Under the pieces are notes generated by a model. It was not told the origin of the DNA and did not search any database. It saw nothing but the letters and a program-made list of their open reading frames with translations. From a virus (taxonomy: Duplodnaviria > Caudoviricetes), in IMG/VR virus record IMGVR_UViG_3300045003_000043, positions 1 to 54,286 of that record: 54,286 nt of DNA, one strand, 5' to 3'. Shown one piece after another: positions 1 through 54,286 of this stretch; position 1 is the first letter of the stretch, and each line of letters begins with the position of its first letter. Position numbers and translations under genes: made by a program.

Positions 1-127
1 TGGGTGGGGGGTCGGGACAACCTCTCGCGATCAGGCCGGCGACAACCACCCTGCAGGGACAGATATGACAGCCTGTCACATGCATCAGGCGTGGGAGCCC
101 CGATAGGATCTACCATCTCAGAGCTTG
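1..127. repeat. Terminal direct repeat, identical to 54160..54286; most likely assembler overlap of a circular contig
   Basis: Exact 127-nt identity of both ends; 127 is a common assembly k-mer. Confidence 0.95.
63..81. promoter_or_regulatory. 19-bp palindrome family A (ATRTGACA-N3-TGTCAYAT), copy 1
   Basis: ATATGACAGCCTGTCACAT. Confidence 0.8.
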
Positions 128-308
128 GTGCTCGGCGATGCATCATCTGAAAACCTTGATTCGCGACTAGTTGTACCTTTTGCCGACAACCTATTTGTTT
201 TCAGCGACAACCTTTGGGTTACGTACCCAACTACACCCAATCCACATCCGCCAACCGGCCGCCGGAGCTCAGCCAGGGATCCATCCCACCCTCTCGCCAT
301 CTCAGCTC

Positions 309-327
309 GTGTGACAGGCTGTCATAT
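309..327. promoter_or_regulatory. Palindrome family A, copy 2 (inverted relative to copy 1)
   Basis: GTGTGACAGGCTGTCATAT. Confidence 0.8.
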
Positions 328-369
328 TCGCCTCGAGGATGAGAGTCAGAGGTGATCTGAAAATGCCTT

Positions 370-436
370 CACGGCACGACACGGCGAGTCACGGCGAGTC
401 ACGGCACAACTCGGATAGTCTCGGCACGACACGGAG
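370..436. repeat. About 7 degenerate 10-bp tandem repeats (CACGGCACGA/CACGGCGAGT)
   Basis: cacggcacga cacggcgagt cacggcgagt cacggcacaa ctcggatagt ctcggcacga cacggag. Confidence 0.9.
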
Positions 437-475
437 GTAAATGAAAAATATTTTTGATAATTGGTGAGAAAAAGA

Positions 476-505
476 TTGACACATTTTGCGTAATTCGGGC
501 ATGAT
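476..505 (+). promoter_or_regulatory. Sigma70-type early promoter
   Basis: TTGACA-18-CATGAT with AT-rich upstream tract. Confidence 0.65.
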
Positions 506-543
506 TATTCGTGTAAGGGGGGGCAGCGTAATGCTAGCAATCA

Positions 544-711
544 ATGAAGGTCCAGAAGGTAAAAGGTCTATCAGCGTGTGAGCACACCCCAGGATTCAAC
601 GAGGGGTACATCTACAACTGCCCATTCTGCGGAGAAGTGAATCCGAAGCTCGAAGGGAAGTCAGCCCTTATCTATTCCGATCTGAAAAGAAACGGGGATT
701 CAGAGAATTGA
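544..711 (+). CDS. Small Cys-containing hypothetical protein (55 aa)
   Basis: Read by hand: MKVQKVKGLSACEH...CPFCGE; first ORF after promoter. Confidence 0.55.
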   Translation: MKVQKVKGLSACEHTPGFNEGYIYNCPFCGEVNPKLEGKSALIYSDLKRNGDSEN

Positions 712-762
712 TGTCATAACCGCTCGGCCGGAGCGTTATCCGGTCATACCTTAGGAGGGTCA

Positions 763-885
763 ATGCTTACACAAGATGTTCAGGAGTCTATCGAGAGGTT
801 TAGGGCTGTCGTCGCCGAGAAGAGAGGCATTCAGGGCAGATGGCACAAGAGGGTGGATGGCAAGGATTCTGAGGTACGTCCATGA
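763..885 (+). CDS. Small hypothetical protein (40 aa)
   Basis: AGGAGG RBS; stop overlaps next ATG (ATGA). Confidence 0.6.
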   Translation: MLTQDVQESIERFRAVVAEKRGIQGRWHKRVDGKDSEVRP

Positions 886-1241
886 CACATCTAGGAATGC
901 CTATTGAGTGCTCCGGAGGTTGCGGAGCTTACGTTCAATTTCCGGGTCCGTGCGATATCTGCCGTACTCTGGCGCAGGAGTTCGACCGAAAGGAACCTAA
1001 GTGCGTACACATTTCCGAGGTCTCGCAATACACGGAGCCCAAACAACCCATTACCGATCATGAATTGAACCTTTTCGAGCGTCTTCCCTCACGCGAATAT
1101 CTCGGAATGGTCACCGTACGATCACATCGCCAGAAGGCAGCAGAGCGTCTTATTCTCCCGTTCTGGATCGTCATCTACGGATTCCTGCTGATCACAGAGG
1201 GAGTCGGTATCGTAACCATTTTACGTTGGATCAAGGGATAA
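882..1241 (+). CDS. Hypothetical protein, N-terminal Cys cluster and C-terminal TM helix
   Basis: CSGGC...CDIC; hydrophobic C-terminus. Confidence 0.7.
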   Translation: MTHLGMPIECSGGCGAYVQFPGPCDICRTLAQEFDRKEPKCVHISEVSQYTEPKQPITDHELNLFERLPSREYLGMVTVRSHRQKAAERLILPFWIVIYGFLLITEGVGIVTILRWIKG

Positions 1242-1244
1242 ATT

Positions 1245-1478
1245 ATGACTGACAACACACCACAAACTCTCAATCGTGATTGGCTAACCACCGAACAGGC
1301 ATCATCTTACCTACAGGTGAGCACTCGTACCCTATTTCGCTATCTCGAAGAGGGCAAGATTAGAGGCAAACAGCTCTCCTCCGGGGGGCACTGGCGCATC
1401 TCAGCTGCGAGTCTCGAACGGTTCCTGGACGGCTCTCAGGAAATTTCGCAAAAGTTGCGTAGGACGGCAAAAAAATAA
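1245..1478 (+). CDS. Excisionase-like HTH (HTH_17 type) DNA-binding protein
   Basis: WLTTEQASSYLQVSTRTLFRYLEEGKI...GHWRI. Confidence 0.85.
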   Translation: MTDNTPQTLNRDWLTTEQASSYLQVSTRTLFRYLEEGKIRGKQLSSGGHWRISAASLERFLDGSQEISQKLRRTAKK

Positions 1479-1501
1479 TTCCACTTTTTCTATTTTACCT
1501 C

Positions 1502-1529
1502 TTGACACTACACTGAGTTGTGCTAATAT
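1502..1529 (+). promoter_or_regulatory. Sigma70-type promoter with extended -10
   Basis: TTGACA-16-TAATAT, TGn before -10. Confidence 0.75.
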
Positions 1530-1571
1530 CTAAACATTGAGAGGCAACCAGCCTCATAGGGGATACAAAAA

Positions 1572-1952
1572 ATGCCAATTCTCGATGACAATTCATTCGC
1601 CGCTGCTTGCTACAACCAGAACTCGATTGTCGAACTCGAAACGGCTCTCACGGGTGCGCCTGATAAAAATGACATGGCCGCTTGGGGAATTACCGCCGAG
1701 CAGTGGCGGCAGGGAATTCAGGATGCGCTCGCCGCTAAACGCGAGGCGGCGGGGTCAGCAATCGGATACGCGAAAAACACGGACATAGCGCAACAGTTTC
1801 TCAATTCGTGCGAAGCGATTTACCAGTGGGAAGAAGTAAATAGTGACACTATTCGCTTCTCCTATAATCCCACAATTGAGGTATACGGCGTTCCACGCGG
1901 CGTCCGCTTCGATGCTGACAGCATCGAGCATTTTTGGTCGATGGAAGCCTAG
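1572..1952 (+). CDS. Early hypothetical protein (acidic)
   Basis: ORF with RBS in repeated leader. Confidence 0.8.
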   Translation: MPILDDNSFAAACYNQNSIVELETALTGAPDKNDMAAWGITAEQWRQGIQDALAAKREAAGSAIGYAKNTDIAQQFLNSCEAIYQWEEVNSDTIRFSYNPTIEVYGVPRGVRFDADSIEHFWSMEA

Positions 1953-2075
1953 GTTAGGCCGCTCCGATCCTACGGTAATCGGTTGCGTCGGGCGTGGTAG
2001 CCGCGGCCGGTACGTAACTCGGCAAACAAACCTCTCTAATCATTGAGAGGAAACCAGCCTCATAGGAGCTTGAAA

Positions 2076-2396
2076 ATGGTGACGATATTCAAGAATTACT
2101 CGACCGAAAAACAGCGTACAACCCCTATTTTTTCGGTTGATGGAAAGGCTATGGGCTTCCTTTCTAGCCGCGACGCGATCAACATTGCATACCGCTGCGC
2201 ACCTGTCGATTCGGCCATCTACTCTGATGGCAGCAGCATCCAGCGCCACTTCCACCTGATGAGCTACAAATCAGAACTTTTTCAGGTGTCGTGGGATGGC
2301 GCAAAGACTGCTCCGACCATCAAGGCCACCACGCGAGCAGCTTTCGACGCTCTTATTGCGCAATATGACAGAGATGCTCGCTGGACGCGGGCTTAG
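2076..2396 (+). CDS. Early hypothetical protein
   Basis: AGGAG RBS before ATG 2076. Confidence 0.75.
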   Translation: MVTIFKNYSTEKQRTTPIFSVDGKAMGFLSSRDAINIAYRCAPVDSAIYSDGSSIQRHFHLMSYKSELFQVSWDGAKTAPTIKATTRAAFDALIAQYDRDARWTRA

Positions 2397-2430
2397 GAAC
2401 GGAGCATACCAGCCTCATAGGGAAGGAACC

Positions 2431-2643
2431 ATGGATCACGCATTGTGCTTCGAGAAGGGCTGGGAGGACGCAGGGAAGGCCGTTTCGCATAGGCCCGATG
2501 ATGCGATATGGTTCTCTTTCTGTGGCCTCATGGGGAACCTGCAGAAATGGTGCCGCGAGCATAACCCACCCTCTGAGCAGTATTCGCAGGAAGATGTGCG
2601 CCGGTTCTGGGAGGCGTACAAGCGGGGTGCTTATGGCCGGTAA
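2431..2643 (+). CDS. Early hypothetical protein
   Basis: RBS and repeated leader before ATG 2431. Confidence 0.7.
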   Translation: MDHALCFEKGWEDAGKAVSHRPDDAIWFSFCGLMGNLQKWCREHNPPSEQYSQEDVRRFWEAYKRGAYGR

Positions 2644-2736
2644 TATCATCGGAGTCTATTTCCATCAAGATCACATCAACTTGATGGACTCACAAGGAAC
2701 CGGAATAATGGTCCATAGTTTTCGAGATCTACCCTA

Positions 2737-3126
2737 ATGACTCTTACCCAGCACATCAACGCCATTCGCCACAAACTTACCGGAGATCTAAGCCAAGCGG
2801 AGATCGAGGATCTATCCTCTCTCCGCAGCGCTATCGGAGGCAGACTCAGCCGTGGTACTGGCCTAAAGCTACGTCCCTGCCCTAAATGCGGAAAACTTTG
2901 CGGAGCCCGAGAGATGCGTAAGCACAAATGTTTCGACAATACGACCGTAGTCCGCAAGCATGCCCCTAATCCTTGCCCAAAAGGGTGCGGACAGACGTTC
3001 AGCGGACGCGCAATGCGTGATCACCTCAAGTCATGCGATGGACGAGTACTCCTTGGACCCGGATACTGGGGTGTGAATAATGACGGAACGTACACCTATT
3101 CGCCCATCAATAAGCCAAATAACTGA
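2737..3126 (+). CDS. Protein with two C2HC-type zinc fingers
   Basis: CPKCG...MRKHKC and CPKGCG...MRDHLKSC. Confidence 0.75.
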   Translation: MTLTQHINAIRHKLTGDLSQAEIEDLSSLRSAIGGRLSRGTGLKLRPCPKCGKLCGAREMRKHKCFDNTTVVRKHAPNPCPKGCGQTFSGRAMRDHLKSCDGRVLLGPGYWGVNNDGTYTYSPINKPNN

Positions 3127-3352
3127 GAGAGGTATCACGCCTGAAAAACATCCATTCTCCCTCTCGATAGTCCCAGTTAGGATTATGACGCCAATGTAAA
3201 ATTATTCCTCTTCGTCGAAACCAATGGGGAGGATGATTTGGGTCTGACCCGCTTCTCAGTTCAATTCCGAACCATGGACACGAAGCCCATAGGCTGTAAG
3301 AGTCGTAGCTAAGTTTCCACATCCTCCACCAACACTTCCAATTGATTTTCAT
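3107..3352 (-). CDS. Trp-rich hypothetical protein
   Basis: ATGA overlap with HNH stop; last gene of leftward operon. Confidence 0.5.
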   Translation of the reverse strand: MKINWKCWWRMWKLSYDSYSLWASCPWFGIELRSGSDPNHPPHWFRRRGIILHWRHNPNWDYREGEWMFFRRDTSLSYLAY

Positions 3353-3645
3353 AGGTCGTAATAACCCTCCCGCTTCGATCCCCTATCCGTGTTACAACGC
3401 CCATGGACGGCTGCAATGTTTTCCTGCCGGTCGTCCCTGAATCCTGCCCCCATCCGTCTAGGCTGCTTGTGGTCGGGTGTCGCCTCCCTTAGAGGCATCT
3501 TCAGGTAGCAGATTGCGCACAACTTGCCTTGTTCCTCCCATGATTCCCTCAGTCTTCGTCGGTACTCTTCCCTACCCTCGGGCGTCTCCCTGCATACCTC
3601 TCTCCCGTCCGGGTACTTGATGAGTGCTGGAGTGTATTCGATCAC
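3349..3645 (-). CDS. HNH endonuclease
   Basis: CAIC...TPDHKQP...ENIAAVHGRCN. Confidence 0.85.
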   Translation of the reverse strand: MIEYTPALIKYPDGREVCRETPEGREEYRRRLRESWEEQGKLCAICYLKMPLREATPDHKQPRRMGAGFRDDRQENIAAVHGRCNTDRGSKREGYYDL

Positions 3646-3679
3646 CTCCGAGATTCCTCGGACTGGCGTTTATTTTCTG

Positions 3680-4330
3680 TCATGCCGACACCTTATCTCT
3701 ATCAAATTCAAGGGAGTATGTAGCCGCCAGCCATTCCAGAGCCTCATTTCGGTCTCTGGCACCACGCTCAATCGCCAGATCAATCACACGCTCCACTTCC
3801 TTCGCCGCGCTCCGCGTCAACGTAAAGCGCACTACCTGGGTAGACTCAATGTGCTGGTCCGGAAAGTCCTTCTCGACCCTCTGGATAAAGTCTTGAGGCT
3901 GCATGGAACGGGCATCATACAGTACCTTGTCACTCCTCCGCACCGCCGTTGACAGTTGCAAGAGGACCTTGATGTTTTTCTTTGGGACCTCGCGTAGCTT
4001 CGACGGAGGCAGGTCCTTGAGCTCCTCCATATCCCTCCGGGCTTCATAGTTCACGCTCCGGCATCCGATGTATCCTGACCCCATCCAGGCGTTATAGGAG
4101 CGGAATGGAGAGCGTGTCCTTGGATCAATCAGGTATTGCCATAGGTTTCGCACCTCAAACTCCCTCGCAATCATCCCACGCTCGGCGTAGCTACGCTCAT
4201 GAGCCCGGTCTATCTCGTCGAGGATACGCATACGCTCATTGAGGGCCGCTGCAGCCTCCCGATCTGGGAGAGAGAGAAGATTTTCTATCGGCTCAGACAG
4301 GTCCGTGCGCGGACTGGTTTGCGTATTCAT
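3680..4330 (-). CDS. Putative helical DNA-binding protein (DUF3102-like by eye)
   Basis: ATGA coupling to MTase stop; LWQYL...FRSYNAWM pattern; 5' end contains repeat family B. Confidence 0.6.
   Translation of the reverse strand: MNTQTSPRTDLSEPIENLLSLPDREAAAALNERMRILDEIDRAHERSYAERGMIAREFEVRNLWQYLIDPRTRSPFRSYNAWMGSGYIGCRSVNYEARRDMEELKDLPPSKLREVPKKNIKVLLQLSTAVRRSDKVLYDARSMQPQDFIQRVEKDFPDQHIESTQVVRFTLTRSAAKEVERVIDLAIERGARDRNEALEWLAATYSLEFDRDKVSA
4297..4328. repeat. 32-bp repeat family B, copy 1
   Basis: ACAGGTCCGTGCGCGGACTGGTTTGCGTATTC. Confidence 0.9.
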
Positions 4331-4977
4331 GCGCACACCCCGCCGAAATCGAAGACCTCTTGCTGCAAACGCTTTGCAGCGATCTCGCAATAGCGCTCAT
4401 CCTTCTCTATCCCTATTGCGGTTTTTCTGAATTGTTTTGCGGCAAGCAGTGACGTTCCACTGCCCATGTAAGGATCTAGGACGGAACCAACATCTGCGGG
4501 AGCGAACGAAAGCGCCCACTTCATAACATTCAAAGGCTTCTGCGTAGGGTGAAATCTATCTTCGTTTCCTTCTCGCAGCATTCCGTGCCATCTCCACACT
4601 ATCCGCCGCACAGCCTTATCGAAGTTCGTCCAAGCCAACTCGCAATCCGCGAAGTCGTTATCACCGTTTTCTTTATCCCAAACCAGCCAGCATTTACTCG
4701 GAGGCAAGGGGAAGTAGTTTCCCCCAAAGATCACCTGCCATTTGGTACGGCTACGCATCAGTCCGAACATCCACTCCGGGGGTGTCTTGTTATCCCAATC
4801 GCTGTTTCCGTAGTCTTTGGCGACAGCTAGATTGCCTCGGGTCTTGTTCTTCCCCGCCGCCTCTCCAATTCCATAAGGAGGATCCGTCAAAAGCATGTCA
4901 GCCTTGAACATCGGAAGCATCTCTTCCGAGTCTCCGTGATAGATCGTTATCCCCGCGTGAGAATAATAAGTCTTCAT
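4327..4977 (-). CDS. Orphan N6-adenine/N4-cytosine DNA methyltransferase (beta class)
   Basis: TDPPYG, HPTQKP, VLDPYMGSGT. Confidence 0.95.
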   Translation of the reverse strand: MKTYYSHAGITIYHGDSEEMLPMFKADMLLTDPPYGIGEAAGKNKTRGNLAVAKDYGNSDWDNKTPPEWMFGLMRSRTKWQVIFGGNYFPLPPSKCWLVWDKENGDNDFADCELAWTNFDKAVRRIVWRWHGMLREGNEDRFHPTQKPLNVMKWALSFAPADVGSVLDPYMGSGTSLLAAKQFRKTAIGIEKDERYCEIAAKRLQQEVFDFGGVCA

Positions 4978-5489
4978 GATCCTACCTTTGTTCCATCATC
5001 TATCCAGACGAACTCACCCGTTTGTCCGTATGTCTCGATCGGAAAGTGGGCACCACAAGTGCAGCAGAATGTTCCGGAGTAGAATCCAGGATCACGTGCA
5101 TAGGTCTCTGCTATAGCTTGGCTCATCGTTGTGATGTTGCCACACTTCAAGTGCTTATAAGTGCGTCGTACAGGGCGGACGAATCCTTTATGACGCTCCT
5201 CCGCACTGAGCACCACATAATCCTTTTGCTGGCCGTTTTCCTTCAGCTCCGTGTGGTTTCTGTCCTCTGGAACTGGCTCACCACTAACAAGAACCTGAGC
5301 GGAACGATCGACGGCAGGGATCGGTTTTTCAAGAATCTTCTTTACTGCCCGATAGCGCTTAAGATGCGATTCTGCTTTGTTCTCAGGAGAAGGTCCAAAG
5401 GTTATAAGCGGAGCGGTGGTTTTTTCTAGCCTCTCCAGGCGACCCATCAACTCATCCCACATTTCTTTGGTGATAGTTAAGTCGCTCAT
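4974..5489 (-). CDS. Phage hypothetical protein with C-terminal Zn-binding motif
   Basis: HLKCG...TFCCTCGAHFP; coupled overlaps. Confidence 0.75.
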   Translation of the reverse strand: MSDLTITKEMWDELMGRLERLEKTTAPLITFGPSPENKAESHLKRYRAVKKILEKPIPAVDRSAQVLVSGEPVPEDRNHTELKENGQQKDYVVLSAEERHKGFVRPVRRTYKHLKCGNITTMSQAIAETYARDPGFYSGTFCCTCGAHFPIETYGQTGEFVWIDDGTKVGS

Positions 5490-5740
5490 ACAGGCAAGCC
5501 TCCCTCTTTACGAGCAAGTTCTTGCCCCTGCTCTGCGGTGATGAGCCGGAGCTGAAAATCATACATATTGGCCTTGATGACGATGGCTCCACCGGGCCAA
5601 TCTCGTTCCCACGCTTGTACGTCTGCCATCGTTATAGTAACCTCTCGCTTCCCAAACTTATGAAGCAAGATAGCGACAATCTTGTGCCAATGGTCATGTA
5701 CTTCCTGCGTAACAGGATGGTTCGGGTTTAGCTCCATCAC
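5486..5740 (-). CDS. Hypothetical protein
   Basis: 4-bp overlaps with both neighbours. Confidence 0.7.
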   Translation of the reverse strand: MMELNPNHPVTQEVHDHWHKIVAILLHKFGKREVTITMADVQAWERDWPGGAIVIKANMYDFQLRLITAEQGQELARKEGGLPV

Positions 5741-5919
5741 TTCACCTTCCTAGCCAGCCTGTGCAGTGCGTCTTCCCATGTGTCACCGATGGCGGAAAAG
5801 GTATCATCTCCGCGCTTTACTCCGATCCTGCGGAAATGGAGGTGATCCTCGGTGAATGACTCCTTACCGTATAGTCGCTGTGCTTGACGCAAGGCTATTT
5901 CCTGAGCTGTGAGTGTCAT
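5737..5919 (-). CDS. Hypothetical protein
   Basis: Start MTLTAQE; operon packing. Confidence 0.65.
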   Translation of the reverse strand: MTLTAQEIALRQAQRLYGKESFTEDHLHFRRIGVKRGDDTFSAIGDTWEDALHRLARKVK

Positions 5920-6071
5920 CAATTTTCTGCCTTCCTGAATAAAATACAAGAACATTTTCGAACTGCACAGATACCATTCCAAGACCCGCAATATTTATCA
6001 GGATCTAAGCCGCGGAGGGGATCTCCTCCTTCGTCGGTATGCCAGGAATAGGGATGCCCGCACGAGCACAT
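5919..6071 (-). CDS. Small Cys/His-rich protein (50 aa)
   Basis: MCSCGHPYSWH...C...CSC; GGTGAGG RBS; overlaps end of upstream gene. Confidence 0.5.
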   Translation of the reverse strand: MCSCGHPYSWHTDEGGDPLRGLDPDKYCGSWNGICAVRKCSCILFRKAEN

Positions 6072-6514
6072 ATCGTATCCCTCACCACCCTGTAGCGCAT
6101 TGGTAGCTCCTCCATAGGGTATAGGGATTGCCTCAATTGAATAATTTCCATCTCTGTCCTGGATATCGCCACTTCCCAGTAACGCTTTGTCTTCTGGCGG
6201 TCCAAGACGACCATCCAGTCCATTAGCCCTAGTCTTCTCTCCAACTGACGTAATCTGTCCTCCTCTGACAGCCTTTTCCTGACTTCTGGAGTGATTCCTG
6301 AGTTTCGAAAAAGATCCCTCCATTGCAGACTTAGGGCCTCCAGAATGGACTTTGTTTCGCATCCTTGGGACATGCAACGAATAAGGATGCGATCGCCCCT
6401 GTCCGTTATGGCTAACGATGGCTTTCGATCTGCGTGAGCTGGGCATTTTGAGATCCACTTTCCTTTACCAATGCGCTTAGCGCGAAGCATCCGAGCCAAT
6501 TCTTCTGCGGTCAA
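6005..6514 (-). CDS. Stand-alone primase-type zinc-binding (CHC2-like) domain protein
   Basis: CPAHADRKPSL...IRCMSQGC; no TOPRIM or helicase domain follows. Confidence 0.85.
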   Translation of the reverse strand: MTAEELARMLRAKRIGKGKWISKCPAHADRKPSLAITDRGDRILIRCMSQGCETKSILEALSLQWRDLFRNSGITPEVRKRLSEEDRLRQLERRLGLMDWMVVLDRQKTKRYWEVAISRTEMEIIQLRQSLYPMEELPMRYRVVRDTICARAGIPIPGIPTKEEIPSAA

Positions 6515-7167
6515 TTGATCCGACTCTTTCTAAGTAAGCCGAACGCGGATAACAGTCCGGTGAAAGCAAGGGGGAAGGTGCCTAACTCGGGTACCGGATT
6601 GGTCGGCGGAACGGCAGGAGGAGCCGTGGGATGGTCAATTCCGCCACCGTAAGCAAATCCTATCCAACCAGGACCGGAAAAGTATCCGGAGCTACCGCTG
6701 GTCGGGGGAACGTAAGGAGTCAGCTTCGTTGCGCTATCCGCTGATGAAGCTTCCTGTGGATCTAGCATTGCTAGCAAGGAAGGGATATCCAGGTCGACCG
6801 GGGAGCGTGGCTGGGAGGAGAGAGCGGAGACAATCTCCTCCGTCATGCCATCGCCGAAGGTGTTGAGGGAGGAAGCGGTCCCGACACCTTCAAACTGTTC
6901 GCAAGCCATCTCAAATACACCGCGCATATGGGCCTTGAGTGCCGCTGTGTTCTGCGACATGTCGCGGTCGAGATGATGTCTCTTCACATAGTCAGGATGC
7001 CTGGAGTTCCACTCCTTGATCGAAGCTACCTTTTCCTTCCATGCGCTGGCGAATCGATTGGCGCACTGTTGCGCTTGACCAGTGGTGATGCATGAGATAG
7101 CCAGAATCAAGATAGCTATCAGAAACAGGAATAACCAGACGAGAACTTGTGGCTTTTTGTCTTCCAT
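6511..7167 (-). CDS. Exported protein with PEP-CTERM-type sorting signal
   Basis: N-terminal signal peptide; Pro/Ser linker; VPELGT + TM + RKSR. Confidence 0.8.
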   Translation of the reverse strand: MEDKKPQVLVWLFLFLIAILILAISCITTGQAQQCANRFASAWKEKVASIKEWNSRHPDYVKRHHLDRDMSQNTAALKAHMRGVFEMACEQFEGVGTASSLNTFGDGMTEEIVSALSSQPRSPVDLDIPSLLAMLDPQEASSADSATKLTPYVPPTSGSSGYFSGPGWIGFAYGGGIDHPTAPPAVPPTNPVPELGTFPLAFTGLLSAFGLLRKSRIN

Positions 7168-7180
7168 TTTCCTAACCTCG

Positions 7181-7633
7181 TTATTTGACTTTGATGGTTC
7201 CATACACTTCCATAAGGCTCATCTGTTCAGGTGATGAATCTGATTTAGGCTGGTTTTCCAAACGTTTTATGCACTCCTGGCAACTCCCCCGGCGTCCGCC
7301 ATTGACAAAGTGCATCGTGGGACAACCGCACTTCTTGCACCAGAACTTAGCCTCGATGGTTGACTTCGTGAAGTGCTCAGGCATGGGTTCCTCCGTCCAC
7401 TTTATCCACTCGTTTACCCACCGAATCTCCTCCTCTGTCAGGTGATACTGACGTCGGAAACGGTGAACTACAAAAGCCATGAAACGTCTACCTCTTGGCG
7501 AAAGTTCCTTGATGTATCCTTCCCGCAGATTGCGGGAAAACCTCTTGCATGCCGTTGCCGGAGGCATGCTCGCGGAAGATACCTTTTGGGCAATAGCTTT
7601 CTCCAAATCCGACAAGGGGGTTCTGTAGTTCAT
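7181..7633 (-). CDS. Hypothetical protein with C-terminal Zn ribbon
   Basis: CKKCG...CQEC. Confidence 0.7.
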   Translation of the reverse strand: MNYRTPLSDLEKAIAQKVSSASMPPATACKRFSRNLREGYIKELSPRGRRFMAFVVHRFRRQYHLTEEEIRWVNEWIKWTEEPMPEHFTKSTIEAKFWCKKCGCPTMHFVNGGRRGSCQECIKRLENQPKSDSSPEQMSLMEVYGTIKVK

Positions 7634-7947
7634 GACGCCTTAGCTCTTACTTCTTCTTGGCATATCGGGCAACAGCGTGATGCTCCGCCGCGGTTTTTGA
7701 GCCTACGCTCATCGTTCTTTGTCTTCCCTTCCCACACCTTAGCCAAGGTGAGATTGATACCATCCGCCAAAGCAGCCTTGACAAGAGGATTCGATCTGGC
7801 ATGACCATTCATATGCTCTTGTCCGACTCTCCGATCCACATCCAGAGTCCATCCGATGTAGTGCCGGGCATGCTTAAAGGGACGCGAGAAGTGGATGAGA
7901 TAGATAGAACCAACCGTCTCTATGCGCTTTGTTGTTTTTTCCGCCAT
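7630..7947 (-). CDS. GIY-YIG nuclease
   Basis: SIYLIHF...HYIGWT.DVDRR...H...E..LK. Confidence 0.85.
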   Translation of the reverse strand: MAEKTTKRIETVGSIYLIHFSRPFKHARHYIGWTLDVDRRVGQEHMNGHARSNPLVKAALADGINLTLAKVWEGKTKNDERRLKNRGGASRCCPICQEEVRAKAS

Positions 7948-9437
7948 TCGGCTAACCTCTGACTATCGAAGTCTCGTACTGCCTTGATTGGGTAGCTCGG
8001 ATTAGCCTTCATCCCGTTTTCGGGCCAGACCCCAAACTTCTCCCTGTAGACTGCTGCTGCCCATCCTGGTTTGAATCCCCTCTTGCTTGCTATCCACGCC
8101 AGGCCATCAAGGAAAACCTGCTTATCATCCTTCTTCGGCTTAGGTTCCTTTTTGCTATCAATGCGCACTAGCTCACCGCTAACAACCTTCGGCCCCTGAT
8201 TCTTCCCGAGAATAGATCCGCAAGCGGGGCATATCGAGGCTCCGCGAGATATCAAAGCGCTGCACTTCGGACACTTCCTCGGCTTAGCAGGCTTCTTGTC
8301 ATCAATGAAGGGTTGCCCCTTATCTTTGGGATCATGGGTGTCAAGATGATCGTGGTGGATATCCGTGAATAACCCCAGTTCCTCAGATGTACCGGCGTGG
8401 TCGAGCAAGAGAAGGTGTTCCTTTCCTTCTGCCAGACGGATCCCTCTTCCACCGTCTTGTACCCACTTCATTTCAGACTTTGTTAGTCTCAGGTATATGA
8501 TGCAGCGAACGTCCTCATCCACCCCGATTCCGACTGTATCAATCGACGCTAGGATCTTGTGTTCTCCAGACCGGTACCTTCGAAACACCGCCTCTCGTTC
8601 CTCAGCGTCCATTGTTCCGTCTATGTACCCGCATGAGATCCCCGCATCCTCAAACTTTTTTTGCATCTTGCGGGCGTGGGAACGATTCACGCAGAACATG
8701 AAAGTCTTATCCCCTGGTCCCTTTTCCAACCATGTCTTTACTACGTTCCCGACGATGGCCTTGGTTGTCATCGCCTCTTCGGCCTCGCCTTCGATGTAAT
8801 CACCATCGAAGTTTGTATGCACCTTGGATACGTTGGGCATTAGCTCGTCAGGCACGCCAAATCCGATTACAGGAGTGGAAAATCCCTCCTCAATCATTTC
8901 GTTTGTGGTTGCGCCAATGACCAATTCAGTCCATCGTAGTCCCATCCCCTTCGCCCAGGGGGTAGCAGATAGACCGATAACGATTTTGTCCTTCCATTCT
9001 TCCGAATCCAGGATCTTGTTCATTGCCTCGTTCTGGATGTGGACCTCGTCATACAGTACGAAATCTACGGTTGGGAGTTTCCGACGCACGAGCGTTTGCA
9101 CACTCGCGATCTGCACTGCTGCGGTGAAATCTGTGAGATGATGCCGACCCTGAATAACCCCAACGTCAATGATCCCTTGGTCGTGGAACCGTTCGACAGT
9201 CTGGTTTATGAGAGATAGCCTAGGAACGCAGAACAAAGGGCGTTTCCCTTTTGCCAATGCGCTAGCGATGATATGAGCCGCTACCACCGTCTTACCGAAA
9301 GAGCAGGGGGCCTGAAGGACAATTCTCCTATGCCCTTCACGGATAGCCTGCCGTATCCTATCGATCGCCTTAGCCTGACGCGGCCTCAGTGGTCGTAGGT
9401 TCAATTCGTTCCGGTCGTAGAGGGAGGTCTGAATCAT
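7920..9437 (-). CDS. Superfamily 2 DExH helicase with Zn ribbon
   Basis: LRPRQ, APCSFGKT, DEVH, GLSATP, QDGGRGIR, CPKC..CPAC. Confidence 0.95.
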   Translation of the reverse strand: MIQTSLYDRNELNLRPLRPRQAKAIDRIRQAIREGHRRIVLQAPCSFGKTVVAAHIIASALAKGKRPLFCVPRLSLINQTVERFHDQGIIDVGVIQGRHHLTDFTAAVQIASVQTLVRRKLPTVDFVLYDEVHIQNEAMNKILDSEEWKDKIVIGLSATPWAKGMGLRWTELVIGATTNEMIEEGFSTPVIGFGVPDELMPNVSKVHTNFDGDYIEGEAEEAMTTKAIVGNVVKTWLEKGPGDKTFMFCVNRSHARKMQKKFEDAGISCGYIDGTMDAEEREAVFRRYRSGEHKILASIDTVGIGVDEDVRCIIYLRLTKSEMKWVQDGGRGIRLAEGKEHLLLLDHAGTSEELGLFTDIHHDHLDTHDPKDKGQPFIDDKKPAKPRKCPKCSALISRGASICPACGSILGKNQGPKVVSGELVRIDSKKEPKPKKDDKQVFLDGLAWIASKRGFKPGWAAAVYREKFGVWPENGMKANPSYPIKAVRDFDSQRLAEWRKKQQSA

Positions 9438-9643
9438 TCATTACTCCCTTCGAATAACCTATCAAAGCACTTACCGCAGGTTCCGGAGATGAGCAGTTCT
9501 CTATCGTCCTCGCTCAGATAACTCATCGCTTCCTGAATTAGGGTTTGTGTGTTTTGCCAAAGTTCATAGTCGGCATGATCAACGCGAATCTCGAAGACCT
9601 GCTTGCAAGAACTGCATTGACGGATTACCTTCGCGTTTCGCAT
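9434..9643 (-). CDS. Zn-ribbon hypothetical protein
   Basis: CSSC...DRELLISGTCGKCFD. Confidence 0.75.
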   Translation of the reverse strand: MRNAKVIRQCSSCKQVFEIRVDHADYELWQNTQTLIQEAMSYLSEDDRELLISGTCGKCFDRLFEGSNE

Positions 9644-9645
9644 GG

Positions 9646-10512
9646 CTAAAACACCCGCTCAGAGGGGTACTTTCCCTTGGGCACTAGTTGAGTGAAGAGC
9701 TTGTCGGGATAGGGAGAGCGCAAGATCTTATCTTTGACCTCTTCGGGGACAGGATTCTCACCATTTCCAAACCGGTAGTCACCTCCATTGGTGAACTGGA
9801 CCAGGAGAATCCCCTTTTCCCATCCCACGGCAAAGAGGTTATTGGCCTTACGCACAAGAGCCATAACCGGAGGTTGTGGCTTTGGAGCTTCGGGAGTAGT
9901 CGTAACGGTAGATGAATGGTAGTTACGCGGATAGGGGTACCCTGGCATCCACTTACGAGCGAACTCACCGAACTCCCTAGCCAGATCCAAGCAGTCTTTC
10001 TCCATGCCTGGATACCTCCACTGAACTAGGTCGTGCTGGTTCGTCACACGCCACACGCGAGGGTTCTTTGTGTCCTCCTTGCACTCCCAAATCTTCCAAA
10101 CGAACTTGTCGGCCTCAAACACGTCCAAGTAGTACCTCCACTGGAACTTCTCCATGTAGTTCTCGGCGTCAAAGTTGCTCGTGGTCTTGTCGTCGATGAC
10201 CATGGAACCGATCACTCGATCACACCGGCACGACACTTCCACTCCGTCATAGGTCTTTATCCTTGACACCTCTCTGCGGGGTACAGATTCGATGGAGAAT
10301 TCACCTTCGAAGACAAAGGTGAACCCATCGCACTCAAGAGCGTCGGACTCTCCCAACTGAGCCCTTTCCATTGCCTTAGCAAACGCCCGACCGCGAAGCA
10401 TCGGCTCGGTTGCCTCTTCGCCCTTGAATTGGGAAACAAGGACTTCGAGGGGATATTCCTCGTCGTCCTTCCAAGAGCGATACATATCAAGATGAGAAAC
10501 GCTGACACGCAT
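9646..10512 (-). CDS. PD-(D/E)XK exonuclease-like protein fused to C-terminal KTSC domain
   Basis: RCD...IDDKTT...QWRYY; C-terminal AVGW..GILLVQFTNGGDYRF...VP. Confidence 0.75.
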   Translation of the reverse strand: MRVSVSHLDMYRSWKDDEEYPLEVLVSQFKGEEATEPMLRGRAFAKAMERAQLGESDALECDGFTFVFEGEFSIESVPRREVSRIKTYDGVEVSCRCDRVIGSMVIDDKTTSNFDAENYMEKFQWRYYLDVFEADKFVWKIWECKEDTKNPRVWRVTNQHDLVQWRYPGMEKDCLDLAREFGEFARKWMPGYPYPRNYHSSTVTTTPEAPKPQPPVMALVRKANNLFAVGWEKGILLVQFTNGGDYRFGNGENPVPEEVKDKILRSPYPDKLFTQLVPKGKYPSERVF

Positions 10513-10515
10513 GGA

Positions 10516-11436
10516 TTAGGCTACCTTTACCTCTTCGAAAAGACCCGTTGTCTTGTTGGCCTTGTAGCCACGCTTCTTGGCCTCTGCAGCCAGAGCATTG
10601 ATTTTGGCAGCGGCTCCCTTTTCCTTCCTCTCCTTGGACTCTTTGGCAACCTTCGTCAACACGTTGAACTGATCGATATCAGCAGCTTCCTTCAGTGCCT
10701 CGTCCCATGCCTGAGCGGATTCCTCGGCAGCGGCCTGCTGCTCTGTCAGCTTGTTGATGGAGTTCTTGATCTGATTGATGACCTTGGCCAGCGTCTTGGG
10801 ATCCTGATCGGGATGGGGGAAGGTGATCTTGGGGAGTTGGGCAGGGTTCTTTCCGAATCCACCCTGCTGCGGATCGAAGTCCAGGAATCTCCCTCCTTTC
10901 GAATCAAGGCGAATCCGGCACATCGCGTCGGAAGACTTGTAAATCTCGTTTTTGCTACCGCCCTGGGCGTCGATACGCTCGAAGGTCTCGTCTCCGTTCT
11001 TCTGCTCATCCATGTGGCAAATAAGGACGAGGTCCTTGCCCAGGGAACGGAGAAACGCTTGCCATTGCGAGAAGCGGCTCTTGAGTGTTCCGAACCCCTG
11101 AAGCGTAAGGCTACCGTCCGACCTTCCAGCCTTGGGGTTGCTTGCAATGATGTCTTGAGACAAGCTGTCGAGCGCACGTCCCGCCGTGTCGACAATGATT
11201 GTGTTGAACGGGGCCAACTCCTCAGCTGTCATCTCCTGCACGTCTTGCCAAGATGCGATTGGAACTGCATCCCCACGCTTTGCCGCTCGGTAGCATCCCT
11301 TATCAAAATCGAGTAGGAGTGGCTTGTCGGCGGTAAACCCCAGGGTGGACTTTCCCAGACCAGGTTGCGCATATACGGTTATGACGATGTTATCCACGGG
11401 CATAGGCTCCGTAGCCTTGACGATTTTTAGTGGCAT
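10516..11436 (-). CDS. AAA_24 / Sak4-like recombination ATPase
   Basis: YAQPGLGKST, LLDFDKG, IIVDT, LICH. Confidence 0.9.
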   Translation of the reverse strand: MPLKIVKATEPMPVDNIVITVYAQPGLGKSTLGFTADKPLLLDFDKGCYRAAKRGDAVPIASWQDVQEMTAEELAPFNTIIVDTAGRALDSLSQDIIASNPKAGRSDGSLTLQGFGTLKSRFSQWQAFLRSLGKDLVLICHMDEQKNGDETFERIDAQGGSKNEIYKSSDAMCRIRLDSKGGRFLDFDPQQGGFGKNPAQLPKITFPHPDQDPKTLAKVINQIKNSINKLTEQQAAAEESAQAWDEALKEAADIDQFNVLTKVAKESKERKEKGAAAKINALAAEAKKRGYKANKTTGLFEEVKVA

Positions 11437-11456
11437 TTCTGGATTCTCCTGACTGA

Positions 11457-11579
11457 CTACTTCTGTTCTGTGATATAGAACTTTTTCCCACAGGAACACT
11501 TGACGTACGCACCTTTGTCGTCCCGGAAAAGTTCCGACTTGAGGTCGTAAGAGTGGCGGTGCTGTGATTTAGAGGTCAC
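11457..11579 (-). CDS. Small protein (40 aa) with HxH...CSCG
   Basis: GGAGG RBS, GTG start, read by hand. Confidence 0.55.
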   Translation of the reverse strand: MTSKSQHRHSYDLKSELFRDDKGAYVKCSCGKKFYITEQK

Positions 11580-11648
11580 TGGTACCTCCGGATATTGAGC
11601 GCGAGTGATGCCAAGGCGGGAGCGAAAAGCTAAGCATAAGCACGTCCC

Positions 11649-11667
11649 ATGTGACAGGTTGTCATAT
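11649..11667. promoter_or_regulatory. Palindrome family A, copy 3, just downstream of the leftward promoter
   Basis: ATGTGACAGGTTGTCATAT. Confidence 0.8.
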
Positions 11668-11680
11668 TTCCTATTTCCAA

Positions 11681-11709
11681 ACGATAATCACGTCTGATTT
11701 TTATGTCAA
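11681..11709 (-). promoter_or_regulatory. Leftward promoter of recombination/replication operon
   Basis: TTGACA-17-TATCGT. Confidence 0.75.
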
Positions 11710-11723
11710 CACAAAAATGCTGC

Positions 11724-11751
11724 TTGCCTTTTTCGCTAAATTGAGTATTAT
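11724..11751 (+). promoter_or_regulatory. Rightward promoter, near-leaderless transcript for HTH and integrase
   Basis: TTGCCT-16-TATTAT, 9 nt before an ATG that has no RBS. Confidence 0.6.
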
Positions 11752-11760
11752 TTTCTCATC

Positions 11761-11973
11761 ATGAAAAAGAAGGTACGAAAAACTGAGGATCAGATCGTAG
11801 ATCAGCTGAGGGTTCTGACGAATAGAAAGCGCGGCTTGACTGACACGGCTCAGGAGCTCGGGTTTACTATTCAGTTCATCTCTGACGTGGTCTATGGGCG
11901 CAGGGGAGTTTCGGAGAATCTAGCCCGGAAGATGGGCTATCGGCGCATTGTCGAATTCGAGGAAGTTGCATAA
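11761..11973 (+). CDS. Cro/CI-type HTH regulator (no peptidase domain)
   Basis: LTDTAQELGFTIQFISDVVYGRRGVS. Confidence 0.85.
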   Translation: MKKKVRKTEDQIVDQLRVLTNRKRGLTDTAQELGFTIQFISDVVYGRRGVSENLARKMGYRRIVEFEEVA

Positions 11974-12059
11974 CAGTTATCGCCAAACAAACTTACGGGA
12001 GGTCGTTGATAGGCTTCCCCGCCGTTCCACAAACCTGAATTATGGAAGGCACATAGACA

Positions 12060-13517
12060 ATGAAAGACAACATCAGAATTCTCTCCAGTGGGCCATCCAA
12101 GATGGCTCGTCGACGCTACCAAAAAGGAACCATTAGCAAGGATGGGGATCGCTGGACCCTCCGATGGAGGGAGGATATCGTCATACCGGCCGGCATGCCC
12201 GTGCGCACTACGGATACGGTTCTTCCTAACGGAGATATCCTGCGACGTTCCCACAAGCGGGATTGGCTATCCATCAAGGACTACCCGACAAAGCGTCTTG
12301 CCCAGCGGAAACTCGACCAGATGCTGCAGGAGATCAACCGGGAGGACTTTCGTCCCACCGTTGCCATCACGTTTGAGGAGTTCTCCGGTAAGTGGGTGGA
12401 TAAGGTGATGATTCATCACAAGCCATCCAGCCAGTCGAGTGAGCGAAGCCATATCAAAGCACACCTCAACCCAACCTTTGGATCATATGCGTTGAAGGAC
12501 ATCAGTTTGGAGATGATTCAGGAGTTCGTAAACAACTTCGAGGGATCTGCCAAGACCATCAAGAACATCATCACTACCCTTATGATTATGTGGGACACAG
12601 CGAAGGCATGGGGATACGTAACCCATAATCCATTCCCGCGCGGCACCAACGGACGCCTCCTTCTTACACTTCCCCGCCGCACTAAGCCAAAGACCTATGC
12701 CTTTACCCTTGATGAGACGCTTGCGATCATTGCGAGGGCGGAAGGAAAGTACAACAAATGGAAGCTCCTATTCCGTACCTTAGCGGAATCTGGCTGCCGC
12801 CCTGGGGAACTGGCTGGAATGCGTAAGCACGACCTGCAGGGTAGAACTATAGAGATTCGTCAGTCGTCCTGGAATCAGGAACTTCAAGATGTCAAGACGT
12901 CGAACTCTATACGATCATTCTCTATCAGCCAAAAGCTGGCCAACGACCTGAGGGATTACATCGCTAAGGTGGAGGAGGATCCCGAGTCTCCTCGCAATCC
13001 TCATGACCTCATATGGACCAATAATGATGGAAAGCCGCTTTCGATGGATAACTTCGTCAAGCGCGTTCTCAACCCGATCTTGTCGGATATCGGTTTGCGT
13101 GGCCAGAAGGTTTATAAGGCCGGAAAAGAGCAGAGAATCATTACCGTAGAACGTCACCAGCGCGGCTGCACTATTTCTCTGGAGTGTGGTCACAGCATGT
13201 ACGTAAACGTACGGCGACCACAGGAAGAGACGTGGACCTGCATGTCGTGCAAGTATGATCCGGAGTACATTCCCGGTAAGCTGGACGAACTGGGTATCGA
13301 CCGATGCGGAAACTATGCCTTCCGACGTATGAATGGTACGGTTATGGACCGATTGCTCAAAACACCGTTGAAGACCAGGCAGAAGAGATTTGGACATGCA
13401 AGCATCGAGACCACACTCACCCATTACACGGAAGCGGTGGATGCAGATGACGTGCAGGCGGCAGAGCAATTAGGGTCTCTTCTTGATCCAGATAGCGATG
13501 GAGCATCCGTGCAATGA
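12060..13517 (+). CDS. int: Tyrosine integrase with an inserted Cys/His domain
   Basis: Arm-binding N-terminus (RRRYQKG..W.LRWRE), GCRPGEL, VKT, YAFRR, FGHAS, THYT. Confidence 0.95.
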   Translation: MKDNIRILSSGPSKMARRRYQKGTISKDGDRWTLRWREDIVIPAGMPVRTTDTVLPNGDILRRSHKRDWLSIKDYPTKRLAQRKLDQMLQEINREDFRPTVAITFEEFSGKWVDKVMIHHKPSSQSSERSHIKAHLNPTFGSYALKDISLEMIQEFVNNFEGSAKTIKNIITTLMIMWDTAKAWGYVTHNPFPRGTNGRLLLTLPRRTKPKTYAFTLDETLAIIARAEGKYNKWKLLFRTLAESGCRPGELAGMRKHDLQGRTIEIRQSSWNQELQDVKTSNSIRSFSISQKLANDLRDYIAKVEEDPESPRNPHDLIWTNNDGKPLSMDNFVKRVLNPILSDIGLRGQKVYKAGKEQRIITVERHQRGCTISLECGHSMYVNVRRPQEETWTCMSCKYDPEYIPGKLDELGIDRCGNYAFRRMNGTVMDRLLKTPLKTRQKRFGHASIETTLTHYTEAVDADDVQAAEQLGSLLDPDSDGASVQ

Positions 13518-13563
13518 AAGGAAGGAAGAATTAGAGCCGATGAAAGGAAAGGAAGGAAGAGAG

Positions 13564-13920
13564 ATGGCGAAGATACTAATCGACGAGGAACAAGTAGCGG
13601 CACTGATGGCGAATGCAGCCATCATGCGCTTTAAGCAGAAGCTGGAGGGATATTCATCTCCGCTAGACAGCATCATCACCGACGCATTCACGATCAACGA
13701 AACGGCTATTCGCAAGGCTGTTCATGAGGCCACTACGAAGACTGTGCAGTCTGAATCGTTCAGCAAGAGTCTGCTTGATGCGCTCAATCACAAGTTGGCA
13801 AATCTGGTTATCAATAAGTGCGCTGGATTGGTGGAGAAGTCATTCCAGAATCTAATGCAGGATCCCGTGCTGCGGAACAAGTTGCAATCTGCCGTGATCG
13901 CAATCATTGAATCCGAGTAG
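13564..13920 (+). CDS. Hypothetical protein
   Basis: Purine-rich RBS, ATG 13564. Confidence 0.75.
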   Translation: MAKILIDEEQVAALMANAAIMRFKQKLEGYSSPLDSIITDAFTINETAIRKAVHEATTKTVQSESFSKSLLDALNHKLANLVINKCAGLVEKSFQNLMQDPVLRNKLQSAVIAIIESE

Positions 13921-13971
13921 TAGACAGCCAAGATAGATGAGAACAAGGAAGCAGGAAAGGGAGGAAGAGAG

Positions 13972-14355
13972 ATGAAGGTAGCAGATATATCGGGAATGGG
14001 TGGCCGCGAGTTTGGCGGTTATGAATGGGGTTGCCAAGTGATTCGTGCTCGGGCTCTCCGGTTTTTGCAGAGCATCCCCACTGAATCGCAATTGCCAGAG
14101 CATCACGGGTTCGAAGGAGTTACAGGAATACTCATCTCAGACAACGACCGCGCCAAAGAGATGGATAAGTTCATATCCTCTCACCCCAAGTTGCAGGAAT
14201 TTGGGATGACAGGTGCCATGCATCAGTACGGGATTATGCACGCTAAGGCTATTCATCAACTCGGATGGGAAGAGTACGAGCGCAAGTTACGTGAGTCCGG
14301 GCGCACAGATGATGACTTCTTCGATTTCAATGAGGAAGATGCGTTTCCCGAGTAG
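13972..14355 (+). CDS. Hypothetical protein
   Basis: GGAGG RBS. Confidence 0.8.
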   Translation: MKVADISGMGGREFGGYEWGCQVIRARALRFLQSIPTESQLPEHHGFEGVTGILISDNDRAKEMDKFISSHPKLQEFGMTGAMHQYGIMHAKAIHQLGWEEYERKLRESGRTDDDFFDFNEEDAFPE

Positions 14356-14393
14356 GTTAGCCAAGAGAGATGAGAACAAGGAGGAGATGAGGG

Positions 14394-14612
14394 ATGATTC
14401 CCCAGGATTACTCACAATTTATAGGCCCACAGCCTCAGTACTTGGCGGAGTGGAGCTCTCTTACCGGAGGCAAGATCAATTTTCAATTACTAGTACGGGT
14501 ACCAATGTCTAGAAATGATGCAGAGTATCTATTTTCCGTTCTCGATCTAGCTAAGAAGGTTATAGAGCGAAGTTTAGCCCCTATAGAACAAGGAGGCGAG
14601 GGTGAGCGATAA
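14394..14612 (+). CDS. Hypothetical protein
   Basis: RBS; operon packing. Confidence 0.7.
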   Translation: MIPQDYSQFIGPQPQYLAEWSSLTGGKINFQLLVRVPMSRNDAEYLFSVLDLAKKVIERSLAPIEQGGEGER

Positions 14613-14841
14613 GTTGAAGTTATTGAGCGAAAGGCAGCAGACTAGGCTGAAGTTTTTTGACCATCTCAAGGAAGACGATGATCCTCATAACGCTGCCCTT
14701 CGTGAGCTTGCCGAAGAGCGTTACAAGCGGATGGTGCTCGAAGGGGCCTACAAGTTGAAGTTGGCAACCGGAAGAACGTTCGCTTCTTGCGAGAGAGAAA
14801 TCATCGCTGAGATCGACGCCGAACTAGAAAAGAAAGGGTGA
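14602..14841 (+). CDS. Hypothetical protein
   Basis: AGGAGG RBS, GTG start. Confidence 0.7.
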   Translation: MSDKLKLLSERQQTRLKFFDHLKEDDDPHNAALRELAEERYKRMVLEGAYKLKLATGRTFASCEREIIAEIDAELEKKG

Positions 14842-15053
14842 GGGTAATGCCGAAGCAAAAAGTGTTCAACGTAGAGATGGAAACTATGGCTTGCCGCTGC
14901 TGTCGCCAAGGTGGACGGTGGATAGTAGTTGGTCCAGATGAAGTAGCTACCGGGGTGTCCTACGGATGCAAGGAAGATGCCGAGGAGCAGGCTCAGGACT
15001 TGAACTATGCCTTTGAACTTGGCAAGAAGTATGCCCGAAAGAAGAAAGGGTGA
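14838..15053 (+). CDS. Hypothetical protein
   Basis: GTGA overlap. Confidence 0.65.
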   Translation: MRVMPKQKVFNVEMETMACRCCRQGGRWIVVGPDEVATGVSYGCKEDAEEQAQDLNYAFELGKKYARKKKG

Positions 15054-15056
15054 TGT

Positions 15057-16223
15057 ATGGATGCACAGGAAGCTAAGAGGTTGGACCCGATAGAGATTGA
15101 ATGCCCGCAATGCAAAGCATCTCCGGGAAAACGTTGCCTTGACGGGATTATCGGCTCCTATCAATACACGCACCACAACATGCGGATATCCGCTGCCAGT
15201 CGTCTCTCTCCTCAGTCGAGCGGGGAGAAGGAAACCGATCCAATATGCCGAAACTGCGATGAGCATAAATCGAATCATGGAGAACTTCCGATATCAGGAT
15301 TTCTCTATTGCCGCAAAGTAAGTAAGAGATTTGAGCCGATATCTGCACTGGATAAGCTTGTTCGGGAAGAGATGAAAGACGGACTTTACGATAAGGTCCC
15401 GGTTGAGCCATCCCAGACAGAGAGTGCCTCTCATACGCTACAGGTCTGCGAAAATTGTGGCCACGGTGTATCTATCCACGAATGGGAAGATGAAGCAACC
15501 TCTTGCTGTATGTATGGCAGTAAGCTGTTCCCCAGTGTCGGTGAGAGTCAGCCCTGCATGTGCCCCGGTTATAAAGCTCCCAAGCCTATCGAGAGTTCTC
15601 CTCAATCTCAGCAAGAGAAGGATCAGGAGCGGCAGGCTATCGACATCCTTGTAGATAGATTTTCTGAGGCATTGCGCGACAAGTTGTATGCCTCTGAAAA
15701 AAAGTACAACTGGCGCGGCGGCTGGAAAAAAGGTGATTGGCATAGCGATCTGCTGCGCGATCTGCGCAAGCACATAGAGAAGGGCGATCCGAGAGACGTC
15801 GCCGCTTATTGCGCCTTTGCTTGGTGGCACCAATGGAGCCTTTCATCTCAACCCTCGCAGCCTCAGCCCGCAGAGATTGATGGGTTTGGAGATTGGAGGA
15901 AAGCTTACAGGGACTGGATAGGTTCTAGAGACTATACCGAACTTGTCCAGTCTCTTGAAGGACAGGATGATTGTGACGAATGCTGCGATGCGGTTGAGCA
16001 ATCAGCATTCAAAGCAGCATGGCAAGCCTCTTGCCAATCCCTCCTCGAGCAGAAGCCAGAGGCGACGGTGATTGATCCGCTGATGTCCCTCCTTGAACTA
16101 CATGAGAAGTACGGAGGACTTGATTGTCCAAAAATCAACGAAGACTGCGGAATCTGTGATTCATGCAAGTTGAAAAAACTAGTCCAGCAATATCGTGCTG
16201 CGGCGAAAGGAAAAGGGAAATGA
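15057..16223 (+). CDS. Mosaic multi-zinc-finger accessory protein with Ead/Eaa-like helical domain
   Basis: Several CxxC/H clusters; HIEKGDPRDVAAYCAFAW. Confidence 0.7.
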   Translation: MDAQEAKRLDPIEIECPQCKASPGKRCLDGIIGSYQYTHHNMRISAASRLSPQSSGEKETDPICRNCDEHKSNHGELPISGFLYCRKVSKRFEPISALDKLVREEMKDGLYDKVPVEPSQTESASHTLQVCENCGHGVSIHEWEDEATSCCMYGSKLFPSVGESQPCMCPGYKAPKPIESSPQSQQEKDQERQAIDILVDRFSEALRDKLYASEKKYNWRGGWKKGDWHSDLLRDLRKHIEKGDPRDVAAYCAFAWWHQWSLSSQPSQPQPAEIDGFGDWRKAYRDWIGSRDYTELVQSLEGQDDCDECCDAVEQSAFKAAWQASCQSLLEQKPEATVIDPLMSLLELHEKYGGLDCPKINEDCGICDSCKLKKLVQQYRAAAKGKGK

Positions 16224-16639
16224 ATAAGGTAATAGTTTTATTGATGTTTTCAGCGTGCTCAATGGCACAGAACAAGAAGTCCCCTACTTACACTACTGAA
16301 CCTGTTACGCGACTGGTTCCGCATTGCGAATGTCGAGTAGAAATCGATGGTCACTCCGATCCGCATCCCGATATTTGCGTAAATGATGCTGCGAATATGC
16401 CAAAATCATCTCCTGTAACCATTCCTACATTCCTTCGTAATGTTCGTCCATGGACTGCTCGTTTACAGATCGATTGGATCGATAATCCAACTGGAGTAAT
16501 AGTATCGAACACTTCTGATTCTGAGGGAGCCTATATAACTTGTATGGTCCACGATATGAAATATATGGATCATAATGTTAGTTCATTCAGTGTTGAATGC
16601 GTCCGGATACTTGTTTCCCGGAAGGAGCAATCCCAATGA
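16220..16639 (+). CDS. Putative exported protein
   Basis: MNKVIVLLMFSACSMAQ signal peptide; ATGA overlap. Confidence 0.65.
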   Translation: MNKVIVLLMFSACSMAQNKKSPTYTTEPVTRLVPHCECRVEIDGHSDPHPDICVNDAANMPKSSPVTIPTFLRNVRPWTARLQIDWIDNPTGVIVSNTSDSEGAYITCMVHDMKYMDHNVSSFSVECVRILVSRKEQSQ

Positions 16640-16724
16640 GCGATCTTACAGCAACAACACTAATAATTATCGCTTTATTAGTTTTCGGAGGATTTGTTGT
16701 TTATGTGGATGCGAGGTATGGAGA

Positions 16725-16958
16725 ATGAGCGCACCGAATAGACCGCCAATTTTAACAAGGCAGGGAACCTTCAAGCCAACAGAGTTTTACTTCAGATCTC
16801 AAGCTGATCCAATCTTTGAAAAGCTCGAAGCCGAGAATCAGCGGCTGCGGGATCTGATTTCGGACATCTCCTACTACGCACCGACCGAGTTGTACGGAGA
16901 AGATGATCATATCCGTGATTTATGGGTGCGTATCCGCGAAGCCTTGGGGCCGAAATGA
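16725..16958 (+). CDS. Hypothetical coiled-coil protein
   Basis: Start MSAPNRP; FEKLEAEN. Confidence 0.6.
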   Translation: MSAPNRPPILTRQGTFKPTEFYFRSQADPIFEKLEAENQRLRDLISDISYYAPTELYGEDDHIRDLWVRIREALGPK

Positions 16959-17144
16959 TCACAGAGGTGAAATGAAAGGAGGTGATGCGAAATGAAAGAT
17001 CAAGTTTTCACTTGTCCGTTTCATGGATGGTCTTGTAAAGGATCTCCTTGCCCAGAATGTACAACTGAAGGCTCTATGTTTTGCCGCCCGTAGGCACCGT
17101 ACCGGATGGCATATGTGACAACGGTGCTTACCTGAAGGATAAAA

Positions 17145-17348
17145 GTGATGGAGAGCAAAACCAGGCTGAAGCAAGGAGTTCGTGTCGTGATCAAGAAAAG
17201 CCATCCTTGGGGAACTCACGCCGGAACTTTAGTTGCTTATGAAAACTATGGTCCAAGCGTATTCAAATGGTCCGGATGGAAGGTAAGGCTTGATGAACCT
17301 TTTGGCCAGGAATGTTATGCCAAATCAGAATTACAGGTGGTGGAGTGA
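17145..17348 (+). CDS. Small SH3/KOW-like barrel protein
   Basis: GVRVVI..SHPWGTHAGTLV...VRLD. Confidence 0.6.
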   Translation: MMESKTRLKQGVRVVIKKSHPWGTHAGTLVAYENYGPSVFKWSGWKVRLDEPFGQECYAKSELQVVE

Positions 17349-17533
17349 TGAGAGCTTGTCCGAGATTGTGTATCGACGATATGTGCCATGGAAACCGGGA
17401 TTTCACTTTATGCGGCGGAAGCTATTGCTACCAATGCGATGAACTAACGGTGGATGGATCTATCTGCGATGAATGCCATGCCGCTCGCGAAGAGGAAGAG
17501 ATTGAGTTTGAGGCCAAACCAAATGACCACTAA
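17348..17533 (+). CDS. Cys-rich hypothetical protein
   Basis: Multiple CxxC-type motifs. Confidence 0.6.
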   Translation: MRACPRLCIDDMCHGNRDFTLCGGSYCYQCDELTVDGSICDECHAAREEEEIEFEAKPNDH

Positions 17534-17554
17534 ACCAGACAAGGAGGAGATGAG

Positions 17555-17740
17555 GTGAGCAGACTCGAAGATGATCTCTATGAAGCACTCAAAGCCACGC
17601 AATTTGGATTCAGCCTAAATCGATGCCCAGTATGCGCCGGATGGATGGTTGGACCCTACGGAGAAACGGACAGGGTTCATACCAAGAAATGCATAGTAGC
17701 TAAGGCGCTAAAGAGGTATGAAAAGGAGTCGAAGCAATGA
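17555..17740 (+). CDS. Small Zn-binding protein
   Basis: CPVC...HTKKC; AGGAGG RBS. Confidence 0.7.
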   Translation: MSRLEDDLYEALKATQFGFSLNRCPVCAGWMVGPYGETDRVHTKKCIVAKALKRYEKESKQ

Positions 17741-18048
17741 CAGCAGAACACAAGAGGCCGCAGAGATACATTCCAGCACTTCTTATGAGAAGAACAGAAG
17801 ATGGGACAACCCACCTAGCCGTTGGATGTAAACCTATTGCGAAAATGGTCGACATTGAAGATGGGGATTATGTCCTCTATTCCGACTTTGAAAAGCTCGA
17901 AACTCGTATCGCTGAACTTGAGCAGCTAGTCGATAACGCCCAAGCCCGCGAGAAGCGATGGAACGATCGGTTGGATGAGGCGAACAAACAACTGGCGGCA
18001 ATGACCGAGGACCTCCTCAAGGCAAAGGATCATCCACCGTGCAACTGA
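17737..18048 (+). CDS. Ead/Ea22-like coiled-coil accessory protein
   Basis: DGDYVLYSDFEKLE...IAELE. Confidence 0.7.
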   Translation: MTAEHKRPQRYIPALLMRRTEDGTTHLAVGCKPIAKMVDIEDGDYVLYSDFEKLETRIAELEQLVDNAQAREKRWNDRLDEANKQLAAMTEDLLKAKDHPPCN

Positions 18049-18200
18049 GTCCACTTCCCTTTCGGCGGCGTGTAAGTCTCTCCGCAATGCGGACATTTCT
18101 TGTGTTCCCCGTCCAACCAGAGCATGTCTTTGGGTTCGATGTACCCACCGCAGACAGGGCAGTGCTCTCCGAAAGGAGGAATCGAAATTCTTCGCTTCAT
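18030..18200 (-). CDS. Zn-ribbon microprotein (56 aa), divergent from the IS630-derived gene
   Basis: Read by hand: MKRRISIPPFGEHCPVCGG...KCPHCGETY. Confidence 0.65.
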   Translation of the reverse strand: MKRRISIPPFGEHCPVCGGYIEPKDMLWLDGEHKKCPHCGETYTPPKGKWTQLHGG

Positions 18201-18242
18201 ATGCTTTGCTCATTGAGGCTGTATGGTTTACCTTGAGCGGGT

Positions 18243-18968
18243 ATGGGACGCAAGCCGACGTATTCTCCTTCCGAAATCGAATCCATGATCAAATCTAAAC
18301 TTGCAACCGCTCCGCCACGAGGCACACGTTGGTGTACGCGCACTCTTGCGGAAGAGCTGGGGGTTAGCAAGAGTACAATATCTCGTGTGTGGAGTAGCCC
18401 CACCGTAAAACCTCGCCTCCTCAAGAAGATTCAAACTCCAAAAGATCCTGTATTTTTAGGAACTCTTACCGATGTCATAGGTGTGTACCTGAACCCTCCT
18501 AGCAAGGTCTTGGCTTTATGCATCGGGCCTCCTCACAAGAAAGGAACCTATAGCCTAGAGGCACTGAAAAGACATAGCATTCCAGATCTTTTGGATGCCT
18601 TGCGGGGCGCCGAAGAAAAATTTATCCCAAAAACGTCTCCCGGAGAGAAGCAGGATGAATTCCTTAAGTTCCTCAGACAACTAAACCGGGAATACCCCGG
18701 AAAGGTATCCATTCACCTCATCGTCGACGACTCAGGGACTCACACCCAGACGCATGTCCAAACCTGGCTACGTCTCAACCCCCGCTTCGTGGTACATGTC
18801 ATCCCCGCAGGAACGGTATGGCTCTATTCGATCGAGAAATGGTTCTACGAAATGACCAGCCGGTCGATTCGAGGAGAGGCTTTCCACAGCGTCCCAGAGC
18901 TTGTTAGGGCTCTCCGAGAGTTTTTGGAGGGGAATAACCCCGATCCATTCGTTTGGACCGCTCTGTAG
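18243..18968 (+). CDS. IS630-transposase-derived protein, probably catalytically dead
   Basis: GRKPT, RWCTRTLAEELGVSKSTISRVW, GVYLNPP, HLIVDD.GTH, WL..IEKWF, PFVWT; first catalytic Asp (normally VDEK) absent; no terminal IRs seen. Confidence 0.8.
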   Translation: MGRKPTYSPSEIESMIKSKLATAPPRGTRWCTRTLAEELGVSKSTISRVWSSPTVKPRLLKKIQTPKDPVFLGTLTDVIGVYLNPPSKVLALCIGPPHKKGTYSLEALKRHSIPDLLDALRGAEEKFIPKTSPGEKQDEFLKFLRQLNREYPGKVSIHLIVDDSGTHTQTHVQTWLRLNPRFVVHVIPAGTVWLYSIEKWFYEMTSRSIRGEAFHSVPELVRALREFLEGNNPDPFVWTAL

Positions 18969-18986
18969 CCCTCCAATTGCGCTATG

Positions 18987-19223
18987 GTTTGTACCCCAGT
19001 TGCGCTCAAGATGTTCCCGAAATGACATGTGACATTTCGTAAGTTATTGAAAGATTTGGTTGCGGGGGGCGGATTTGAACCGCCGACCTTTGGGTTATGA
19101 GCCCATCGTAAAACAGTAATAAGTTCTTTGTTATCAACAACAAACTCCTAAAATATGCTCTAAATATGCCCAAAGTTTGTACCCGTCTTGAGCTATTTCT
19201 ACACTTGTAGCAAATCATTGAAA
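18987..19223. other. attP region: core flanked by arm-type repeats and IHF-like sites
   Basis: GTTTGTACCCnnnTTGMGCT at 18987 and 19175; WATCAAnnnnTTR-like sites on minus strand at 19040-19052 and 19211-19223. Confidence 0.75.
19057..19105 (-). other. attP core = 3' half of an initiator tRNA-Met(CAT) gene
   Basis: Minus strand GGGCTCATAACCCAAAGGTCGGCGGTTCAAATCCGCCCCCCGCAACCA; GGG/CCC anticodon stem, T arm, CCA; no 5' half. Confidence 0.9.
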
Positions 19224-19227
19224 CGAA

Positions 19228-19256
19228 AGGGGTATCCCCAAAAAGGAGGTACCCCT
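19228..19256 (-). terminator. Hairpin terminator after the AT-hook gene
   Basis: AGGGGTATC...GGTACCCCT. Confidence 0.55.
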
Positions 19257-19325
19257 GATGATCTGCCTTGGTCTTCGGTTAGGATCGTCCCCACGGTCCA
19301 GTTGTTCCCGAACTTGTGTCATAAA

Positions 19326-20135
19326 TCAAGACGATGTTTTTCTCGGGGGATTGCGGGGACGTCCGCGCTTTGGAAGGAACCCGTCAGGGATTCCTGTTCG
19401 GGTTGCGCTGACGGTCCCTGGTATAGCCCTGAGCTGCATTACCATTCCTATGAGCCTCTGTAGCCAGTCCCTCTGCTTCGCTGAGGTGTCTATGTTGGAC
19501 TGTCTCATCAGCCTGGAGATGGTTCTTACCCCTATGCTCAGGGAGTTCTCCGGGTTGAGTTTCATAGTCCTCTTTTTTCGGCTCCTTCGAAAGTCCTTCA
19601 GCTTCTGACGAACATCGTTTTCGATAAATCCCTCAATAACTTTTGGACTATTCGTCTTTGGTGCTGGTAGCTCTTTGGCTACGCTGAGCAAATCTCGTGT
19701 TCCTACACCAGAACTTCCCTTCAGCAGTTCCATGCCATCAGTGGCAAGAGCCTCTATTACGTTAGGAGGCCAGTATTGGATGAGCTCTCGATAGTCCGCC
19801 AGGCGTCTACGGGCTGTTCGCTCACTATTTTTGTAGACACTGCGAATGTAACTCGTCAGAGTCATCTGCTCGTTCTTGAGATCATTCTCTACATCGATGA
19901 GTTCCTTACACTCAGCGATCGAGGTTATGACGCCAATCTTTCGATAGCGTTGGATCTTGGATGCCCTTTGGATCATCCTCTCCTGTTTCTCCGGGCTGAT
20001 GGAGTACCAGCCAGGAGTTTTCGTGAGATCCGTAGCTATATCCTGGATCTCCAGATCAGAACTTCTTCCACTCTCTATAACCCTTACCAGATCGCGAGTG
20101 TTCTCAATCGGTGTTGTTCTGCCCTTTTTAAGCAT
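19326..20135 (-). CDS. Basic putative DNA-binding protein with C-terminal AT-hook
   Basis: Central SERTARRRL HTH-like segment; PKRGRPR. Confidence 0.7.
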   Translation of the reverse strand: MLKKGRTTPIENTRDLVRVIESGRSSDLEIQDIATDLTKTPGWYSISPEKQERMIQRASKIQRYRKIGVITSIAECKELIDVENDLKNEQMTLTSYIRSVYKNSERTARRRLADYRELIQYWPPNVIEALATDGMELLKGSSGVGTRDLLSVAKELPAPKTNSPKVIEGFIENDVRQKLKDFRRSRKKRTMKLNPENSLSIGVRTISRLMRQSNIDTSAKQRDWLQRLIGMVMQLRAIPGTVSATRTGIPDGFLPKRGRPRNPPRKTSS

Positions 20136-20192
20136 TGTTTTAAGGCTCCTGCGTTGACATACAGACCAAACTACAAAGTTAGAAAATTTTCG

Positions 20193-20285
20193 TTCTACAT
20201 TTGTAGCATTAAACAGGAGAAATGCACAGGGAAAATTTAGGGATCAATAAAATTACGATTGACTTTATTTTCTACATATGTAAAT
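20193..20285. promoter_or_regulatory. Divergent promoter region with palindrome family C (TTCTACA-NN-TGTA)
   Basis: TTCTACATTTGTAGCA 20193-20208; TTCTACATATGTAAAT 20270-20285 inside TTGACT-16-TAAATT; third copy 19197-19212. Confidence 0.7.
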
Positions 20286-20323
20286 TTTGTTGTATTTCAT
20301 AAAAGGAGTCTCGTCCCCAAGTT

Positions 20324-20518
20324 ATGCGTAAAGAGACTGTTCCTGTTCGAATCACTACCTCCCAATACCAAAAACTTAATGCCTTGGTAGAAGCGACTGG
20401 TCAAGGAATCGGCCACTGGTTACAACGAGCTGTAGATAACTTTATTGCCGATGAAGCACCGATATGGTTTCAGGCTGCAGATACAGCCAAGAAAAAACGA
20501 GGCCGAAAATCGATGTGA
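20324..20518 (+). CDS. Ribbon-helix-helix regulator
   Basis: TVPVRITTSQYQKLNALVEATG...WLQRAVDNFI; AGGAG RBS. Confidence 0.8.
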   Translation: MRKETVPVRITTSQYQKLNALVEATGQGIGHWLQRAVDNFIADEAPIWFQAADTAKKKRGRKSM

Positions 20519-20531
20519 CAACCTGTCATAT
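20513..20531. promoter_or_regulatory. Palindrome family A, copy 4, over the RHH stop codon
   Basis: ATGTGACAACCTGTCATAT. Confidence 0.8.
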
Positions 20532-20536
20532 TACAC

Positions 20537-20580
20537 AAAAGAAAGGGATGATTGGCCTGGTTAGCCTATCATCCCTTTTC
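20537..20580. terminator. Bidirectional intrinsic terminator
   Basis: AAAGGGATGAT...ATCATCCCTTT between convergent genes. Confidence 0.8.
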
Positions 20581-20660
20581 TCTGCTCTAAATTTATTTCC
20601 TGCGTCAATTACCTCCCTTCCAGTGGATTGTATTCCGGAAAAATCAGGAGGCTTTTTACC

Positions 20661-20921
20661 CTACTCAGTGGGCGTAGACAACGGAGTGGTATCTGCCTTG
20701 AGAGCGAGGATAGAATCCAGTGTGATCGGTGTATCTGAGGCTGCGTTATACCCGCTCAGAGCCACGCCAATCAGCTTTCCGAACTCCTGGGCGATCTTGA
20801 CGACCAGTTCAATAGGAACCTCAGCCTCGGGCGCCAGTTCCCCTAAGATAGCGCCCACGGTGCCCAGGATATCGGTAGCTTCTGTGATAGTGCTCGTTAC
20901 ATCTGCCTTCTTGAGTTGCAT
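20661..20921 (-). CDS. Lysis-module hypothetical protein
   Basis: GAGG RBS; last late gene. Confidence 0.7.
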   Translation of the reverse strand: MQLKKADVTSTITEATDILGTVGAILGELAPEAEVPIELVVKIAQEFGKLIGVALSGYNAASDTPITLDSILALKADTTPLSTPTE

Positions 20922-20956
20922 AATCTATTACCTCTTTCCGAGATTTGAGAAGCGAT

Positions 20957-21391
20957 TTAGGGAGTCGCAGGCGGAGTCAGCGTTACCTGTTGAGTGCTCA
21001 GCGTTGGGGGTGCCTTAGCAGCATTCGGATCTGCTGACTTGACGTCGACCAATACCTGGGTCAGAGAGGCCAGCGCAGCGTCAACCGCGGCTTTCGCGTT
21101 AGCGATTACGGTTTGATCCTTGCTCACTGCATTGAGTGCGTTGTGATATCCCGCCAGAGCATCAACCGCAACAGCCTGCCCACTGCGGGCCTTGTTGATG
21201 AGATTGTAGTTTACCTGCGACTGAGCAATCACCTTGGAGTTGTAATCGGCCGCAGCCTGGTCTATGACCCCTTTGGACGAGGAGAGTGCCTGGAAGCTGA
21301 CGCGCTCAAAGTTGCTGCACGAAAATCCCGGCAGTCCAATGCAGATAGCCAGCAATAGAACAGCCGCGTATGGCTTGCTGAAGAGTTTCAT
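20957..21391 (-). CDS. Putative lipoprotein, spanin-like
   Basis: Signal peptide ending GFSC; helical body; follows holin. Confidence 0.6.
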   Translation of the reverse strand: MKLFSKPYAAVLLLAICIGLPGFSCSNFERVSFQALSSSKGVIDQAAADYNSKVIAQSQVNYNLINKARSGQAVAVDALAGYHNALNAVSKDQTVIANAKAAVDAALASLTQVLVDVKSADPNAAKAPPTLSTQQVTLTPPATP

Positions 21392-21424
21392 GTGAGTTAC
21401 CTTTCCTTCAGGTGTAATGTTGCG

Positions 21425-21640
21425 CTAGCTGGAAGGTGTGTTCGGGTCCGGATTCTTCTTTGTCGTTGCAGAGGCGTGTCCGGCGAACGCACCGAGAGCT
21501 CCCGTAACAAGCGAGCTGGCGATCTGGAAAGCCGCCTGCCGGGTCGTAACGTCGCCTGGGTGGATGTATACAACTATAGTTGTAATGACACCCAGGACCG
21601 CTAGTATTACTGCCCAGAACGGCTGCGGTACGTTTTGCAT
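21425..21640 (-). CDS. Putative holin (2 TM)
   Basis: Two hydrophobic helices; next to endolysin. Confidence 0.6.
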   Translation of the reverse strand: MQNVPQPFWAVILAVLGVITTIVVYIHPGDVTTRQAAFQIASSLVTGALGAFAGHASATTKKNPDPNTPSS

Positions 21641-21647
21641 AATATCC

Positions 21648-22163
21648 TCAAATTACTCCGTTATTTTGCGAAAGACAATCGTAATAGTTGAGTAATTCCG
21701 ACATTTTTTTACCGCCCTGACCGTAGGCATTTCCGGGAAAAGATGCCCAGATGTTAGAGCATGCGAAGATCGCTCCCTCAATGTCTCCGCTAAGGATCTT
21801 GGAAATAGCCCCGCGCTCCTTGATGATCTGAATAGCCACTAGGTCCTGGGACAATGGGGAGAAGTCAGGGAGAGACATCTGCGCACGATAAGACCGCCAT
21901 GTCCTCAGGAGAATCTGGTACCGACCAGAAGCCGTCGACGTGAGCAAAGGAACCCTTCGAACCACAGTGGGGATACGTCCGTTGGCAAAAGGATGGTCGG
22001 AGTAGTCGGAGAATATGTCCGGACCGGATACTCCAGTGACAATCACGTCGTAGCCATGGTCTCTCGTCAACGAATGTGGGTCTGTTCCCTCGCTGTAAGC
22101 GATGGTATCGAGGAACCATACGATTACCTCACCTCCCGCCCGATCCGATGTAATCGCTGCCAT
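21648..22163 (-). CDS. Endolysin, lambda R-type lytic transglycosylase
   Basis: FLDTIAYSEGT, STASGRYQIL, DFSPLSQD, WASFPGNAYGQ. Confidence 0.95.
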   Translation of the reverse strand: MAAITSDRAGGEVIVWFLDTIAYSEGTDPHSLTRDHGYDVIVTGVSGPDIFSDYSDHPFANGRIPTVVRRVPLLTSTASGRYQILLRTWRSYRAQMSLPDFSPLSQDLVAIQIIKERGAISKILSGDIEGAIFACSNIWASFPGNAYGQGGKKMSELLNYYDCLSQNNGVI

Positions 22164-22165
22164 GG

Positions 22166-22408
22166 TTACCCGATGTGGAACCAGAAATGAAGTATCAGAA
22201 CGCCAAGAGTCGTGAGCATCGCTCCCAAGATGACGTTCTGTTTTCTGTCGGCCTTAGTGGCCTTGTCTTCGAGGTGCTTTTCAATAACTGTCACTCTATC
22301 CTCCACTCGGGCCATCCTGACCGTTATTCCAGGTAGACCGTTTCCACGGTAGAGGTCTTTGTCATGCTGCTCGACCTTGGCGGACAAAGCCTCAATTTCA
22401 TTCGACAT
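22166..22408 (-). CDS. Holin/antiholin-like membrane protein
   Basis: LYRGNGLPG, coiled coil, C-terminal TM. Confidence 0.6.
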   Translation of the reverse strand: MSNEIEALSAKVEQHDKDLYRGNGLPGITVRMARVEDRVTVIEKHLEDKATKADRKQNVILGAMLTTLGVLILHFWFHIG

Positions 22409-22445
22409 TCACAGCTCCTGGCAGTAGAGGACAACATGGTCTCAG

Positions 22446-22826
22446 TTATTTCTTGGCTTCAGGTTTGGGTTCAGGATCTTTTACGAGTCCTTCGTTTCCG
22501 TTCTCTAGTTGTTTCCAGTGCCATCCTGGATTATCAGATTCGATCTGCTTGATCAGTTCCTTTTTTTCCTGGGCTATTTGAGCTTCCACTTGAGCAAGCT
22601 GCAACTGTAGGTTTTGTGCATAGAGGTCAGCCTCCTGTGCGTTGGCCTTGGCCTCGCTGACCTTCAGGCGGTAGCTCTGTAGAGACAAGCCAATGTTCGA
22701 CAGTTTCAAACTCTGCACTTCAGTAAGCTCTCCAGCCTTGTGATATTCCGGTTTAGCGGGAGTTTTGTCTTGTGCGGTCGCGGCTAAGGAATAGGCAACG
22801 ACGAGGATTGCGAGTGTTGTTTTCAA
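22446..22826 (-). CDS. Exported coiled-coil protein (possible fibre chaperone or spanin)
   Basis: MKTTLAILVVAYSLAATAQ signal peptide; coiled coil. Confidence 0.6.
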   Translation of the reverse strand: MKTTLAILVVAYSLAATAQDKTPAKPEYHKAGELTEVQSLKLSNIGLSLQSYRLKVSEAKANAQEADLYAQNLQLQLAQVEAQIAQEKKELIKQIESDNPGWHWKQLENGNEGLVKDPEPKPEAKK

Positions 22827-22884
22827 GGTTTCTCCTTAGGCTTTATATCTACGTCGAGTAGGCGTACTGTGTATCGTGGTTCAT

Positions 22885-25386
22885 CTATAAATGAAGCACA
22901 AGACAACGAATAATTCCATTCGTTGTAGTTGCTCCTGAAGATGAAAGATTTACATAATTAATTCCAAAAGATGTAGTGGTGGGACTAATACCCCATCCTG
23001 TAGGAACAGTGACTACACTGTCGCCAATAACACTGCAGCCCACTACGATATAGTTTGTATCCGGTTCAGCAACAGGAAGGTTGAGCGTAACATTGCAACT
23101 ATTTCCTATGCCAGCCGCTACAACACACGTATTTCCCGTAGCAACCTGCAATCCCGCACCGTTGACGATATTCTGTTTCAGTTGAATAGAACTGAATATT
23201 GCAGATCCATTAGCATTCTGAATTTGCCAGGTACTTGGACCACCGTTATTGCCGCTCACACTGAGAGAGTTTACGGAAGCTGATTGAGAACCTACTACAC
23301 CTGCAAAGAAGCTACCGTTCTGAGTTTGAAAGCCACTGCTCGTTATCGTATCTAAACCACCAACAAACGTGGCGTTGCCAGTGGAATTTGTAAGCGCATA
23401 AGTTGTAGATGGGCTACCATTATTAGCAATGATTTGCGTTGGACTTACCGTGACTGATGGACCCCCATTGTTTGCTGAATAGCTTCCGCTCGTAGCAAAG
23501 TTTCCTGAGGAGTTGGTTATTGTCCAAGTAGGGGGATTGCTGTTGTTCAAGTACCCTCTCATTCCCAAATGGTCTACTGTCGTTTGTGGAACTCCAGTAC
23601 CTCCATATATCTGCTGAGATGTAAAATATCCTATTGTCTGAAAGTCTCCCGTTCCATTCAAGACACTCCATGTTGAGGCTCCTCCGTTTGCACCGCTAAC
23701 CGAAGTAGAATTCATAGCAGCGAGAGAGCCGGTGCCCCCGACTTGAGAAACATAGGAATCCGTCGTCAGAGTGTGCGAAGTTGAGTTGTAGCAGAAATGT
23801 CCAGTATCCGCTCCAAACACCCCCCCGTTGTTGAACTGCACGTCACATGCGCTTCCGGCAGGAGAGCTAGCGGGAGTAGCCGTGTAGGTACCAGCCTGAT
23901 TCAGGAACAACCCAGCATTGCCACCGGTGACTGGCAGGATATGACCCGAATCTGTGTTGACAGAGATACTAGGCGTAGTCGAGGGATTCGATACAGTCAC
24001 AACAAACCCATTGGCGTTCACACCGGATACGGTACTGACGCTTCCTGGAGGAGTTGTATATGTTCCCGCCTGATTGAGGAATAACGAAGCATTGCCACCA
24101 GTCACAGGCAGGATGTGAGCGCTGTCCACGTTGACGCTTCCCACAGGAGTAGTCGTAGGATTAGAAAAGTTGAGGACAAATCCATTGGCCGTGCTCCCGG
24201 TGACACTGGTGACACTTCCTGGAGGAGTTGTATATGTTCCCGCCTGATTGAGGAATAATGAAGCTGAACCGTTGTTAATCGGCAAAAAGTGTGTGGAGTC
24301 TACGTTCACGCTCACTACTGGGGTCGTGGTCGGGTTCGTCGTTGTGACTGCAAAACCGTTAGCAGTCGCTCCTGTAACGCTCGTCGTGCCGCTTCCGGTC
24401 AGCGTTAGATTTCCGCCAAGCGCTACATTTCCACCGCCAGAGACAGATCCGGAAGTGTTGATCGTGATGCTATTGTTAGCAAGTGCCGAGTTGGGAACGT
24501 TCGAGAGGGAGATGTCTGTCGAACTGTTTCCCCCATTGTTTACCCCTGCAAAACCAGAGAGGAAATTGAGCTTTGGTTGCGCTGGAGTGACCGATACTCC
24601 GTTGATCTGGATGGTTTGGTACTGCGGATTAGGGGCAGCTGGACAGTGTATACCGGTACTCAAGCAGATTATGTCCGAGGTTGTGATGGCGCCACCGCCG
24701 CCGAATGCTAGCTGTCCTGCGAATGATGCGGTTCCGTTAGGATTGAGCACAACCGTATTCGTCGTTCCATTATTCAAATTGAACGTACCTAGTCCGGTGA
24801 GGTTTCCACCCGAAAGTCTCCACTGTGACGACGGAGACACTATCCCCGTTCCGCTGTCGTAGGCCAAGCCTCCAGAACCTGAGAACCCGAAAGGCGATCC
24901 GCTTAATATCGTGGTGAAATCCCCTGGTATAAGTACCGCATTAGGGGCTGTTCGACCGTTGAATGATTGCAGACCGGTACCGCCTCCTCCACCCCCTCCA
25001 CCTGGGCTTACAGCAGTCAAAGGAACGGGTGCAGGAAATACGTTTGGCGGTGTTCCTCCGCTCATTACAATGTCGTAGACATTGCTCGAAAGGGAAGGAA
25101 AGAACAGCCATTTCCCGGTAGTTGATGCGGTGAATGGGTTGGTCAAGGGAGTTCCAAGGCCGTCTTTGTAGATCGTCGCAAGGATCTGAGTTCCCGAAAG
25201 ATAAACGGTTACCGTGCAACTGGGGATAATTCCCTGCTGATAGTTGGTCGACTTCATACTGCTGACGAGAGCCTGTGTAGCTCCCATCTGACACCATCCA
25301 TTGATGGCCGTGGTCTGCGCAGACGCATTCGTCCCGTAGGTTCCCAAAACGATTAAAAAAACCAGAGAAATGAGTCTCCTGCACAT
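22885..25386 (-). CDS. Tail fibre-like protein with signal peptide and internal repeats
   Basis: G/S/T/N-rich; TVTVYLSGT...LTNPFTA..G.W.F head-binding-like domain; SFNGRT; 3 x ~58-aa repeats. Confidence 0.8.
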   Translation of the reverse strand: MCRRLISLVFLIVLGTYGTNASAQTTAINGWCQMGATQALVSSMKSTNYQQGIIPSCTVTVYLSGTQILATIYKDGLGTPLTNPFTASTTGKWLFFPSLSSNVYDIVMSGGTPPNVFPAPVPLTAVSPGGGGGGGGTGLQSFNGRTAPNAVLIPGDFTTILSGSPFGFSGSGGLAYDSGTGIVSPSSQWRLSGGNLTGLGTFNLNNGTTNTVVLNPNGTASFAGQLAFGGGGAITTSDIICLSTGIHCPAAPNPQYQTIQINGVSVTPAQPKLNFLSGFAGVNNGGNSSTDISLSNVPNSALANNSITINTSGSVSGGGNVALGGNLTLTGSGTTSVTGATANGFAVTTTNPTTTPVVSVNVDSTHFLPINNGSASLFLNQAGTYTTPPGSVTSVTGSTANGFVLNFSNPTTTPVGSVNVDSAHILPVTGGNASLFLNQAGTYTTPPGSVSTVSGVNANGFVVTVSNPSTTPSISVNTDSGHILPVTGGNAGLFLNQAGTYTATPASSPAGSACDVQFNNGGVFGADTGHFCYNSTSHTLTTDSYVSQVGGTGSLAAMNSTSVSGANGGASTWSVLNGTGDFQTIGYFTSQQIYGGTGVPQTTVDHLGMRGYLNNSNPPTWTITNSSGNFATSGSYSANNGGPSVTVSPTQIIANNGSPSTTYALTNSTGNATFVGGLDTITSSGFQTQNGSFFAGVVGSQSASVNSLSVSGNNGGPSTWQIQNANGSAIFSSIQLKQNIVNGAGLQVATGNTCVVAAGIGNSCNVTLNLPVAEPDTNYIVVGCSVIGDSVVTVPTGWGISPTTTSFGINYVNLSSSGATTTNGIIRCLVLHL
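24041..24258. repeat. 44-bp exact direct repeat (24041-24084, 24215-24258) in the fibre gene, 174-bp period
   Basis: CTTCCTGGAGGAGTTGTATATGTTCCCGCCTGATTGAGGAATAA. Confidence 0.9.
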
Positions 25387-25471
25387 AAAACATCTATATC
25401 ATTTTGCGTAAAACAAGGACACAATTTTGCGTATTCCACGGTATACTTTGTGGCAAATAAAGGAGTATTTT

Positions 25472-26029
25472 ATGCCTCGTCGCAAAATCGTCACATCTTC
25501 CTCAGTTTCTCTAGCGGAACGACCCCAAATCGATACCCCAACAGAAGAAGCGTTACAAGCACTTTCCGAAAAAGTCCAAGCCGAAGCCTCTGCACTAGCA
25601 TCCGCCCCAGTTCTTCCTCCTCCCTTATCGCCCGCAGTTATCTCGCTACAGGAAGACATCGTTGCGTTTACCCGAGAGCGCGGAGATGTACGTCGCAAGC
25701 TCGTGGTAGCTCAGAACCGTCTCGCATCGGCGCAGGCAGATTTTCAGTCGGTGCAGGCTGAGTTGAATCTCCTCGATCAGGAGGTCCAATACCGCTTGCA
25801 GATCATCGCCCAGATGGAGAACCGGACACCGGCGTATCCCCCTACCGCTCCTAGCGGATCCTTGGAAGCAGTGGCACCACTCTCCCCTCCCGTAACCTCG
25901 CTAACGGGTATCGCGAGCGTCCCTTCACCTCGGGGAGCCGTAGCTCATTCCCGTTGGGGAGACGATGATATGGTCAATCGTGGCCATGCAGACCGCTCCT
26001 TGGCTACCGACGTTCGTTCCGTGCTCTAA
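25472..26029 (+). CDS. Counter-oriented coiled-coil hypothetical protein
   Basis: AAGGAG RBS, TATACT upstream. Confidence 0.75.
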   Translation: MPRRKIVTSSSVSLAERPQIDTPTEEALQALSEKVQAEASALASAPVLPPPLSPAVISLQEDIVAFTRERGDVRRKLVVAQNRLASAQADFQSVQAELNLLDQEVQYRLQIIAQMENRTPAYPPTAPSGSLEAVAPLSPPVTSLTGIASVPSPRGAVAHSRWGDDDMVNRGHADRSLATDVRSVL

Positions 26030-26897
26030 ATCCCATCTCTCCGGGATCCTTTCCGTTTGGGCAGCACGCACGATAAGGACATGGATGCATCCGATCAAAA
26101 CAGCGGCTCAGTTGAATCTCTGGAACCTCAACTGTAGCCGCTATTCTCTTGATCTTGTCATGTGACAGCCTGACATATTCCTCGCTTCGTTCAGGAACTT
26201 CGATATGGAGAATATGGATGGATTCTGCCAAAACACCATCATCAGTCATTGCATCCGTCCACTCCTCACACGTGGCGCGGTCGTGCTCCCTGAAAACTCT
26301 CTCCCAGTTCGCACCAAAGGACTCTCCGTCGCGTTTTCGAAATCTCAAGGTCTTGGCCACCGGGTGCCTCCATGCGGAGGTCCAGGGATTCGTCCATCTT
26401 CCCTTCCTCAGCGCCCCGATCTCGACGACTACTACATCCATTGGAACACCGTAGATGGAACTCTCTCCTTGACCTTCCCAGGCAGTGCGCAGAGACATCT
26501 CCGTCATACCGTCGAATCGATCGACACACTTGACGGACCTAAGACAATCTTCCCTTTCGCTTAGGTACACTCCCGAGTCCCAATCCCTCTTCGAAGGAGC
26601 TGGAACAAATGGATCTCCTATTCGTACTGTCCACACAATCACTTCGGCCAATGCCGCAATATGCTCCGCCAAAGACAGAAGGTCTGTCTCCGGAGTGTCT
26701 ATCGTGCATTCCGTAGCCACTTGCATGGCGTAGTCGGAGGCCGCTTTAGCGTAGTCCTTAGCATTCGTTACCAAGCCGTGGGAGATAGCTCTATTGAGGA
26801 TGTCCTTCGGAGTAAGGGATGGGTATTCCCACCGGAGATCGAAGTAAGCTTTCCTCCGGCAGAAGTCGTCAGATGAGAGGATCGTTGACGTATTCAC
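26004..26897 (-). CDS. Cas4/AddB-like protein with Cys ligands, degenerate nuclease motif
   Basis: N-terminal CRRK..F and C-terminal C-x6-CPYRACC; no clear D..D/ExK. Confidence 0.6.
   Translation of the reverse strand: MNTSTILSSDDFCRRKAYFDLRWEYPSLTPKDILNRAISHGLVTNAKDYAKAASDYAMQVATECTIDTPETDLLSLAEHIAALAEVIVWTVRIGDPFVPAPSKRDWDSGVYLSEREDCLRSVKCVDRFDGMTEMSLRTAWEGQGESSIYGVPMDVVVVEIGALRKGRWTNPWTSAWRHPVAKTLRFRKRDGESFGANWERVFREHDRATCEEWTDAMTDDGVLAESIHILHIEVPERSEEYVRLSHDKIKRIAATVEVPEIQLSRCFDRMHPCPYRACCPNGKDPGEMGFRARNERR
26160..26178. promoter_or_regulatory. Palindrome family A, one-mismatch intragenic copy
   Basis: ATGTGACAGCCTGACATAT. Confidence 0.55.
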
Positions 26898-27919
26898 TTC
26901 GATAGACGGCGGTAAGCCTCGTATCCACCGGCCCCCAAACCAAGTCCCTCCAGCCATCGGGCAGCCGGTTTGGCCAGAAGTTCCTTCGCGTTATCTACAA
27001 ATCGATTTAGCTTGCTGGCCTGAGCATACTCTTTAAGTCCTGAGTAGTAATCTGCCGCCCTCCCAACCTGTGCAGCTGTGTCTCCGATGTCCTGTTTGAG
27101 AGCTGCTACGAGTTGTCCAATCTGGCGCCGCATAGGTGCATTCAGGGTGCTGACATCCTCAGCAGAAAGGCTCGTGAGATTAGAATAGAAGTCTCTCGCC
27201 TCTCTGTACGTCATCGGACGTACAGGACCCTTCTGAAAGAACTGTTTCAGGGTAGGATTCTTCGTCCGTGCCAGAATGCGCGTGATTGCTTTGGAACTCG
27301 GGGAGCCAGCTTCTACCATCTCTCTTACCCGATCTATCTCGGGTGCGGAGCGAATCAAGGTGACAGGAAGATTGTTCGCATCATTAGCGACAGACGAGAG
27401 TATCTTGCCGGCCGCCTCCTTGCTTGGGATAGCCTCTATCGCTAGTTCCGCAGTTGGTCCACCGACAAAAGATCCTGGTATAGTTGCTGTCTCTAGAAGT
27501 CCACTGAGTGCCTTAAGAGAACCTTTTACTGGGTGGTCATGAGCTTCTGCTAATCCCGAGGCCGTCTTGACTAGACCAAGCGGTATGCTCCCCATAAACT
27601 CAGCAGCATCTTTCGAAGTACCGGACTCCATACCGCTGTACCCTTTGTCTCCCCTACCTTGTGCATGCCCCAGAGCGCGGCCGATGAATGTTCTGGAACC
27701 TCCCTGCCTAAGGTCTGCATCGAGGTCATCCAGAAAGCGGGTCACGGATCCACGATCATCACTCTTCATCTGGTGCGATGGGGTGAACGTAGGATTGATG
27801 GGCTGTATCTGAGAAGTATCGAACTTTTGAGGAGCCCCGCCTTCCCCGCTACTCGGGGCATGATCTTCACCCTCAAACGGATGAACCTGAGACATATCGA
27901 ACTTGGCAGGAACCGGCAT
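26894..27919 (-). CDS. Putative DNA ejection / internal virion protein
   Basis: Ala/Gly-rich helical; podovirus synteny. Confidence 0.6.
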   Translation of the reverse strand: MPVPAKFDMSQVHPFEGEDHAPSSGEGGAPQKFDTSQIQPINPTFTPSHQMKSDDRGSVTRFLDDLDADLRQGGSRTFIGRALGHAQGRGDKGYSGMESGTSKDAAEFMGSIPLGLVKTASGLAEAHDHPVKGSLKALSGLLETATIPGSFVGGPTAELAIEAIPSKEAAGKILSSVANDANNLPVTLIRSAPEIDRVREMVEAGSPSSKAITRILARTKNPTLKQFFQKGPVRPMTYREARDFYSNLTSLSAEDVSTLNAPMRRQIGQLVAALKQDIGDTAAQVGRAADYYSGLKEYAQASKLNRFVDNAKELLAKPAARWLEGLGLGAGGYEAYRRLSK

Positions 27920-29418
27920 TATTTAGCTTCTCCAAGGTTGTTTCCCTGCCTGTCCACCCAATACTTCTTTCCCTGGTACTCTACCGTTCCATAGGCGTTC
28001 GTTGGACGATTCCTCATCCCCTGAAGCTGCTTTGTCCGATTCGTCGTGGGAAATGCAGGGCGTCCTTCCTTCGCCGCAGCGTACTGTTCTTCCAGAGCAC
28101 TAAGCTTAGAATCCATCAGATTCGTGTAGTAGCCAATGGCTCCGTTGATCTGGTCTGGAGACATTGCGTTATTGATGGTCTGGTTGATCGTGGAGATTTC
28201 CTGGTCGGTCGCACCGGTACCCTTGAACGTCTTGGACAACTCTCCAGCGACAGCAGCCTTGACGGTCTCGAAATTCGTTGGAGCCGCGTCTCCGGTAGCC
28301 GTGGCGTAGGCATTAGCCAAGCGATTGAATAGTTGGGTATTTCCGTTCTGTAACGCATCAGCCGCCTGCTTGAGAAGTTTCAAGTGGTCGTTGGCCGTGT
28401 TGAAGTAATTGATGTTGGCTCCACCCTGACCGCTCGTCATGTAACGAGTAACCGACTTGTCAGTCTGGAATCCAATAGACGCCGGGGTGTTCGCTCCCAT
28501 TCGAGCAGCATCCCCTGCCCTCATCATCACGACGTTCTCAGGGTTCTGCGGGTCGACCACTGGAATGTAGCGGTTGGCTCCGAACGCCGCCGCTCGTGCT
28601 ACCTGCGGATCGATGTACTTTTTCTTGTTCCAAAGGTCCCAAGCACTCTCAAGGGCCTTATCGTCTGTCGATAGAGGCTGCCCCTGAGCTTTTTTCAGAA
28701 GAACATCCTGATACTTCTGGTCGAATGTCTTCGGCTTGGGAACTGCATTCCTTCCAACAGCAGCCTGCTCCGTCTTCCACTGCTCAAACGTTCCTTTGTA
28801 GTCCGGATTCTTCTGCAGGAAGTCGTCGTAGTCCCGCCGCGCCCGCACATCGCTCGTCTCGGTCGGAGGCTTCTTATTGCGCTCGTCAATCTCCTGCATA
28901 GTGAGATCGTGACGGGCCTGCGCAGCCTTACCCTCGGGCGTAAGCTCATACGGAACCACGCCAGCACCCGATGCGGAAGCCATGTCCCGGTTCTGCTGTG
29001 CGTACTGGTTCGCCTTGTCGGTCTGCTTCTCGGCAAGATGACCATGAAGGTCGCGGGTAATGTGCAGTTTATCCAGCAGGGACGCCGCCGCCGACTTGAG
29101 ACGACCGGGGTCTTCCTGTGGGGCCTTGTCCCCCATCAGCGAGCGCATCTTTCCGATCGTATCGGCCATGCGGTTTAGGGTTGTTTCGTAGTCTTGCTCG
29201 TGCCCCTGAAGAGGATCCAGCGTCTTCGGGTCGACGTACGAGGCGAGACGCAGACGATCTGCCTGCAACTGCTGAGACAGGGGGCCGATCTTTACCTGTA
29301 GAGCGTCCTGTTCCTGCTGACGGCGCCGCGCCTCTGCATCGGCTACCTGCTGGACTCCAGACTGGCTGCCGGCAGCCGCATCGAATCCCCCGAGAAGTCC
29401 TCGCGCAAAGCCCCCCAT
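27919..29418 (-). CDS. Putative DNA ejection / internal virion protein
   Basis: MGGFARGLLGGF start; Gln/Ala-rich helices. Confidence 0.65.
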   Translation of the reverse strand: MGGFARGLLGGFDAAAGSQSGVQQVADAEARRRQQEQDALQVKIGPLSQQLQADRLRLASYVDPKTLDPLQGHEQDYETTLNRMADTIGKMRSLMGDKAPQEDPGRLKSAAASLLDKLHITRDLHGHLAEKQTDKANQYAQQNRDMASASGAGVVPYELTPEGKAAQARHDLTMQEIDERNKKPPTETSDVRARRDYDDFLQKNPDYKGTFEQWKTEQAAVGRNAVPKPKTFDQKYQDVLLKKAQGQPLSTDDKALESAWDLWNKKKYIDPQVARAAAFGANRYIPVVDPQNPENVVMMRAGDAARMGANTPASIGFQTDKSVTRYMTSGQGGANINYFNTANDHLKLLKQAADALQNGNTQLFNRLANAYATATGDAAPTNFETVKAAVAGELSKTFKGTGATDQEISTINQTINNAMSPDQINGAIGYYTNLMDSKLSALEEQYAAAKEGRPAFPTTNRTKQLQGMRNRPTNAYGTVEYQGKKYWVDRQGNNLGEAK

Positions 29419-29924
29419 TAGATGACTCCCGCTCCGGTCAGAGCTCCCGTTGCGACGTCACCGATGCTTTTAAAGATGTCATTCCACTTCGAAGCTCTCT
29501 GATCCGCCATCGTCTTTGCCTGGCTGAATGCGTTACCGAATCCTGACATACCCGTCCCAAGCAGATATTCTCCGGTGCTGTTGAGTCCAGATAAGGCGGT
29601 TCCAGTAAGGTTCGACACCAGATCATTTACTCCCTGACGAGTGGTATCCCCGATCCTCTGCATGGCGGCATTCGTTCCTCCACCTCGGTTACCGAACTGT
29701 GCAGCCGTCTCCTTCTGCTGCTGCCCCTGCTGTGTAATAGCGCGGATCTGAGGCCCCAGAACCTGTCCAATCTTCGTCGGGTCTCCTGACAGAATAGCCT
29801 GCATGAACTGGGTCGATGTCCCGATGTCCTGCATCCCCTGATTCGCAGACCATCCAGCCGTACCAAAGGTGGACTGGTAAGCCTGATTTTCCTCGCTCGA
29901 AGGTCCCATCCCAATCCCGAACAT
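29418..29924 (-). CDS. Putative pilot/ejection protein
   Basis: G/Q/A-rich; GNRGGGTNAA. Confidence 0.6.
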   Translation of the reverse strand: MFGIGMGPSSEENQAYQSTFGTAGWSANQGMQDIGTSTQFMQAILSGDPTKIGQVLGPQIRAITQQGQQQKETAAQFGNRGGGTNAAMQRIGDTTRQGVNDLVSNLTGTALSGLNSTGEYLLGTGMSGFGNAFSQAKTMADQRASKWNDIFKSIGDVATGALTGAGVI

Positions 29925-29982
29925 ATTCTCAACCTCGCTTATATTCTATGCGTATTTGCTGAAATCCAGCACATTTTTGCAA

Positions 29983-30825
29983 TTAGTAATACTCGATCCA
30001 GTTACCAACACCCGTGATAGCCCCTGAGGACGTGATCTGGTAGAAATAATTATTCGGAACGGTGAAGTTAAATCCCGCAAATCCTGCGCTTATCGTAGCG
30101 GTATACTCGTTTCCCCATACCGCGAGTAGAGGGGGTGACGTTACTCCAACGAGAGCGTTTAGGTGACCTACTGAAGAACCTCGCGTTGTCGCCCACCCCG
30201 TGACGATCATCTCCGTTCCCGTCGTGTTCTGGTAAATCGTGTTCAGCGACCTCGTCCCAGTAACGATATGCGGTGTTCGGGAAAACGTTCCGCCTCCGGA
30301 TGGCTCCGTAAATGCCCAGAAGTTAGTTCCATCGAAGGCTATGATCGCGCTGCTACCTCCGTTGAGTGGCATCGAGGCAGCACCGGGGTTGTTGGCATAG
30401 CTGATCGTTCCGGACTGCGGGGTAATCGTTGCATTTCCCGTACCCTGATTCGTCACGAAGACGATCCAAGGGGATTTGATAGAGGTTGATAACGTCACCG
30501 CTATTCCCGTTGGGCTGCTGAGCACCAGAAGAGCCGTATTGTCTGTAGGAGACGTCGTGTAACTCGTCACCCCGCTCTGGTTGTTCACCGCTCCGATCGA
30601 CAATACCGGGGGAGGAGGCGGAGCCGGAGGCGTGACTGGACTAGATTGACCACCATTGATGATTACCGTCTTCCCTTTTCCTCCGGCCGCTGCTCCGATC
30701 ATAGAGAAAGCTTGTGCGTGATTGTTCAACTTCTCGTAGATGAGCTGGAGGTGATACCTCACCGCATCAGGAACGCTCGGATCAACCTTCGGGTAATAGG
30801 ATTGCTGTCCGGTAGTGTTCGCCAT
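29983..30825 (-). CDS. Short tail fibre/needle-like protein
   Basis: FDGTNFW; RSLNTIYQNTTG...VPNNYFY fibre-tip pattern. Confidence 0.7.
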   Translation of the reverse strand: MANTTGQQSYYPKVDPSVPDAVRYHLQLIYEKLNNHAQAFSMIGAAAGGKGKTVIINGGQSSPVTPPAPPPPPVLSIGAVNNQSGVTSYTTSPTDNTALLVLSSPTGIAVTLSTSIKSPWIVFVTNQGTGNATITPQSGTISYANNPGAASMPLNGGSSAIIAFDGTNFWAFTEPSGGGTFSRTPHIVTGTRSLNTIYQNTTGTEMIVTGWATTRGSSVGHLNALVGVTSPPLLAVWGNEYTATISAGFAGFNFTVPNNYFYQITSSGAITGVGNWIEYY

Positions 30826-33800
30826 CTATAGCTCCGCGCCAGGCTGGTTTTGTCCCCCAAAGGGACGGATGATCTGATAGGATCCTGTACTTCCCCACTC
30901 CTTGATTGCAACCTCGCAGTCAGGCTGGAAGATATTGAAAGGAGCACTAGAACTGACTTTGAAACTCACTAGTTTGAATTTGCAGCTCCCAACCGAAGAA
31001 GACGCAGGAAGAGTCTGGAATACCTTATCCTGTTTACCCCCAGTACTCGGGAACGTAAGCGTTATGACTCCTCCGGTGTTGAATGTCAACGTCAACGTCA
31101 CAGGAGTGGTTGCAGCATAGGACAGGTTGATCCAAGGGATATGGAGCCATCCCTTCAGTCCGAAAGAAAGCATCTCCGACTCCCAGTCGGAAACTGACTC
31201 GGGAAACGGCTTGTATACCCATTCGCTCACGTCCGTCCAGATGCGTGCATTAGACTGCGGAACAAGTTGGATATCATGCGCCATGAACGGAGGCCAAGAG
31301 AACGCCTTCGTCTGCTTTCCATTGAAATCCGCAGTGAACGTAGGTCCGACCTGACCGCCGTCATAGAGAATCTGGAAGGTAACCGGAACATTGCCCGTAT
31401 CTGCGGTCAGCTTGATTCCCTGGACGAACTTATTGTCCGGCCCCCCGATTTCCATAATGGCCGTGTACTGGGGAGTAATCTCCGGATAGGCGTCGAAGAT
31501 CCACTGTATCTCCTCGCTCCATATCCCCGCATTCGACAAGCACTGGATTTGCACCTCATGAGCCACGATAGGTGGAGTGAACGCGAAGGAAACTGGAGTC
31601 TTTTGAGCTCCCGGAGTATTTGCGGTAAACGTTACGCTGGCGCCGTCCGATGTCACGACGCGGAACTGTGCAGGAGCTCCGTTTGTGTCCATCGGAACGA
31701 TGACTCCACGCATATACTTCGCTCCGTCTGTCCCGAGATTCGACCACGCGCTATACAGAGGCGTGTATTCCGGCCACGGGTCTACGATCCACTTGACACC
31801 CCAATAGCGCCACGGAACTCCATCCGTCGATATCACGCGCAACATGTGACCTACGAACGGGGTAAACGTAAAGGGTACAATCGTCTGAACGTTTACGGTA
31901 ACGCTGGCCTGCGCAGGAGCGATGATGGAAAGGTCGTCGCTCCGCTGCACACGGATGGCCTTCGCTGCGTTTAAGCTGTCCATTTCAACCGACATGCCGC
32001 GAATGAGCTTATTCCCCGCTACTCCGCAATCATCCCAGTCCAAAGGACGATCCTGGATAATTTCGGGAAGATCTGTCCAGTCGGGTTGCCATAGGTCTAG
32101 TTGGTTTCCGCTCCCCACCGGCCACGATGCTTCGAGAGCGATGTCGTCAACATCGTTTCCTAAGCCAGACACGAAGTCAACGATGTAGCTATGGAGCGAT
32201 CCGGTACCGGTCAGCGATGTTGGGGAGAATCCAGAAAGAGGAACCGTCAAGCGGGACTGCCAAAGAGCGATAGAGAATGGATTCGAGTTTGTTGCGAGTG
32301 CCTTAATGAATACATCTCCGATACGCTTGAGAGCTCTGGAATCTCCGGAATTCTCAGACCGAGTCATCACGATGGCCGTTGATGCCTCCCCTCCACCGTT
32401 AGCCATCGCTCGAATCGTTCCGTCGACGCATCCGCACAGCGTCTGGTTTACCTGCCCCATCTGCCAGAGATGGCAGTTCACGGCCGGGCTATAGCTGTCG
32501 ACACTCCATCCCTTCCCCTCTATGTCATAGACCAGCGTCCTCGGAGTCCCGTTGATGTCCTGGTAGTTGTAATAGATGTACCCAACCGAGATCGTAATGG
32601 TCTGCGCATTAGGTTTCGTATCGTCTGGAGGATACACCGTCTTATCGCCAATAGTTACCGGCTGCGGGGTCGTATAGACTCCCGGAATAGGTCCCTCATG
32701 GGGAAACAGGTTATAGATGTCCTCCGTGATTGACTGCTCAGGTCCTCCTCCCATCGATATGGCGATACAGTCCTTCGCTCGATACGCAATCATCGATCCT
32801 TGAGCTGCGATAGCGTACCGCATATAGAGACCGCGAGTCGCAGCCGACTGGATAAGTCCCCACTGTTGCCCAACTACTCCTGTGACCGTAGCCACTGCAT
32901 CAGCAAAGTTGGGAATGATCAGCCAGAACCGCTCCGTGGAAAATACGGTCGAAAGTTCAGAGGTAATCGTACCGTTTTGCAGCGGCTCTCCAGGACTGGT
33001 CACATTCAATCGGTTCGTATCAGGAGCCGCGTCGAAATTGTTACCTTTGCACCAGACCAAATCACCAGTATTGAGTGGATCCAGTCCAAAGAAGAACGAT
33101 CCCTGGTTCTCTGGAGTGGGTCCCCAGATAACCGGGGATGGCTGTGCAGCTAGAATAGGCTGCGCGATTTCGTAACCCAGTCCAGTAGATGGAGAAGGTA
33201 ATGTCGTGGTCAGGATAACGGTAAGGTGCGTGCTATCCGTGGGTCTGTTGTATAGCGTATAAGCGACGGTACCAATGACCATGACCGTTCCAGGGAGCCA
33301 GCGAGTATTGAACTGATCCCCGCTCACCCATGTCACGTCCATCGTTCCCTGTACCGCTCCTGTTGCCACATTGACCGTACCTCTCCGAGGAATATCGATA
33401 GACGGGAATGGCTCGTAGTTGTCAAACTGAAGTATCGGATTATTGATCGCAGCAAGGTCACTCAGGATATCCGAAAATGGAACTGCCGCATTAGGTCCGG
33501 TACCAACGTAGGTAAAGTCCGTGAGAGATCCTCCGAACCGATAGAAGTCGATTTTGTCGACCTGAGGGTCAGAAGAGGGCTGTGGAGTGATCACAGCATT
33601 CTGAGTCGAGTAATAGACCGTGATCGTGAAGTAGTCGAGGAAGCTACGTTCTGTGCTACCCACCATCTGAGTAGTGATTTGGACGCCAAAACCGAAACTT
33701 GGGTCGTTGAGGATATCCGGGGTAAGAGTCGCTCCCCATTGATCGGAGTTCCCACCCTGAAGCGTATCTATCGTATACGACTGGTTTTGCACACCGGGGA

Positions 33801-34677
33801 ATTTGGCTTTTCCTAACTGATTTCCCTGATAGAACAATGCAACTGCAGAAAGCACACCAGTACCAGCATTCTGACCAACCCAGTTGAGGTCGATCTGGAT
33901 GCCATCGATATTCACTCCCTCAGGAATAGACAATCCAAAGTTGTGAGCGATCACATAGTCCGTAGTTATTCCCGGACCTACTCCTCCCTTGGTACGCAAC
34001 TGTGGGGCTACGTACTCCCACTGAGAGGAGTTAAATGTTATCTTCGTCGCATAATCAGACGCATTGACAGTCGCAAAAGGACTACTCTGCGCATTCGTTC
34101 CCGGAATCGACTCAGGAGAAGGATTGGATGGAGCTCCAGTTACAGAAGATCGATATACATATCGATAAAGGATCTGAACTACTCCCGATCCTCCACCTCC
34201 GAATGAAACGGAAGGAGCAGTCTGAGGTTCCGCAATCCCCGCTTTCCATACGGTACCGTCAGAACGAACCTTCCATATTCCAGTTGGATCTCCGACCCAG
34301 CACCACGGCTGAGGGCTGGCATTCGGACGGGAAGTCATATAGCTGAGAGGATTGCCAGAGAGACCGGACTTTACCTGGGTAGCGTTGACGTACATATTTC
34401 CGGCAGCGCCACTGATCAGGACGTATCCAGAGGGTGGACCCGCTGGCGTTGCATCATTCAGCCGGGTCATGGAGGTTACACCGGCCGGAAGGGCGGAAGA
34501 CAATACGTTACTTCCTAATGGAGTACGCCCGACAATGCGTCCTTTCAGATATCGTCTTACGTTCTGGAGGAAGGGATATTTTCCGCGCTGAATAGCATCA
34601 GTCGGCGCAACGGTATTCATTCCGCCCTGGATGTCAAAGCGGATTCCGTCTTTTTCCCTTTGATACTCTTGAGCCAT
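30826..34677 (-). CDS. Large tail protein (nozzle / tubular protein B-like)
   Basis: GGMNT...QNVR start, beta-rich, TLVYD...WS; position after adaptor. Confidence 0.7.
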   Translation of the reverse strand: MAQEYQREKDGIRFDIQGGMNTVAPTDAIQRGKYPFLQNVRRYLKGRIVGRTPLGSNVLSSALPAGVTSMTRLNDATPAGPPSGYVLISGAAGNMYVNATQVKSGLSGNPLSYMTSRPNASPQPWCWVGDPTGIWKVRSDGTVWKAGIAEPQTAPSVSFGGGGSGVVQILYRYVYRSSVTGAPSNPSPESIPGTNAQSSPFATVNASDYATKITFNSSQWEYVAPQLRTKGGVGPGITTDYVIAHNFGLSIPEGVNIDGIQIDLNWVGQNAGTGVLSAVALFYQGNQLGKAKFPGVQNQSYTIDTLQGGNSDQWGATLTPDILNDPSFGFGVQITTQMVGSTERSFLDYFTITVYYSTQNAVITPQPSSDPQVDKIDFYRFGGSLTDFTYVGTGPNAAVPFSDILSDLAAINNPILQFDNYEPFPSIDIPRRGTVNVATGAVQGTMDVTWVSGDQFNTRWLPGTVMVIGTVAYTLYNRPTDSTHLTVILTTTLPSPSTGLGYEIAQPILAAQPSPVIWGPTPENQGSFFFGLDPLNTGDLVWCKGNNFDAAPDTNRLNVTSPGEPLQNGTITSELSTVFSTERFWLIIPNFADAVATVTGVVGQQWGLIQSAATRGLYMRYAIAAQGSMIAYRAKDCIAISMGGGPEQSITEDIYNLFPHEGPIPGVYTTPQPVTIGDKTVYPPDDTKPNAQTITISVGYIYYNYQDINGTPRTLVYDIEGKGWSVDSYSPAVNCHLWQMGQVNQTLCGCVDGTIRAMANGGGEASTAIVMTRSENSGDSRALKRIGDVFIKALATNSNPFSIALWQSRLTVPLSGFSPTSLTGTGSLHSYIVDFVSGLGNDVDDIALEASWPVGSGNQLDLWQPDWTDLPEIIQDRPLDWDDCGVAGNKLIRGMSVEMDSLNAAKAIRVQRSDDLSIIAPAQASVTVNVQTIVPFTFTPFVGHMLRVISTDGVPWRYWGVKWIVDPWPEYTPLYSAWSNLGTDGAKYMRGVIVPMDTNGAPAQFRVVTSDGASVTFTANTPGAQKTPVSFAFTPPIVAHEVQIQCLSNAGIWSEEIQWIFDAYPEITPQYTAIMEIGGPDNKFVQGIKLTADTGNVPVTFQILYDGGQVGPTFTADFNGKQTKAFSWPPFMAHDIQLVPQSNARIWTDVSEWVYKPFPESVSDWESEMLSFGLKGWLHIPWINLSYAATTPVTLTLTFNTGGVITLTFPSTGGKQDKVFQTLPASSSVGSCKFKLVSFKVSSSAPFNIFQPDCEVAIKEWGSTGSYQIIRPFGGQNQPGAEL

Positions 34678-35112
34678 CTACCCTCTTTTTGTGTACCCAC
34701 GTTTTCTGGATTTCGGTTTTCCGCGCTTGATGTTTCCGTGCTTAGCTATACCGAGTAATCGCTTCCCGAGTTCCCCTCTTGATCGGATTCTCTTGTTAGG
34801 AGAATTCGATTCGACCTCGGCCTCCTCTTTCGTGGACCTTCCGTTTTTTCTTGCGGCCTCTTTGAGAGCACCTGGATGTTTGATTGCGCTTTGCAAAAAC
34901 TTCTCTTTCGGCATGATCTTCTCCCTTCCGGTTACATCACGTGTGCTGCGCATGTACTTTTTCCCTCTGTTCTTCGAGAGCCTTCTTGATTCTCTCCAAT
35001 CGTTCCTGACGTCGATGTACAGATCCCTGATCTTCTCTCTCGTCGACGGCTTCTCTCCATGCCTGCGATCGATCACGTCTTTGGATATCGGATAGTTCTT
35101 CGGGACCTTCAT
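34678..35112 (-). CDS. Highly basic virion-associated protein
   Basis: AIKHPGAL motif; K/R-rich; ATGA overlap. Confidence 0.6.
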   Translation of the reverse strand: MKVPKNYPISKDVIDRRHGEKPSTREKIRDLYIDVRNDWRESRRLSKNRGKKYMRSTRDVTGREKIMPKEKFLQSAIKHPGALKEAARKNGRSTKEEAEVESNSPNKRIRSRGELGKRLLGIAKHGNIKRGKPKSRKRGYTKRG

Positions 35113-36584
35113 CGCGGCACCTGTATCTCCTCTCTCTGACCTTGCGTCTTGAGGACATCGACGAAGATTCCGTACGACAGAAGTCGTCTGTTTACGCTTA
35201 CCGCAGAGCGGTAGAAGTCCTGCAGCAAACCGGATGTGCTCTCGAACTCGGCGCCAAACTGCTTGAATACGCAGAGATGATGGGCATAGTTGATGACAGA
35301 CTCCCAATCATCACGACTCACCTGAACATAGGTACCGGTGCTATCAAGCAATGGAGCATTCGCCAACAACGACAAAGACAAGGATTGTCCCATTCCATAA
35401 GAAGCAGCGAGGAAATCGACTCCTGCCTGGATCAACATAGGTAGGACATTCTGATTTTGCTGCCATTCCGGAGAGTAGTCGTCCATCTCCTTGAGTGACG
35501 GAGTATCGACCGGAACATTATTGATGCTAGCCTGCAACAGCCAGTTGGCGTTCTTGAATGCTTCTAGACCTTGGGTGTACCGTGCAAGGCAATAGGCAGC
35601 ACGTTGGCGATCGGTGGCCTCGGCCTCCTTGCTGAGAACATCGGATAATGCACCGTACATCGGTAGCCAGCTCCAATCGTCAGGGACTCCCAGAAGCGAT
35701 GGATTAGGGGGATTAAAATTTGGTCCGGACACTAGAGCCAAAACGTCATATTGTCCTTCTGTGCTCGGAGCAATATCCACGTCGAACGCGATCGGAGGCT
35801 CGCTGGCTACGCTCCACGAATATGGAGTCCCATTCTCCTGAAGGTAATCAGGCTCGAACCACTGGAATCCCTGTGTATCTTCTCTCGTCAAGGTAATCGG
35901 CTGAGCGAATTGCAGTGGGGTTGCGTTTAGAGTTCCTGAAGTTGGCTGCGATATAGAAACGGAATTCCCACTGATACCGATTACAAATGTCCCCGAGACA
36001 ATTCCAGATCCTATGACCACCTGACCGATTGCTATTCCCTGAACAGACACCACAGATATTGACTGCGATCCCTGCGTTGCCGTTCCAGTGGTGTTCGCCA
36101 ATACTCCCATATATCTAATCCGTCTCGGTTCGAGAACGGTGTCGGGAAGTACCGAACGATTAGTTCCTGGAGTTGCGTTAATTGGATTGAGCTGCACCAG
36201 ATTGCATGCGGTTGCCTGTATAACTTCCTGGGTCCTCTTCTGCAATGCCGATTGGAGAGATAGGATGTCAAACTGCGAAGTTCCAGTCCAGGTTCCTCCA
36301 GAGGGAGGTTCCAAGAGCATGTACTCCATCTGAGTGTAAAGGTTGATGTCTGTCTGAGTACGTAGGCGTGGCGATCCAGACTGCGTTCCGAGGTTTATCC
36401 ATGCCCCGTTTGCATTAGGGACCACGAATTCCTTGTTCCACTGTTCCGTGAATGAGTTCCATACTCTCAATGCTTCGGTGATATAGATCCACAATTCAGC
36501 GGTTGTCCAGAACTGACTATTGGAGAGTCGATTCTGAAGCTGAGCGATAGCTGAGGATTGAGTCAACCAAGAGTATGTCGGCAT
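35109..36584 (-). CDS. Head-tail adaptor / tubular protein A-like
   Basis: FWTTAELWIYITEALR; position. Confidence 0.6.
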   Translation of the reverse strand: MPTYSWLTQSSAIAQLQNRLSNSQFWTTAELWIYITEALRVWNSFTEQWNKEFVVPNANGAWINLGTQSGSPRLRTQTDINLYTQMEYMLLEPPSGGTWTGTSQFDILSLQSALQKRTQEVIQATACNLVQLNPINATPGTNRSVLPDTVLEPRRIRYMGVLANTTGTATQGSQSISVVSVQGIAIGQVVIGSGIVSGTFVIGISGNSVSISQPTSGTLNATPLQFAQPITLTREDTQGFQWFEPDYLQENGTPYSWSVASEPPIAFDVDIAPSTEGQYDVLALVSGPNFNPPNPSLLGVPDDWSWLPMYGALSDVLSKEAEATDRQRAAYCLARYTQGLEAFKNANWLLQASINNVPVDTPSLKEMDDYSPEWQQNQNVLPMLIQAGVDFLAASYGMGQSLSLSLLANAPLLDSTGTYVQVSRDDWESVINYAHHLCVFKQFGAEFESTSGLLQDFYRSAVSVNRRLLSYGIFVDVLKTQGQREEIQVPR

Positions 36585-36602
36585 CCACGCCTACTTTCAG
36601 GA

Positions 36603-37994
36603 TCAGAACGTGTACCAAGCGTTAGTGCTGTAAATCACCCTTGATACAGCCCATTGCGAGGAGAGGGGGATAGTTGTTCCTCCATCAATCTGGAATCCTC
36701 CTCCCCCTAACGTACAGGTATTGGCGGAACTATCGATTTTCTTAAAGATAACAATTTGTCCTGTCACCGGAGAACCAGGCAATGTCTCTGCTACTGGTGC
36801 TCCGCTAGCATTGCAAAGTATCATCATATCGTTGACAGTAGCGGTATCCGTCGCAGTAGATACAGTGCGAACATTTCCTGACAATGATCCTGTGTTTATC
36901 AGACCAGGAGTGCTCACTGTCCCTGCAAATTGGGCTTTACCTGAAGAGTCATCTAAAATTGTTCCACTTGCTGTAGTGATGCCTTTATTACTACTCAACG
37001 TTAAGACATTGGTGTTCCAGAATCCTAATCCAAGAGAATTGACCGATGCTCCTTGGGTGTAGTTAAGTGCAGCCGCCTGACCGGTAGACCCAGACTTGCC
37101 CCAGTAAAGCGCGTAACTACTTCCGTTCGCCATACCAGCTGCAAACGCTGAGAACAACTTAAGATTCGGTCCTGACCCACCATCTGTAACACTAATCAAT
37201 CCAGGTACGGCTGCGTTCGAATCACCGACAATGGAAATAGCCGTACTAAGTGAACTGTTACCGACGCTTAGGGCTCCATTAACATGTTGGTTTCCGCTCC
37301 CATCATCGAGAATCATTCCACTCTGGGTCGTGATGGATTTATCGGCGAAGATCTGAAGAGTATTGTTAGAGTTATACATTCCAAGGCCGAGGCTATTGGG
37401 TCCGCTAGATGCTCTGTTGTATTGGATAACGCCAGAATTACCAGAAGTGACGAATTGTCCTATAATCCAGGGCCTAAAACCTCCCGCAGGAAGGCCGGGA
37501 TCAAAATCCGTTATTCCATAATTTCCGGAAGTAGTGCCGTCGTCCTGAATGCTCACAAATGCAAATGTGCTCGCTGTATTTGACCCAACCCCCTTCAAAT
37601 AGATCGCCGGTCCGCCTTGAGCGGGTGGATTGAAGGTTGTGGCTCCAGAAGCTCCAAGACCGCTAGGAGAAAATATTTTCTGTCCCGTAACCGTCTGCGT
37701 TGTGCTCAGCCGCATTACATCGCTTGCCGCAAACCCAGCATCCGATACGCCTCCTGATCCGTTACCAGACAATAAGTTGTTTGTCGTCGGTACTATAACC
37801 GGATTCCCGCCAACCTTACCCCAAGTTCCGTTTTCACAGGTGTAGATATCTCCCGTCGAGATCACTACTTGGATAGGGCTTTGTGCGGAGCAGGATCCAG
37901 AGGGAGCAGTCCCAACCCAACGAAGGGTGGGATTATTTATCTGCCCCATCGCTGAAGAGACACTTATAGCCAAGAATGCAAGTATCTTCTTCAT
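36603..37994 (-). CDS. Fibre-like protein with signal peptide
   Basis: MKKILAFLAISVSSAMGQ; QTVTGQKIFS; KKIDSSANT...IDG. Confidence 0.7.
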   Translation of the reverse strand: MKKILAFLAISVSSAMGQINNPTLRWVGTAPSGSCSAQSPIQVVISTGDIYTCENGTWGKVGGNPVIVPTTNNLLSGNGSGGVSDAGFAASDVMRLSTTQTVTGQKIFSPSGLGASGATTFNPPAQGGPAIYLKGVGSNTASTFAFVSIQDDGTTSGNYGITDFDPGLPAGGFRPWIIGQFVTSGNSGVIQYNRASSGPNSLGLGMYNSNNTLQIFADKSITTQSGMILDDGSGNQHVNGALSVGNSSLSTAISIVGDSNAAVPGLISVTDGGSGPNLKLFSAFAAGMANGSSYALYWGKSGSTGQAAALNYTQGASVNSLGLGFWNTNVLTLSSNKGITTASGTILDDSSGKAQFAGTVSTPGLINTGSLSGNVRTVSTATDTATVNDMMILCNASGAPVAETLPGSPVTGQIVIFKKIDSSANTCTLGGGGFQIDGGTTIPLSSQWAVSRVIYSTNAWYTF

Positions 37995-38281
37995 TGGATC
38001 ACCATGATGTCCAGTACGTCCCCGGCCGTTCCTACGACGTACCAATCGTTGAGAGTCCCCGAGTACTCAATAGCCATCGCCCCAGTCTGGGATCCACCTG
38101 GATAAAGAAGAATTCCCTTCGTGGTACTGACCGAAGAATCCCCAATGCGCATGTTGTTTGATCCATTGTTCTGGAGAAATAGCTGCTGGAAGTAGATCCC
38201 GTTTGCAATTCCTTTTAGCTGAATCGGCGTCAACGGCTGAGGTACTCCAGTAGCGGTGATCGTTACCTGTAAAGATTGCAT
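37991..38281 (-). CDS. Small beta-rich virion protein
   Basis: LQNNGSNNMRIGDSSVSTTKGILL. Confidence 0.65.
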   Translation of the reverse strand: MQSLQVTITATGVPQPLTPIQLKGIANGIYFQQLFLQNNGSNNMRIGDSSVSTTKGILLYPGGSQTGAMAIEYSGTLNDWYVVGTAGDVLDIMVIQ

Positions 38282-38291
38282 CTATGCTCTC

Positions 38292-39314
38292 CTAACTTTC
38301 TGGATACCCGCCGAGGTTCAGTCCTCCATTCATCGTGGCGTAAGCACTTCCGTCCGGATATCGACGTCGGTTCCGATGAACAACGGTTACTGACTCCCCA
38401 TCGAGGTTCAGATCGATGTCAATCGCCTGATCAAGGACGAACTTGTATTGCTTCTGAGCCATCTGCGAGAGAAGCATCCAATTCGCTCCGGATCCGCGCG
38501 GTGCCTCTCGGTCCTTCTGAGCTTCTTTGAACTCGTACAGAAGATCCTTGGCTCTCCACTCAATCATTTCTTCGTTGATCGGGTACGGTATATCCATCGA
38601 GAACCAATCAGCCTGCGTCTGGGGGAGAGTACCGCGGCGGCGATAGGTAAACGTGTACGGAACGTAGTTACCCTGATGTGGCCAAAGTTCGAACATCTGC
38701 CATCCAGGAGTAGAAGTTCCTGGACGTTGGTCGACTCCCGCCGGAACGACAAATCTCGGATTCGCAAAATCCGTTCTCTGAGGGTCCTCTACCGCCAGCA
38801 TGGCTTGGGTCATCGAATCAAAGTCCATCGGCTGATCGTTTGTCGGGTCACGGAACTCGACGAACTTGCTGAAGTCTTTCACCGGTGCAACGAAGTACAC
38901 CTGGTAAATGATGTATGGCTGACCTGGTCCGCTCGTAGGCTCCATCCAGGGACGATCGAGCGTCAACGTCGCAAAGGGAGGATTGCTCGTGGTGTCGTAT
39001 CCGACGATGTTGTAAACGCTGTATCCGGGGTTGCGATACTGCAGCTGCGTCAAGGGGGGAAACGAATTGTATGCGGCCAGTTGAGCTGTTACAGAAGCAT
39101 CTCCAATGACCTGATTTGAATATGGATTAGTGGTAAAGGTACCGCTATTGAACAGGACCCCAGGAGCCAACCAACCAGCAACCTGCTTCTGAAATGACCA
39201 GTCTCGGCCTCTGTAGATGGTCTCCAGTCCCTTTGAGGTGTACTCCATCGCAAGAGACAACGGGACCCCTGGGACCTTTCCAGTAAGCCCTTTCGCGACT
39301 GCATACAAACTCAT
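38292..39314 (-). CDS. Head-tail connector/adaptor-like protein
   Basis: RDWSFQ; ELWP; position after capsid genes. Confidence 0.6.
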   Translation of the reverse strand: MSLYAVAKGLTGKVPGVPLSLAMEYTSKGLETIYRGRDWSFQKQVAGWLAPGVLFNSGTFTTNPYSNQVIGDASVTAQLAAYNSFPPLTQLQYRNPGYSVYNIVGYDTTSNPPFATLTLDRPWMEPTSGPGQPYIIYQVYFVAPVKDFSKFVEFRDPTNDQPMDFDSMTQAMLAVEDPQRTDFANPRFVVPAGVDQRPGTSTPGWQMFELWPHQGNYVPYTFTYRRRGTLPQTQADWFSMDIPYPINEEMIEWRAKDLLYEFKEAQKDREAPRGSGANWMLLSQMAQKQYKFVLDQAIDIDLNLDGESVTVVHRNRRRYPDGSAYATMNGGLNLGGYPES

Positions 39315-39324
39315 AGCAACTCCT

Positions 39325-39359
39325 AAAAAATCGAGGCAGGCGGGTTACCCACCTGCCTC
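39325..39359 (-). terminator. Intrinsic terminator after capsid genes
   Basis: GAGGCAGG...CCTGCCTC followed by T6 on minus strand. Confidence 0.8.
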
Positions 39360-39380
39360 ATGCCTTGTTTCACTCGCGCG

Positions 39381-39971
39381 TCACAACTCCGATATCAGGG
39401 CTCCGAACTGAACCACCTCACCGCTTAGGTTGGTTCCATTGGGAACCAGTCCGGCCCCCGGAGCGGCCGTCGCAGTCAACGTTGGAGGAGTTCCTCCAGT
39501 TCCACTTACTGTCACCGTAGGCGCTGAGGTGTAGCCTGCTCCGGTGTTGGTGATCTGAATTGAGAACGTGGTCGCAGTAAGCACGGTGAGCGTTCCTGCG
39601 GCTCCTTGGCCTCCCCCGCCAGAAAACACTAGCGGAACCACTGTTCCAGGGGTCATTCCACTCCCGGCCACGTTCTGTACTACGCTGCTGACACCCTGCT
39701 TGCCTGAATATGTCCAGATAGCTGTCCATCCGGAAGCACCTGCTGACTTGGCACCGGCACGGATATTGGGAACCGCAGCGGGGAGGAACTTCACCTCATA
39801 ATTTCCACTCTGCGTCAGAGCGGACGAGGGAAAGTTGATGTAATCTCCCGTCCCAGGGTTCGAGAGAGGATCTCCCAGACCTTGGTTATAGGACGCGGGA
39901 CCTGCACCCCATAGCAGGGCAGGCTTGAACTCCCCAACCTGCGCCGATCTGTAAACGTACTGGGTATTCAA
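39381..39971 (-). CDS. Putative capsid decoration protein
   Basis: G/T/A-rich; GAGYTSAPTV. Confidence 0.6.
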   Translation of the reverse strand: MNTQYVYRSAQVGEFKPALLWGAGPASYNQGLGDPLSNPGTGDYINFPSSALTQSGNYEVKFLPAAVPNIRAGAKSAGASGWTAIWTYSGKQGVSSVVQNVAGSGMTPGTVVPLVFSGGGGQGAAGTLTVLTATTFSIQITNTGAGYTSAPTVTVSGTGGTPPTLTATAAPGAGLVPNGTNLSGEVVQFGALISEL

Positions 39972-39980
39972 CTCAGCCTC

Positions 39981-40832
39981 CTATCCTTGCAGTACTGGGA
40001 GTTCAAGGACACCGCGAACGATGGCACCTACGTTGGCAATATCCAAATTCGTACCGAGGAAAGTTTGAGTGATGTTTCCTGCCGCCGCCGCCGTTACCGC
40101 TCCGTTATTCCCAGCGTTCAGGGACCCTCCGGCCGCAACACTTGCTCCTGTGGTAATGAGCACCGGTGCGATACCTAGTTCCTGGATTACAACCCAGCAT
40201 CCGGCAGCGATCTGCGAGGCCGTGGGAGAGCTAAGGAAGATACCCCGAGGATTAAGTCCAGTTGCGCCACCGACCGATGATGCATCGACGGAGGAAACCA
40301 GATTTGCGCTCTGGTACATCTTAGCTAGAACTGAACCGCCTGTACCCGCACCAAGAGGCGTAAGGCTGAATGTCGGCGCAGCGGATCCGTAGGCGTACTG
40401 TCCACCATTGAGCACCTGGGCTCCGATGATCGAACCGGTGGATCCGACAACCACCTGTACTACCGCCTGAGAGATGGGGTTGGTTCCGCCAGTGGCCGTC
40501 AGGATGTACGAACCAGGAGTGTAGCCAGTTCCAGGAACGAATCCCACATCTTCGACGGAGTTTCCGATTCCCCATCCGCACGGCTTACCGAAGGCGATGT
40601 TTGCCGCCGTAGCCGCAGGAGACAGCCGCACGAAGCGATAGCGTCCCTGATAGAGCTTGGGACCGAATCGCTGCGACCACTGACCCGCCTCGTTGTCAGA
40701 CAGGTCCACGTAGTCACCCTCGTGGAGAGTTCCGCCAAGCTCAGGCAGACCGGTAATAGGGTCCGTGAGCCCCGTCGAGGAGGTATAGATGGCGAAGGGT
40801 CCGAGATAAAAAGATTGCGCCAGAGTTTGCAT
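39981..40832 (-). CDS. Putative capsid cement/decoration protein
   Basis: Directly after MCP; GRYRFVR...WVVIQELG. Confidence 0.6.
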   Translation of the reverse strand: MQTLAQSFYLGPFAIYTSSTGLTDPITGLPELGGTLHEGDYVDLSDNEAGQWSQRFGPKLYQGRYRFVRLSPAATAANIAFGKPCGWGIGNSVEDVGFVPGTGYTPGSYILTATGGTNPISQAVVQVVVGSTGSIIGAQVLNGGQYAYGSAAPTFSLTPLGAGTGGSVLAKMYQSANLVSSVDASSVGGATGLNPRGIFLSSPTASQIAAGCWVVIQELGIAPVLITTGASVAAGGSLNAGNNGAVTAAAAGNITQTFLGTNLDIANVGAIVRGVLELPVLQG

Positions 40833-42103
40833 TACTGTCCTACCCCCTTGAAGCCGTAGATGAGGATGCCGTGAGTGGGCATGTCGAGGTACAGGTTAGT
40901 CGCTAACCGCAGGTAGCGGATGTTCGACGATATGTTATTCGGAATAGGGTTCTCACGGATGTTGAAGTTCCATCCGCTGCCCGGCTTCGGCGGTAGCATA
41001 ACCATCGCCTCAGGGTCGAAGAAATACAACGCTTCGCCCGGATCAATGACCGTGCCAGACGGGATGTTGGATCCTGTCGGTGAGAGGGTTCCAGCAGCCA
41101 CCGGCACTCCGTTGACCGTGAATGTCGGGCTCAGGAACGGAGACAGCTGAGTTGATCCGCCCGATCCGTCATAGTACTTTCCCTGCCCTGCGGTACCGTA
41201 GGCTTGCGGATTCCCTCCGGGAAGGAAGGTCCATGCCATCGACGACGGAGCCAGTGGATCCTCGTGAATCTTGATTCCGTTGAAGTCGATCGATCGCCAA
41301 CCGAAGTCGGTCCCTTCCTTGACATCAAGCTGCATGGTGACAGCCTGAGTGCGGAACGCAGTGGCAATCGCTCCCCATCCGAAAGGACCGGTAAGTCCAA
41401 TCTTGGCCTTGGCTCCGAGGACGCTCAGCTGGGCCACTGCACGCTGGAAGACTGGCCATGTGATGCCCGAAGACGCTCCGGTGTTCGTTCCACAATAATA
41501 CGGAGTGGAGTTGTATACCTGTCCCGAAACTCCGTTGCGGGTAACGGAACCATAGAGCTGGTAGAAGTTACCAAACGGGCTCGGGTCGACTCCATTGTTG
41601 AGGGCCTCATCGAATCCATTCGACGACTTGTGGCGGTCATTGGACACTCCAGCAGCAGAACCACCAGGAGATCCAGTGTTCCACTGACCATGCTGGTATC
41701 CGTCCATCTCGATCATGGATTCGAGACGCTTTGCCAGACAGTAATTGTCGATGGCCTCCTGGGAGACAATCTGGGTGTCTCCGGGAGCGTTGAAGAGGTT
41801 GTACTCAGTCTCTTCAACCTCGATGTCGGCCTCGTAGAAGCGGATGTCAAACTTGGAATCGTTTACCATCTGCTTGCGAGTCGGAGTGATGGTCGCCCCA
41901 GGCTCAGTGGCAGAACCGTGCGCAAAGTCGTAGATGTACGGATTGCGGACTCCAGTTCCCTGGAATACGGCCTCCATTACACCAGCCTCACGCAAGAGAG
42001 ACATGAGCGGATAGTTCGTCCCGAAGCAATCCGCGACGAACCCTTTTCGAATCATCTCTCTCGAAACTGCATCACGAGAGTTATAGAGGGGATCCTGAGG
42101 CAT
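40832..42103 (-). CDS. Major capsid protein
   Basis: 423 aa after scaffold; DFGWRSIDFNGIKIHEDP...LYFFD HK97-type C-terminal pattern. Confidence 0.8.
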   Translation of the reverse strand: MPQDPLYNSRDAVSREMIRKGFVADCFGTNYPLMSLLREAGVMEAVFQGTGVRNPYIYDFAHGSATEPGATITPTRKQMVNDSKFDIRFYEADIEVEETEYNLFNAPGDTQIVSQEAIDNYCLAKRLESMIEMDGYQHGQWNTGSPGGSAAGVSNDRHKSSNGFDEALNNGVDPSPFGNFYQLYGSVTRNGVSGQVYNSTPYYCGTNTGASSGITWPVFQRAVAQLSVLGAKAKIGLTGPFGWGAIATAFRTQAVTMQLDVKEGTDFGWRSIDFNGIKIHEDPLAPSSMAWTFLPGGNPQAYGTAGQGKYYDGSGGSTQLSPFLSPTFTVNGVPVAAGTLSPTGSNIPSGTVIDPGEALYFFDPEAMVMLPPKPGSGWNFNIRENPIPNNISSNIRYLRLATNLYLDMPTHGILIYGFKGVGQ

Positions 42104-42121
42104 TGTATTGGCGTCCTTTCG

Positions 42122-42928
42122 TTATGCCGCCGAACTTGCACTTTGCGCAGCTTCTCGCGCTCTTTGCATGGCGTTGGAAATCTTTTCCCTGGTTGACATC
42201 GAACTGAATTCGCGTACGCTCTTCGGATCACGCGGAGCTGGCATGCGCGAAAAATTAGAAGGCATACCGCCATTGAGTTCCGGATGTCCGGCAGTGATGG
42301 GGTGCTCTTCCTTGTACTTGGCGACCGCTTCTTCTGCAATCTTGCGATCATGCTCTGCACGTGCGGTCTCAGCCTGACGCTTCTCTTCGTCAGAAATCTT
42401 GTAGGTATGCTCCATGTAGTCGTTCACCGACATGCGCATGGCGGCGGCCTTGTCTCCGATCATCGTCGGATCTTCCGGGAGTGGCTTACCGAAGACTCGC
42501 TGGTAACGATTGATGGCGTTGAAAGTCTGTCCAATCTGGGAGAATCCTCGCGTCAGAATGTCCTGAAGTTCCTTAGCAGGATCCTTGGCGGCCGGAGCAG
42601 CGGGGGTTGGAATATCCGGAAGTGCTACGTTGATACCGCTCTTCTTGAGCTCATCCATCGCGGCCTTCATTGCAGCGTTGCTTGCCTGAAGCTGCGCTAC
42701 GGTGGCGTCGTTGATTCCGAACTTGGCGATGTTCTCGTCGATCGCGGCCTGAAGTGCTTGGGCCTCAGCAAACTTGCGCTGAGCTTCCTCAGCGGCTCGA
42801 GATCCTTCGCTGGCCTTACGTTCGGCGTCGGCAAAATATCCATCCCACTTCGTCACAACGTCCTTCTTCGCTTCGAGCGTTGCGGCGTCAATTCCTAGTT
42901 CAGCGGCGAGTTCTTTCAAAGTCGGCAT
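42122..42928 (-). CDS. Putative scaffolding protein
   Basis: A/E/K-rich coiled coil before MCP. Confidence 0.7.
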   Translation of the reverse strand: MPTLKELAAELGIDAATLEAKKDVVTKWDGYFADAERKASEGSRAAEEAQRKFAEAQALQAAIDENIAKFGINDATVAQLQASNAAMKAAMDELKKSGINVALPDIPTPAAPAAKDPAKELQDILTRGFSQIGQTFNAINRYQRVFGKPLPEDPTMIGDKAAAMRMSVNDYMEHTYKISDEEKRQAETARAEHDRKIAEEAVAKYKEEHPITAGHPELNGGMPSNFSRMPAPRDPKSVREFSSMSTREKISNAMQRAREAAQSASSAA

Positions 42929-42946
42929 GGTATTACCTCATGTGGT

Positions 42947-43201
42947 TCATTGCTGCGGTGGTGCTGGGGGTTGTTGCGGCGCACTAGGAGCCGCTTGTGA
43001 GACCTTCTGTAGAGCCTGAACAAGCGCTGTCGTCGCCTGCTCCATCTCTGCCTGAATAACGGTGTTCTGGGTACCAAGCTGGCGAGCAATCATAGCCATT
43101 CGTCCCAGCACTGTCTGGAGGGGATTTGCCTGCGCAGATGCGGCCGCATCACCTGGTTGCGGTGCGGCCGCCTGCGGATTCGACATGGGGAAAGATGCCA
43201 C
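42947..43201 (-). CDS. Small Gln/Pro/Ala-rich head-module protein
   Basis: GGGG RBS, GTG start. Confidence 0.6.
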   Translation of the reverse strand: MASFPMSNPQAAAPQPGDAAASAQANPLQTVLGRMAMIARQLGTQNTVIQAEMEQATTALVQALQKVSQAAPSAPQQPPAPPQQ

Positions 43202-43217
43202 GCTTCGTTTCCCCTGA

Positions 43218-43337
43218 TTAGCGCTTACGCGAAGCCTTGCGGCCCCCACGCTTGCGACCCTTCTTGTGTCCGCCCTTGTGCGAAGCCGTGTGGCTTGCAC
43301 CCTTCAGGACGAAACCGCCCTTATGACCCTTAGCCAT
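43218..43337 (-). CDS. 39-aa K/R/H/G-rich basic peptide
   Basis: TAAGGAGG RBS; MAKGHKGG...GRKRGGRKASRKR. Confidence 0.75.
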   Translation of the reverse strand: MAKGHKGGFVLKGASHTASHKGGHKKGRKRGGRKASRKR

Positions 43338-43368
43338 AATGTGACCCTCCTTAGGTCTGTGAAATGAG

Positions 43369-43399
43369 AAACGCCCCTGGGCGTATCCCAGAGGCGTTC
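43369..43399 (-). promoter_or_regulatory. Long hairpin in leader of capsid operon
   Basis: AACGCC-C-CTGGG/CCCAG-A-GGCGTT. Confidence 0.6.
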
Positions 43400-43479
43400 C
43401 GAAGTTCCACAAAGGAGGCGGCAACGAATCTCTAAATTCAGAGTGAATATCTAAAGCAACTAAAAGTCAATACGCAATC

Positions 43480-43698
43480 TTATTTTTCTACAATTTCTTT
43501 CGTGCTTTCGAGCGATATCGAGCGCACTCCACCATTAGCGAGGTTGAGTTCGATCTTCCCGGTGACTTTCTCTTTACGCGCAATCGGAAGCAAGGAAGTC
43601 ATGATTTCCGGCACTTCCTCCTGGGTTCGTGGGATGATCGACTCTCGGAAAGTCTCGATATGCTTACGTCCCTTTACGGGTATCTCTTCAGGCAACAC
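43480..43698 (-). CDS. Small hypothetical protein after portal
   Basis: AAGGAG RBS; TGKIELNLANGGV. Confidence 0.7.
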   Translation of the reverse strand: MLPEEIPVKGRKHIETFRESIIPRTQEEVPEIMTSLLPIARKEKVTGKIELNLANGGVRSISLESTKEIVEK

Positions 43699-43711
43699 AG
43701 TATTCTCCTTG

Positions 43712-45754
43712 TCAGCTAGTGGAGTTCACAACCCGAACGTTACCACTACGGCTCCCTTTCATCTCTGCATGGTGCTGCGTCTTTCCGCTGGAGGGTCTAC
43801 CGCCTCCCTTTCCCTGTCCTGGACCTTGGGGTGGATGCGGCTCTATGCCAAGTTCCTTCATCTTCGACTGCACCGCTGCTGATGCTTCTAGCTTCCATAG
43901 TTCCTGATTCAATTGTTCCTGACGCCACTTCAGTTGCTCAATGTCGTAATCGTCGACGCCAAGCTTGGACATGATCGTTGACATAGAGATAGGAACACCC
44001 TTCTGGAGGAAGAACATATAGGTCATGCGTTCCTGCATGTGAGTTATGTTCAGAAGCTGAGCTGGAGTGTTGACTACCCTCAGTTGATCGCAGAACCATC
44101 TCGCCCGTTGCATCTTGAGGTACCGGCTCGGACTATTTTTGTCCTCGCCCGGTAGATGCGAAGGAACCAGAGAGTTTGGATCGTTGTCGAACGTCTCCAG
44201 TCCTACACCTTCCGGTCCCACCATCGACATTAGGTCGTGAACCGAAAAGTATTGAGCGATGTTGTACTTCAACATATGGGCATGCTTGGAGTTCGCCATC
44301 CACATGTTGACGGCAATTCCTTTGGCCATCGGACCAAGGTTCTCGATGAACTTATCGAATGACTGGTCCGATAGGTTGCCTTTCATCTCCCGCAACGAAG
44401 CCAGGTCGGTGAGTCCAAGAGCGGCCTTGATCGAAGAGGATAGGAGTTCGATTCCCTTGAAATCCTTATCGTCAATATCGATCTCAGGGGGCAACAGAGA
44501 TTTTGTCCACTTCGAAGGATCCCCTTTTCCTCCCACTCTAACGCCTTTTGCGTGGAGGAGATCCAGCTTCTCCATCTGGGTTCTTGCAACACCCGTCGAA
44601 ACGTCGTGACCCAAAGGAGGATCCTTGCGGATTGCCAGAACTGAGTTGACATCCGACAAGCGGTCGCGTCTGGCAACCTCCAGCCCGGCCACGCTATCAA
44701 CGGCGGAGTATCCAATGGGTGACCAGGCCCAGTCGTTGACGTCGTATTGCACAGCTGGAATCTCTCCGTGCCAGTCAAATGCCGTGTCGTCGTACATTGG
44801 AATAGGAACACTGGGAGACGTGATAGAAAGGCGCAACTGAGGGTACATACGGCACTCTTCGAGAGTTGCCTTATGGGACTGGGGCAATCCATTCTCAGGG
44901 TTGATCGTTACGATCAAATCACCTTTCGATGGGACCTTGTACCCCCACGTCGTACCGTCGACTCCCATCTGTTGCGTGTATCCAGTTTCGTTGATACGCA
45001 GGTCTCGGATCCAGTGGTACCGGATCATGCAGTACTTGTTGTCCCAGTCCTTCTCCTCTGCGAATCTCCAATAGTCATAGAAGTCCATTCGCCTGGCCAT
45101 GCCGATGGTTCCGTAGGACTTCCAATCGTATCGAGACATTGGTACGAGCCACTGCTGGAACTGGGGGAAACGAGCGTGAGCCTCCGCGATCGGCATTGGA
45201 CGGATGATCGTAAATGCGTAGCACCCCTGAACATCGTTGTTTGCCGGGACCTGCTCGGGTAACCCCTCAAGAGGTCCTAACCAATCGAAATGCATCCGGC
45301 CTCGACCCCAACCGTAATGATCACGGCTGTACTTTGGCCAAATGTACCCCCGGCTCATCATGGCGTATTGCAGAGCCTTGCGCGTGTTCCATACGAAGTT
45401 GGAATCCCAGAAGACGAACCGGAACACGTCATTGTAGAGAGCAACGTTCTTCTTGAACTGAGCGGCGCGAGATCCCATGGTAGCGATCTGGCGAAGGTCC
45501 GTAATCGTTTCAACGAAGGTTCGAATGTCTGGCTGGAGAAGGTTAGACTCAAGGTCTCGATCCTGCCCCAATCCCATCAACAGCCGGATATTCTTTTGAA
45601 TGTTCTTCGTTCCTGGTTGGGCCTGGACAAAGCGCTCACCGTTCTGCGTCAGCTCGTCAAACCAGCCACGGCGATATGTGCCAGCTGCCTCGCGCGGGGG
45701 AGCCTGCCACTCCACGTACTTCTCGTGAGTGACAATTCCAAGGGCGCTAGGCAT
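43712..45754 (-). CDS. Portal protein
   Basis: ~680 aa between terminase and scaffold; P22-like size, low-complexity C-terminus. Confidence 0.75.
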   Translation of the reverse strand: MPSALGIVTHEKYVEWQAPPREAAGTYRRGWFDELTQNGERFVQAQPGTKNIQKNIRLLMGLGQDRDLESNLLQPDIRTFVETITDLRQIATMGSRAAQFKKNVALYNDVFRFVFWDSNFVWNTRKALQYAMMSRGYIWPKYSRDHYGWGRGRMHFDWLGPLEGLPEQVPANNDVQGCYAFTIIRPMPIAEAHARFPQFQQWLVPMSRYDWKSYGTIGMARRMDFYDYWRFAEEKDWDNKYCMIRYHWIRDLRINETGYTQQMGVDGTTWGYKVPSKGDLIVTINPENGLPQSHKATLEECRMYPQLRLSITSPSVPIPMYDDTAFDWHGEIPAVQYDVNDWAWSPIGYSAVDSVAGLEVARRDRLSDVNSVLAIRKDPPLGHDVSTGVARTQMEKLDLLHAKGVRVGGKGDPSKWTKSLLPPEIDIDDKDFKGIELLSSSIKAALGLTDLASLREMKGNLSDQSFDKFIENLGPMAKGIAVNMWMANSKHAHMLKYNIAQYFSVHDLMSMVGPEGVGLETFDNDPNSLVPSHLPGEDKNSPSRYLKMQRARWFCDQLRVVNTPAQLLNITHMQERMTYMFFLQKGVPISMSTIMSKLGVDDYDIEQLKWRQEQLNQELWKLEASAAVQSKMKELGIEPHPPQGPGQGKGGGRPSSGKTQHHAEMKGSRSGNVRVVNSTS

Positions 45755-46223
45755 GATGCAATTCCCCTTTCTTAATTGCGTAACTTTCCATAGCGATGTC
45801 GGTGGACTTCTTAGATTCCTCGTACTTTTCCGCTGCGATGCAAGCCTCGACCGACATACGAGCATTCAGTGCTCGTTCGTAGAAGTGATCCATAACCTTC
45901 AGCAATGCCATGTTGACATCTCGATTCCATGGATCCAAATTGTTGCTGCGGTCTATGACCGCTTGGCGGAGAGCATTGCGGAACGGACGTTCCGACTCCA
46001 ATTTACGCATCGTGGACTCTTCGGCATCTCGCAGACACTGCTCCCGGTATCTCGCCGCATACTTCTCAATCTCAGAGGCGAAATAGCAGACATGGGTCTT
46101 GTAGCGAACGTCCTTGGGAAGCATTGGACGGGCATTCTCAGGAGCGAACCCAAGAATGCGGTTCGTGTCGATTTCGATGTAAACCTGAGTTCTCTCTCGA
46201 TGGGTGAGTTGTACGTTATGCAC
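45747..46223 (-). CDS. Hypothetical protein
   Basis: Overlaps portal start. Confidence 0.7.
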   Translation of the reverse strand: MHNVQLTHRERTQVYIEIDTNRILGFAPENARPMLPKDVRYKTHVCYFASEIEKYAARYREQCLRDAEESTMRKLESERPFRNALRQAVIDRSNNLDPWNRDVNMALLKVMDHFYERALNARMSVEACIAAEKYEESKKSTDIAMESYAIKKGELHHA

Positions 46224-46245
46224 GAAAAAATCGTAGCATTTTATT

Positions 46246-46608
46246 TCACAATTCCATAATAGAAATACCCAGAACGAGATACATCAGACGCTTTTTCAGC
46301 TTGTAGACTTCCGTCCGGTGTCCCTTCTTATCAGCGACTACCGTCTTTCCGCCTTCTTTCCATACGAAGTCCGCCACGTAGGTTACGGAACTTACCCCAT
46401 CCCTTCCCTCGACCAGAACGAATGGTACCTGCTCCCGGAGTTCCGAGATAATACCGGCCCTCTCCAGGGATGCCAGCTTAGCCGCTTCTTCCGCCTCGCT
46501 CTTGCTGTCATATTTCCCCGTTCTGACAGCACCGTACTTGCTCCTTCGCTTGGGCTTACTCCCTTCGACGAAGGATGTCCACGCTTCCCGCTCTCCCCGT
46601 CGCATCAT
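46246..46608 (-). CDS. DUF1064 family PD-(D/E)XK nuclease
   Basis: SKYGA...YDSKSEA...EQVPFVL...YVADFVW...DKKG..T.VYKLKKRLM. Confidence 0.9.
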   Translation of the reverse strand: MMRRGEREAWTSFVEGSKPKRRSKYGAVRTGKYDSKSEAEEAAKLASLERAGIISELREQVPFVLVEGRDGVSSVTYVADFVWKEGGKTVVADKKGHRTEVYKLKKRLMYLVLGISIMEL

Positions 46609-46609
46609 G

Positions 46610-46753
46610 TCAGTACGAATAGTCCCCGGACTTCTCCTGATACAGCTTCTTCATCTCCAGACGATCACGCTCTGCAACCTCTGGATCAATCTTGTTTTGG
46701 GCGAGTCCTCCCCAAGGATATCTGTTCCAATCTATCTTCTTCGGCTTCTTCAA
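46610..46753 (-). CDS. Small hypothetical protein (47 aa)
   Basis: GGAGG RBS, TTG start, read by hand. Confidence 0.5.
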   Translation of the reverse strand: MKKPKKIDWNRYPWGGLAQNKIDPEVAERDRLEMKKLYQEKSGDYSY

Positions 46754-46764
46754 GTCGGCCTCCA

Positions 46765-46796
46765 GGATACGCAAACCAGTCCGCGCACGGACCTGT
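46765..46796. repeat. 32-bp repeat family B, copy 2 (inverted)
   Basis: GGATACGCAAACCAGTCCGCGCACGGACCTGT. Confidence 0.9.
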
Positions 46797-46809
46797 TTTT
46801 AAGATACAC

Positions 46810-47205
46810 CTCTCCCGTTTTTCTCCCTTTAGCATCTTTACCCAGATGGTAGATTCTGTGGGAGTGAGCCGTTCATCGTAGTTCCAGCCAGACGCTTTAG
46901 CGGTTTCTTTTTAGATGCATTTTGGGACCGGGTTAGAAAACGGGGGAAACCATTGCCCGGTAACAACTGCGTTTCAGCAGAGAAACCTTTACGATCTGAC
47001 TTCGCTTGCTCCTATTCCATATTAGGAGAGCTGGGTACCAGGCCCCTTTGGGCCTTCGCTCCTTATTGGCAACGCGGCTTGCATTTATCCTGGAACACAC
47101 CCCGTCAGGGGGGAACTCGACTGCTTGTTTTGCTGGATGGAACGGCTCCTGTAATCGCCAGCGTCTCAGGGGAGCGACTCCATGCCTGAGCGATATTTCT
47201 AAAAC
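46810..47205 (-). ncRNA. Candidate large structured non-coding RNA (~400 nt)
   Basis: Promoter upstream, no credible ORF, more than ten mutually compatible helices plus two pseudoknots found by hand. Confidence 0.65.
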
Positions 47206-47213
47206 TAATTTCG

Positions 47214-47246
47214 TTGACAATAATTCGACTTATATTATTCTGTCAA
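47214..47246. promoter_or_regulatory. Overlapping oppositely oriented sigma70 promoters
   Basis: Plus TTGACA-16-TATTCT; minus TTGACA-18-TATTGT. Confidence 0.65.
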
Positions 47247-47274
47247 TGGGCGGTCCCCTTTAATCATTTACCCG

Positions 47275-47333
47275 CCTAAAAAAGACTTGAGTGCCTCGTA
47301 TGCTTCGCCGCGTCGAGGCATTCGTCTTTTAGG
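47275..47333 (-). terminator. Long hairpin terminator after terL (possibly bidirectional)
   Basis: CCTAAAA..GAC..GAGTGCCTCG / CGAGGCATTC GTC TTTTAGG. Confidence 0.75.
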
Positions 47334-47337
47334 GAAG

Positions 47338-47356
47338 ATATGACAACCTGTCATAT
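47338..47356. promoter_or_regulatory. Palindrome family A, copy 5, between terL stop and terminator
   Basis: ATATGACAACCTGTCATAT. Confidence 0.8.
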
Positions 47357-47359
47357 GGA

Positions 47360-49513
47360 CTAGTCTAGGTAGACGAGTCGTTCGCACCATACATCATCGT
47401 GGCTCTCTTCCCTCTTCGAAGGACGGCCCTTCTTCTCCAGTCGAAGTGCGGTGTTGTCGAGGTCATGATTTGTCGTCCAGCACATGGCATTGGAAAAGAT
47501 GTTGTCATCAAAGGATCCGTTAGCATGCTCCATCTTTGCCATGCTGTCTGAAGTCTTGCCTTTGCGTACAAACGAGGCTAGCTGCCGGATGACGATAGGA
47601 TCGTTGAGGATAAGCCATCCATTCGTCACGGCATCAACGAATCGTTCTAAAAGAATCGATCTCGACCAAGAAGTTGTTCTCCAGCCTTCCTTAGTGGCCT
47701 TGCTTGGATCGATGTTTCCTTTGGAGTCATAGTGATGCATGGGGTGATGATCGTGAAATCCCATGATCTTGAGCTGGTGCTGGCACTCGTCACCAGGCTT
47801 GCGTACCTGCTCGATCACGAATCTAACAATCATAGGATTTGAGGAGGTCACATTACCTCGTCCGTCTGTTCCGAATAGAACCGCTACACAAGCGGCAATA
47901 CGCGCCATCTGTGGGCTGTTGACGCGGATGGAAGTGAATGATGCTACCTGAACATCAGATGTACTGGGATCGTTCTTTCGGTGAACCGAGAGCGATGCTC
48001 TTTCCTCGTTAGGGGTGTTGAGTCCGTAGGCTGTATCAATCGCAACTGAGTACTCTGCTCCCTCCTCGGGAGGCTGGAATATCAGAAGCTTGTCAAAGCA
48101 GTTCTCGTCCTTGGAGTCATCGAATGACTTGAGAGGGATAAGTTCCCACTCGTACGAGTTACCATCAAACGACTCCCACCACAGACGTATCCTGGGTTCG
48201 GATATATCGGTTTGATCAGGATGAGGCTGATATGGTTTGTTGTCGTTACCGATCAGGATGGTGCGACCGGTGATTGCATAAGCCTTGTAGTTCTTCTCCC
48301 TCTCCTTCGTGGTGACGGTGATGGTTTCTTGTGAGAAGACGGGGGTGTCCTTGCTTTGGAAAGCATCCTCGGGGGTTGGGGCGTACTGGGCAAGGAACTC
48401 GCGCTCAGAGTGGCTGGCGACGGCCTCCTTGTACATGCAGTCCCAGTAGTACATGAACTCAAGGTCCATCTCCCATCGTTGACCAAGGACTTTCCAGAGG
48501 TAGTCGGTAGACCGGACGAAGAGCTCTGCCCTCCGGCGCATCCTCCTCGTCTCTTCAGAAGGAGTCCAGTTGGCCGGAATAGGGTTGGCCCTGATCCAGT
48601 CATCGGGAGGATACAAGTCTCTGGCGCACGACGGGGGAATGAAGAAGGGACGGAACCTACCTCCCTTGCCTTGGTTGGCGGAGTAGAACTCCCACTTCTC
48701 CTTCTGCCAGGTCGTAGCCATAGACCCTGTCCCTTCCAGAACGAGGAACAGGCTGCGTGTCTGATGGCAGGCCGGGAAAAGTCCCTCCTCAAGAACCCTC
48801 TTCGGATTTTTGTAGTCTCCGATCTCGGATATATGGATACAAGTAGGAGTGGTTCCTTGGGCGATACCTACTTCCTGCGTACCAGACTGGATCGACAGGA
48901 GGGAGCCGTTCGACCATCGTGGTTCCTTCGCCTTGAGGATGGTCTTTGGAGGGGGAAGCCAGAAAGGAAGCCTCGTCCACGCCGTTTCGATCATGGCACC
49001 GAGTTTTTCCGACTGCTGGGCCTGGACGGAGGCCATGACAGCGTAGGTGTTCGACCGGAAAAGAATGCGGTGAAGGAAGAACATCGCCACGGATGTGGAT
49101 ACACCGAGCTGACGGCACTTCAGGATGAAGAACTGGATGGCGATCTGCAGGTCATCGCATTCCGCCAAGGCGTTCAGAAAGATGCGCTGTGACAGCCTGA
49201 ACTGAAACGCGATGATTCGCTCATCGGCGGTCCTGATCTTCGCATACCGGGTCACAAAATACTCTGCCGAAGCGAAGCAGCAGAACTGCTCATTATCGAT
49301 CCAGCGTTTTATCCACTGGACACGCTTTTCTGAAGGAGCCTTCCCATTCTTCCAGTAGATGGACCGGCTGCGAGAGTTCTCGCTGATGTCAACGATGCTT
49401 TCGATGTACTGGTTGAACTCGTCGACCTCGTCAACGGTATGAAACTCAGGCATCCACCCGTTGCGCCGCGCGAAGTCATCCAGTGTGGCCGCTACAACCT
49501 TCTCCGAGTACAT
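47360..49513 (-). CDS. terL: Terminase large subunit
   Basis: ILKCRQLGVST, IHISEIG, VLEGT, YSVAIDTA, FDDNIFS. Confidence 0.95.
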   Translation of the reverse strand: MYSEKVVAATLDDFARRNGWMPEFHTVDEVDEFNQYIESIVDISENSRSRSIYWKNGKAPSEKRVQWIKRWIDNEQFCCFASAEYFVTRYAKIRTADERIIAFQFRLSQRIFLNALAECDDLQIAIQFFILKCRQLGVSTSVAMFFLHRILFRSNTYAVMASVQAQQSEKLGAMIETAWTRLPFWLPPPKTILKAKEPRWSNGSLLSIQSGTQEVGIAQGTTPTCIHISEIGDYKNPKRVLEEGLFPACHQTRSLFLVLEGTGSMATTWQKEKWEFYSANQGKGGRFRPFFIPPSCARDLYPPDDWIRANPIPANWTPSEETRRMRRRAELFVRSTDYLWKVLGQRWEMDLEFMYYWDCMYKEAVASHSEREFLAQYAPTPEDAFQSKDTPVFSQETITVTTKEREKNYKAYAITGRTILIGNDNKPYQPHPDQTDISEPRIRLWWESFDGNSYEWELIPLKSFDDSKDENCFDKLLIFQPPEEGAEYSVAIDTAYGLNTPNEERASLSVHRKNDPSTSDVQVASFTSIRVNSPQMARIAACVAVLFGTDGRGNVTSSNPMIVRFVIEQVRKPGDECQHQLKIMGFHDHHPMHHYDSKGNIDPSKATKEGWRTTSWSRSILLERFVDAVTNGWLILNDPIVIRQLASFVRKGKTSDSMAKMEHANGSFDDNIFSNAMCWTTNHDLDNTALRLEKKGRPSKREESHDDVWCERLVYLD

Positions 49514-49516
49514 GGA

Positions 49517-50266
49517 TTACTTCCCGTCCGTGATGAGTCTCCGGTTCTCCGACCATTCCTCTAACTTCCCGCTGATTGTCGGGAACGCCATCTCAAAGGC
49601 TCTGTCATCGTCCTCGCGGTCGTCGTCCTCATCGCTTCGGGAGGGTGATCCCGGTCCAAGAAGGTTGATGGCGATGTTCGATCCCTGCTTTGTCGGAAGG
49701 AACCCGATTGCCTCATGGAGAGTCTTCCGGTCCGCCATGCCAAACTTCACATCCTTGGCGCTCTGTATTGTCGCCTCAAGCACTTCAGGATGGGCCAGAA
49801 TCGCCATGAGAGCCGATTCCTGGGCCTTGAGGTTCTTGGCTGCCAGGATGATGGCTCCGAGGATTTCGAGCGGGCTCACACCGGCCTTGAGGCATACAGC
49901 CTCGATCGGAATCTGTTCGAGGTCTTTCTTCGGGATCTCTCTCCACGTATCAAGGAATCGTCGAGAGGAGTCGTTTCCGGATGCCGAAAGGTAGTTCAGG
50001 ATTGCCTGACGCGGGAGTTGTCGACCATTACCGAAGCATCGGGAGAGGATGTCGGTTATCTTCGGCATCGCCTCCAGTTCTTCGAGGTCGACTCCAAGAC
50101 GATGGAGAGCCGCAACGGAACGCTTGGGGGCGTTAGGCTTCGGGATTCGTCTCGCGGAAGCGCTTTTCGAACCGGCCGATTTGCGGTTCGAGCTGGTCGT
50201 ACTCTTCTTTTGACTGTGGCTCTGTTTGCTGTCCAACACGGTAAACTTCGGCTTCTTCGGTGCCAT
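49517..50266 (-). CDS. Putative terminase small subunit
   Basis: Directly upstream of terL; basic N-terminus; NIAINL motif near C-terminus. Confidence 0.6.
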   Translation of the reverse strand: MAPKKPKFTVLDSKQSHSQKKSTTSSNRKSAGSKSASARRIPKPNAPKRSVAALHRLGVDLEELEAMPKITDILSRCFGNGRQLPRQAILNYLSASGNDSSRRFLDTWREIPKKDLEQIPIEAVCLKAGVSPLEILGAIILAAKNLKAQESALMAILAHPEVLEATIQSAKDVKFGMADRKTLHEAIGFLPTKQGSNIAINLLGPGSPSRSDEDDDREDDDRAFEMAFPTISGKLEEWSENRRLITDGK

Positions 50267-50360
50267 CGCGCTTAGGGTACTCCGTATCCGCCCACCTCTC
50301 CGCCACTGCGGCAAAGCGTTCAAAAATTGTGAGCAGGCGATCTATCTGCTTTCCGGTCAC
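50133..50360 (-). CDS. Hypothetical protein overlapping the terS N-terminus
   Basis: AGGAG RBS, GTGA coupling. Confidence 0.55.
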   Translation of the reverse strand: MTGKQIDRLLTIFERFAAVAERWADTEYPKRDGTEEAEVYRVGQQTEPQSKEEYDQLEPQIGRFEKRFRETNPEA

Positions 50361-50827
50361 ACTTCTCTCCTACGCCTTTCGCTCCGTTGTGCAAGGCTTA
50401 TTCCCATGCCGTCGTCTTGTTTCTTCTTGACGACCTGAGGCTCTGGAACAGGTTGCTGAGTCTCGCGGCGGAAACGATCGGGGGGGGTTGGCGAGATGAA
50501 TCCTTCGATCGTTTGAGACTTTGCATCAGTAGGAATCGGAGATCCATAGCGACCAATGATGACCCCTGGAGTTGATCTACCGAAGTCGTCAAGATCGTAC
50601 TCAATCTTCCACTCTACAGAGTGTCCAGAGATAGTCACATTCCACTTTGCAGAGAACTTAGAGTAGCTTTGCCTATTGAGAGAGCACGTCTTGTTCAGGC
50701 TCAAACGGATAGCATTTCTCAGTTCCTCCGAGCACGAGGGTATGCTGTCCGCGACGCGAGAGGCTATGCCGTTCTTGATCTCATCCGATCCTAGAGGCTG
50801 AGGAATCTTTATTGCTAGTGATGCCAT
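50357..50827 (-). CDS. Hypothetical protein
   Basis: AAGGAG RBS. Confidence 0.75.
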   Translation of the reverse strand: MASLAIKIPQPLGSDEIKNGIASRVADSIPSCSEELRNAIRLSLNKTCSLNRQSYSKFSAKWNVTISGHSVEWKIEYDLDDFGRSTPGVIIGRYGSPIPTDAKSQTIEGFISPTPPDRFRRETQQPVPEPQVVKKKQDDGMGISLAQRSERRRREV

Positions 50828-51033
50828 GGTGTCTCCTTTTCAGCCTTTTCGTGACGTTTCCTTAGCTCGTGGAATCTCAGCCGCGAGGTATAGCTTGGAC
50901 GGTGTTCCCCGAGCTCTATCCCCTGAATGGTTCTGAGTGCGAGTCCAAGAGCGGTGGCAAGCTGGGTCTGGCTCATGTTATGGTCCATTCTCCAGCTCCG
51001 CCACTCTGATGCGTAATCTCTGTCCATGCGCAA
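50815..51033 (-). CDS. XRE-family HTH regulator
   Basis: WRMDHNMSQTQLATALGLALRTIQGIELGEHRP. Confidence 0.9.
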   Translation of the reverse strand: MRMDRDYASEWRSWRMDHNMSQTQLATALGLALRTIQGIELGEHRPSYTSRLRFHELRKRHEKAEKETPWHH

Positions 51034-51058
51034 ACTCTACGTTACTTGAAAATCATAG

Positions 51059-51262
51059 TCAATTATTTAGAGAAATTATCCCAGGACGCTCGATCTGAGG
51101 TTGCTCCATCCCGAGAGGAATCGAGGGAAGAACCTGACCGCAGTTGTCGCAATGGACGATACCGACGACGAGTCCCATCTGAAATCGAACGATGTGCATG
51201 TTTACCGGAATTGGTCTAACAGAACAGGCTTGGCAGCTTGGTCCTTTACTTGGTGATTCCAC
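51059..51262 (-). CDS. Zn-ribbon protein
   Basis: CQAC...CDNCG; GGAGG RBS. Confidence 0.7.
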   Translation of the reverse strand: MESPSKGPSCQACSVRPIPVNMHIVRFQMGLVVGIVHCDNCGQVLPSIPLGMEQPQIERPGIISLNN

Positions 51263-51273
51263 ATATCCTCCCA

Positions 51274-51305
51274 ACAAGTCCGTGCGCGGACTGGTTTGCG
51301 TATTC
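51274..51305. repeat. 32-bp repeat family B, copy 3
   Basis: ACAAGTCCGTGCGCGGACTGGTTTGCGTATTC. Confidence 0.9.
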
Positions 51306-51352
51306 TATCTGTACGGTATTCCTAGCTTGTGCATCACTGAATCAAGCGATAG

Positions 51353-51547
51353 TTACTCCTCCTTTATTGCTTCGCTAGGTTCTACGGTACGACCGTTAGT
51401 CCTGGCATAGATATTCATTCTTTCGTTGGATGAATTATTTTGGGTGACCTGAGAGACTGGTAGAGGGTTGAGTAGCATCCATCTGTGGCACGCCAAGGCG
51501 ATTAGTTCAAACGACCGCGCGATTCTTTCTTCTTGATCTTCGTTCAT
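51353..51547 (-). CDS. Hypothetical protein
   Basis: GAGG RBS; MNEDQEERI. Confidence 0.6.
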   Translation of the reverse strand: MNEDQEERIARSFELIALACHRWMLLNPLPVSQVTQNNSSNERMNIYARTNGRTVEPSEAIKEE

Positions 51548-51554
51548 AAAGTCC

Positions 51555-51803
51555 TCAAAAGTTGATCCGGCAGGACACGCATCGGTGCCCTGGTCCCCAG
51601 ACGATGACGTTGTTTGACTCTCCACAGCGTGTACAACAAATGGGGCGAGCAGCGGGATTCGAACCCACATCCTTCCGCTTATGAGGCGGATGCTCTGACC
51701 GTTGAGCTACGCTCGCTTGAGGGAGGTGCGTCCAGCATCGAGGGCACTTGATAGGTGCCTTCTTTCGATGCTGCCACTCCGCACCACACTTAGGACACTT
51801 CAT
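51555..51803 (-). CDS. Double Zn-ribbon ORF reading through the tRNA
   Basis: ATGA coupling to ParB-like stop; CPKC..CPRC before and CTRC..CVSC after the tRNA. Confidence 0.6.
   Translation of the reverse strand: MKCPKCGAEWQHRKKAPIKCPRCWTHLPQASVAQRSEHPPHKRKDVGSNPAARPICCTRCGESNNVIVWGPGHRCVSCRINF
51641..51716 (-). tRNA. tRNA with CAU anticodon (elongator Met or Ile2), CCA encoded
   Basis: GCGAGCG TA GCTC AACGGTCA GAGC A TCCGC CTCATAA GCGGA AGGAT GTGGG TTCGAAT CCCGC TGCTCGC C CCA. Confidence 0.92.
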
Positions 51804-52639
51804 GAGGCTACCGAATCCTTCCGCATGGATTGCCATATCCGTGCAACCCTGGTCATCTGGTCCCAGTCTGGATGGTCGGCGAGAACCAGAAGTGCGAGGG
51901 TGTCACCTACATCCATGATTGAGTAGATGGCCTTCTCTTTCTCCTTTTTGGCTTTGGTTGCCTTACCCTCACCTTTCGGCCGGTGGACCTCTGTCTTTCC
52001 CGCAGATTTCGCCTTGTCCACTTCCTGCTTGATGACTTGTCCGGCCATCAGACGCCCCTTGCGTACAGCGCTGACAGCCAGAGCAGGCGATACCTTTACT
52101 CCGTCGACTCCTTCCATGACCGCCTTCTTGACCTCCAAAGGCGCCTCGTGGAGCTCTACAGCATCCTGGACGTACTTCTTTGCTCGTTTCGGACTGGATG
52201 CGATGTGCGGAGGGGTGTACTGGGATATTTTTTCGTCGGACCATCCATACGCTCTGAGTTGAGCCGCAGCCTTACCAAACTCCAAGATAGTAGGAGGAAG
52301 GGCTCCGTTGGCAATGATGCTCTTGGCCCTTACCTCAGCCTCATCTCCCTTGACGACGATTGCGGGGATGAGAACCTCGACGCCATCCTGCCATAGCCCC
52401 ACACAGGCAGATAGACGGCATTCTCCGTCGACGAGATACACCTTGCCATCGATATATTCGACACCGATCGGCTTTTGTACTCCATGCTCACGGATTGATT
52501 CCTTGAGCCAAGCAATGTGCCGCTTTGCCTCTGGAGTGGTAACGTCACGATAGTTGTACCCATGACGCACAATGATGATGCGTGGGTCGAGTTTGGGAGC
52601 TTCTACCTTTCCCAAGGCCAAATCATTCAATCTTCCCAT
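51800..52639 (-). CDS. ParB/Srx-domain protein
   Basis: GYNYR, LKESIREHGVQKPI, LVDGECRL, AN, HTH-like GWSDEKIS. Confidence 0.9.
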   Translation of the reverse strand: MGRLNDLALGKVEAPKLDPRIIIVRHGYNYRDVTTPEAKRHIAWLKESIREHGVQKPIGVEYIDGKVYLVDGECRLSACVGLWQDGVEVLIPAIVVKGDEAEVRAKSIIANGALPPTILEFGKAAAQLRAYGWSDEKISQYTPPHIASSPKRAKKYVQDAVELHEAPLEVKKAVMEGVDGVKVSPALAVSAVRKGRLMAGQVIKQEVDKAKSAGKTEVHRPKGEGKATKAKKEKEKAIYSIMDVGDTLALLVLADHPDWDQMTRVARIWQSMRKDSVAS

Positions 52640-52838
52640 GTTGTCTCTCCAATTCTTCAAACATCTCTTTGATCGGGTACTCTTTTCCAGTGGAGTCCGG
52701 GGATGCAACGCAACGGGATATGCAAGACCAACTCCTATCATCAGGGTTTCTTGCGTATACCGTCACAATGTCCTCATCTATCGTGTTAGGAATCATGTTT
52801 ACGAAAAAACCTTTTTCAGATGTGTTCACTATGTTCAT
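52623..52838 (-). CDS. Hypothetical protein
   Basis: ATGA overlap. Confidence 0.6.
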   Translation of the reverse strand: MNIVNTSEKGFFVNMIPNTIDEDIVTVYARNPDDRSWSCISRCVASPDSTGKEYPIKEMFEELERQHGKIE

Positions 52839-53200
52839 GCGGCCATCTTCCTTTTCTGTCTCCACCTCTTTTTAGCTTCTGAGGCTGCGGCACGGCACCG
52901 GCAGCACCTTTGGAACCTCATTACCGGCACGCCGCAAACGATGCACTTCCCTTCCGCCTGCCTTGCGCGTCTCCTTCGAGCGGCTCCCAGAGCATCCTGG
53001 AGAAGAATCTCGGGAGGGGTAGGTATACCCAAATTTTTTCGCATCCAGTACAACGCTCGATTCCTTGCGTTCTCGTGCTCTGCGCACCGCTTGCACCGCT
53101 GGCGCCCGCGCATAGCCTCACGATCGTTGCACACGTAGCAAATACCCAGCTGGATTCTGGCCACGACTCTCGGCCGGTTGACAAGAGGTCTCGATCCCAT
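52835..53200 (-). CDS. Basic protein with two Cys4 clusters
   Basis: GICYVC..RCKRC; GKCIVC..RCCRC. Confidence 0.65.
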   Translation of the reverse strand: MGSRPLVNRPRVVARIQLGICYVCNDREAMRGRQRCKRCAEHENARNRALYWMRKNLGIPTPPEILLQDALGAARRRRARQAEGKCIVCGVPVMRFQRCCRCRAAASEAKKRWRQKRKMAA

Positions 53201-53395
53201 TTAGTTGACTTCCCTCACCTGAAATTTCATAAAGTCTTCGTAGATGCGCTCCGCATCCTCGATCAATAGGTCCGGATCCTGGTCCATCATCGCGTCGATC
53301 CATTGCTCCTTCGTACGTTGGTGGAATCCATATATGCGGCACTCCTGACCGGTTCCAAGGCGGACCTTGATGGAATCCTTTCGAGAGTCTCTCAT
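53201..53395 (-). CDS. Hypothetical protein
   Basis: GAGG RBS; MRDSRKD. Confidence 0.65.
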   Translation of the reverse strand: MRDSRKDSIKVRLGTGQECRIYGFHQRTKEQWIDAMMDQDPDLLIEDAERIYEDFMKFQVREVN

Positions 53396-53412
53396 CGGTT
53401 CCTCAACGCGTA

Positions 53413-53607
53413 TCAGTGAACTTTGCATGCTTCCCTCATTCCCAAGACTTCGTTCCAATGGGACTCGAACTGCTCTCGAGTCATCTCGGGAGAAACTTCC
53501 ATCAGGAGATCCCGCCAATCTTCCTTCGCGCGCTCTACCCCATCCCAACGATCAATCAGTCTCATGAGCAACGACCACCGGATAGAGTTCTGCGTGGCAT
53601 CGTCCAT
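53413..53607 (-). CDS. Hypothetical protein
   Basis: Operon packing. Confidence 0.65.
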   Translation of the reverse strand: MDDATQNSIRWSLLMRLIDRWDGVERAKEDWRDLLMEVSPEMTREQFESHWNEVLGMREACKVH

Positions 53608-53609
53608 GG

Positions 53610-53822
53610 TTAGAAGGGAATTCCTACTTCCTTGAGAACGACCGTCTCTATGTCCTTGCGCTCGGTCGCCGTGATGGCTTCGAGGACATAGAACTTACCG
53701 CCGTGCATCCGCGCCAGACGCTCCGCCTCAATGCGTGCGGAAAACTTTCTCTCGTGCCGGTAGGGACGCGGAGATGGTCCATTCGCGGCACTCATCACAA
53801 TCCAGAACTTAGCTTCTGCCAT
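53610..53822 (-). CDS. Phage hypothetical protein
   Basis: FWIV...RH....A..EAERLA.MHGGKFYVLEA; ends IPF. Confidence 0.75.
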   Translation of the reverse strand: MAEAKFWIVMSAANGPSPRPYRHERKFSARIEAERLARMHGGKFYVLEAITATERKDIETVVLKEVGIPF

Positions 53823-54048
53823 CCTTCACTTCCTCCACGTTTTCGGGGCCAATTACGTTTACTACTCGCGGGTACCGATGTCCGTAACGGTCTATGTATT
53901 GCTTCTCCTCTGCCCATAAACGAACAAGAGACGATACAGTCCAAAACTCGAATGGATCAGACGCATGGAAGGAATCGATCAACTTCCGGTATTCCTGATC
54001 GACCTCTTCATGCAGTGCAATCCTAGGGTCTTGGTAAGGGGATGCCAT
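53809..54048 (-). CDS. Hypothetical protein, first of the leftward operon
   Basis: GAGG/AGGAG RBS. Confidence 0.7.
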   Translation of the reverse strand: MASPYQDPRIALHEEVDQEYRKLIDSFHASDPFEFWTVSSLVRLWAEEKQYIDRYGHRYPRVVNVIGPENVEEVKDGRS

Positions 54049-54068
54049 CTCCTACACCTCGCCAGCAC

Positions 54069-54097
54069 ATTCCACCACCACCACCAATAAAACGCAA
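54069..54097 (-). promoter_or_regulatory. Leftward promoter
   Basis: TTGCGT-17-TGGAAT with upstream A-tracts. Confidence 0.55.
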
Positions 54098-54159
54098 CAT
54101 GTTTTTTCACTATTTTCAACTTTTTCGCAGATTGGGCTGAAAAAGCTTCATAGACATGA

Positions 54160-54286
54160 TGGGTGGGGGGTCGGGACAACCTCTCGCGATCAGGCCGGCG
54201 ACAACCACCCTGCAGGGACAGATATGACAGCCTGTCACATGCATCAGGCGTGGGAGCCCCGATAGGATCTACCATCTCAGAGCTTG
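54160..54286. repeat. Duplicate of 1..127
   Basis: Exact identity. Confidence 0.95.

What the first reader, a model, noticed from the sequence alone, without database searches (positions are those of the whole stretch)
46810..47205. Candidate large, doubly pseudoknotted phage non-coding RNA between terminase and portal
Seen: a ~400-nt gap in a tightly packed genome, insulated from terL by a terminator and preceded by a minus-strand TTGACA/TATTGT promoter. On the minus strand it folds by hand into a nested structure. 5' hairpin CTCAGG(47190-85)/CCTGAG(47170-65). Long-range 12-bp helix GAGCCGTT-c-CATC(47148-36)/GATGAACGGCTC(46877-66). Inside it GTTCCAG(47096-90)/CTGGAAC(46887-81), TCAGA/TCTGG, GGTTTCT(46987-81)/AGAAACC(46908-02), ACCGGG(46961-56)/CCCGGT(46932-27), and hairpins CCCC/GGGG, AGGCCC/GGGCCT, CTCCTA/TAGGAG, CTGC/GCAG. 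A 3' domain CTCCC/GGGAG encloses CATCT/AGATG. Two pseudoknots: loop CCCGTTTT(46944-37) with AAAACGGG(46821-14), and TACCC(47037-33) with the GGGTA loop (46843-39). The cassette is bracketed by a family A palindrome (47338) and a family B repeat (46765). I do not recognise RNase P, tmRNA or group I/II intron cores. Established: phages carry large ornate RNAs such as GOLLD and ROOL. Inference: an undescribed large RNA. It may be a replication primer/origin RNA (it precedes a DUF1064 gene, where initiator genes often lie, and no initiator is visible) or a packaging RNA.
Basis: partly seen in the sequence, partly recalled or inferred. Interest (0 to 1): 0.88.

Follow-up and report, generated by a model that had tools for sequence, protein, structure and literature searches.

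The report
New large structured phage RNA
The 400-base gap after the terminase gene of this soil phage encodes a folded RNA of a kind not yet described, because a second, distantly related phage keeps the same helices through matching changes on both sides of the pairs.

Summary
Thermodynamics alone gave weak support: z -2.4 and 6 of 300 shuffles as stable, and 2 of 29 coding windows of the same phage had z of -2.79 or lower. Rfam gave nothing. Nine terL relatives lack the region.

An exact 20-mer scan then found one homologue, L038 4932-5354, in another soil-type phage contig. In 75 mapped pairs, 41 are unchanged, 5 changed on one side, 21 changed on both sides with the pair kept, and 8 are broken. 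A decoy test gives combined p = 8e-4. On an unedited MAFFT alignment, 25 of 25 pairs hold with 7 double changes; shifted registers give 36-50% paired. No reading frame is conserved on either strand.

The 5' hairpin, helices P4, P6, P7 and P9, and pseudoknot 1 are supported. The 12-bp helix is only partly kept. GTTCCAG/CTGGAAC, AGGCCC/GGGCCT and pseudoknot 2 are not kept.

Both RNAs lie next to a DUF1064 nuclease gene. In the window the RNA sits in a roughly 1.1-kb cassette unique to this lineage. Its function is untested, and only two members are known.

The parts
47338..47358 (.). Family A palindrome (TGACA-N3-TGTCA core), directly after the terL stop codon. It is one of 7 copies, and the others lie at boundaries of transcription units and in the terminal repeat.
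47275..47333 (-). Hairpin followed by a T-run after terL; terminator-like.
   Evidence: Read directly. flags the inner hairpin 47300-47321 on the + strand only.
47217..47246 (-). Promoter-like site, TTGACA-18-TATTGT. It ends about 16 nt upstream of helix P0. It is also one arm of an inverted repeat.
   Evidence: 10 of 12 positions match. Both hexamers are unchanged in the strain variant.
46801..47201 (-). The structured RNA, about 400 nt, from terminal helix P0 to its 3' strand. The homologue is L038 4932-5354.
47165..47190 (-). P1, the 5' hairpin: 47190-47185 pairs with 47170-47165, around a 14-nt loop that is identical in both phages and contains a 4-bp inner stem.
   Evidence: 4 of 6 pairs changed on both sides and remain paired. 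Decoy p = 0.018.
47140..47148 (-). P3, 5' strand.
   Evidence: Pairing probability 1.00 in the window. In L038, 5 of 9 pairs are kept, 1 of them by a double change, and 4 are broken. Decoy test not significant.
47112..47121 (-). P4, 5' strand.
   Evidence: 10 of 10 pairs kept, with 3 double and 2 single changes. Decoy p = 0.003. The outer 4 pairs are recovered automatically.
47100..47111 (-). P5 hairpin (CCCC/GGGG). The strain variant's change at 47105 lies in its loop.
   Evidence: 3 of 4 pairs kept, 1 by a double change. Variant.
47001..47099 (-). Variable middle region with 2-3 hairpins. It cannot be aligned with L038 except at the word GGCCCAA.
46995..47000 (-). P6, 5' strand. It pairs with 46892-46887.
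   Evidence: 5 of 6 pairs kept, 4 by double changes, but the spacers differ in length, so the mapping is less certain. Decoy test not significant.
46981..46987 (-). P7, 5' strand. It pairs with 46908-46902. A local alternative partner, 46975-46971, covaries in the same way.
46927..46961 (-). P8 hairpin (ACCGGG/CCCGGT) in the most conserved core: identical runs of 24, 7 and 12 nt. Its loop carries the 5' strand of the pseudoknot.
   Evidence: (anchors). The helix is invariant, so covariation gives no test.
46809..46821 (-). PK1, 3' strand. It pairs with 46949-46937 in the P8 loop and crosses P3, P4, P6 and P7.
   Evidence: L038 has a perfect 12-bp helix of different sequence at the same place, with 6 double changes. 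Decoy p = 0.003.
46823..46864 (-). 3' domain: P9 (46864-46860 with 46827-46823), capped by a hairpin (46848-46844 with 46837-46833).
   Evidence: P9: 5 of 5 pairs kept, 1 double and 1 single change. L038 has a different capping hairpin.
46765..46796 (.). Family B repeat, a 32-nt hairpin-containing word with 3 copies in the genome. Here it lies between the RNA and the next ORF.
46610..46774 (-). Small ORF. Its likely start is TTG at 46753, behind a GGAGG. Its C-terminal 20 residues are conserved at protein level in other phage contigs.
   Evidence: The start site was read directly.
46246..46608 (-). DUF1064 gene, a PD-(D/E)xK-type, Holliday-junction-resolvase-like nuclease, intact. D80, D93 and K95 are invariant among the 10 aligned sequences.

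Best explanation
Window 47201-46801 (minus strand) encodes a real structured RNA of about 400 nt that has not been described before.

Fold (shown by comparison with L038):
- A terminal helix (P0) closes the molecule.
- A 5' hairpin (P1) carries an invariant 14-nt loop.
- A large multi-branch domain is closed by the long-range helices P3, P4, P6 and P7.
- An invariant hairpin (P8) has a loop that pairs with the 3' tail, forming a pseudoknot (PK1) that crosses the long-range helices.
- A 3' hairpin domain (P9) completes the fold.

Genomic setting (shown): the RNA belongs to a DNA-metabolism gene set (helicase, N6 methylase, DUF1064 nuclease) that the window's phage shares with the phage of L038. 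In the window, the RNA, a small ORF and the DUF1064 gene form a cassette of about 1.1 kb between terL and the next head gene. Relatives of this phage lack that cassette.

Expression and role (inferred): the RNA is transcribed in the sense direction from the promoter-like site at 47246-47217, after the terL hairpin. My best guess, at about 40%, is that it acts as a self-contained folded RNA whose role is tied to the neighbouring DUF1064 nuclease and to DNA replication or recombination, not to packaging. What it does biochemically is unknown.
For: Finding the homologue:
- An exact 20-mer scan of viral contigs gave one locus.
- nhmmer aligns L038 4943-5363 to the gap (E 2e-15) and L038 4234-4594 to the DUF1064 gene (E 2e-18).

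Conservation of structure:
- Of 75 mapped pairs, 41 are the same, 5 changed on one side, 21 changed on both sides with the pair kept, 7 are broken in L038 and 1 is broken in the window.
- Decoy test: P1 p = 0.018, P4 p = 0.003, PK1 p = 0.003; Fisher combination over 8 helices p = 8e-4.
- RNAalifold on a plain MAFFT alignment finds 17 pairs with both sides changed and recovers P1, outer P4, P5 and P8.
- On that same unedited alignment, 25 of 25 pairs in 5 helices are paired in both sequences, with 7 double changes. Shifted registers give 36-50% paired and 0-1 double changes. 7 of 500 shuffles reach the observed values.
- The shared architecture costs 0.1 kcal/mol (window) and 5.4 kcal/mol (L038) above each sequence's own MFE.

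Not protein-coding:
- Protein similarity between the ORFs of the two loci covers only the translated invariant blocks, 11 aa and 5 aa.
- ORF 46933-47220 has 0 hits among 1.84 billion representative proteins.
- Codon scores are negative.

Strand: 117 of 118 cells pair on this strand (6 of them G-U), against 112 on the other strand.

No known family.

Module:
- The two DUF1064 proteins are 52% identical.
- The helicase and methylase are also shared.
- The cassette is absent from relatives. In 5 of the 6 loci that extend at least 1 kb beyond terL, the next ORFs are a 155-173-aa gene and then a roughly 675-aa gene, with gaps of at most 27 nt.
Against: - Only two independent sequences exist, plus one near-identical strain variant, so no R-scape-type statistics are possible.
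- My full pair table rests on a hand mapping anchored on invariant blocks.
- 8 of 75 pairs are broken, 4 of them in the long-range helix P3. P3, P5, P6, P7 and P9 are not individually significant in the decoy test.
- Thermodynamics does not single the region out. L038's own fold has z -0.5 and a different MFE.
- No transcript evidence is available.
- L038 has no sigma-70-like promoter upstream of the RNA and no terminator after it. In both phages an ORF with a Shine-Dalgarno sequence starts 23-48 nt after the RNA, which fits a cis-acting leader as well as it fits a free RNA.
- The link to DUF1064 may simply reflect common descent of the whole module. 13 other DUF1064 loci have no room for such an RNA.
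Confidence: 0.7

Rival explanations
1. The folded RNA is a cis-acting 5' leader of the transcript that runs on into the downstream genes. It would control their expression, or make RNA polymerase read through terminators, in the manner of the phage HK022 put or Bacillus EAR elements (both recalled from memory).
For: - In both phages an ORF with a Shine-Dalgarno sequence begins 23 nt (L038) or 48 nt (window) after the RNA's last conserved base.
- L038 has no terminator-like site after the RNA.
- In the window, a promoter-like site lies upstream and a hairpin (family B) lies between the RNA and the ORF.
- The genes downstream are co-directional.
Against: - At about 400 nt, with more than 10 helices and a closing terminal helix, it is larger than the bacterial leaders I know of (recalled).
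- The ORFs directly downstream are unrelated (E 0.25).
- In L038 an opposite-strand ORF of 263 aa interrupts the array 1 kb downstream.
- There is no match to EAR or any other Rfam leader.
Confidence: 0.3
2. The RNA is a replication primer or origin transcript, like ColE1 RNA II or the phage T4 R-loop origins (recalled). This is one of the first reader's suggestions.
For: - In L038 it closes a block of helicase, methylase and DUF1064 genes.
- No initiator or primase was found among the 10 larger early proteins of the window that I scanned.
Against: - There are no iterons or direct repeats in the gap.
- The cumulative GC or AT skew has no extremum there.
- Nothing ties the fold to hybrid formation with DNA.
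- The phage has an integrase and is likely temperate, so other origins are possible.
Confidence: 0.1
3. The RNA is a packaging RNA that acts on the portal or terminase, like phi29 pRNA.
For: Only its position between terL and the portal-side genes in the window.
Against: - In L038 the RNA is about 5 kb upstream of the terS/terL-like genes, next to replication genes.
- Nine terL relatives, all with terL protein identity of 61-73%, lack it.
- There is no match to any Rfam family, a library that, as I recall, includes the pRNA family.
Confidence: 0.03
4. There is no functional structure. The two loci share decaying non-coding DNA by descent, and the matching changes are chance or an artefact of my alignment.
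For: - There are only two sequences.
- The thermodynamic signal is weak.
- 5 of 8 helices are individually non-significant in the decoy test.
- A strain variant concentrates 7 changes in 47105-47306.
Against: - 21 double changes keep their pairs, against 8 broken pairs.
- 7 double changes with 100% pairing occur on an alignment I did not edit, and shifted registers fall to 36-50%.
- Blocks of 24, 16 and 12 identical bases lie among stems that differ.
Confidence: 0.08
5. The gap holds a protein-coding gene: ORF 46933-47220 on the minus strand, or the antisense ORF 46953-47189.
For: ORFs of 95 aa and 78 aa exist. L038 also has ORFs over part of the region, and they begin or run through the same invariant blocks.
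Against: - 0 hits among 1.84 billion representative proteins, and none for the 118-aa antisense frame.
- No Pfam or PHROG hit.
- Codon scores are -0.13 and -0.11.
- Protein similarity with L038 is confined to 11 aa and 5 aa.
- The length differences between anchors (+9, -5, +21, +2, +2) are not all multiples of three.
Confidence: 0.02

Closest known systems
GOLLD and ROOL, large ornate RNAs often found in phages or prophages; function unknown
   Same: A large, multi-helix, pseudoknotted, phage-encoded RNA that is not translated and has no assigned function.
   Different: No match to either Rfam model. At about 400 nt it is smaller than my recollection of those RNAs (about 580-800 nt, recalled). 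Only two members are known, both from soil-type viral contigs. Whether it forms multimers, as reported for those RNAs (bioRxiv 10.1101/2024.12.08.627333; I saw only the search listing and the start of the abstract), is unknown.
HEARO / IscB omega-RNA, a structured RNA encoded beside a nuclease gene
   Same: A large structured RNA lies within a few hundred bases of a nuclease gene in both genomes.
   Different: No match to the Rfam model. The nuclease is a 120-aa DUF1064 PD-(D/E)xK protein, not IscB. The gene order differs between the two phages (RNA upstream in the window, downstream in L038). There is no evidence of a guide segment.
phi29 pRNA (packaging RNA)
   Same: A phage RNA that, in the window, lies among the packaging genes.
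   Different: No Rfam match. It is not near the packaging genes in L038. The window has a conventional 717-aa large terminase.
Leader and antitermination RNAs (HK022 put, EAR, lambda late leader; recalled)
   Same: It lies downstream of a promoter-like site, upstream of co-directional genes, and is bracketed by hairpins.
   Different: Several times larger, with long-range helices and a closing helix. No Rfam match.
Candidate structured RNAs mined from IMG/VR (PMC10690425)
   Same: Same data source and the same logic: intergenic conservation plus covariation.
   Different: That survey reports motifs of 29-151 bases and required at least three distinct regions (passages read). This RNA is about 400 nt with two known regions, so it would not have qualified. 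I could not see that paper's supplementary tables.

Membership tests
Any of the 4227 Rfam 15 families (including, as I recall the library's contents, GOLLD, ROOL, HEARO, OLE, RNase P, tmRNA, group I/II introns, pRNA, EAR, 6S and riboswitches) | Covariance-model score at or above the family's gathering threshold | tested here: not met
   In the whole window at gathering thresholds, only a tRNA at 51644-51716 matches. At E up to 10: the best hit inside the RNA is SAM_alpha at 10.9 bits against a threshold of 36; nearby hits are miRNA and DnaX chance matches far below threshold. L038 has no hit inside 4932-5354.
tRNA / tmRNA | ARAGORN detection | tested here: not met
   ARAGORN finds only tRNA-Met at 51641-51716.
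New structured-RNA family (the claim made here) | A homologue outside the lineage with conserved sequence blocks | tested here: met
   L038, nhmmer E 2e-15 and 7.6e-15. Identical blocks of 24, 16, 12, 8 and 7 nt in the same order.
New structured-RNA family (the claim made here) | Base pairs maintained by compensatory changes, above control levels | tested here: met
   The test is limited to two sequences.
New structured-RNA family (the claim made here) | Not protein-coding | tested here: met
New structured-RNA family (the claim made here) | Transcribed as RNA with defined ends | not testable with these tools
   Only DNA contig runs hold the sequence.
Type III toxin-antitoxin RNA (ToxI-like) | Tandem repeats in the RNA, upstream of the toxin gene | tested here: not met
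   No tandem or direct repeats in 46500-47500.
Replication origin region | Iterons or an AT-rich unwinding element; a skew switch | tested here: not met

The most novel reading that the evidence does not exclude
The RNA is an obligate partner of the very small (120-aa) DUF1064 PD-(D/E)xK nuclease, acting as a scaffold, specificity element or switch. That would be a new RNA-dependent nuclease system in phages. Alternatively, it is itself a new ribozyme class. The two genes have stayed adjacent in two phages even though the gene order changed and, in the window, the pair moved away from the helicase-methylase block.
Probability: 0.12. Interest if true: 0.9.

Novelty: categorically new. Interest (0 to 1): 0.68.

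Why it matters
Large, complex-folded non-coding RNAs outside the ribosome, RNase P and introns are few. Each new class (GOLLD, ROOL, OLE, HEARO) has raised, or later answered, questions about what RNA can do without protein. This is a candidate new class from temperate soil phages. It has a defined 400-nt fold, a supported pseudoknot, strictly conserved loops and a recurring nuclease neighbour. The model is concrete enough to be synthesised, probed and tested with the DUF1064 protein.

It is also a methodological caution. Folding energy and shuffling statistics would have dismissed this RNA, and a single distant homologue settled the matter.

Tried and rejected
**Searches for homologues that found nothing**
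- blastn against 50,697 phage records: whole gap, two core pieces (only 18-28-nt chance matches) and the L038 RNA.
- Plasmids (chance matches only).
- Whole records of L001, L017 and L018.
- 401 genomes of the phylum of G005: two 27-29-nt matches that a two-sequence profile rejects.
- Genome contigs searched with the terL alignment.
- Exact-word scans:
  - Searches gave 11 loci, matching only at the seed.
  - Searches gave none.
  - One search gave 2 loci, both chance.
  - One search gave 7 loci, of which only L038 is real. L047 lies in a stretch without the RNA's other blocks and with an open reading appearance.

**Other tests that led nowhere**
- Translated comparison of the gap with all loci found nothing.
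- Thirteen DUF1064 loci have no gap upstream of the gene.
- The family A and B words are absent from the relatives and from G004.
- duplexfold used as a helix statistic was uninformative, because it allows large loops.
- I did not build a covariance model of the whole RNA: 400 columns exceeds the time limit, and the long-range helices cannot be cut into domains.

**Ideas considered and rejected**
- Intron: terL is intact and there is no Rfam intron hit.
- Origin, type III antitoxin and a coding gene: see the membership tests.
- Circularly permuted three-gene cassette: ORF79 of L038 and the window's small ORF are not similar.

**Sequencing runs**
- No RNA holder was listed.
- In runs X3 and X4, no contig covers 46248-46733. 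I draw nothing from that.

- L021 gave no clean ORF map in my greedy cover, and I did not resolve it.
- Supplements of PMC10690425 could not be seen and might list a motif overlapping this RNA.
- That DUF1064 belongs to the PD-(D/E)XK superfamily rests on a search listing only (PMC1189080), on PHROG 190 and on my recollection.
Full report
**What the window is.** The window is a complete viral record of 54,286 bp with a 127-bp terminal repeat. It is held by soil and rhizosphere metagenome runs. It encodes an integrase, an AAA_24 protein, a DEAD/ResIII helicase, an N6 methylase, a ParB-like protein and a long minus-strand block of structural genes.

**The locus.** The finding lies between terL (47360-49513, minus strand) and three further minus-strand genes:
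- a small ORF at 46610-46774;
- a DUF1064 gene at 46246-46608 (Pfam E 2.8e-11; PHROG 190 'Holliday junction resolvase', E 7e-23);
- a 158-aa gene, followed by a 717-aa portal-position gene.

**Check of the observation.**
- The gap 46775-47359 is non-coding by codon usage: its ORFs score -0.07 to -0.24, true frames score +0.16 +/- 0.07, and wrong frames -0.28 +/- 0.15. It stays closed under alternative stop-codon readings.
- The promoter-like site, the hairpin after terL, and the family A and B repeats are all present.

**Single-sequence statistics are weak.**
- Minus strand: MFE -135.4 kcal/mol, z -2.79 with 100 shuffles. Plus strand: z -1.31.
- With 300 shuffles, z is -2.39 and 6 of 300 are as stable. 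29 coding windows of the same genome have mean z -0.72 and sd 1.18, and 2 of 29 are at or below -2.79.
- After regression on GC content the region ranks 39th of 360 windows.
- A 12-bp helix with one bulge appears in 15 of 300 shuffles and 13 of 263 genome windows.
- The 8-bp pseudoknot word is about what a 400-nt sequence yields by chance. By my arithmetic, 701 nt should give about one perfect 9-mer inverted repeat, and the repeat finder lists two.

On this evidence alone I would have scored the finding low.

**Known families and coding.** Rfam gives nothing at gathering thresholds or at E up to 10, and ARAGORN gives nothing. ORF 46933-47220 has no relative among 1.84 billion representative proteins. 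The longest antisense frame has none either. Neither has a Pfam or PHROG hit.

**Relatives of the phage.** The terL protein found 2 viral and 7 metagenome loci at 61-73% identity and none in genome contigs. In 5 of the 6 loci that extend at least 1 kb beyond terL (L001, L002, L022, L023, L025), terL is followed within 27 nt by a 155-173-aa gene and then a roughly 675-aa gene. These are the orthologues of the window's 158-aa gene (49% identity) and 717-aa gene (70% identity). I did not resolve L021. None of the nine loci has nucleotide or translated similarity to the gap. The RNA region, the small ORF and DUF1064 together therefore form an insertion of about 1.1 kb peculiar to this lineage.

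**Strain variant.** A variant in runs X3 and X4 carries the region with 6 substitutions and 1 insertion, all within 47105-47306. Two fall in the RNA: one in the P5 loop and one in P0. The rest lie in the promoter and hairpin region, and both promoter hexamers are unchanged.

**The turning point.** Most exact-word scans gave only chance matches. A 20-mer from the P8 region, however, hit one viral contig, L038. nhmmer then aligned L038 4943-5363 to the gap (E 2e-15) and L038 4234-4594 to the DUF1064 gene (E 2e-18).

L038 belongs to a 29.7-kb contig with 57% GC. Its gene order is:
1. helicase;
2. N6 methylase (3427-4167);
3. DUF1064 (4223-4591; 52% identical to the window's protein);
4. a 47-aa ORF that looks like a helix-turn-helix protein (my reading, not tested);
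5. the RNA (4932-5354);
6. a Shine-Dalgarno sequence and a 79-aa ORF (5377-5616);
7. terS/terL-like genes at about 10.5-12.8 kb.

The two phages also share the helicase and the methylase at protein level. In L038 the four elements are contiguous. In the window the helicase and methylase are at 9.4-4.3 kb, and the RNA and DUF1064 are at 47.2-46.2 kb.

**Comparative structure.** The two RNAs share identical blocks of 16, 7, 7, 7, 24, 7, 12 and 8 nt in the same order, and they differ between the blocks. I mapped helices from those anchors. Of 75 pairs, 41 are unchanged, 5 changed on one side and still pair, 21 changed on both sides and still pair, 7 are broken in L038 and 1 is broken in the window.

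| Helix | Result in L038 |
|---|---|
| P1 | 4 double changes around an invariant 14-nt loop |
| P4 | 10 of 10 pairs kept, 3 double changes; the window's bulged A is simply absent |
| PK1 | a perfect 12-bp helix of different sequence, 6 double changes |
| P6 | 4 double changes (spacer lengths differ, so the mapping is less sure) |
| P3, P5, P7, P9 | 1 double change each |
| P8, P2 | invariant |

Controls:
- *Decoy windows.* Each L038 arm window was paired with every other window of the RNA. This gives p = 0.018 (P1), 0.003 (P4) and 0.003 (PK1), with the other five helices non-significant. Fisher's combination over the 8 helices gives p = 8e-4.
- *RNAalifold on an unedited MAFFT alignment.* It finds 17 pairs with both sides changed and recovers P1, the outer part of P4, P5 and P8.
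- *Direct counting on that alignment.* For the 25 pairs whose columns are free of indel problems, both sequences pair at every position and there are 7 double changes. Sliding the 3' partners by 1-3 columns gives 36-50% paired and 0-1 double changes. 7 of 500 shuffles reach the observed values.
- *Constrained folding.* Forcing the common architecture costs 0.1 kcal/mol in the window and 5.4 kcal/mol in L038. It also reveals a terminal helix, P0, that joins the two ends in both.

**Strand and coding.** The sense strand pairs in 117 of 118 cells, 6 of them G-U, against 112 for the antisense strand. Neither strand has a conserved protein.

- Kept: the 5' hairpin, TCAGA/TCTGG, GGTTTCT/AGAAACC, CTCCC/GGGAG, CCCC/GGGG (3 of 4 pairs) and pseudoknot 1.
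- Untested: ACCGGG/CCCGGT, which is invariant.
- Partly kept: the long-range helix.
- Not kept: GTTCCAG/CTGGAAC (pairing probability 0.00 in the window's own ensemble; P4 uses that 3' strand), AGGCCC/GGGCCT, and pseudoknot 2. CATCT/AGATG is replaced in L038 by a different capping hairpin.
- For P7, a local alternative partner covaries in the same way. A switch between the two pairings is conceivable but rests on a single position.

**Function.**
- *Shown:* a conserved fold, with a sense orientation that the pairing counts only modestly favour; a neighbour relation with DUF1064 in both phages, though with different gene order; membership of a shared DNA-metabolism gene set; and absence from the window's closest relatives.
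- *Inferred:* transcription from the promoter-like site at 47246-47217, which ends about 16 nt before P0.
- *Not shown:* any transcript, the RNA's ends, or any activity.

Packaging is unlikely, because of where the RNA lies in L038. Typical origin features are absent. A cis-acting leader remains a serious rival, because an ORF starts 23-48 nt downstream in both phages.

I commit, at about 40%, to a self-contained RNA that works with or for the DUF1064 and DNA-metabolism module.

**Limits.**
- There are two sequences only.
- The supplements of PMC10690425 could not be seen. The passages I read describe motifs of 29-151 bases that needed at least three regions, so this RNA would not have qualified.
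- The sizes of GOLLD and ROOL, and the put, EAR, ColE1 and T4 comparisons, are recalled from memory, not taken from any call.

Noticed in passing
window 62-81, 308-327, 11648-11667, 20512-20531, 26159-26178, 47337-47356, 54221-54240: A 20-nt palindrome (TGACA-N3-TGTCA core) occurs 7 times, at boundaries of transcription units and in the terminal repeat. It looks like the operator of a phage regulator. It is absent from the relatives' flanks and from G004.
   Followed up: partly
window 4297-4328 (+), 51274-51305 (+), 46765-46796 (-): A 32-nt hairpin-containing repeat occurs in three copies that are 97-100% identical. Copy 1 starts at the stop codon of the methylase gene and encodes the N-terminus of the next gene. 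Copy 3 is intergenic, just upstream of a Shine-Dalgarno sequence. Copy 2, inverted, separates the RNA from the small ORF. It may be a recombination or module-boundary sequence. Assembly contigs break at it.
   Followed up: partly
L025 3501-6407: The terL gene of this relative is 968 aa, against 717 aa in the window. That is an in-frame insertion of about 250 aa, possibly an intein or endonuclease domain. I did not examine it.
   Followed up: no
window 46610-46774; L017 2875-3087; L018 about 2974-3066; L019 1083-1265: This is a small phage protein family of 30-70 aa. Its last roughly 20 residues are conserved at protein level (synonymous differences, including a TCG/AGC serine change). It has few relatives among 5.8 billion clusters and no family hit.
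   Followed up: partly
window 47105-47306: A strain variant in two runs has 6 substitutions and 1 insertion within these 200 nt and none in the adjoining 337 nt of RNA or 640 nt of terL. This is either a local hot spot or a recombination patch over the promoter and hairpin region.
   Followed up: partly
window 23866-24264: Two direct repeats of about 100-120 nt, spaced 174 nt apart and 73-78% identical, lie inside the 833-aa structural gene 22885-25386. This indicates an internally repeated domain.
   Followed up: no
window 12060-13517 and 18243-18968: An integrase (SAM-like and catalytic domains) and a DDE_3 transposase-like gene. The phage is probably temperate and carries an insertion-sequence-type gene.
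   Followed up: no
window 51641-51716: A tRNA-Met (CAT) gene on the minus strand, upstream of the packaging genes.
   Followed up: no
window 46986-46971 and L038 5150-5172: The 5' strand of P7 can also pair with a nearby segment, and that partner carries the same compensating change (G-C to A-U) as the distant partner. This is a possible conformational switch, but it rests on one position.
   Followed up: partly
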